A stretch of 32,000 nt of DNA from positions 1,500,001 through 1,532,000 of the forward strand of contig NC_003272.1 in assembly GCF_000009705.1 (NCBI RefSeq). Direction: 5' to 3'. The notes under the pieces were generated by a model. It made no database searches. It had not been told where the DNA came from and was given only the letters and a program-made list of their open reading frames with translations. This DNA comes from Nostoc sp. PCC 7120 = FACHB-418 (GTDB lineage: Bacteria; Cyanobacteriota; Cyanobacteriia; Cyanobacteriales; Nostocaceae). Of the stretch, positions 1 through 32,000 are shown piece by piece (position 1 is the first letter of the stretch; each line of letters opens with the position of its first letter). The position numbers and the translations under genes are program-made.

Positions 1-972
1 TGGGGTAATAAATCCCTAGCAGAAGAATCTAAACAAAAAACCAAAACTGCCCGTGTATTGGCGAAAGCCGGGCAGAATTTAGGCGGTACAGATATTGATA
101 ATTGGTTAGTAGATTACTTTGCCAAAACTCAAGGGCTAGGGATAAGCCCTTTAACAACGCGACTAGCAGAAAGGATAAAAATTCAACTATCAGCCCAAAA
201 CCAAGCCAGTGAAGTTTATTTTGATGATGAAAACTTTGAAAGTTACGAATTGGAATTAAATCGGGATACTTTAGAAAGCATCCTCAAAGAACATGGGTTT
301 TTTGAGCAGTTAGATGATGCAATGGCTAATTTATTACAACAAGCACGCCGCCAAGGAATCGAACTAGCAGATATTAATGCAGTGTTATTAGTTGGTGGTA
401 CAGTACAACTACCCGCAGTGCAGACATGGGTAAAGCAATATTTTCAGCCAGAGAAAATCCGTTGTGAAAAACCATTTGAGGCGATCGCTCAAGGTGCATT
501 GCAACTATCTCAAGGTGTAGAAATCAAAGACTTTCTCTACCACAGTTATGGTGTGCGCTATTGGGATCGTCGCAATCAACGCCACAGTTGGCATTCAATT
601 ATTAAGGCTGGGCAAGGCTACCCCATGAATCAGCCAGTAGAATTGGTTTTAGGCGCTTCTTTGGAGAATCAATCAAGTATTGAATTAATCTTGGGTGAAC
701 TAGGTACAGAGACGGGGGGAACAGAAGTATATTTTGATGGCGATCGCTTAATTACCCGCCGCCTAGATACCGGTGTCACCAGCGTTAAACCCCTCAACGA
801 TAAAGAAGGCGCAAGAACTATAGCCCAACTCACACCACCAGGATTTCCGGGGAGCGATCGTATTAAAATCTTGTTTCAAGTTGATGAACAGCGCTTTTTA
901 CGCATCACCGTTGAAGATTTATTGACTAATGATACTTTGCTAGAAAATCAACTGGTGGCACAGTTGAGTTAA
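1..972 (+). CDS. Hsp70-family (DnaK-like) protein, 3' part; the gene starts upstream of the window
   Basis: Frame 1 is open from base 1 (WGNKSLAEESKQ...) into the listed ORF. It has Hsp70 nucleotide-binding-domain motifs GQNLGGTDIDNW (compare GDTHLGGEDFD) and VLLVGGTVQLPAVQ (compare VLLVGGSTRIPAVQ). The C-terminal part is divergent. Confidence 0.85.
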   Translation, partial: WGNKSLAEESKQKTKTARVLAKAGQNLGGTDIDNWLVDYFAKTQGLGISPLTTRLAERIKIQLSAQNQASEVYFDDENFESYELELNRDTLESILKEHGFFEQLDDAMANLLQQARRQGIELADINAVLLVGGTVQLPAVQTWVKQYFQPEKIRCEKPFEAIAQGALQLSQGVEIKDFLYHSYGVRYWDRRNQRHSWHSIIKAGQGYPMNQPVELVLGASLENQSSIELILGELGTETGGTEVYFDGDRLITRRLDTGVTSVKPLNDKEGARTIAQLTPPGFPGSDRIKILFQVDEQRFLRITVEDLLTNDTLLENQLVAQLS

Positions 973-1067
973 ATTAGTTTGGGGTGGAATGGATTTAAGT
1001 TTACGGGTTTTATCTATAATTGAGTGCGATCGCCTAAATCTTCAACATGAAAAAGACAGCAGTTTTT

Positions 1068-1106
1068 CCCCCTTCCCTCGTAGGGAAGGGGGTTAGGGGG
1101 TTAGGT
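1068..1106. repeat. G/C-rich hairpin repeat, left flank of the DUF559 cassette
   Basis: cccccttccc-tcgta-gggaaggggg is a perfect 10-bp stem, followed by ttagggggttaggt. The DUF559 stop codon (complement of tta at 1101-1103) lies inside the element. A direct copy sits at 1594-1632 and a partial copy at 7465-7498. Confidence 0.8.
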
Positions 1107-1502
1107 CTCTTCACAACAAACCTCAGAAATGAGCATCAAAACCTGATCAATTTCCTGTACAACTTCCTCATTTTTAACTCTTAACAAACGCAGCCCTCTA
1201 GCTAACAAAACCCTGTCCCGTTCTGCGTCATATTCAGCTTGTAATTCATGAATTTTTCCATCCACCTCTATCACTAATCTAGCGGCGTGACAGTAAAAAT
1301 CTGCAATAAAACCATCAATAATTTGCTGACGACGAAAGTGTAAACCATTGAGACGATTACCGCGAAGATGTTGCCAAAGAATTTTTTCTGCTGGTGTCAT
1401 TTGGCGACGAAATTCTTTTGCACGGTGCATTTTATCTGGGTTGATTTTTTGTCCGATAACTATATTGTTAGTTTGGTCTATTTTTGGTGTTGGATTATTC
1501 AT
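1101..1502 (-). CDS. DUF559 domain endonuclease (Vsr / very-short-patch-repair-like fold)
   Basis: ATG start. The translation MTPAEKILWQHLRGNRLNGLHFRRQQIIDGFIADFYCHAARLVIEVDGKIH...ERDRVLLARGLRLLRV matches the DUF559 core pattern (E-x-LW, FRRQ, ADFYC, IE(V/L)DG). Confidence 0.85.
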   Translation of the reverse strand: MNNPTPKIDQTNNIVIGQKINPDKMHRAKEFRRQMTPAEKILWQHLRGNRLNGLHFRRQQIIDGFIADFYCHAARLVIEVDGKIHELQAEYDAERDRVLLARGLRLLRVKNEEVVQEIDQVLMLISEVCCEET

Positions 1503-1537
1503 GTATGAATTATGGAGGCTGGTGTTGATTCATACAT
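1501..1537 (-). promoter_or_regulatory. 5' leader hairpin overlapping the DUF559 start codon
   Basis: Perfect 10-nt inverted repeat, atgtatgaat (1501-1510) and attcatacat (1528-1537). On the minus-strand mRNA, the last two bases of the 3' arm are the A and U of the AUG. Confidence 0.35.
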
Positions 1538-1558
1538 TATGGCTGACCTCTCCCCCAA

Positions 1559-1581
1559 CCCCTCTCCGACGCGGAGAGGGG
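1559..1581. repeat. Perfect 10-bp hairpin (cccctctccg-acg-cggagagggg), a Nostoc-type G/C-rich repeat
   Basis: Read directly. It lies between the DUF559 start and the right-hand copy of the flank repeat. Confidence 0.7.
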
Positions 1582-1593
1582 AGCTAGATTTCT

Positions 1594-1632
1594 CCCCCTT
1601 CCCGTGTAGGTAAGGGGGCTGGGGGGTTAGGT
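1594..1632. repeat. G/C-rich hairpin repeat, right flank of the DUF559 cassette (direct copy of 1068-1106)
   Basis: cccccttcccgtgtaggtaagggggctggggggttaggt aligns in the same orientation with cccccttccctcgtagggaagggggttagggggttaggt, with only a few mismatches. Confidence 0.8.
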
Positions 1633-1753
1633 TTATGTGGAATATGGGAAGGTGCGACCATAACCCAATCTTAAGAAAATATTCAAGTATCAAATACAAC
1701 TTATGAATATCGTATAATTTTTCAGTGTAAATATAATTTTAAAAACACTAAGT

Positions 1754-3553
1754 ATGAGCATTACACCTCGTGGAATGAGTGTTACAGAAGCTTATCGTCT
1801 CTATCGTTCAGGCAGTTTATTGGTGAATAGGAAGTATCAAAGAAAGCTTGTTTGGACAGTTTTGGAAAAAGAAAAATTAATTGGAAGTATTTTAAAAGGA
1901 TATCCTATCCCGTTGATTCTACTAGCAGAACGCCCTCAGATACACGGTAGTGGCAAATATGAAATTATTGATGGAATGCAACGTCTTAATGCAATTTTTA
2001 GTTATATTGAAAATTCATTTAGTTTTGATATCCAATATTTCGATATAGATGAGTTTTCTTATGCTAAACAATTAGCTAATGATGGCATTATTGAAATTAT
2101 AAGTAACAATAAAGATAACGAAAAACAACAACTAAAGTTGCTGTCTGGTAAAGAATGTGCTGATATTTTAGATTATCAACTTGCAGTAACAGTATATACT
2201 GCGATGGCAGAAGAAGATATCACAGAAGTATTTGGGCGTATTAATTCTAGTGGTAAACATTTAAGTAGCCAAGAAAAAAGACAAGCTGGTGTAACTACTG
2301 CATTCGCAGAATTAGTAAGAACAATATCTATGGAGCTACGTGGAGACGTTTCAGATAAAGTACTACGTCTTACTGATATGCCAGAAATAAGTATTGATTC
2401 ACAAAAAAATAATCAAGGTTATAAGATTAAGGCTGAAGATACAATATGGTGTAAACAAGGGGCTTTAACTGCAAAGTTACTACGTGAAAGTGAAGATGAA
2501 CAAATGATAGCTGATATTTTAGCCTCTATTTTACTAAATGAACCTTTACCAGTTAGCACCGAACGTTTAGATAGTTTATATGATTTGAGCAGCAAATATT
2601 CTCAGGTTTTAGATAGCGCCTTAGCAACATATGGATTTAAAAAATTGACTCAGGATATAATCACAACATTTGCTGTGATGCGAGAAAGTATAGAAGCGTA
2701 TAGTTCAGAAGCAAAAGCTTTATTACGTGTTGTCAATCCAAATAGTAATAATCCAATACGAACAGCATTTTACACTATTTTTATGGCTTTTTTCGACTTA
2801 GTGATTCGGAAAGGACTTTCTCCTGTTGATCCGGAAGGGATAATGAATGGTCTTCGAGGACTTCAGAAAAAATTGGATTTGAGTAGTCATTACACAACAA
2901 CAGATGATCGTAAAAGTAACATTAAGCAAACCATAGGTCTTATTCAAGATTGTTTTGCCAAAAAAGAACCATCGGCTTTAGGACATGGTGTTGAACTTGT
3001 TCTTGATCTTGAAAACTCATTGCGTCGTTCTCGTATAGAAACTTCAAGATATGAATGTAAGCAAGGATTACTCGATTTATCAGCGAAGAGAAACTTAAAT
3101 AAAGCTTTACTAGAAAGAATTGTTGAAACTATTTGTGGTATTGCAAACTTAGGCTCAGAGACCGATGGATATATTCATATTGGTATTACAGATTGTGAAA
3201 AAGATGCTCATAGAATAGAGGAATTAGACAACATAAAATCGATAGAAATTAATGGAAGATATGTTGTAGGAATTGATAGAGAAGCAAGGCTACAAAATCA
3301 GACTGTAGAACAATATGTTAGAGTATTGACTAATGTAATTCACAATTCTTCACTAACTGATCCCTTGAAAACACAAATATTAACCAAGTTTGATACAATA
3401 TCATATAAAGGTTTTTCTGTGATTAGAATTACCATTCCAGTTCAAACTGATGTTTCATTTCTTGGGGAAAAAGTTTTTTCTAGAAAAGATTCCTCTACAG
3501 TAGAAGTACATGGGCGTGAGTTACTAGCTATTTCTAAGCTTTTTCAAAAATGA
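1754..3553 (+). CDS. DUF262 (GmrSD/ParB-like N-domain) protein with a Schlafen/AlbA_2-like C-terminal domain; candidate defence or DNA-modification-sensing protein
   Basis: ATG start, 599 aa. The N-terminus NRKYQRKLVWTVLEKEKLIGSILKGYPIPLILL...YEIIDGMQRLNAIFSYIE fits the DUF262 signature (QR-x-x-VW and a DGQQR-type motif, here DGMQR). The C-terminus ETSRYECKQG...IVETICGIANLGSETDGYIHIGITD...VVGID...GFSVIRITIP...FSRKDSSTVEV fits the AlbA_2 pattern (E-x-x-x-E-x-K, AxAN-x-x-GG-x-hhhGh-D, R-x-x-S-x-T). I saw no His-Me/HNH (DUF1524) motif. The gene is visibly more AT-rich than acnB next door. Confidence 0.8.
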   Translation: MSITPRGMSVTEAYRLYRSGSLLVNRKYQRKLVWTVLEKEKLIGSILKGYPIPLILLAERPQIHGSGKYEIIDGMQRLNAIFSYIENSFSFDIQYFDIDEFSYAKQLANDGIIEIISNNKDNEKQQLKLLSGKECADILDYQLAVTVYTAMAEEDITEVFGRINSSGKHLSSQEKRQAGVTTAFAELVRTISMELRGDVSDKVLRLTDMPEISIDSQKNNQGYKIKAEDTIWCKQGALTAKLLRESEDEQMIADILASILLNEPLPVSTERLDSLYDLSSKYSQVLDSALATYGFKKLTQDIITTFAVMRESIEAYSSEAKALLRVVNPNSNNPIRTAFYTIFMAFFDLVIRKGLSPVDPEGIMNGLRGLQKKLDLSSHYTTTDDRKSNIKQTIGLIQDCFAKKEPSALGHGVELVLDLENSLRRSRIETSRYECKQGLLDLSAKRNLNKALLERIVETICGIANLGSETDGYIHIGITDCEKDAHRIEELDNIKSIEINGRYVVGIDREARLQNQTVEQYVRVLTNVIHNSSLTDPLKTQILTKFDTISYKGFSVIRITIPVQTDVSFLGEKVFSRKDSSTVEVHGRELLAISKLFQK

Positions 3554-3570
3554 AAATTTGATTTTGATAA

Positions 3571-3589
3571 GGTGGGCATTACACCCACC
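3571..3589. terminator. Short GC hairpin between convergent genes (DUF262 gene and acnB)
   Basis: ggtggg-cattaca-cccacc, a 6-bp stem in the 45-nt gap between the two stop codons. Confidence 0.4.
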
Positions 3590-3598
3590 CTAATCAAG

Positions 3599-6229
3599 CT
3601 ATATTAACAAAGCTTGCTCCTCCTGAGAAATCACCCGCCCTTCATCCTCAAAACCGGCAATTTGATCAAAGTTCAAATACCGATATAAATTATCAGCAAA
3701 AGGATGAATCTTACTTGCCACAATATCAAGGTATTCCTGTACTGTGGGAATGCGTCCTAACAACGCGCAAACGGCGGCTAATTCAGCAGAACCTAAATAC
3801 ACTCGCGCACCTTTACCCATGCGATTATTAAAGTTGCGGGTGGAGGTGGAAAATACTGTGGTTCCGTCAGCAACTCGCGCCTGATTTCCCATACACAAAC
3901 TGCAACCAGGCATTTCAGTTCTTGCACCAGCCGCACCAAAAATGCTGTATACACCTTCCTCTTTTAATTGGTGTTCATCCATGCGGGTTGGTGGTGCTAT
4001 CCACAGGCGAGTTTTGACTTCTCCTGCACCTTCCAAAACTTTGGCTGTGGCGCGATAATGACCGATGTTTGTCATACAAGAACCAAGGAATACTTCTTGT
4101 ACTGGGTCATTAGCAACTTCCGATAATAACTTAACATTATCGGGATCGTTGGGAGCAGCGACAATTGGTTCTTTGATGTCGTTTAAATCAATTTCAATTA
4201 TGGCTGCATACTCCGCATCTGCATCGCCTTCTAATAACACGGGGTTAGCTAACCATTCTTCCATTTTGGCGATACGGCGCAGGAGGGTGCGGGAGTCTTG
4301 ATAACCCCGTGCAATCATGTTCTTCAGTAAGGCTACATTGGAACGCAGATATTCGGCGACTGTCTCGACACTCAATTTAATGGTGGAACCAGCACAGGAA
4401 CGTTCGGCGGTAGCATCGGTAAGTTCAAAGGCTTGTTCGACTTTTAAATCTGGTAAGCCTTCAATTTCCATGATGCGTCCAGAGAAGATGTTTTTCTTGT
4501 TCTCCTTCTCTGCTGTTAGCAAACCTTGTTGAATGGCGACATAGGGAATGGCGTTGACAATATCTCGTAGGGTGATTCCTGGTTGTAATTCGCCTTTGAA
4601 TCGTACCAAAACTGATTCTGGCATATCTAATGGCATGACACCCAAAGCGCCAGCAAAGGCGACTAAACCGGAACCGGCGGGAAAGGAAATACCCAAGGGG
4701 AAGCGAGTATGAGAGTCGCCACCTGTACCTACGGTGTCGGGTAATAGCATCCGGTTGAGCCAAGAGTGGATGATACCATCACCGGGACGCAAGGCGACAC
4801 CAGCGCGGGAGGAGAAGAAATCTGGTAGTTCGTGGTGGGTTTTGATGTCAACTGGTTTGGGATAGGCGGCTGTATGACAGAAGGTTTGCAGGACAAAATC
4901 AGCACTGAAACCTAAACAAGCGAGTTCTTTGAGTTCGTCGCGGGTCATGGGGCCGGTGGTATCCTGAGAACCAACGGTAGTCATGATGGGTTCGCAAGAT
5001 GTACCGGGACGGACACCGGGTAAACCGCAGGCTTTACCTACCATTTTCTGGGCTAGGGTGTAGCCTTTACCTGTGTCTGCTGGTGGCTGGGGACGGATAA
5101 ATAAGGTACTGGGTTCTAACCCTAGTGCAAGGCGGGTTTTATCGGTGAGGGTGCGGCCGATTAGTAGGGGGATGCGTCCACCGGCGCGGACTTCATCGAG
5201 GATGGTGTCTGGTTTGAGGCTGAAAGTAGAAATAACTTCGCCGTCTTCGTTGGTGATTTCGCCTTTGTAGGGATAGATGGTAATCACCATGCCGGTTTCT
5301 AACTTGGTGACATCGCACTGGATAGGCAAAGCACCCGCATCTTCAGCTGTGTTGAAAAAGATGGGAGCGATCGCACTACCTAAAATATACCCCCCAGCGC
5401 GTTTGTTAGGAATATAGGGGATATCTTCTCCTGTGTGCCATAAAACTGAGTTAATCGCCGATTTGCGGGAGGAACCAGTACCGACTACATCGCCGACGTA
5501 AGCAACGGGATGTCCTTTTTTCTTTAACTGGGCAATGGTTTCCAAGCTTCCTGGTTGCCTTGACTCTAGCATTGCTAAAGCGTGTAAGGGAATATCCGGG
5601 CGGGTGGTGGCGTGGGTAGCTGGGGATAAGTCGTCGGTGTTGGTTTCCCCAGGTACTTTGAAGACAGTGACGTTGATATATTCTGGTAATTGGGGGCGAG
5701 ATGTAAACCACTCGGCTGCGGCCCAAGAATCAACTACTCGTTTAGCATAGGGGTTGGTTTTAGCTAATTCCAAAATATCGTGAAAAGCATCATACACCAA
5801 CAAGGTTTTGCTGAGGGCGGCGGCGGCGTAGGCGGCTATGGGTTCTTTGCCTTCTCCACCCATTACCAAAGGTGTTTCGGAAGAATCTGATGTGGATGTG
5901 GTAGCAAATTGCAGCAACTCAATTAAGGATTGGACATTGTAGCCGCCTACCATCGTCCCTAGCAACTGCACTGCTTCTATTGGGGAAATGACAGGGCTTT
6001 TAACTTCCTTTTTAGCAACGGCGGTGAGAAATCCGGCTTTGACGTAAGCTGCCGGATCAACACCAGGGGAAACGCGATCGCGCAATAAATGTAATAATGT
6101 ATCGTCTTCACCCTTTGGTGGATTCTTCAGTAATTCGCATAATTCTGATGTTTGTTGTGCATCCAACGGTAAGGGGGGAATCCCTAGTGCTGCTCTTTCG
6201 GCAACGTGTTGATGATATTTTTCTAACAT
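3599..6229 (-). CDS. acnB: Aconitate hydratase B (bifunctional aconitase 2 / 2-methylisocitrate dehydratase)
   Basis: 876 aa, ATG start. AcnB-type N-terminus [26 protein letters not shown]. Fe-S ligand contexts GSCMTN and [10 protein letters not shown]. Length is typical of AcnB. Confidence 0.95.
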
Positions 6230-6484
6230 TTTCGTGTTCTCTCTTTGTATGTTCTTACCTTAATTATGAAGTATTTTTAGACAAAATTTAGCTATCAAAG
6301 TTTACCCTATTTTCTGTCTAAAAGCCTTACTGGTAATCGCTTATGAGGATTTTTATTTTATACTTAAATTATAGTTTTGGTGCAAAATTACTAATGAAGA
6401 TATTGCAATTAGTTACACAGCTAGGGGCAAGATATATTTTGCCCCCACAATAATATGTATTACACTCGATGGGAAACTATTGTA

Positions 6485-6880
6485 TTAAACGGTTATAGCA
6501 GTTTCATTTGATGTTTTCTCAGAATTAGATTTCAAGCGTGTCAACCTGCTTTTACGGATACGTTCACTATCTCTAACTCCACCTGCAAGTTCATATTCAC
6601 TACTGTTTTTACCATACTTAAACCCAACTCCCATCAACATTTTATCTGAAACCTGATTTAATGTCTTCTCCATTTGATCTAGCTTAATTTTAGAGGAATC
6701 AACTATTGCTATGGCAGCGTTATAATCATCAAGCATTTTTTGAAACTGCTCGATTAATTGCGCCAAGTTTTGTAAGTTGTAAGTATCATCAAACTTAAGC
6801 TTTGGATCAATTGCTTTCAATCCGGCAACTCTAAATTCTGCTTTTTCTAGAATCCGGGAACTACGCTTTTTTCTAGCCAT
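6485..6880 (-). CDS. Hypothetical protein, basic N- and C-termini with predicted coiled-coil centre
   Basis: 131-aa ORF with an ATG start and no competing ORF. No family recognised. It lies in an AT-rich tract. Confidence 0.55.
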   Translation of the reverse strand: MARKKRSSRILEKAEFRVAGLKAIDPKLKFDDTYNLQNLAQLIEQFQKMLDDYNAAIAIVDSSKIKLDQMEKTLNQVSDKMLMGVGFKYGKNSSEYELAGGVRDSERIRKSRLTRLKSNSEKTSNETAITV

Positions 6881-7032
6881 AAGATTACATTTTCAAAACT
6901 TTACAAAGCTATTTTGTCTCAATTAAGCTAGATTCTAGTTCAGCAAAATTCACATTTTATTTTGCCGATTTTTTGATTTATGTCCGTAATTCCGCTTAAC
7001 GCTCTTTTATGACTCTGATGAAAGAAAAAAAT

Positions 7033-7133
7033 GTAGGTTGGGTTGAACTTTAGTGAAACCAAATAAAACCAAGGATTTTTCGTGTTGGGATACTCTACGA
7101 GAAAGCTGCGCCTATGTTCCTCAACCCAATCTA
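7033..7133. repeat. Inverted-repeat element (degenerate Nostoc gtaggttgggttga-type repeat)
   Basis: gtaggttgggttga (7033-7046) pairs with tcaacccaatctac (7120-7133), 13 of 14 complementary, with a 73-nt spacer. Confidence 0.4.
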
Positions 7134-7149
7134 CTCGTAAATTTATCAA

Positions 7150-7400
7150 AGCTTTAACAATCAAGGATTATGAATTTTTATTTAACGAGAGTAGTAGAAG
7201 AGCGTTAATTGCTTCAATATATAGCCTATTTAATGCAGAGTTAAGAGTGATCGTTTTAATTTTAAGGTTTAATGCTTTAACCTCAAGGCTTCATGTTGTC
7301 AGGTTAAAGCTTAATACCTTAACCTCAAGGCTTAATGTTTCAACCTTAAGGGTCAACATTTTAATATTGACGACTAAGGATGTCTGAAAAGTCTTTAACA
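7150..7400. repeat. Imperfect direct-repeat (iteron-like) tract, motif TTAAC-N2-4-AAGG-N3-6-ATG
   Basis: ctttaacaatcaaggattatg (7152), ctttaacctcaaggcttcatg (7275), cttaacctcaaggcttaatg (7318), tcaaccttaagggtcaacat (7340), ttgacgactaaggatgtctg (7367). Confidence 0.45.
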
Positions 7401-7464
7401 ATGTATCTAATCAGTTGATATCCCCCTAAATTACACTTTTTAAGGGGGAATTTAATTCTAGTTA

Positions 7465-7498
7465 CCCCTTTTTTAAGGGCAGGGGTTGGGGGTTAGGT
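7465..7498. repeat. Partial third copy of the DUF559-flank repeat family
   Basis: ccccttttttaagggcaggggttgggggttaggt shares the 3' half (aggggttgggggttaggt) with 1068-1106 and 1594-1632. Confidence 0.4.
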
Positions 7499-7525
7499 TT
7501 GAGAGAAATTTGCACGCCGCATAAA

Positions 7526-8533
7526 TTAAACAGGTGCAGAATAGCCTAATGCTGCTTTTACATCTGCTAGGGTTTGGTTGGCGACGGTTTCGGCTTTTTC
7601 TCGTCCGTCACGCAATACAGACTCTAAATAGCCTTTGTCGGCGGTGATTTCTTGATATTTTTCTTGGATGGGTTTGAGGGCGTTGATTGCTGTTTCGGTG
7701 AACAAGGGCTTGAATTGTCCCCAGCCCATATCTTGACATTCTGCGGCTACTTCTTCTTTCTTTTTACCAGACAGCAACATATATAACGTTAACAAGTTAT
7801 TGCATTCTGGGCGTTCTGGGTCGTCAAAGGTTAAACCTTTTACGGGATCTGTTTTACAACGTTTAATTTTATTAGCAATCTGGTCTGGTGGGTCTAAAAG
7901 GTTAATGCGGCTTAACTCTGAGGGGTCGGATTTCGACATTTTGCGTGTCCCATCTGTCAAACTCATCACCCTTGCGCCTTCCTTGCGGATTAAAGGTTCT
8001 GGCAATTTCATCACAGGTTTATCTTTGGCGAATTGGTGATTAAATCTGTTGACAATATCCCGTGTTAGTTCCAAGTGTTGCTTTTGGTCTTCACCTACCG
8101 GCACTTTATCGGCTTGGTAAAGCAAGATATCAGCCGCCATCAGTACGGGATAAATTAACAAACCTGCACCGACGTTTTCCCCTTGCTTAACGGCTTTTTC
8201 CTTAAACTGAATCATGTCTTGCAGCCAATTCAGGGGGGTGATGCAGTTGAGGAACCAAGCAAGTTCACTGTGGGCTGAGACGTGGGATTGGACAAAGATA
8301 TTCGAGTATTTTAAATCAATACCACAGGCTAAATAAAGTGCAGCGATCGCATAAGTGTCTGCCGCCAATGTAGCTGGATTATGCGGTACAGTAATTGCGT
8401 GTAAATCCACTACACAAAAGAAATTATCGTACTGGTCTTGAATTTCTACCCAGTTGCGAATCGCCCCTAAATAGTTACCCAAATGTAGATTACCAGTTGG
8501 TTGAACTCCAGACAGAACGCGCTGCTTACCCAT
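7526..8533 (-). CDS. trpS: Tryptophan--tRNA ligase
   Basis: HIGH-type motif TGNLHLGNYLG near the N-terminus and KMSKS present (RKMSKSDP). I place the start at the ATG giving MGKQRVLSGVQPTG (8533), not at the ORF-track start 8590. Confidence 0.93.
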   Translation of the reverse strand: MGKQRVLSGVQPTGNLHLGNYLGAIRNWVEIQDQYDNFFCVVDLHAITVPHNPATLAADTYAIAALYLACGIDLKYSNIFVQSHVSAHSELAWFLNCITPLNWLQDMIQFKEKAVKQGENVGAGLLIYPVLMAADILLYQADKVPVGEDQKQHLELTRDIVNRFNHQFAKDKPVMKLPEPLIRKEGARVMSLTDGTRKMSKSDPSELSRINLLDPPDQIANKIKRCKTDPVKGLTFDDPERPECNNLLTLYMLLSGKKKEEVAAECQDMGWGQFKPLFTETAINALKPIQEKYQEITADKGYLESVLRDGREKAETVANQTLADVKAALGYSAPV

Positions 8534-8708
8534 AAATCCTAGTTTAGTTATCTCAAATTCCCACCTTGTACAGTGGCGATGGCAAAACACATATCATTTT
8601 GACATTTTCTAGTCTGCTGTGGGGAGATGATTATCTAACCAGTTGTGCGATCGCCTATACTCAGCGCTGTCTATTATATGATTACTGAACTACTCCTCAA
8701 GTATTAAA

Positions 8709-9659
8709 ATGCGCGAACTTTACCCACCCATCGAACCTTATAAAGAAGGTAAGTTACAAGTTTCCCAATTACACACCATTCATTTTGAAGAATCAGGAAA
8801 CCCCCAAGGTAAACCCATAGTTTTACTGCATGGTGGCCCTGGTGGTGGTTGTCCGCCAGTTTATCGGCAATATTTTCATCCTGAAAAATGGCGGTTGGTA
8901 ATGTTTGACCAACGTGGCTGCGGTAAAAGTCAACCCCATGCAGAATTAAGAGAAAATACAACTTGGGATTTGGTTAATGATATTGAGAAACTACGAGAGC
9001 ATTTAGGAATAGAAAAGTGGGTGGTTTTTGGTGGGAGTTGGGGCAGTACTTTATCATTAGCTTATAGTCAAACTCACCCTGAGCGTTGTTTAGGCTTAAT
9101 TTTACGCGGGATATTTTTACTCAGACAAAAAGAGTTGCGTTGGTTTTATCAAGAAGGTGCTAGTTATATTTTTCCTGATGCTTGGGAGGAATATTTGCAA
9201 CCGATTCCTGTAAATGAAAGAGACGATTTACTCACAGCTTATTACCAACGTTTAACTAGTCCAGATTCACAAGTTAGACGAGAAGCGGCTCGTGCTTGGT
9301 CAATTTGGGAAGCTAGTACTAGTAGATTATTTCCTGATACCCAGCTAAAGCAAACTTTTGGAGCAGATAATTTTGCTGATGCTTTTGCGCGAATTGAATG
9401 TCATTACTTTATGAATAAAGGATTTTTCAATTCTGAGGATCAATTACTATTAAATGTTCATCGTATCCGCCAGATTCCATCGGTGATTGTCCAGGGACGT
9501 TATGATGTGGTTTGTCCAATGACATCAGCTTGGGAATTACACCGGGCTTGGCCGGAAGCAGAGTTTATTGTAGTTCCTGATGCTGGTCATTCGATGAGTG
9601 AAGTGGGGATTCGTAGTGCTTTGATTGAGGCGACGGATAGGTTTGCTGATGGAGGCTAG
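8709..9659 (+). CDS. pip: Prolyl aminopeptidase (proline iminopeptidase), alpha/beta hydrolase
   Basis: N-terminus MRELYPPIEPY...LLHGGPGGG, nucleophile elbow GGSWGSTL and C-terminal DAGHS are all typical of Pip. Confidence 0.92.
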   Translation: MRELYPPIEPYKEGKLQVSQLHTIHFEESGNPQGKPIVLLHGGPGGGCPPVYRQYFHPEKWRLVMFDQRGCGKSQPHAELRENTTWDLVNDIEKLREHLGIEKWVVFGGSWGSTLSLAYSQTHPERCLGLILRGIFLLRQKELRWFYQEGASYIFPDAWEEYLQPIPVNERDDLLTAYYQRLTSPDSQVRREAARAWSIWEASTSRLFPDTQLKQTFGADNFADAFARIECHYFMNKGFFNSEDQLLLNVHRIRQIPSVIVQGRYDVVCPMTSAWELHRAWPEAEFIVVPDAGHSMSEVGIRSALIEATDRFADGG

Positions 9660-9667
9660 AGATTATC

Positions 9668-9715
9668 CTTTTTAACGCGGAGTAACGCTAAGGTTAGCGC
9701 AGAGGTACGCTGAGG
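9668..9715. repeat. Dispersed short repeat (MITE-like), short form
   Basis: ctttttaacgcggagtaacgc...ggttagcgcagaggtacgctgagg. Its termini match the reverse complement of 24033-24103. Confidence 0.5.
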
Positions 9716-9753
9716 ATTTTTCTTGTATATTCTGAGGTATTAAACTGACACAA

Positions 9754-10494
9754 ATGAAATTTATTGGGATTGATTTAGGTTGGAAGTCTCAACCGAGTGG
9801 TTTATGTTGTCTGCAATTAATTGAGGGTAAATTAGAGATAGTTGATTTAGATCGTCAAGATGCGATCGCTCATATTTTCACCTGGATAGATACCTGGGTG
9901 CAACCAAATGAACCAGCAATCATCGGCGTAGATGCACCCACCCTTATACCTAACTTGACGGGAAGTCGTCTCCCTGACAAACTCACCCATAAATATTTTG
10001 GTAAATATCACGCTGGTTGTTACCCAGCCAACCAAGGTCTAGCTTTTGCAGAACGAACTATAAATTTTGGTTTAGAATTGGAGTCTCGTGGTTTTGCCCA
10101 TGCGCCGACAATAGAAGCGCAAAAATTAGGCAGATATCAAATAGAAGTCTTTCCTCATCCCGCAATAGTTCAGCTATTCAGTTTAGATCGTATTCTTAAA
10201 TATAAAAAAGGGCGCATCAGTGAGCGCCGCTTAGAATTAATCAAACTTTATCAATATATTGTGGATATCCTACCCACAATGGAACCTACTTTGTGTGTAA
10301 AAAAGTTATCCCTTGGTGAAATTCCCTACACAGGTGCAGAACTGAAAGCCGCCGAAGACAAACTAGATAGCTTAATTTGTGCTTACGTAGCTGCTTATTG
10401 GTGGTATTGGGGAGAACAACGTAACCTAGTATTAGGCGATCGCACTACTGGTTACATTGTCATCCCTAAGTCAGTGCTGAGTCTTGAATTGTGA
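9754..10494 (+). CDS. DUF429 domain protein (predicted RNase H-like nuclease fold)
   Basis: 246 aa, ATG start. N-terminus MKFIGIDLGWKS...IIGVDAP is typical of DUF429. Assigned from memory of the family pattern. Confidence 0.7.
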   Translation: MKFIGIDLGWKSQPSGLCCLQLIEGKLEIVDLDRQDAIAHIFTWIDTWVQPNEPAIIGVDAPTLIPNLTGSRLPDKLTHKYFGKYHAGCYPANQGLAFAERTINFGLELESRGFAHAPTIEAQKLGRYQIEVFPHPAIVQLFSLDRILKYKKGRISERRLELIKLYQYIVDILPTMEPTLCVKKLSLGEIPYTGAELKAAEDKLDSLICAYVAAYWWYWGEQRNLVLGDRTTGYIVIPKSVLSLEL

Positions 10495-10513
10495 TTCCCA
10501 GCACTGTTTTGTT

Positions 10514-13078
10514 TTAGTCAGCCCAAGCAATCAACCTGGGTTCATAAGGACTAGACAGGTGTGGGTGTTTTGGCAATACACGCAAGGATAAACCTTGTAA
10601 ACCAGAGGTGGTGTAAAGGATGTTAGCTGTATAAACACTCAAGCCATTAGTGTCTTGTCCTTGATAATCCATGACTACGGGTATAGCACTGACGATATCG
10701 CCGTTAGCATCAATGGAACCTTGATATAGTTCAACTTGGACATCATCATTGTTTAATGTTGTCAAGTCTACTTTGGCTTTGACAGCAACGGTTTGATTAA
10801 CTTCAATATCTGCACCTGCGGATACATCGATATCTTTGATTTTGATATTAAACCAATGGTCAGTAAGTTTAGCTTTCCAATCTGCTAATTCCTTAGCTGG
10901 GGCATAATTATCAGATGTTAAAGTGTGATAGCGATCGCTTGCTGGGAAGTAAGCTCGTTGTGCATATTCCCTGACCATCCGCGCTGTATTAAAGAAGGGA
11001 CAGTTTAACCGGATAGCGTCTTTCATTTTGGCAACCCAGGGACGGGGTAAACCATCGACATCACGGTGGTCGTAAAATAAGGGTACGACTTCTTTTTCCA
11101 GTAAATCATAGAGAGCATTGGCTTCTACTTCGTCCTGGTAGTTGGGATCATCGTAATTTTCCCCATGTCCAATCGCCCAGCCTGTGCGGACGTAATCGGC
11201 TTCATCCCACCAACCATCTAATACACTCAGGTTCGGTAAGCCATTCATGGCGGCTTTCATCCCGCTAGTACCAGATGCTTCTCTGGGACGGCGGGGTGTG
11301 TTTAACCAAATATCGCAACCAGCAACCATCAACCGGGAAATATGAATGTCGTAGTTGGGAACAAACACTATTTGTTTTTCTAAGTGTTGTTCGCGGATAA
11401 AGTGATTAATTTCGCGGATGAGTTCTTTCCCTGGAATGTCTTTAGGGTGGGCTTTACCAGCGATGACAAATTGTACCTTGCGGTCTTTGTTGCTGAGTAA
11501 AATACGTTTAATGCGTTCGACATCGCGCATCCACAGGGTAGCGCGTTTGTAGGTAGCAAAACGACGGGCAAAGCCTATAGTCAAAGCGTTGGGATCAAGA
11601 ACTTCCTGGGCTTGGAGAATTTCGGAAGCAGAAGCACCGCGATCGCGCAGGTGTTTAACTAAGTGGTCGCGCACATAGAGTATCATGTCCAGGCGACAAC
11701 GTTCGTGATTCCGCCACAACTCCTCATCAGGAATTGCATCCATCCGTTCCCACAATTGGTTATCTGGTGGCGCTGATGACCAATTTGGCCCCAAGTAGCG
11801 ATCGTATAATTCCTGGGTTGATTTGGCAACGCAACTACGGGCATGAACACCGTTGGTAATTGCCGCAATTGGTACTTCCTCAACAGGAACCTTTTTCCAC
11901 AAACCTTGGAACATTTGCCGGGAAACCACACCGTGTAACTGGGCTACACCGTTAGAAAATGTCGCCATCTTCAACGCCAAGACAGCCATACTGAACGGCC
12001 CAGATAAATCGCCTGTATTTTCTCGCCCTAACCCTAAAAATTGCTCTTTGGGTAAGCCAAAGATGTCTGCATAATAACCAAGGTAATACAGAATCTTGTC
12101 AGGAGAAAATAAGTCAATTCCTGCCGGTACTGGTGTATGGGTTGTAAAGATGTTACTCGAACTCACCACCTGTTTAGCTTCCGCATAACTCAACCCCTCT
12201 TCTTGAATTAACAAGCGGATACGTTCTAGGGCTGAGAAGGCGGCGTGGCCTTCATTCATGTGGTAAGCCGTGACTTTATAACCCAAAGCCTTCAACATCT
12301 GCACACCACCAATACCCAACATAATTTCTTGGTGGATACGCATATCGATATCACCACCATAGAGTTGGTCTGTGATGTCGTGGTCGTAGGGGTTATTCGG
12401 CTCAATATTCGTGTCCAGCATATACAGGGGAACTGTTCCCACCTGTACCCGCCAAACTCTGGCATACACCTTGCGTCCGGGGTAATCCACCGCAATCTGC
12501 AATTCTGAACCATCAGGATTGCGTTCTAGGTGCAAGGTCATGTTGTAGAAATCGTTAATCGGGTAACGTTCTTGTTGCCAACCATCAGCATTGAGATACT
12601 GAGCAAAATAACCTTGCTGGTACAGTAAACCCACACCAACCAAGGGTAGCCCTAAATCACTAGCTGATTTTAAGTGATCCCCTGCCAGAACGCCCAAACC
12701 ACCAGAATAAACAGGCAGACAATCTACCAGTCCAAATTCAGCCGAAAAATAGGCGTAACATTCTTTTGGCTGCTGACCGCGTTGTTTGTGATACCAACTA
12801 CGCTCTTGTAAGTAGTCATCTAATTGACGGTTAGCACGATCCAACTGTGCCAGGAAGCCTTCATCTTCCACAACTTCCAAAAGCCGCCCTTGACTGATTG
12901 TACCCAGCATTAGTACGGGATTGTGGTGACTAGATTCCCACAAGTCTGGGTCTAAGCGACGAAATAAATCTTTAGTCTCAACGTTCCAATCCCAGTGTAA
13001 ATTATACGCCAGTCGCCGCAACGGCTCAAGTCGCGGCGGCAAGGAAGGAGAAACATTGAATGTGCGAATCGGCTGCAT
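10514..13078 (-). CDS. glgP: Alpha-glucan family phosphorylase (glycogen/maltodextrin phosphorylase, GT35)
   Basis: 854 aa, ATG start. Pyridoxal-phosphate lysine context EASGTSGMKAAMNG. Also AYFSAEFG and GGLGVLAGDHLKSASDLG, typical of the alpha-glucan phosphorylase family. Confidence 0.92.
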   Translation of the reverse strand: MQPIRTFNVSPSLPPRLEPLRRLAYNLHWDWNVETKDLFRRLDPDLWESSHHNPVLMLGTISQGRLLEVVEDEGFLAQLDRANRQLDDYLQERSWYHKQRGQQPKECYAYFSAEFGLVDCLPVYSGGLGVLAGDHLKSASDLGLPLVGVGLLYQQGYFAQYLNADGWQQERYPINDFYNMTLHLERNPDGSELQIAVDYPGRKVYARVWRVQVGTVPLYMLDTNIEPNNPYDHDITDQLYGGDIDMRIHQEIMLGIGGVQMLKALGYKVTAYHMNEGHAAFSALERIRLLIQEEGLSYAEAKQVVSSSNIFTTHTPVPAGIDLFSPDKILYYLGYYADIFGLPKEQFLGLGRENTGDLSGPFSMAVLALKMATFSNGVAQLHGVVSRQMFQGLWKKVPVEEVPIAAITNGVHARSCVAKSTQELYDRYLGPNWSSAPPDNQLWERMDAIPDEELWRNHERCRLDMILYVRDHLVKHLRDRGASASEILQAQEVLDPNALTIGFARRFATYKRATLWMRDVERIKRILLSNKDRKVQFVIAGKAHPKDIPGKELIREINHFIREQHLEKQIVFVPNYDIHISRLMVAGCDIWLNTPRRPREASGTSGMKAAMNGLPNLSVLDGWWDEADYVRTGWAIGHGENYDDPNYQDEVEANALYDLLEKEVVPLFYDHRDVDGLPRPWVAKMKDAIRLNCPFFNTARMVREYAQRAYFPASDRYHTLTSDNYAPAKELADWKAKLTDHWFNIKIKDIDVSAGADIEVNQTVAVKAKVDLTTLNNDDVQVELYQGSIDANGDIVSAIPVVMDYQGQDTNGLSVYTANILYTTSGLQGLSLRVLPKHPHLSSPYEPRLIAWAD

Positions 13079-13308
13079 AGGTTAGCAAAGCTCCTAGTTT
13101 AGCTATGGATATTGTTCACTGTCTTTCCCCAATGTTGCCAATTCTTTATACTATGTTTGTAAAATTGCCATGACTTTGTTAAGGAATGGAAATCTTTGCG
13201 CCCATACCTGTTAAACTCCGTGCCATCAGTCTTTTTATTACGTTACTGGTTGGCAAAACCTGCATCTTAGGTGTGAAAATCTCAAGATTCTCTTAACGAT
13301 TATTTTAG

Positions 13309-13339
13309 ATCCCCGACTTCTTGGAGAAGTCGGGGATCT
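13309..13339. repeat. Perfect 14-bp palindromic hairpin (gatccccgacttct-tgg-agaagtcggggatc); possible terminator for the gene at 13354-13677
   Basis: Read directly. It lies 15 nt beyond that gene's stop. There is no clean U-tract on either strand, so it may simply be a dispersed palindromic repeat. Confidence 0.45.
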
Positions 13340-13353
13340 TGCAGGATAATTTT

Positions 13354-13677
13354 TCATGTACCGAGGGAAGGCTGATCTGGTGAGTTTTTGGGCATTGTCA
13401 GCGCGACTGCGGCGGCAAATGTCATCTCGGCGGCTATTTGATAAGCAAGTTTAATGTTAGACTTCTTGTCTCTGCTGTTATTAGTTGTGTAGGATTTATA
13501 GTTGAGTGATTCTTGCTTGACCCTGCCAGAGGCGATCGCCCGTTGTAAGATAATCAACGCATCTACATCTTCTGAATCAAAGTTTGTTTTTAGCAGCACT
13601 TGAATTTGGTTTTGATCAGCAATACTCAAATAACCAGTATTTAAAGCTTGTTGGGCGATGTCCTGAATTAAAACCAT
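13354..13677 (-). CDS. Hypothetical protein
   Basis: The ORF-track start at 13689 is TTG. The first ATG gives MVLIQDIAQQALNTGYL... No family recognised. Confidence 0.5.
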   Translation of the reverse strand: MVLIQDIAQQALNTGYLSIADQNQIQVLLKTNFDSEDVDALIILQRAIASGRVKQESLNYKSYTTNNSRDKKSNIKLAYQIAAEMTFAAAVALTMPKNSPDQPSLGT

Positions 13678-13704
13678 AATCCGTGCCAACCATGTAAGTT
13701 TATA

Positions 13705-13718
13705 GTAATACCTGATAC
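13705..13718. promoter_or_regulatory. NtcA-type palindromic box GTA-N8-TAC
   Basis: GTAATACCTGATAC matches the NtcA consensus exactly. This 6-base-specified motif is expected about once per 4 kb by chance, so on its own it is weak evidence. Confidence 0.25.
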
Positions 13719-13808
13719 TGCGAATTTTTGGGCGATCGTAGAACCTTGAACGAAGGGAAGTATATCAGGATTGTTTCCAAAATCTACAACAACTGACAGC
13801 CAAAACAC

Positions 13809-13839
13809 ATCCCCCAATTGGCTCACCTGATTGGGGGAT
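13809..13839 (+). terminator. Orphan intrinsic-terminator-like hairpin
   Basis: atcccccaat-(11 nt)-attgggggat is a perfect 10-bp stem, followed on the plus strand by ttgtacatttttggctattttt and preceded by an A-rich run. No annotated gene ends here. Confidence 0.4.
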
Positions 13840-14247
13840 TTGTACATTTTTGGCTATTTTTACTATTGACAATTAAAAAAGTATTGTATGTTGCATCTGC
13901 AAATGATTTATCCAAAATTGTCTCTCAAGCTGACTGCATTTAAGTCCAATATCTATAACCAATATTTAATTTCATTTTTGAAAAAAATTAAGTACAGCCC
14001 CATAAGGCTTCTTCACTAATCCCTATCTACACCAGTACGTATGTCTATGCCACAGCAAATATAAATCAAAGCTGACTTGTCTATCCAGCGATCGCTTTTC
14101 CTGGTGGTTTGAGTAAAATACAGGGAAATGCAACATACATCATCCTGAAAATATTTTTGCAACAAAAATATTCAAAATTAATCAGTAAAATTCGCTACCA
14201 CAATCTCACATATTGCTTTTTATGTCTAAATTTATTTAGATTAGAAC

Positions 14248-14463
14248 TTACGCAAACAGGTTATCTGTTGAGTCCGGGTGTAAGGGTTTCAAGCATTTAT
14301 ACCCTTGTATCCCTATCCCATACACCCTTATCCAAAGCCTTGATATTTCTTTTTCATGGGTAAGTCTTATAAATTTAAGATTTGCTTGTAAATCAAATCT
14401 TGATTGACTTTCTTCCGGATATTTTTCATAGTATTCTCCACACAATATACTAACTAATGCCAT
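14248..14463 (-). CDS. Possible small hypothetical protein (71 aa)
   Basis: ATG preceded by GAGG 5 nt upstream (gaggttctaATG). No similarity recognised, and it sits in an otherwise ORF-poor AT-rich tract. Confidence 0.2.
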   Translation of the reverse strand: MALVSILCGEYYEKYPEESQSRFDLQANLKFIRLTHEKEISRLWIRVYGIGIQGYKCLKPLHPDSTDNLFA

Positions 14464-15445
14464 TAGAACCTCAAATATAAATATGTAGCTATACTTACAT
14501 AAAACCCACTTTTGTTATTAACAACACATCAAATTTATTACATATCAACAATATTGAAGAAACTATTTCTTGCGGTTGATCCACAAACAATAAAATGTGT
14601 TATACTGGTGAGCAATTATTGTTAAAAACCATTCATGTGATCATAAGCGTGATTAGGTTAGTTCATAAATCATCAGTGTGCAACATGATGAGAGCAGCAT
14701 ACTCTAAAAATTCGTTGCCGGAGAGTCGCCATAGCAATCGGGGAAGCGCTTACTTGTTTGCACCGATGGTGAATTTTAATGTGATGGCTGAAGTTGGAGA
14801 TACTCCACCGTAAATTGGTGAGATTCCATTAAAATACCAAGTATTATTCAACACAAATTACATTTTCATATATAGACAAATTTCCTCAAAAATTTTATTT
14901 AGTCTGGGAAAAATGTATTTGAGTTGACAAAAGCTTGTTCAATTGGGTTGTGAAAAATAATTCGCTGCATATAGGGCGGATGTCAGACTAAAAATAACTA
15001 TATCCATCTGTTGCTATTGTCTAACATTAGTGAAATTAGTCTGTCTCAAGCTAGACCAACTCACAATTTAATACTCTGAGTTGTAACACTGTAATTACCT
15101 GAGCATTAGCTTTTATATTGCCGGAGATAAAAATAGCAACAATCTTGGGAAAATTGATCGATAAATGCCACCAAGATATGTTGTTGCTGGCAACGCAGCT
15201 AATCAAATTGAGTGGAGAAAAACAGCATATTAATTCTGTTATCTCTGGGAAAAATTACAAACGTTATAAACCTGGATTTCAACTCAAAAATACTTTGAGT
15301 TATATCCAGCATAGTGGGTATTCATGTATCAATACTCACTAAATTAATACTGGATAAATATCAGGATAATTGGCACTACAGAACCAAAGATACATATCCA
15401 ACACATCAGCCACATCGTTCACAATATTTATCGGATAACTTAATC

Positions 15446-16141
15446 ATGAATCATCAGAGATATTCTGCCAAATTACAGCGATTTCAAGAACTTCTGGCAA
15501 TCACTGTTTTCGGGAATATCCCCACACTACTGTTAGGCCCAAAATTAAGGAATCTCGTATATCGAATGATTTTTGCTCACATAGGCAGCCCCGTATATAT
15601 TCAACATGGAGTAGAATTTACCAACGCTTCTAATATTGAAATCGGCAATAGTGTACATCTCTTCAACGGTGTCCGTCTTGATGCCAAAGGGCATCCAAAT
15701 AATAAAATTGCTTTGGCAGATGGAGTGGCAATTGAGCGCAACGTTGATATAGGGTGTCTGGAAAATACGTGTATTCACATTGACGTGGAAACTTTCATTG
15801 CTTCTGATGTTTGTATTTCTGGGCCAGGAGACATCACAATTGGTAAGCGTTGCATGATTGCTGCTCATTCAGGTATATATGCCAACAATCACAACTTTAC
15901 AGATCCGATATTGCCGATTAAATACCAAGGTGTTACTCGTAAAGGAATTGTGATTGAGGATGATTGTTGGCTAGGACATGGAGTAACGGTATTAGATGGT
16001 GTGACTATTGGTAAAGGAAGTGTTATTGGCGCAGGGGCAGTTGTCACCAAAGATATTCCCCCATTCTCCGTAGCTGTAGGCGCACCTGCACGAGTAATTA
16101 AAAGCCGCATTGCCCAGGATTTAGTTGCATCTGGAGATTAG
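15446..16141 (+). CDS. Hexapeptide-repeat (left-handed beta-helix) O-acetyltransferase, WcaF/maltose-acetyltransferase-like
   Basis: C-terminus IEDDCWLGHGVTVLDGVTIGKGSVIGAGAVVTKDIPPFSVAVGAPARVIKSR is a classic LbH acyltransferase signature. I prefer the ATG at 15446 (MNHQRYS...) to the GTG at 15314. Confidence 0.8.
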   Translation: MNHQRYSAKLQRFQELLAITVFGNIPTLLLGPKLRNLVYRMIFAHIGSPVYIQHGVEFTNASNIEIGNSVHLFNGVRLDAKGHPNNKIALADGVAIERNVDIGCLENTCIHIDVETFIASDVCISGPGDITIGKRCMIAAHSGIYANNHNFTDPILPIKYQGVTRKGIVIEDDCWLGHGVTVLDGVTIGKGSVIGAGAVVTKDIPPFSVAVGAPARVIKSRIAQDLVASGD

Positions 16142-16478
16142 GAAGTTGGAAGAAGCGGGTGGGGAGTGGGGGAAGAAGCAATTACCCATCACCAATTAAC
16201 GAAATTGATATAATTCCTAGCTTTTACCAATTTATCTTCAAGATAGGAAACCTCTGGCTGAAGAAAACGTCACAAGATGAACTAGTTAACAACTAAATCC
16301 TATTCAGGGTCATCCACTCGGTCAGAAAAAACTGAGCATTACCTAAGGAAACTGAACATGGTCTTAACGACCACTGCGGCACTCTCAAAAAGTAACGAGA
16401 TGCGGGTAATATAAAGAAACTACCTTTTCTGCATGGCAGATACTGAGGACGAAGCTCTACCTTTTGGAGATATCGCAG

Positions 16479-16595
16479 ATGCTCACTTTAAAAATCGCTG
16501 TTTATATTGTTGTTGCTTTCTTTGTGGCTATCTTTGTCTTCGGATTTTTGTCTAATGACCCAGCTCGTAACCCCGGTCGTCGGGATTTAGAGTAA
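16479..16595 (+). CDS. psbI: Photosystem II reaction-centre protein I
   Basis: 38 aa, [38 protein letters not shown], closely matching cyanobacterial PsbI as I remember it ([12 protein letters not shown]...GFLS-DP-RNPGR). GGAG lies 9 nt upstream of the ATG. It is not in the ORF track because it is too short. Confidence 0.9.
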
Positions 16596-16651
16596 AAGCG
16601 AGACAATTGATCCGTGAGCGCCGGAAGTTAGAAAACACCAGACTGAAAAAA

Positions 16652-16690
16652 ACACTACCTGCCAAAGATTTTTCCTTTGCAGTGTAGTGT
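16652..16690 (+). terminator. Stem-loop downstream of psbI
   Basis: acactac-ctgc-caaag / ctttg-gcag-(t)-gtagtgt, about 16 bp with one bulge, 57 nt after the psbI stop. It has no U-tail, so the terminator role is uncertain. Confidence 0.4.
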
Positions 16691-16773
16691 CTCCCCTCAG
16701 GGAGTTTACTCAAGCACAGGTGAATTCATTCCGGCTATTAATTGGCTATTTGTTAGGTTGATTGTGTCCCAAT

Positions 16774-19371
16774 ATGCTTCATCCAGTTCTGCCGCCTGCA
16801 CCGCCTTCCCTTGTTGAACCTATACAACCTGCAAATTCCACCCCATCTGCTAGTGATAGTCGATTTTATTTAGTTAGTGAGATTGATCCCACTCAGCAAA
16901 AAAAACCAGAAACCGCCAAACCTCTAGAGACACAGTTGCAAAGTTCAACTGTAGAGAAAACAGAAGATTCTTTGCAGTTACCAAAACCCACCAGCCATAA
17001 AACAGACCATTTAATCGCAACTCCTGTTCTGTCAAAGCCCAGTACACCAGAAACCTTTACTTCAGAATTTTCTCCCCTTACCCCTTCTAGTAGCGCCGTT
17101 AATTTAGGACAAACCTTGGCAATTGGTTATTCTGTCCAAAACAATACAAGTGCCAATTCCCCAGTCTTCCCTACAGCAACAATTCCTCAATCTGTCCAAA
17201 ACAATACAAGTACTAATTCCCCAGTCTTCCCTACAGCGAAAATTCTGCCAGATGTATCACCTCCAACAAAACTAGTCGCCTCGCCATTGACTAAGCAAGA
17301 ACAGAAAGACGAGGTTACTGTACAACAGACTGGGGACAAAATTAATATCTCTGTATCTGATAGTGACCCAGTAGTTAATAATCAACCAATTCAAAATGTT
17401 ATTGAGTTTAAGTCGCGCAACTCGTTAAATAAACTATCAATACAAACTGTCACGCCACCTCTTAGTTCACAAGCACAGTCACCAATAACAACTCAAACAC
17501 CTGCTACACCCAACAATACATTACCAGCCCGACAAAGAATTGTAGAAGTGACTTCAGATCGGCAGGAGTATGATGAGCAAAGACGCGTTATTACTGCCGA
17601 AGGTAATGTATTAGTACGGTTTGATGGGGCGCTGCTGGATGCCGATCGCGTGCAGGTTAATTTAGATAACTTGATTGCGGCAGGAGAGGGAGATGTAGTT
17701 TTAACTAGAGGAGATCAACTATTACGAGGACAACGCTTTACTTATAATTTTGTCCAAGACACTGGGGAATTAGAAAACGGAAGCGGTGAAATCAACGTAC
17801 CCTCAGCATCAAGAGATTTTGCTTTCTTACCCACTGATGTGACTGCTGGTGGCGTTCCACAACAAGCACCAAGCAACTCCATCCGCACCAATCAACCTTT
17901 TGCTAATGTCAGTAGTCCCGGTGGCATTGAGTTTACATTTGGTGGCGGAAGCGAAGCTAGTAATCTTCCTCCTCCCAAGGCTGGGGGTGAGGTGAAGCGT
18001 ATTAGGTTTGAAGCCGAGCAAATTGATTTCTATCCTCGTGGTTGGCAAGCGCGAAATGTGCGCCTCACAAATGACCCATTTTCACCACCAGAATTGGAGT
18101 TACGGGCAGATACAGTCACCGTCACGCGGGAAGCCCCTTTAGTTGATCGGATCACCACACAGCGACAGCGCTTAGTTTTTGACCAAGGCTTGACCTTACC
18201 AATCCCCATAAATCAGCAGAAAATCGACCGTCGAGAACGGGATACCACACCCTTTATCGTCTCTCCTGGCTATGATGGCGATAAGCGGGGCGGTGTTTTT
18301 ATTGAGCGCGGTTTTACACCTATTAGTACAGATAGTACTAATTTGCAGATCACACCCCAGTTTTTCGTCCAGAAAGCCATACAAGACAGTGATGATGTGA
18401 CGGGGTTATTTGGTGTCAAAGCCAGATTAAATTCTGTTTTAGGTACCCGATCCGTACTTGAAGGTATCGGAGAACTAACTAGTTTCAATTTTGACGACAT
18501 AGACGAGAATTTAAAAGCGAGTTTGCGTTTACGCCAATCTTTAGGCGATCGCAATCCTCATGTGGTGAATTGGGAATATAGTTACCGCGATCGCCTCTAT
18601 AACGGTACACTTGGCTTTCAAACTGTCCAAAGCAGTTTGGGTGGTGTGATTACTTCTCCAGTTATTCCTCTAGGGAACTCTGGGATCAATCTCAGCTATC
18701 AAGCCGGCGCGCAGTATATCAACGCCAACACCGACCGCCAAGACTTGCTAGATCCCATCAGAACCAATGATCGAGTCTCTCTTGGTCGCCTACAAGGTAG
18801 CGCCGCCCTGAGTAAAGGGTTTTTACTATGGCAAGGAAAACCACTACCACCCACAGCCACAGAAGGTTTAAGATATACAGCTAGTCCTGTAGTTCCTTAC
18901 TTACAGGCGATCGCTGGTATTACTGGTACTTCTAGCTACTACACCAATGGCGACAATCAAAGCACCCTGATTGGCACAGTTGGCTTAGTAGGGCAGCTTG
19001 GTCATTTTTCTCGCCCCTTCCTTGACTATACAGCTTTTAACGTCCGTTATTCCCAAGGTTTAACCAGTGGACTATCGCCCTTTTTGTTTGACCGCTACGT
19101 TGATGAAAGAGTACTCAGTGCTGGTATTTCCCAACAAATTTACGGCCCTTGGCGTTTAGGTTTTCAAACATCAATTAACTTAGATACTGGTAAAGAAAGT
19201 AGCACAGACTACATTGTTGAATATAGCCGACGCACTTACGGAATCACCTTGCGCTACAATCCGGTACTGGAATTAGGCGCTTTTAGCATCCGGATTAGCG
19301 ACTTTAACTGGACTGGCGGTGCAGATCCATTTTCGGAAGTTAGACCAGTTGTTGGTGGTGTGAGTCAGTAG
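16774..19371 (+). CDS. LptD/OstA-like outer-membrane protein (OstA-type N-domain plus cyanobacterial DUF3769-type C-terminal region) with a long Pro/Ser/Thr-rich N-terminal region
   Basis: RIVEVTSDRQEYDEQRRVITAEGNVLVRFDGALLDADRVQVNLDNLIAAGEGDVVLTRGDQLLRGQRFTYNF is an OstA/LptA-fold signature. The C-terminal half is rich in alternating beta-strand-like segments. The start is ambiguous: TTG at 16762 or ATG at 16774, with an in-frame TGA at 16759-16761. Confidence 0.78.
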   Translation: MLHPVLPPAPPSLVEPIQPANSTPSASDSRFYLVSEIDPTQQKKPETAKPLETQLQSSTVEKTEDSLQLPKPTSHKTDHLIATPVLSKPSTPETFTSEFSPLTPSSSAVNLGQTLAIGYSVQNNTSANSPVFPTATIPQSVQNNTSTNSPVFPTAKILPDVSPPTKLVASPLTKQEQKDEVTVQQTGDKINISVSDSDPVVNNQPIQNVIEFKSRNSLNKLSIQTVTPPLSSQAQSPITTQTPATPNNTLPARQRIVEVTSDRQEYDEQRRVITAEGNVLVRFDGALLDADRVQVNLDNLIAAGEGDVVLTRGDQLLRGQRFTYNFVQDTGELENGSGEINVPSASRDFAFLPTDVTAGGVPQQAPSNSIRTNQPFANVSSPGGIEFTFGGGSEASNLPPPKAGGEVKRIRFEAEQIDFYPRGWQARNVRLTNDPFSPPELELRADTVTVTREAPLVDRITTQRQRLVFDQGLTLPIPINQQKIDRRERDTTPFIVSPGYDGDKRGGVFIERGFTPISTDSTNLQITPQFFVQKAIQDSDDVTGLFGVKARLNSVLGTRSVLEGIGELTSFNFDDIDENLKASLRLRQSLGDRNPHVVNWEYSYRDRLYNGTLGFQTVQSSLGGVITSPVIPLGNSGINLSYQAGAQYINANTDRQDLLDPIRTNDRVSLGRLQGSAALSKGFLLWQGKPLPPTATEGLRYTASPVVPYLQAIAGITGTSSYYTNGDNQSTLIGTVGLVGQLGHFSRPFLDYTAFNVRYSQGLTSGLSPFLFDRYVDERVLSAGISQQIYGPWRLGFQTSINLDTGKESSTDYIVEYSRRTYGITLRYNPVLELGAFSIRISDFNWTGGADPFSEVRPVVGGVSQ
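17131..17250 (+). repeat. Tandem 60-nt duplication inside the LptD-like CDS
   Basis: tctgtccaaaacaatacaagt(gcc/act)aattccccagtcttccctacagc... appears twice, encoding SVQNNTSANSPVFPTATIPQ and SVQNNTSTNSPVFPTAKILP. Confidence 0.9.
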
Positions 19372-19409
19372 TGAAGACTACCTTTGTTGATCAACAACTG
19401 ACAACTGAA

Positions 19410-20906
19410 TTATTGATAATTTAAAGGTAAAGTAATTGTAAACGTAGTCCCCATACCTTCTTGAGAGCTAAAAGCAATTTCTCCTTTGTGGGCTTCAACG
19501 CATCTTTTAACTATCACTAAACCTAGCCCAGTACCCTGAATTGATTGAGAATTAGACGCTCGATAAAATGATTCAAATAGATGGGATTGATCTGCGATGG
19601 GAATACCAATACCTTCGTCTTGAATCTGAAAAATTGCCACGCCTTTAGTTTGATCACAAGTTAAATCAAACCTGATAGTTTCATTTTGGGGAGAATACTT
19701 GACGGCGTTAGAAAGTAAGTTTACAAATATGTAATGTAATAGCCGTTCATCCATAAACGCATTTGTCGTTTCATCACTACAAGTAAAAATAATTTCATGT
19801 CCGCTAGTTTCCACAGCTGTGAATTCTTCTATTAACTCTTGACAAAATTCCTTTAAATTCAAGAGTACAAGGTTACACTCAAGCTTTGCTGCTTCCGATT
19901 TCCCCATAAAAAGGACATCTTCCATGAGTAACTTCATGGATTGTACAGCACCTTTAATTCTCCTTATATATGTGTTTTTTTTGGTTTCGGTTAGATTTTG
20001 TCCGTGTAATTCTATCAGTTCTATTGCTGTTTGTATTACACTCAAAGGATTACGAAATTCATGAGAGACAGTAGAGATAAATAAGGATTTAAGATGATTC
20101 AGTTCTCGTTCTTTTTGTAGTGCTTGCTCTAGTAGTTCTGTTTGTCTTCGTTCACTGAGATCCCAAAAAACAATTACCACACCGTTGATTTTGTTTGGTA
20201 GTCCCATGATGGGCGAAGCACTATCACCGATAGGCACTCTTCTGCCGTCTTTTGTGATCAAAGATGTATATTCGTCTAAATAAACTACTTTTTGTTCTCT
20301 GAGAACTTTTGTAACTGGGTTTTCTAAAACATTTTCTGTAACTTCGTCAATGATATTAAAAATCTGGGATACCTCGTGTCCAATCGCATCTGCTTGATGC
20401 CAACCAGTAATTTCCTCGGCGGCTGGGTTCATAAATGTGACATTTCCAGACTCATCAGTGGCGATAACCGCATCACTAATTGAGTTTAAGAGCGTTGCTA
20501 ATCGGTCACGATTTTCTCTTATGTCCCTTTCTAAGCGATGTTTCATCAAACCCATTTCAATGGAAATACGCAAATCCTTAGATGTAAATGGTTTTACAAT
20601 ATACCCCAATGGTTGAGTTATCTTTGCCCGTTCTATAGTATTATCATCGCCATAAGCAGTTAAAAATATAACTGGTATATCTAAGTGTTCCCGAATGTAA
20701 CTGGCAGTGGTGATACCATCGATTTCACCTTTGAGGATAATATCCATGAAAACTAGTTCTGGGCTAGTCTCTATTGCTTTAGCGATCGCCGCTTTTCCAG
20801 AAGAGGCTGTACCTGTAACAACATAACCTAGTTGATTAAGTTGACTAGCAATAGTTCTAGCTACGATCACTTCATCTTCAACGACTAAAATTTTGACTGG
20901 CTCCAT
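19410..20906 (-). CDS. Hybrid two-component protein: N-terminal receiver (REC), PAS, HisKA and HATPase_c
   Basis: REC: KILVVEDE...FMDIILKG...KPF. PAS: LLNSISDAVIATDESGNVTFMNPAAEEITGW. H-box: SHEFRNPL. ATPase G-boxes: DEGIGI and GTGLGL. Confidence 0.9.
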   Translation of the reverse strand: MEPVKILVVEDEVIVARTIASQLNQLGYVVTGTASSGKAAIAKAIETSPELVFMDIILKGEIDGITTASYIREHLDIPVIFLTAYGDDNTIERAKITQPLGYIVKPFTSKDLRISIEMGLMKHRLERDIRENRDRLATLLNSISDAVIATDESGNVTFMNPAAEEITGWHQADAIGHEVSQIFNIIDEVTENVLENPVTKVLREQKVVYLDEYTSLITKDGRRVPIGDSASPIMGLPNKINGVVIVFWDLSERRQTELLEQALQKERELNHLKSLFISTVSHEFRNPLSVIQTAIELIELHGQNLTETKKNTYIRRIKGAVQSMKLLMEDVLFMGKSEAAKLECNLVLLNLKEFCQELIEEFTAVETSGHEIIFTCSDETTNAFMDERLLHYIFVNLLSNAVKYSPQNETIRFDLTCDQTKGVAIFQIQDEGIGIPIADQSHLFESFYRASNSQSIQGTGLGLVIVKRCVEAHKGEIAFSSQEGMGTTFTITLPLNYQ

Positions 20907-20927
20907 TGTAAATTTACAGTTGTTCAG

Positions 20928-23753
20928 TTAATGCGGAAATTGGATTTTAAATGTAGTTCCGGGTTGACGTTCGATACTAACAGTGCCTTCTAGTTGTTCT
21001 GTTACTAAGTCATGAACTAACGAAAGACCTAAAGAATCTGTATACCGCCAATCTAAATTATCTGGTAAACCGATACCATTATCTTTAATAGTCAGATCAA
21101 TTTTGTCATCAACTTTTTGTAAATCAATTTTTATTGCGCCTGTTGTTTTTTGAGGAAAAGCGTGTTTAAGAGAATTGGAAATTAGTTCATTGATAATTAA
21201 GCCGCAGGCAATGGCTTGATCAAGATTTAACTCAACCGGGTGGATATGAGTTTCTAAGCTGATTTTTCCTGGCTCTAATTGATAGGATATTAAAATACTC
21301 GTAGCTAAATTATTGATATAATCAACAACATCAAGTTGTCCAATATTTGGTGAAGTATATAAGTTCTTATGAATCATCGAGATGGACTCAACACGGTTTT
21401 GACTTTCTTGCAGAGTTCTGATTAATTCTGGGTCTTTGAGTGTTTGAGAATGAAGTAGTAATAATCCAGAAACTATCTGTAAATTATTTTTAACCCGATG
21501 ATGAACCTCTTTGAGTAAAACTTCTTTTTCCGCTAAGGCACTTCTCAAGCGAACTTCTACTTTTTGGCGTTCAGCCAATTCATTCTGGGCTTGTTGAAGT
21601 ATGCTTGATTGTTGGATGGCGATCGCAATCGGGACGGAAAGTTGGTCAAGCAAATCTAGTTCATGTGCTTCCCAGTCCCTTGGGGTAGAACATTGATGGG
21701 CTATTAATAAACCCCAAAGCTGCGGCACAGTGTTGCCTTCACTGACTTCTAACAGAATAGGTACAACTAAGTTGGCTTTAACTTGAAATTGTTCTAATAA
21801 ACGCAGATGACAATCAGTTAATTCGGCTGTGTAGATGTTAGCGATCGCTCTTTTGTGTCCTTGACGATAATCTGCTCCTGCTCCTGACTGGAAACAATTA
21901 TCTTGAATATCTGCGCCTAGAGCAATTTTCCATCCAGGCTTCACCGATTCTGCTACAATTTTACCACTCATATCTGGGGCAAACTGATAAACCACGACCC
22001 TATCGACATCAAGCAAGTCTTTAATTTCTTTAACTGTGGCATTGAGAATATTTTGTAGATTCAGCGATTGGCGAATCCGTTGAGCAACAGCACGCATTAA
22101 CTGTTCTCGCTCAACCTGTCCCTTCAAAGCCCGTTCGGTTTGTTTACGCTTGGTAATTTCTTGACCAATACCAATTATGCGACCATCGGCAAGTTTGATA
22201 TTTATCCAAGAAGTATCTAATACTTGCCCATATCTTGTTTGAGTTCTAAAATCACACCAAATACATTCCCCGGATTGGATAAAATTGATGACTAATTGAC
22301 GATATTCAGGCTGAGGATATAATTCTGCAAAAATATCAAGGGTTTGATAATCTCTCAAACTCCAACCTAAAAGACGATCTAATTCTTGATTTACCCATTG
22401 AATCTGACCTTCAGGACTAATCAGTGCAATCATCAACGGGATACCAGTAAAAATACTTTGTAAAAGTGCATTTTTTTCTTGCAATTTGGCTTCAATATTT
22501 TTGCGCTCTGTAATATCGTAGAGTACGGTTAAAATTGCATATTCATTATTGAAATTTAAGTACTGAATTGAGGCGATCGCCCAAAATGAAGTCCCGTCAC
22601 TTTTCTTGAATTGAATATCATAATTCTGAAGTGATCCATGTTGACTAAGAGCTTCTAATATCTGCTGTCGGTCTTCTGGATTTTCGTATAAATCTGCGGC
22701 ATAGTGATTAATTAAATCATTTCCAGATAGCTGGAATGTTTGCAGAAATTCGGAATTAGTATATAAAATTAAGCCATCATCAACGCGGGAAATTACCAAA
22801 GGTACAGGAATTGCTTCCAAAATAGTTCTAACTCTGGTTTCACTTTTTTGTAGGTTCCGTTCTATTTGAATATGTTCGGTAATATTTATGGCATCGACTA
22901 AACAAGCTTTATAACCTGAATGTTCTATATAATTAATAGCTAATTCAACATCAATAACTTGTCCACTACTTAGACGATGCTGGCATTCCATCAGGAAGGG
23001 AAATTGAAAGTTCTCCTGTTCTATATCTCTGATTAAATCTGAGATAAACTCAGGTACGAAAACTTGGGCAAGCTGCATTTCTAAAAACTCTGCTCTTGAG
23101 TAACCATATTGTGTAATAGCAGCTTGATTAACATCTAAAATTTGTAAAGTTCGCCGCTCACATATCCATATAGGACGAGGATTATTTGTGAACAATAAAT
23201 GAACATATAAGCTGCTTTCATGGCTAATTTGCTTTCGGTGTAACTCTAATTGTCTGATGACTTGACGCGCTAAACGTTTGAGTATTCGTTGTTCTTTTAA
23301 ACTCAAGTTACGAGGGGTAGAATCTATCACAGCCAGACAACCCAAGGCAAAACCCTCAGAGTTAATTAAGGGAACTCCTGCATAGAAACGGAAAGCGGTT
23401 GGCTTTTGCCTCACTAGGGGATTTTCTACAAATCGTTCATCTTGCCAGGTATCAGGAATAATCAATATGTCATTCTGCCCAATTGTATGAATACCAAGAC
23501 AGATATTACGTGGTATTTCTAATTCAGTAATTCCTACTTTTGACTTAAACCATTCTCTTTGAGCGTCTAAAATACTGATTAGAGCGATCGGTGTATTACA
23601 GCTATCAGCAGCAAGATTTACCAGATCGTCAAACTCTTCTTCTGGTGGTGTATCTAAAATGCGATATTGATAGAGCGTTTCTAAGCGTGAGCTTTCACTG
23701 TCGTTAAACAACATTATTGCTTTATTTGAGGAAAAATTGATGATATGCTGCAT
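20928..23753 (-). CDS. Multi-sensor histidine kinase (GAF, three PAS-like regions, GAF, HisKA_2/HWE-type kinase core)
   Basis: N-terminal GAF signature YRILDTPPEEEFDDLV...AGVPL. Repeated PAS-like blocks ending in ITERK/ITKRK. H-box EVHHRVKNNLQIV is typical of HisKA_2. ATPase IKDNGIGLP...GLSLV. It lies 21 nt upstream of the next gene, so an operon is likely. Confidence 0.88.
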   Translation of the reverse strand: MQHIINFSSNKAIMLFNDSESSRLETLYQYRILDTPPEEEFDDLVNLAADSCNTPIALISILDAQREWFKSKVGITELEIPRNICLGIHTIGQNDILIIPDTWQDERFVENPLVRQKPTAFRFYAGVPLINSEGFALGCLAVIDSTPRNLSLKEQRILKRLARQVIRQLELHRKQISHESSLYVHLLFTNNPRPIWICERRTLQILDVNQAAITQYGYSRAEFLEMQLAQVFVPEFISDLIRDIEQENFQFPFLMECQHRLSSGQVIDVELAINYIEHSGYKACLVDAINITEHIQIERNLQKSETRVRTILEAIPVPLVISRVDDGLILYTNSEFLQTFQLSGNDLINHYAADLYENPEDRQQILEALSQHGSLQNYDIQFKKSDGTSFWAIASIQYLNFNNEYAILTVLYDITERKNIEAKLQEKNALLQSIFTGIPLMIALISPEGQIQWVNQELDRLLGWSLRDYQTLDIFAELYPQPEYRQLVINFIQSGECIWCDFRTQTRYGQVLDTSWINIKLADGRIIGIGQEITKRKQTERALKGQVEREQLMRAVAQRIRQSLNLQNILNATVKEIKDLLDVDRVVVYQFAPDMSGKIVAESVKPGWKIALGADIQDNCFQSGAGADYRQGHKRAIANIYTAELTDCHLRLLEQFQVKANLVVPILLEVSEGNTVPQLWGLLIAHQCSTPRDWEAHELDLLDQLSVPIAIAIQQSSILQQAQNELAERQKVEVRLRSALAEKEVLLKEVHHRVKNNLQIVSGLLLLHSQTLKDPELIRTLQESQNRVESISMIHKNLYTSPNIGQLDVVDYINNLATSILISYQLEPGKISLETHIHPVELNLDQAIACGLIINELISNSLKHAFPQKTTGAIKIDLQKVDDKIDLTIKDNGIGLPDNLDWRYTDSLGLSLVHDLVTEQLEGTVSIERQPGTTFKIQFPH

Positions 23754-24032
23754 TTTTAAGGATAAATTTCAGCTTTAAACTCATCTGTAAAGTCTAGCTA
23801 AATTTTTGATTATTTCTTATAACTATATGCTTACTGTTCAATTTGGAAATAATGCTTATTATGGTTGATAATGCTTACTATATCAGGGGTTTGTTGGACA
23901 ATGGTTACAATATAGAAATTTAGATATATTCAAAGATTACGCCAAATTACTATATTTTAAATAGGACTTATACCAATTTTCGATGAAGATACGCGTAATT
24001 ATTTTAGAACTAGCGAATTGTTACGAGAAAAT

Positions 24033-24103
24033 CTCTGCGTACCTTGGCGCTAACCACCCTGCGGGTAGCCGAAGCGTCTACAGCCTTACTCCGCATTAAA
24101 AAG
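24033..24103. repeat. Dispersed short repeat (MITE-like), long form, inverted relative to 9668-9715
   Basis: The reverse complement, ctttttaatgcggagtaaggc-[about 25-nt insert]-ggttagcgccaaggtacgcagag, shares both termini with 9668-9715. Confidence 0.5.
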
Positions 24104-24149
24104 ACTGAAATTTGGCGCAGCTAGTTAATAGTGATACTTGCAAAAACAG

Positions 24150-24173
24150 TAGCCTACGGCAAAGCGTAGGCTA
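24150..24173 (-). terminator. Probable intrinsic terminator of the response-regulator gene
   Basis: tagcctacg-gcaaag-cgtaggcta is a 9-bp stem. On the minus strand it is followed by ctgtttttgc. Confidence 0.5.
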
Positions 24174-24409
24174 GATAGGAAACAACTATGACTCTCAACT
24201 TATAATCGATAGCGATCGCTTTGATCAAATTCTCTATGGACTGACAAGCAGTTGACTTTCTCCGGCACTTACCTAAGGTATTTTAAATGCTACATAGCGT
24301 TACTGTACGCAGTCGGCAATAGTGTAACCTCTGTATACAACACGCCCTATAAAGCCTAAGCGTGCCACAGAGAACATAAAGATACTCTCCCACCGACCGC
24401 AGCTCATCG

Positions 24410-25051
24410 CTACTTAATTTTTTGTTTAATAAAAGTGACTACTTGCGCGAGCTGTTTCTTCAAACCTTCAATTTCTGCCTGCATTTTAGCAACTTTGTCA
24501 TTAAGTGCTTGAATTTCAGCAGCCGCATCTGCATCTATTCCAGCCGTTGCTACTTTAGTAGTTGTAGCAACAGTAGGTGCAGCTACTGTTGCTACAGCGC
24601 CATGTGTAATAGTAGCAGTGGCGGCTGTATTGCCATTCTTAGCAGCAACTGCTCCCACTGGTTCTTGGCGCGGTAGTTTAGCCTTAGTCATTGCTGACTT
24701 AATCGCATTAATTAGCTGTTTCTGATCAAACGGTTTACCCAAAAATTCAAAATACTCGAAAGGTTCGGTGATTTTTTCCGTCACCTCTTCCTTCCTCCCA
24801 GACATAATTACCAAGGGAATTTTTCTCAGTTCAGGATGAGCTTGAACTTGCTGGAATACTTCCCAACCACTCAATTTAGGCAGCAGGAAATCCAACATGA
24901 TCAAGCTGAGTTTTTCTTGTCGGATGAGATTTATCCCTTCCAAGCCGTCCTTGGCTTCTAATGCCTCAAAATTGCCAGGGGGCAACATTTCACGTACTTT
25001 TACCCTGACAACGGTAGTGTCATCGATAACTAAAATTTTGTTACTTGCCAC
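24410..25051 (-). CDS. Response regulator: CheY-like receiver, Ala/Thr-rich linker, C-terminal coiled coil, no recognisable DNA-binding domain
   Basis: GTG start. Receiver residues are present: VIDDT, IMLDF (phospho-acceptor Asp), VIMSG, GKPF. The tail is AAEIQALNDKVAKMQAEIEGLKKQLAQV. Confidence 0.85.
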   Translation of the reverse strand: MASNKILVIDDTTVVRVKVREMLPPGNFEALEAKDGLEGINLIRQEKLSLIMLDFLLPKLSGWEVFQQVQAHPELRKIPLVIMSGRKEEVTEKITEPFEYFEFLGKPFDQKQLINAIKSAMTKAKLPRQEPVGAVAAKNGNTAATATITHGAVATVAAPTVATTTKVATAGIDADAAAEIQALNDKVAKMQAEIEGLKKQLAQVVTFIKQKIK

Positions 25052-25388
25052 GACTGATTACTCTAAAAGAATATTGAAGTTTAAATAGCTGCTTCCCTGA
25101 GGGATGCTGTGTGAATTCCGAATGACCGTGAGAATCTCCCCACTATATCCAACATTGTTATTAATTGGGGGATAGTATATTTCGGTATAAATGTCGTCGT
25201 CGGCAGTGTTTAACAAAACTTTTAGGAGATGGAGTAATGAGGGAAAATAGAAGAGAATTTATACTCATTTGGTATGACGCATTCTCTACGTCTGTCTTTC
25301 ATTTGAAGTTATATTTCTCTTCATCCCCCTTCTCCTGCAACCATTACATACAAGAGATATTTATTTTTATCTAGTCAACTACAAGCCT

Positions 25389-26291
25389 ATGACTGCCTCA
25401 CAATCTGCTCAGTTTAAGTCGGAAATTACGGCAATGCCCAGTTGGTTGCGCCGTCCCATTGGCAAAGCTAGCGAACTGTCAACAGTACAGCGCATTATTA
25501 AGCAGCGTCAAATTCATACAATTTGTGAAGAAGGTCGCTGCCCGAATCGGGGTGAGTGCTATGCCCAAAAAACGGCTACATTCTTACTTATGGGGCCTAC
25601 CTGCACCCGTGTCTGTGCTTTTTGTCAAGTCGATAAAGGTCATGCACCGATGCCACTTGACCCAGAGGAAGGGCAAAAGGTGGCAGAAGCGGTACAACTT
25701 TTGGGACTGCGTTATGTAGTACTTACGTCTGTAGCTCGTGATGATTTACAAGACCAGGGAGCAAGCCACTTTGTCCAAACTATGGAGGCAATCCGTCAAT
25801 TAAATCCAGGTACTCAAATTGAAGTTTTGACACCGGATTTTTGGGGTGGTGCAGGTGCGGGGGAATCCGGACAACGCCAGCGCATAAAAATGATTGTAGA
25901 GGCACAACCGGCTTGTTTTAACCATAACATTGAGACAGTGCGCCGCTTAACCGGGCCAGTACGCCGGGGTGCGAAATACGATCGCTCTTTGCGAGTTCTT
26001 TCTCTGGTCAAAGAACTCAACCCCCGTATTCCCACCAAATCAGGCTTAATGGTGGGATATGGCGAGACGGTTGCTGAACTAGTTGAAGCAATGACAGACT
26101 TAAGGAACATAGGATGCGATCGCCTAACTATTGGTCAGTATATGCGCCCATCCCTAGAACATCTACCAGTCCAAAAATATTGGACACCAGAAGAATTTGA
26201 GCATCTAGGCAAACTAGCCAGAGAAATGGGCTTTAGCCATGTCCGTTCGGCTCCACTAGTTCGCAGTTCCTATCATGCTGGAGAGGAGTGA
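25389..26291 (+). CDS. lipA: Lipoyl synthase (radical SAM)
   Basis: [12 protein letters not shown] (auxiliary cluster) and CTRVCAFC (CxxxCxxC radical-SAM motif). 300 aa, ATG start. Confidence 0.95.
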
Positions 26292-26307
26292 AGAGGTAGG
26301 GGTGTGG

Positions 26308-26463
26308 CAATACGGTTCGGTTAAGGGATTTCTTGGTTAAGGCAGGCAGGGGAAGGCAGGGGAAGTCAGGGGAGAAGAGAAGCAGGGGAAGAGAAAAATT
26401 ATGAAAATAACCTCCTTTCCTCCCCTGCCTCCTCTGCTTCAAGAGCTTATCCGAACCATATTG
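26308..26463. repeat. Long imperfect palindrome (MITE-like) containing tandem GCAGGGGAAG decamers
   Basis: The outer arms caatacggttcgg (26308-26320) and ccgaaccatattg (26451-26463) are 12 of 13 complementary. Decamers sit at 26346, 26356 and 26366 (the third degenerate) and at 26382. The opposite arm is C-rich (cctcctttcctcccctgcctcctctgcttc). Confidence 0.55.
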
Positions 26464-26609
26464 AGGGGTATGGGGGAAGAAATTCTAATTCCCTACTCAG
26501 CAATCACTCCCCTAATTCTCGATTCACACAAATATTTTTAAAGAATATGGGCAATTGTGTCCTCTGTTTGGTATTTCTGAAAAAGTCATGACATAAGGAG
26601 AACCGATTT

Positions 26610-26744
26610 ATGGCTAAGGCCAAAATTTCCCCAGTTGCTAATACCGGCGCTAAACCCCCCTATACTTTTCGTACAGGTTGGGCATTGTTGCTACTAGCTG
26701 TTAACTTCCTGGTAGCAGCCTATTATTTCCACATTATTCAATAG
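26610..26744 (+). CDS. psaX: Photosystem I 4.8-kDa subunit PsaX
   Basis: 44 aa, MAKAKISPVANTGAKPPYTFRTGWALLLLAVNFLVAAYYFHIIQ. The segment Y-x-FRT-x-WA-LLLA-NFLVAAYYF matches PsaX as I remember it from thermophilic and Anabaena PSI. AAGGAG lies 9 nt upstream of the ATG. It is not in the ORF track. Confidence 0.85.
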   Translation: MAKAKISPVANTGAKPPYTFRTGWALLLLAVNFLVAAYYFHIIQ

Positions 26745-26799
26745 TTAAACTTGGGGAGTAGGGAATAAGGACGAGGAAGAGGGAAAAATTTCACCCAAG

Positions 26800-26827
26800 C
26801 CCCAGACCCTAATCCCCAGTCCCCAAA
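26800..26827. repeat. STRR-type heptamer array (CCCCAGT family)
   Basis: ccccaga ccctaat ccccagt ccccaaa. Confidence 0.6.
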
Positions 26828-26846
26828 CTAAGTGGAATGGTGTTGC

Positions 26847-27713
26847 TCACATCGTGCCTTTAAATAAACCTTTAGGACGAATGAGCAACACCAAAATCAT
26901 GATTAGTAGGGCTACACCTTGTTTGTATTGGGAACCTAAGAAGGGTGTACTAACTTCTTGAACAATACCAATGATAAAAGCTGCGGCGATCGCACCGTAA
27001 GGGTTGCCAATACCGCCCAAGATTACAGAAGCGAATAGCGGCAGAATCAAGAACCAACCCATATTGGGACGCACTGCCGTAATTAAGCCATACATACTGC
27101 CACCTAAAGAGGTGACTGTGCCGGCAATTAGCCAAGTCCAAAAAATTACTTGCTCTACATCAATACCTGAAACCTTGGCTAAATCCAAATCGTCAGCAAC
27201 AGCACGCATCGCCTTACCAATTTTTGTGTTTTGTAAGAGGTAGTGCAGTGCGCCGATGGATAATACTGCCAATGCCAACACCAGCAATTGATTTTGTGGT
27301 ACTTTCACTCCGAAAATATCTAAGGCGGGGGTGATGGGTAAATTATAATTTTGGTTCCTGCCACCCCAAATTAAAATAATCCCGTTACGCAGGAATAATG
27401 CCAGCCCAATTGAGATAATAATAAGAGTAGTGGAATTAGCTCGAATCGAGCGCATTCTAGACCATAGCAATTTTTCTGACAGTAACATTACTCCCACCGT
27501 TCCCACTACTGCCACTATCATCGATAACCAAATATTTACCCCAAAAGTGTTGACAAAAAAAGTCAGATAAGCCCCTAAAGTTAAGAAATCACCGTGGGCA
27601 AAATTAGACAACCGTAAAATTCCATAAGTTAAAGTCAGTCCCACAGCTGCAAGAGCGATAATACTACCTACAGCAATACCATTGACAATCAGTTGAATCG
27701 TTTGTATGTCCAT
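26847..27713 (-). CDS. natD: Branched-chain/neutral amino-acid ABC transporter permease, LivH family (NatD-like)
   Basis: 288 aa, ATG start. N-terminus QLIVNGIAVGSIIALAAVGLTLTYGILRLSNFAHGDFLTLGAY is the LivH signature. The natD symbol is by analogy to the cyanobacterial N-I system and is tentative. Confidence 0.85.
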   Translation of the reverse strand: MDIQTIQLIVNGIAVGSIIALAAVGLTLTYGILRLSNFAHGDFLTLGAYLTFFVNTFGVNIWLSMIVAVVGTVGVMLLSEKLLWSRMRSIRANSTTLIIISIGLALFLRNGIILIWGGRNQNYNLPITPALDIFGVKVPQNQLLVLALAVLSIGALHYLLQNTKIGKAMRAVADDLDLAKVSGIDVEQVIFWTWLIAGTVTSLGGSMYGLITAVRPNMGWFLILPLFASVILGGIGNPYGAIAAAFIIGIVQEVSTPFLGSQYKQGVALLIMILVLLIRPKGLFKGTM

Positions 27714-27903
27714 ATTGCTAATTAAATAAGCTAATCTATAGTTATTTAGAAAGTGGTGATTGACAACAAAAATCTCCAGTTTATTACCGAAAATCAGTAC
27801 TATAAGTTATGATTTATCGACAAAAAAGAATTGTGAGCTAATATACATAGAATCGTGTTTGCATTTTTTGCAAAACTAAAGTTGTTCAACGGTCTAGTTG
27901 ACC

Positions 27904-29715
27904 ATGCAGCAGTATTCAAGCTTACCAGAACACAACTCATCGATAGACACAACGCCAACTCTGTTGGCAGAAAGTCAGCAGCTTTGCGCTGAGTTATGGC
28001 TGGAACGCAGCTTGAACCAGCTACAGACACGCCTGCATAATTGCTTAGAGTCTGCTTTCAACACTGTTGCCACAAGAACCACAGAAGCGGATATTTTCCA
28101 AACAGTGGTTAATGAACTAGACATTGCTTTAAACAGTAGCAATGTAGGTTTCCCTTTGTGTGCTGTGGGTATTGCTCTGTTGCAACCGCAAGCAGCAGTT
28201 GGTAAAGTTTACTATATTTCTCGCCCTCTATCTCTAGGCTGTCAACCTCCACTCTTAGAAGAGAGATGCAAAGACGGGAAAAAACTGCGATTGCAATTGC
28301 AAGAAGCGATCAAAATCACAGATTTACAAAAACTTGAAAATCAACAACCTCCGCGAGCTTGGCAATTAAGGGATGATTTTGATGGTGTGATTGGGTGGTT
28401 GCTTCTGGCGACAGATAACTTAAAGCCTCACGAAAACACGTTTACCGCACCACATCCTCAACTTAATACACAACTAATGGAGCGGTCAGCCGAACAATGT
28501 GTGAAGGCCTTAGTGCATCTCAAAAAAATACAATCTTTGCAACAGAAATCTCAAAATTTAGGTATTTCTAATCAGGAATTGGAGCGGACTAATCAACTGA
28601 AAAATCAGTTTTTAGCCAATACAAGTCACGAAATTCGTACACCTCTAAGCTCGATTATTGGTTTTACTCACCTGCTTCTAGCCCAAGGTTACGATCCAAC
28701 AAGAGAACGTCATCATGAATATTTAAATATTATTCAATCTAGCGGTAAACACCTATTGGCTCTGATCAACGATATTTTGGATCTCTCCAAGATTGAAGCC
28801 AATCAGTTAGAAGTACAGTGGGAAAAAGTTAATGTACCAGAACTTTGCCAAAATGTATTAACGCTGATCAAGGAGAAGGCCGCAAATAAAGGGGTGAAAT
28901 TATCTTTGGAATTAGATCCCAATATCAAGACCTTTGTTGCTGACCCTCTGCGGCTCAAACAGATGCTTTTGAATTTGTTATTTAATGCTCTCAAATTTAC
29001 CAATCAAGGCACCGTTGGCTTAAAGGTGACACAGCAAGATTCATTTATCCACTTTACAGTCTGGGACACTGGTAGTGGTATTTCTCCAGAAAATCTGGCG
29101 TTACTGTTTCAACCATATTTCCAAATTCCTAATTCTTCCGTTGCTCAACATGAAGGTACTGGTTTAGGTTTAGTGGTGACTCGTAAACTGGCAGAAATTC
29201 ACAATGGTTCTGTAGAAGTAGAATCCCAAGTTGCTCACGGTTCCCGCTTTACTATTATTTTGCCTCTACAACAGAATGAGCAAGTATTAGTAGGAGAAGA
29301 TGTGGAGGATGAAGAAACGAAATCTGCTGCATCTTTGACACCTAACAGTTCAAAAGAAATTTTGTTAGTTGAGGATGATTTACCCAACGGTGAATTGATG
29401 CAAACTCACTTGTCTAAGTTGGGATATAACGTTACTTGGGTCAAGAATGCCCATGAAATGTGGGCTAAACTTGACGAACAACAAGCAGCAGTTATCTTAA
29501 TGGATGTCCGGTTACCCGATGGAGATGGTTTAGATTTAGTCAAGCAGTTGCGAGAAAAATCTCAATATCAACAGATTCCTATTATTGCCCAAACGGCGAT
29601 GGCGATGAAAGGCGATCGCGCCGTCTGTCTATCTGCTGGGGTCAACGACTATATTTCTAAACCCATAGATTTAAATCTCTTGGCCAGTCTGGTGGCTAAG
29701 TATAGTCAGCTTTAG
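27904..29715 (+). CDS. Hybrid sensor histidine kinase/response regulator (unknown N-terminal sensor, HisKA, HATPase_c, C-terminal REC)
   Basis: H-box SHEIRTPL. ATPase WDTGSGI and GTGLGL. REC ILLVEDD...LMDVRLPDGDG...SKP. The ORF-track start at 27898 is TTG and the first ATG is at 27904. Confidence 0.88.
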   Translation: MQQYSSLPEHNSSIDTTPTLLAESQQLCAELWLERSLNQLQTRLHNCLESAFNTVATRTTEADIFQTVVNELDIALNSSNVGFPLCAVGIALLQPQAAVGKVYYISRPLSLGCQPPLLEERCKDGKKLRLQLQEAIKITDLQKLENQQPPRAWQLRDDFDGVIGWLLLATDNLKPHENTFTAPHPQLNTQLMERSAEQCVKALVHLKKIQSLQQKSQNLGISNQELERTNQLKNQFLANTSHEIRTPLSSIIGFTHLLLAQGYDPTRERHHEYLNIIQSSGKHLLALINDILDLSKIEANQLEVQWEKVNVPELCQNVLTLIKEKAANKGVKLSLELDPNIKTFVADPLRLKQMLLNLLFNALKFTNQGTVGLKVTQQDSFIHFTVWDTGSGISPENLALLFQPYFQIPNSSVAQHEGTGLGLVVTRKLAEIHNGSVEVESQVAHGSRFTIILPLQQNEQVLVGEDVEDEETKSAASLTPNSSKEILLVEDDLPNGELMQTHLSKLGYNVTWVKNAHEMWAKLDEQQAAVILMDVRLPDGDGLDLVKQLREKSQYQQIPIIAQTAMAMKGDRAVCLSAGVNDYISKPIDLNLLASLVAKYSQL

Positions 29716-29807
29716 GGATTGGGGACGAAAAAGTAAAAAGTGAAAAGGTAAAAGATTTTTCTTTTGACTGTTGGCTTGGACTGGGGATTGGGGGGAAGAA
29801 CTAATTA

Positions 29808-29843
29808 CCACTGACAACCGACAACCGACAACTGACAACTGAC
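29808..29843. repeat. STRR heptamer tandem array (CAACTGA/CAACCGA)
   Basis: ccactga caaccga caaccga caactga caactga c. Confidence 0.8.
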
Positions 29844-29879
29844 TAAAATATTGCTATAGGGTTTTGGCAGGATTTGGGA

Positions 29880-30710
29880 ATGATGTTAACTGAAAAGCTT
29901 GAGCAATTAAAAGCCTTATTTACAGAAATGGGACAGGCTTTAATTGCCTATTCTGGGGGCGTTGATAGTACTTTGGTAGCGAAGATTGCCTATGATGCGT
30001 TGGGCGATCGCGCTTTGGCTGTGACTGCGGTTTCACCTTCGTTGTTACCAGAGGAACTAGAAGACGCGAAAATTCAAGCCGCAACGATTGGTATTTCCCA
30101 TAAAATTGTCCAAACTTACGAAATGGACAACCCGAATTACACATCGAATCCCGTCAACCGTTGTTATTTTTGCAAAAGCGAATTACACGACACCCTAAAA
30201 CCTTTGGCTTTAGAGATGGGCTACCCTTATGTGGTGGATGGGGTCAATGCTGATGATTTGCATGATTATCGTCCAGGGATTCAAGCCGCGAAGGAAAGAG
30301 GGGCGCGATCGCCTTTAGCAGAATTTGGTATTACTAAATTAGAAGTTAGACAGCTTTCCCAGCAATTAGGCTTACCTTGGTGGGAAAAACCAGCCCAGCC
30401 TTGTCTGAGTTCCCGCTTTCCCTACGGTGAGGAAATTACCATAGCCAAATTGCAACGTGTAGGTAGAGCCGAAATTTATCTCAGGAAGTTAGGTTGGCAA
30501 AATTTGCGCGTCCGTTCTGAAGAAGATACAGCTCGGATTGAATTACCGCCAGAAAAAATCAAAGATTTTGTCCTCACAACAGATTTACCTTCTGTAGTCA
30601 CTGCATTCCAAGAGTTGGGATTTATCTACGTCACCTTAGATTTAGAAGGTTATCGCAGTGGTAAATTAAACCAAGTCCTCAATCAGGCAAATACCGCACT
30701 AAAAGTCTAA
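29880..30710 (+). CDS. larE: LarE-like PP-loop ATP pyrophosphatase (ATP-dependent sulfur transferase family)
   Basis: PP-loop YSGGVDS. NRCYFCK and QPCLSSRFPYGE motifs. The ORF-track start at 29874 is TTG and the first ATG is at 29880. Confidence 0.8.
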   Translation: MMLTEKLEQLKALFTEMGQALIAYSGGVDSTLVAKIAYDALGDRALAVTAVSPSLLPEELEDAKIQAATIGISHKIVQTYEMDNPNYTSNPVNRCYFCKSELHDTLKPLALEMGYPYVVDGVNADDLHDYRPGIQAAKERGARSPLAEFGITKLEVRQLSQQLGLPWWEKPAQPCLSSRFPYGEEITIAKLQRVGRAEIYLRKLGWQNLRVRSEEDTARIELPPEKIKDFVLTTDLPSVVTAFQELGFIYVTLDLEGYRSGKLNQVLNQANTALKV

Positions 30711-30720
30711 TCACCAGTTA

Positions 30721-31137
30721 TCAAAAAGTCTCTGCTTCCACAGAAACGAGAATACAACCATTAATCCTCCAACTATCATCTGGTTGTTTCTCCATAAAAT
30801 ACAAAGCCCTGAGAGGAACACCATCGGGTGCTAAAAGCAACACTGGTTGAGTGATATTGTCCTGAATTGTGGTAACTTTCTCAAAAAAAACTGAGCGTGG
30901 ACGATACACCGCCGGATAACTCATGCTCACCATCCGCAGGAAATTTTCCGCATTTTGAAACTGCTCTTGAATTGCTGGGGCAGCACAAGCAAAAGCACTT
31001 GGTGCATCATCTTGTTGAAAAGCTGCTAATTGGCTTTCAATCACAGATCGGATGGTAAGAAAATCTTGATCAGTAACTTCCATAAATGTATAAATTACGG
31101 TAGTTTTTGTTAACTGTTGACTGTTAACGGTCAACAT
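30721..31137 (-). CDS. DUF4864 domain protein
   Basis: IESQLAAFQQDDAPSAFACAAPAIQEQFQNAENFLRMV...YRPRSV...SWRINGC fits the DUF4864 pattern as I remember it. The ATG at 31137 overlaps the upstream gene by 14 nt; an alternative ATG is at 31083. Confidence 0.7.
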   Translation of the reverse strand: MLTVNSQQLTKTTVIYTFMEVTDQDFLTIRSVIESQLAAFQQDDAPSAFACAAPAIQEQFQNAENFLRMVSMSYPAVYRPRSVFFEKVTTIQDNITQPVLLLAPDGVPLRALYFMEKQPDDSWRINGCILVSVEAETF

Positions 31138-32000
31138 TTTTGTTTTGAGAGAGTTTGAATTCTACCTGTTGGATAGCAAATCGCCACACATCATAACCAT
31201 CAGCCGACAAATGCAAGCCATCTGTGGTTAAATCAGCACGTAAATTGCCATCACCGTCTGTAAACCAACTATGAATATCTAAATAATTTACTTTTTCTTT
31301 TTTAGCAATTTGAGCCAGTTTTGTATTAATTTCTCGAATCCGACTATTAGAAATTGTTGGCAGGTGAGTAGGTAATATAGATTGTATAAAAATCTGAGTC
31401 CTGGGGTGAGACTGCCGTAATCTCCGAACCATCTGGCGGTGATTACGTAAAATTACTTCATCGCTGGTTCCTTTTCGTAGGTCATTAATCCCAGCCATGA
31501 TGTAGATAGCATCGGGACGCGTGTATGAAAACGCTGTCAATCTATTGGCGATACCAGTGGAAGTGTCTCCGGATATACCTTGATTCAGCCACAATTTACC
31601 AGATGGTAGCTTTTCTCTAGGAAACCACATACTCAAGGAATCCCCGACGAGGATACTGAGACGGTTTTTACCTTGACCTTGAGCGATCGCTTTAGCTTCT
31701 AGAGCTAATAGACTTTTCCAATCATCATAAGTTAGTTGCTGCTTTTGAGTTGCATCTCGTAATGATTGTCCACTATCACCATCATGGCGTGTGTAAATCT
31801 GACCTGTTTTCAATGCAGCTAATCGGTAATAGTAAAGTTGATTACCAGAAGTTAATAGTTGGTTATGCGGCTGGGAATTAAGGTTAAAGAATGAATTTAT
31901 GGGTGTTGATGATTCTTGATTGGTAAATTGCAGTAAAGGGTTATCAGAATCGTGAATATTTTTCTCGCCATTTGTTGATTGAGAGGCCTTAGACGGTGAC
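31124..32000 (-). CDS. SGNH/GDSL hydrolase family protein; the reading frame stays open to the window edge, so the 5' end is probably outside the window
   Basis: Block I VGDSLS, block II GISGD, block III AGINDL, block V DGLHLS. My hand translation upstream of the TTG at 31813 (SPSKASQSTNGEKNIHDSDNPLLQFTNQESSTPINSFFNLNSQPHNQLLTSGNQLYYYRLAA) has no stop codon up to base 32000. Confidence 0.75.
   Translation of the reverse strand, partial: SPSKASQSTNGEKNIHDSDNPLLQFTNQESSTPINSFFNLNSQPHNQLLTSGNQLYYYRLAALKTGQIYTRHDGDSGQSLRDATQKQQLTYDDWKSLLALEAKAIAQGQGKNRLSILVGDSLSMWFPREKLPSGKLWLNQGISGDTSTGIANRLTAFSYTRPDAIYIMAGINDLRKGTSDEVILRNHRQMVRRLRQSHPRTQIFIQSILPTHLPTISNSRIREINTKLAQIAKKEKVNYLDIHSWFTDGDGNLRADLTTDGLHLSADGYDVWRFAIQQVEFKLSQNKNVDR

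Follow-up and report, generated by a model that had tools for sequence, protein, structure and literature searches.

A DUF262-Schlafen fusion gene beside acnB in Nostoc sp. PCC 7120, a probable stand-alone anti-phage gene at a fixed cyanobacterial site

The window analysed here, a 32,000-nucleotide stretch of Nostoc sp. PCC 7120 (NC_003272.1, positions 1,500,001 to 1,532,000), encodes a 599-aa protein that is a further member of a known family of defence proteins, the DUF262-Slfn fusions. We put at roughly 0.7 the probability of the complete reading, in which this is a stand-alone prokaryotic Schlafen (pSlfn) acting against phages, with a DUF262 sensor that triggers RNA cutting, encoded by an accessory gene at the acnB site. 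The initial annotation had treated the architecture as unnamed. It has since been catalogued: Perez Taboada et al. (Nat Microbiol 2026, PMC13056530) list DUF262-Slfn among 55 prokaryotic Schlafen architectures, such fusions making up 1.8% of 5,930 prokaryotic Schlafens. One of them, EcoSlfn7 of E. coli UC4224, lowered T7 plating 538-fold, its strongest effect, and protected against other phages as well. Since the architecture was thus shown to protect E. coli in 2026, the Nostoc protein belongs to a known family, not to an unnamed system; name and phenotype are published, whereas the mechanism is not. That study assayed seven pSlfn genes and only two, EcoSlfn7 and RorSlfn5, were protective, so that architecture alone is no guarantee of a phenotype. 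New here are the tail-to-tail site of the cyanobacterial copies beside acnB, the pattern of their alleles, their pseudogenes and the frequent absence of the gene.

The open reading frame was recovered exactly as first annotated, together with QRKLVW (aa 29-34), DGMQR (aa 73-77), ETSRYECK (aa 429-436) and the other motifs quoted, GIANLGSETDGYIHIGITD at aa 462-480 and FSRKDSSTVEV at aa 575-585 (Table 1). An identical copy of the protein is encoded on 17 public contigs. The AT-richness of the gene is likewise borne out, its GC content of 0.331 and GC3 of 0.18 being the lowest of the 20 ORFs in the window (window average 0.409; acnB 0.482; Hsp70-like ORF 0.42). The description of the gene as an orphan, alone between Hsp70 and acnB, is imprecise, since a divergent DUF559 gene is its immediate neighbour and lies between it and the Hsp70-like ORF. 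On the other side acnB is convergent, with 45 bp separating the two stop codons. A hairpin between the convergent stops may, as read from the sequence, serve as a shared terminator; it went unflagged in a consensus terminator scan because it has no T-run, and the promoter and terminator scan gave no convincing match for the DUF262-Slfn gene. Within the window, no recognised defence island surrounds the gene. On another contig, L001, the gene is identical and the upstream region differs, the point of divergence coinciding with a repeat (window position 1544); as this may reflect an assembly join, it is not counted as a structural variant.

Table 1 Features of the DUF262-Slfn gene and its surroundings (positions in the window).
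Feature	Position	Strand	Evidence or remark
DUF559 gene, 133 aa	1101-1502	minus	Pfam, E=6.7e-36
DUF262-Schlafen fusion gene, complete, 599 aa	1754..3553	+	ORF list, ATG start; Pfam PF03235 + PF04326
DUF262 / GmrSD_N domain (ParB-fold NTP-binding), aa 19-178	1808..2287	+	PF03235, E=3.1e-25, 89.9 bits
YQRKLVW motif of DUF262, aa 28-34	1835..1855	+	aligns to QREFVW of BrxU
DGMQR motif of DUF262, aa 73-77	1970..1984	+	aligns to DGQQR of BrxU
Variable insert inside DUF262 domain, aa 86-135	2009..2158	+	entropy and model confidence
FGRINSSGKHLS, third conserved DUF262 motif, aa 160-171	2231..2266	+	aligns to FIRMNSGGTTLS of BrxU
Middle region, mostly helical, aa about 200-420	2351..3013	+	AlphaFold2 model, helices pLDDT >90
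Schlafen / AlbA_2 nuclease-type domain, aa 429-583	3038..3502	+	PF04326, E=2.6e-7, 31.6 bits
ETSRYECK, the Ex4(E/D)xK Schlafen catalytic motif (E429, E434, K436)	3038..3061	+	definition in PMC13056530
D480, further conserved acidic residue	3191-3193	+	D or E in 105/106
Hairpin GGTGGG-CATTACA-CCCACC between the convergent stops, possible shared terminator	3571..3589	.	read from sequence
acnB	3599-6229	minus	convergent with the DUF262-Slfn gene

Both domain calls of the initial annotation, DUF262 at the N-terminus and AlbA_2 at the C-terminus, exceed their Pfam cut-offs (33.2 for PF03235 and 25.3 for PF04326). Prokaryotic Schlafens are catalogued by a PF04326 match of more than 100 aa with E<0.001 (PMC13056530), and the match found here spans 155 aa at E=2.6e-7. 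The same domain pair is present, in precomputed assignments, in nearly all of the best 120 homologues; NCBIfam holds no model for the 599-aa protein. The middle region matched no family in the Pfam search, and DUF1524 (PF07510) and HNH families gave no Pfam match even at E<=1, in line with the earlier observation that a His-Me nuclease is missing.

Conservation was assessed across 106 diverse family representatives; those beyond the query's own clade share just 28-48% identity with it. Y28, Q29, R30, L32 and W34 of the first DUF262 motif show no variation, D73, G74, Q76 and R77 of the second are the same in 106/106, and in the third F160, N164 and G167 are invariant while R162 is kept in 104/106. 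The Schlafen catalytic motif is retained just as strictly, with E429 and K436 in all 106 and an E or D at position 434 in 105. As Ex4(E/D)xK and all three DUF262 motifs are kept across these sequences, both halves of the protein have been selected as active sites. Family-wide invariance extends to R26, R176, R196 and D248; the last of these, with the conserved E249, lies in the middle region, which is otherwise the most variable part across the family (2.9 bits). Among the cyanobacterial orthologues, the highest entropy falls on the insert within the DUF262 domain (1.40 bits, against 0.4-0.5 in the DUF262 core), where model confidence is also lower (pLDDT 75-77).

An AlphaFold2 model built from the 106-sequence alignment reached a pLDDT of 92.6 and a pTM of 0.88, superseding an earlier run on a 34-sequence cyanobacterial alignment in which the N-terminal half was poor (pLDDT 67). 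The Foldseek check proposed at the outset agreed with both domain assignments. The N-terminal part returned BrxU and CTP-bound ParB structures as top matches, and the C-terminal part returned the AlbA_2 proteins 3LMM and 2KYY (probability 0.99-1.0) together with SLFN13 (5YD0), SLFN5 (7CUX) and SLFN11 (9ERD). For the whole chain, however, Foldseek gives weak E-values (above 1e-3), and the Schlafen sequence match is modest at 31.6 bits. By sequence, a single-sequence search of the PDB found no match, and a family profile reached BrxU (7P9K) and no Schlafen structure.

These matches bear on an alternative that we consider unlikely, namely that the protein is a GmrSD-like type IV restriction enzyme, in which DUF262 would recognise modified or foreign DNA and the AlbA_2/Schlafen domain would bind or cut phage DNA. 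To our knowledge, every characterised DUF262 enzyme (GmrSD, BrxU, SspE) couples the domain to DNA cleavage. The N-terminal domain of the Nostoc protein is a genuine GmrSD_N domain whose nearest relative by structure and sequence is BrxU. DNA binding is also a property of some Schlafen N-domains, the title of 7CUX describing SLFN5-N as “involved in ssRNA cleaving and DNA binding”. Its C-terminal domain, however, keeps the Ex4(E/D)xK motif of a ribonuclease site, and the Pfam search found neither a His-Me nor a PD-(D/E)xK motif. T7 DNA is not known to be hypermodified; as EcoSlfn7 is most active against this phage, a strictly modification-dependent sensor is disfavoured. In addition, the characterised prokaryotic Schlafens cleave tRNA: RorSlfn5, a fusion to an Ig-like domain, cuts the anticodon arm once activated by its trigger (PMC13056530), and the CRISPR-associated Cash proteins also cleave tRNA (abstract of PMC13462974). 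The initial annotation of AlbA_2 as a nucleic-acid-binding module is understated, the domain being better read as a Schlafen RNase effector with an Ex4ExK active site.

The DUF262-Slfn family is widespread yet patchy across phyla, with 145 relatives among 185,579 species represented by a single genome apiece, and it is often found on prophages and plasmids. Two E. coli DUF262-Slfn proteins of prophage and plasmid origin, both homologues other than the phage-tested EcoSlfn7, give alignments of about 590 aa that span the whole Nostoc protein, with an identity of 30-33% (E=7e-87 and 8e-98). One homologue occupies the slot between baseplate and virion-morphogenesis genes in a P2-like prophage, one adjoins pemIK on an IncFII plasmid, and one on a K. 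pneumoniae plasmid has a TIR-domain protein alongside and Lit nearby. About 50 full-length copies occur in IMG/VR, and phrog_26759 is a full-length match. Such prophage, plasmid and viral settings are typical of defence cargo and therefore count for an anti-phage role. In 80 of 80 loci the flanking DNA is less AT-rich than the gene, as in a Streptomyces example with a GC of 0.52-0.55 against 0.68-0.73. PADLOC and Pfam scans of the neighbours of non-cyanobacterial homologues found IetA, dGTPase, type I methyltransferases, MADS and DrmD as well as housekeeping genes; these scans had no control set, so we do not claim an enrichment of defence genes.

All-against-all clustering of 1,135 neighbour ORFs from 80 loci revealed no conserved partner gene. 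Two neighbours alone recurred, acnB in 25 cyanobacterial loci and DUF559 in 8 loci, which led us to reject a two-gene system as the general rule. Nor is DUF559 an obligate partner, since ~80% of the cyanobacterial loci lack it, as do all loci from E. coli, viruses and other non-cyanobacterial sources. The proposal of a single-polypeptide defence protein is strengthened by this result, together with the homologues that lie in a P2-like prophage, are carried by plasmids or have defence genes nearby.

The plasmid copies raise the alternative of a selfish module for addiction or exclusion, in which a toxic nuclease persists because its loss or activation kills the cell, or because it excludes competing plasmids and other mobile elements, phages not being its main target. 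A close E. coli allele does lie in the maintenance region of IncFII plasmids, directly after the pemIK toxin-antitoxin genes and near parM; 798 of 5,426 complete genomes contain DNA matches to the query gene, 132 of them with at least 80% of it covered, and many plasmid copies are truncated. We nevertheless regard this reading as highly improbable: across the 80 loci the gene has no conserved antitoxin-like neighbour, in cyanobacteria it is chromosomal and sits at a fixed site, and EcoSlfn7 protected on its own against phages, toxicity not being reported in the available part of that article (PMC13056530).

In cyanobacteria, the tail-to-tail arrangement with acnB was found in 25 species-level genomes from several orders (Nostocales, Chroococcidiopsis, Microseira, Xenococcaceae, Waterburya, Crocosphaera and Zarconia), with orthologues 64-91% identical across orders. 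Against close orthologues dN/dS is about 0.1 (0.09-0.18), near the value for acnB, which indicates that the protein is functional. Several copies, in several lineages, are split by stops or frameshifts or are shortened. Of 80 metagenomic cyanobacterial acnB loci one carries an orthologue, and it is absent from all 56 of the 56 metagenomic acnB loci with at least 1.5 kb to inspect. Divergence of the gene does not follow that of its neighbour. Between loci L011 and L021, AcnB is 97.5% identical (dS 0.19) whereas the DUF262-Slfn gene is only 72.5% identical (dS 1.02), with identity falling sharply just beyond its 3' end; the opposite pattern is seen between the window and locus L008, where dS is 0.48 for the DUF262-Slfn gene and 0.76 for acnB. 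As the alleles do not track acnB divergence, pseudogenes occur and the gene is absent from most sampled acnB loci, these data suggest that the cyanobacterial copies represent a polymorphic accessory gene at one fixed site.

The same locus can be viewed as home to a domesticated cyanobacterial protein, a DndB-like or ParB-like regulator or an RNA-processing enzyme with a housekeeping or stress function beside acnB. The arrangement kept in 25 genomes, the identity across orders and the acnB-like dN/dS all fit such a role, and 30% of pSlfn genes lie away from defence genes and may have non-immune roles (PMC13056530). A conserved housekeeping gene would, however, sit poorly with its absence at nearly all sampled cyanobacterial acnB loci, with just 145 relatives in the species-level set, with copies split or truncated in several lineages, with allele divergence that departs from acnB in both directions, with a GC3 far under that of native genes, and with full-length family members on prophages and plasmids in other phyla. 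We therefore judge domestication to be very unlikely. As a separate observation, conservation within the clade is higher than is usual in defence genes, and the gene is syntenic with a core gene, which runs counter to the defence reading and would fit a domesticated cellular role.

In the anti-phage reading that we prefer, the DUF262 domain, its variable insert and the helical middle region would together form an NTP-dependent sensor or switch, and the infection cue detected would most likely be phage nucleic acid. Sensing would release the C-terminal Schlafen nuclease (E429, E434, K436 and probably D480), which would cut tRNA or other RNA, so that translation is shut down and phage yield collapses. 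The present data show the domains, motifs and fold, homology along the entire length to DUF262-Slfn proteins of enterobacteria, and the population genetics of the locus. From the literature come the anti-phage phenotype of the architecture (EcoSlfn7) and tRNA cleavage by a different pSlfn (RorSlfn5). Which cue the Nostoc protein senses, whether it depends on NTP and which RNA it cuts are matters that we infer; the likely mechanism would be an NTP-dependent DUF262 sensor that licenses tRNA cleavage. In cyanobacteria, alleles at the acnB site would be exchanged through recombination and sometimes lost. A bolder version, possible yet doubtful in our estimate, is an old polymorphic immune locus at the 3' end of acnB, with divergent alleles that persist and pass between lineages through homologous recombination in the conserved flank, a DUF262 domain acting as an NTP-gated nucleic-acid sensor that licenses an RNase, and the recurrent divergent DUF559 gene (a Vsr-fold endonuclease) as a possible optional addition. 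If true, a sensor in the style of type IV restriction would have been rewired towards translation shutdown, acting through an RNase and not a DNase.

Cyanobacterial anti-phage defence is poorly charted by experiment, and a role for Schlafen nucleases in bacterial immunity has only just been shown. In the locus described here, bloom-forming and symbiotic Nostocales offer a clean, single-gene and strongly conserved representative of the DUF262-Slfn class, with a high-confidence model and defined catalytic and NTP-site residues ready for mutation. How DUF262 controls a Schlafen nuclease is unpublished, and the invariant residues are direct targets for that question. Allele exchange anchored at acnB would illustrate how a defence gene can keep a single chromosomal position across large evolutionary distances, and would help to predict cyanophage host range.

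Among known systems, GmrSD, BrxU and SspE share with the Nostoc protein an N-terminal DUF262 domain with the QR, DGxQR and FxRxNxxG motifs, BrxU (7P9K, 7P9M) being its best PDB match by structure and sequence. Their C-terminal DUF1524 His-Me (HNH) DNA nuclease is missing from the Nostoc protein, which has a helical region and a Schlafen RNase-type domain in its place. The NsnA model of Menshen in PADLOC matches over aa 2-193 (E=6.4e-27), and PD-T4-2_A matches with E=4.4e-15; both models match the DUF262 part only. For NsnA, the match covers profile positions 45-213 of 385 alone, corresponding to the N-terminal ~190 aa, and the neighbourhoods of 80 loci show no conserved NsnB, NsnC or other second gene.

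The fold of the C-terminal domain is shared, by Foldseek, with the mammalian proteins SLFN11, SLFN13 and SLFN5 and with the bacterial structures 3LMM and 2KYY, and the catalytic motif is common to pSlfns and the C-lobe of SLFN11 (PMC13056530). Sequence similarity to mammalian Schlafens and AlbA_2 proteins is seen by the Pfam profile only, and the Nostoc protein is without the two-lobe N-domain, linker and helicase domain of the mammalian proteins. It also differs from putative transcriptional regulators of the 3LMM type, with their AlbA_2-HATPase_c_4-HTH order, in that AlbA_2 is its last, C-terminal domain; Pfam found no HATPase_c_4 or HTH match in it.

RorSlfn5 is similar in being a Schlafen nuclease effector with a conserved acidic/lysine motif. 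Its own Slfn domain, however, is N-terminal (E15, D20), and its C-terminal Ig-like sensor binds a phage tail assembly chaperone (PMC13056530), whereas in the Nostoc protein the nuclease-type domain is C-terminal and the presumed sensor is the NTP-binding DUF262 domain. The closest likeness is to the DUF262-Slfn class itself, including EcoSlfn7, which has the same N-terminal PF03235 and C-terminal PF04326 domains, the same Ex4(E/D)xK motif and the same single-gene organisation. Compared with the E. coli DUF262-Slfn genes, the Nostoc gene belongs to a cyanobacterial host and is chromosomal, at a fixed site adjacent to acnB instead of on a prophage or plasmid, and its cyanobacterial clade is far more conserved internally.

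The predicted product of the DUF262-Slfn gene carries two domains, DUF262 and AlbA_2, both above the curated Pfam thresholds, as the initial annotation had proposed, and every motif quoted there was found where it had been placed. Neither DUF1524 nor HNH nor any further nuclease family came up in a Pfam scan to E <= 1, which agrees with the claim that the usual His-Me/DUF1524 nuclease is missing. With a GC content of 0.331 and GC3 of 0.18, against a window mean GC of 0.409 and 0.482 for acnB, the gene is AT-rich, as claimed, and has the highest AT content among the window's 20 larger ORFs. It had been described as sitting alone between an Hsp70 gene and acnB; this does not hold, as a DUF559 gene lies divergently upstream. 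The defence role suggested for the protein appears to stand. The suggestion that its architecture was unnamed falls, because DUF262 fusions have been catalogued and tested (Perez Taboada et al. 2026, PMC13056530), and the architecture is thus already named, with a phenotype.

That catalogue reports 5,930 prokaryotic Schlafen (pSlfn) proteins and 55 domain architectures, of which DUF262 fusions make up 1.8% of the proteins, and gives Ex4(E/D)xK as the conserved pSlfn active-site motif. The window protein has the Slfn domain, the fusion and an exact copy of the catalytic motif (ETSRYECK), and it is homologous to E. coli members from end to end: BLASTP against two E. coli proteins, neither of them EcoSlfn7 (the DUF262-Slfn protein tested against phages in the same paper), gave 30–33% identity over the whole length (E = 7e-87 and 8e-98). 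Judged by sequence, and by comparison with E. coli members other than EcoSlfn7, it adds a cyanobacterial member to the pSlfn DUF262-Slfn class. By analogy with this class, the single-polypeptide defence reading appears to be right. Neither PADLOC (2023) nor NCBIfam holds a full-length model for the protein, and the PADLOC models NsnA and PD-T4-2_A match its DUF262 part only.

Features of the window and of compared loci
Feature	Position	Strand	Remark
DUF262-Slfn gene	1754-3553	+	599-aa uninterrupted ORF, ATG start
GmrSD_N/DUF262 (PF03235)	aa 19-178		Pfam E=3.1e-25, over curated threshold
SLFN_AlbA_2 (PF04326)	aa 429-583		Pfam E=2.6e-7, 31.6 bits; cut-off 25.3
DUF559 gene	1101-1502	-	133 aa, Vsr-like endonuclease fold; Pfam E=6.7e-36; divergent, upstream of DUF262-Slfn gene
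44-nt direct repeats	1063-1106, 1589-1632		86% identical; bracket DUF559 gene
Hsp70-like ORF	58-972	+	at window edge; Hsp70 profile positions 219-368 only, E=2.5e-16
Lysine/serine-rich ORF	6485-6880	-	131 aa, downstream of acnB; no Pfam family
DUF262/GmrSD_N protein, L178 (metagenomic)	~3041-3496		just 3' of acnB; NsnA-like (PADLOC)
DUF262/GmrSD_N protein, L198 (metagenomic)	~3797-4882		just 3' of acnB; NsnA-like (PADLOC)
Allele, E. coli CRE10 chromosome (L088)	11959-13734		P2-like prophage cargo slot, baseplate assembly protein V to virion morphogenesis protein
Allele, E. coli plasmid pEC96-CTX-M-215 (L091)	4289-6061		IncFII maintenance region, directly 3' of pemIK

A first AlphaFold2 run with 34 cyanobacterial orthologues yielded a poor model of the N-terminal half; a second with 106 diverse family representatives (28–48% identity to the query once its own clade is set aside) gave a pLDDT of 92.6 and a pTM of 0.88. 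The top Foldseek match in the PDB was BrxU (7P9K/7P9M), a GmrSD-family type IV enzyme, and the N-terminal part also matched CTP-bound ParB proteins. The C-terminal part matched the AlbA_2 proteins 3LMM and 2KYY (probability 0.99–1.0), followed by the SLFN13 N-domain (5YD0), SLFN5-N (7CUX) and SLFN11 (9ERD). Whole-chain E-values were weak, as expected with a multi-domain query, and match identities were in line with Pfam. The family sequence profile matches BrxU too, with aligned motifs QRxxVW, DGxQR and FxRxNSxGxxLS; it is beside this likeness that the weightiest alternative, a DNA-targeting type IV-like enzyme, has to be set.

Across the 106 representatives, R26, Y28, Q29, R30, D73, G74, Q76, R77, F160, N164, G167, R176, R196 and D248 are invariant in the DUF262 and middle parts, as are E429 and K436 in the nuclease part, while position 434 is E/D and D480 is D/E in 105 of 106 each. 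Because of this invariance, both the predicted NTP-binding site and the predicted nuclease site look active and under selection. The most variable segment among cyanobacterial orthologues is the DUF262 insert (aa 86–135); family-wide, variability peaks in the helical middle region (aa 266–420).

The gene lies tail-to-tail with acnB in 25 species-level genomes (median gap 48 bp) spanning Nostocales, Chroococcidiopsis, Microseira, Zarconia, Xenococcaceae, Waterburya and Crocosphaera, and its upstream side differs nearly everywhere among them. We compared 80 metagenomic cyanobacterial acnB loci with AcnB 67–89% identical to the window's. An orthologue was present in one (L202) and in none of the 56 with at least 1.5 kb inspectable downstream; the loci lacking it include several Nostocales-like ones with AcnB at least 85% identical. 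The DUF262-Slfn gene is not core in cyanobacteria. In these loci the slot 3' of acnB holds Uma2-type endonuclease-like proteins, DUF559, other DUF262 proteins, a type I restriction subunit (type I REase), a DRT-type defence reverse transcriptase, DNA methylases or ordinary metabolic genes, which suggests a variable position that sometimes takes defence cargo, counted without a control set and with no enrichment claimed. The L178 and L198 DUF262 proteins are unrelated to the window protein, being only 27–32% identical to its N-terminus.

Split or truncated copies occur at six cyanobacterial loci (L029, L041, L042, L048, L053, L068). Extra ORFs, small or large, are inserted between the gene and acnB at L009, L012, L013, L018, L029 and L030, for example ORF pairs of ~113 and ~140 aa at L029 and L030, a lone ~113-aa ORF of the same cluster at L009, and a ~646-aa ORF in Calothrix/Dulcicalothrix loci. 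The 131-aa ORF downstream of acnB has counterparts with 76–82% identity at the matching place in several other Nostoc loci.

DUF262-Slfn protein identity correlates overall with AcnB identity (r = 0.65, 190 pairs). Individual alleles do not follow the divergence of the flank. Between the Nostoc loci L011 and L021, AcnB is 97.5% identical (dS 0.19) and the DUF262-Slfn gene 72.5% (dS 1.02), with DNA identity rising from 62–81% within the gene to 92–98% just beyond its 3' end; between the window and locus L008 the pattern is reversed (gene dS 0.48, acnB dS 0.76). From these opposing patterns, alleles seem to be exchanged through recombination while the gene keeps its fixed site beside acnB. The gene's dN/dS is 0.09–0.18, and the protein has therefore been kept functional. 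In a class already known, this polymorphism anchored at acnB had not been remarked on before.

A protein search returned 2,835 relatives; nearly all of the best 120 are 580–610 aa with the same two Pfam domains, and the source-named ones among these 120 are all cyanobacterial (64–91% identical). An exhaustive search of 50%-identity representatives gave 4,114 clusters at E <= 1e-3, of which 278 reach E <= 1e-30, and alignments remain full-length down to ~30% identity; named family members include Streptomyces, Peribacillus, Methylobacterium and Synechococcus. A survey of one genome for each of 185,579 species detected only 145 relatives, at ~50% identity, including cyanobacteria, Streptomyces, Marinobacter, Methylomonas, Heliobacterium, Bacteroidia and Limisphaerales. 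Although its occurrence is very patchy, the protein shows strong conservation.

Full-length homologues are plasmid-borne in Polaromonas (52%), Citrobacter freundii (44%), lactobacilli and Klebsiella. One E. coli allele sits in a P2-like prophage in 28 of 5,426 complete genomes (in two E. coli genomes split by IS1), and a second, at ~69% DNA identity, on IncFII plasmids directly downstream of pemIK. Of the 5,426 genomes, 798 have DNA matches to the query gene, mostly on plasmids, and 132 cover at least 80% of the gene; truncation is common among the copies, and a few bear just the annotation 'RNA-binding domain-containing protein'. A K. pneumoniae plasmid homologue adjoins a TIR-domain protein, near a Lit exclusion protein. 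An addiction or exclusion module is third in weight among the alternatives. IMG/VR viral contigs carry ~50 full-length copies, and one PHROG of unknown function matches the protein end to end. The gene is AT-richer than its flanks at 80 of 80 genome loci, by up to 19 points in Streptomyces. No neighbour is conserved outside cyanobacteria among these loci, which fits a single-gene system. A domesticated cellular function, the second alternative by weight, would explain the synteny with acnB and the conservation, but patchiness, pseudogenes, composition and mobile relatives speak against it.

Upstream, the DUF559 gene and its repeats, each a CCCCCTTCCC...GGGAAGGGGG hairpin, look like a small mobile cassette because the direct repeats bracket the gene. 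A divergent DUF559 neighbour occurs at 8 other cyanobacterial loci (Nostocales, Pleurocapsales) and nowhere else in the ~2 Mb of loci examined. Among six public contigs listed with an identical DUF262-Slfn gene, five (L002–L006) begin just 200 bp ahead of it. In the sixth, L001, identity is 100% from window position 1544 on, and the sequence before that point is unrelated. This break (region 1544–1632 of the window) coincides with G/C-rich hairpin repeats (GACCTCTCCCCCAACCCCTCTCC...), probably multi-copy in the genome; either a misassembly or a genuine structural variant could account for it. In none of the related loci did tblastn place a match to the Hsp70-like ORF on the upstream side of the gene, and the upstream flank is therefore not syntenic.

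We infer that the window protein may be an NTP-gated DUF262 sensor that switches an RNase. The DUF262 module, variable insert and helical region would bind NTP together with a ligand that arises from infection, phage nucleic acid being the most plausible one; a resulting change of conformation or oligomeric state would switch on the Schlafen nuclease, which would cut tRNA or other RNA and so stop translation. The domains, active-site conservation, fold and homology to the enterobacterial class come from this analysis; the architecture's defence phenotype is brought in from the literature by analogy, as is the cleavage of tRNA by a different pSlfn. In PMC13056530, RorSlfn5 binds the T5 tail assembly chaperone through an Ig-like sensor and then cleaves the tRNA anticodon arm, and the mechanism is worked out there for this protein only, an architecture other than DUF262-Slfn. 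Other 2026 papers report tRNA cleavage by CRISPR-associated Schlafens and a Schlafen-Argonaute system.

Compared with known systems, the window protein resembles BrxU and GmrSD in the fold and motifs of its N-terminal DUF262, whereas the DUF1524 nuclease of GmrSD is missing, which rules out GmrSD membership. From RorSlfn5 it differs in its presumed sensor, carrying DUF262 in place of the Ig-like domain.
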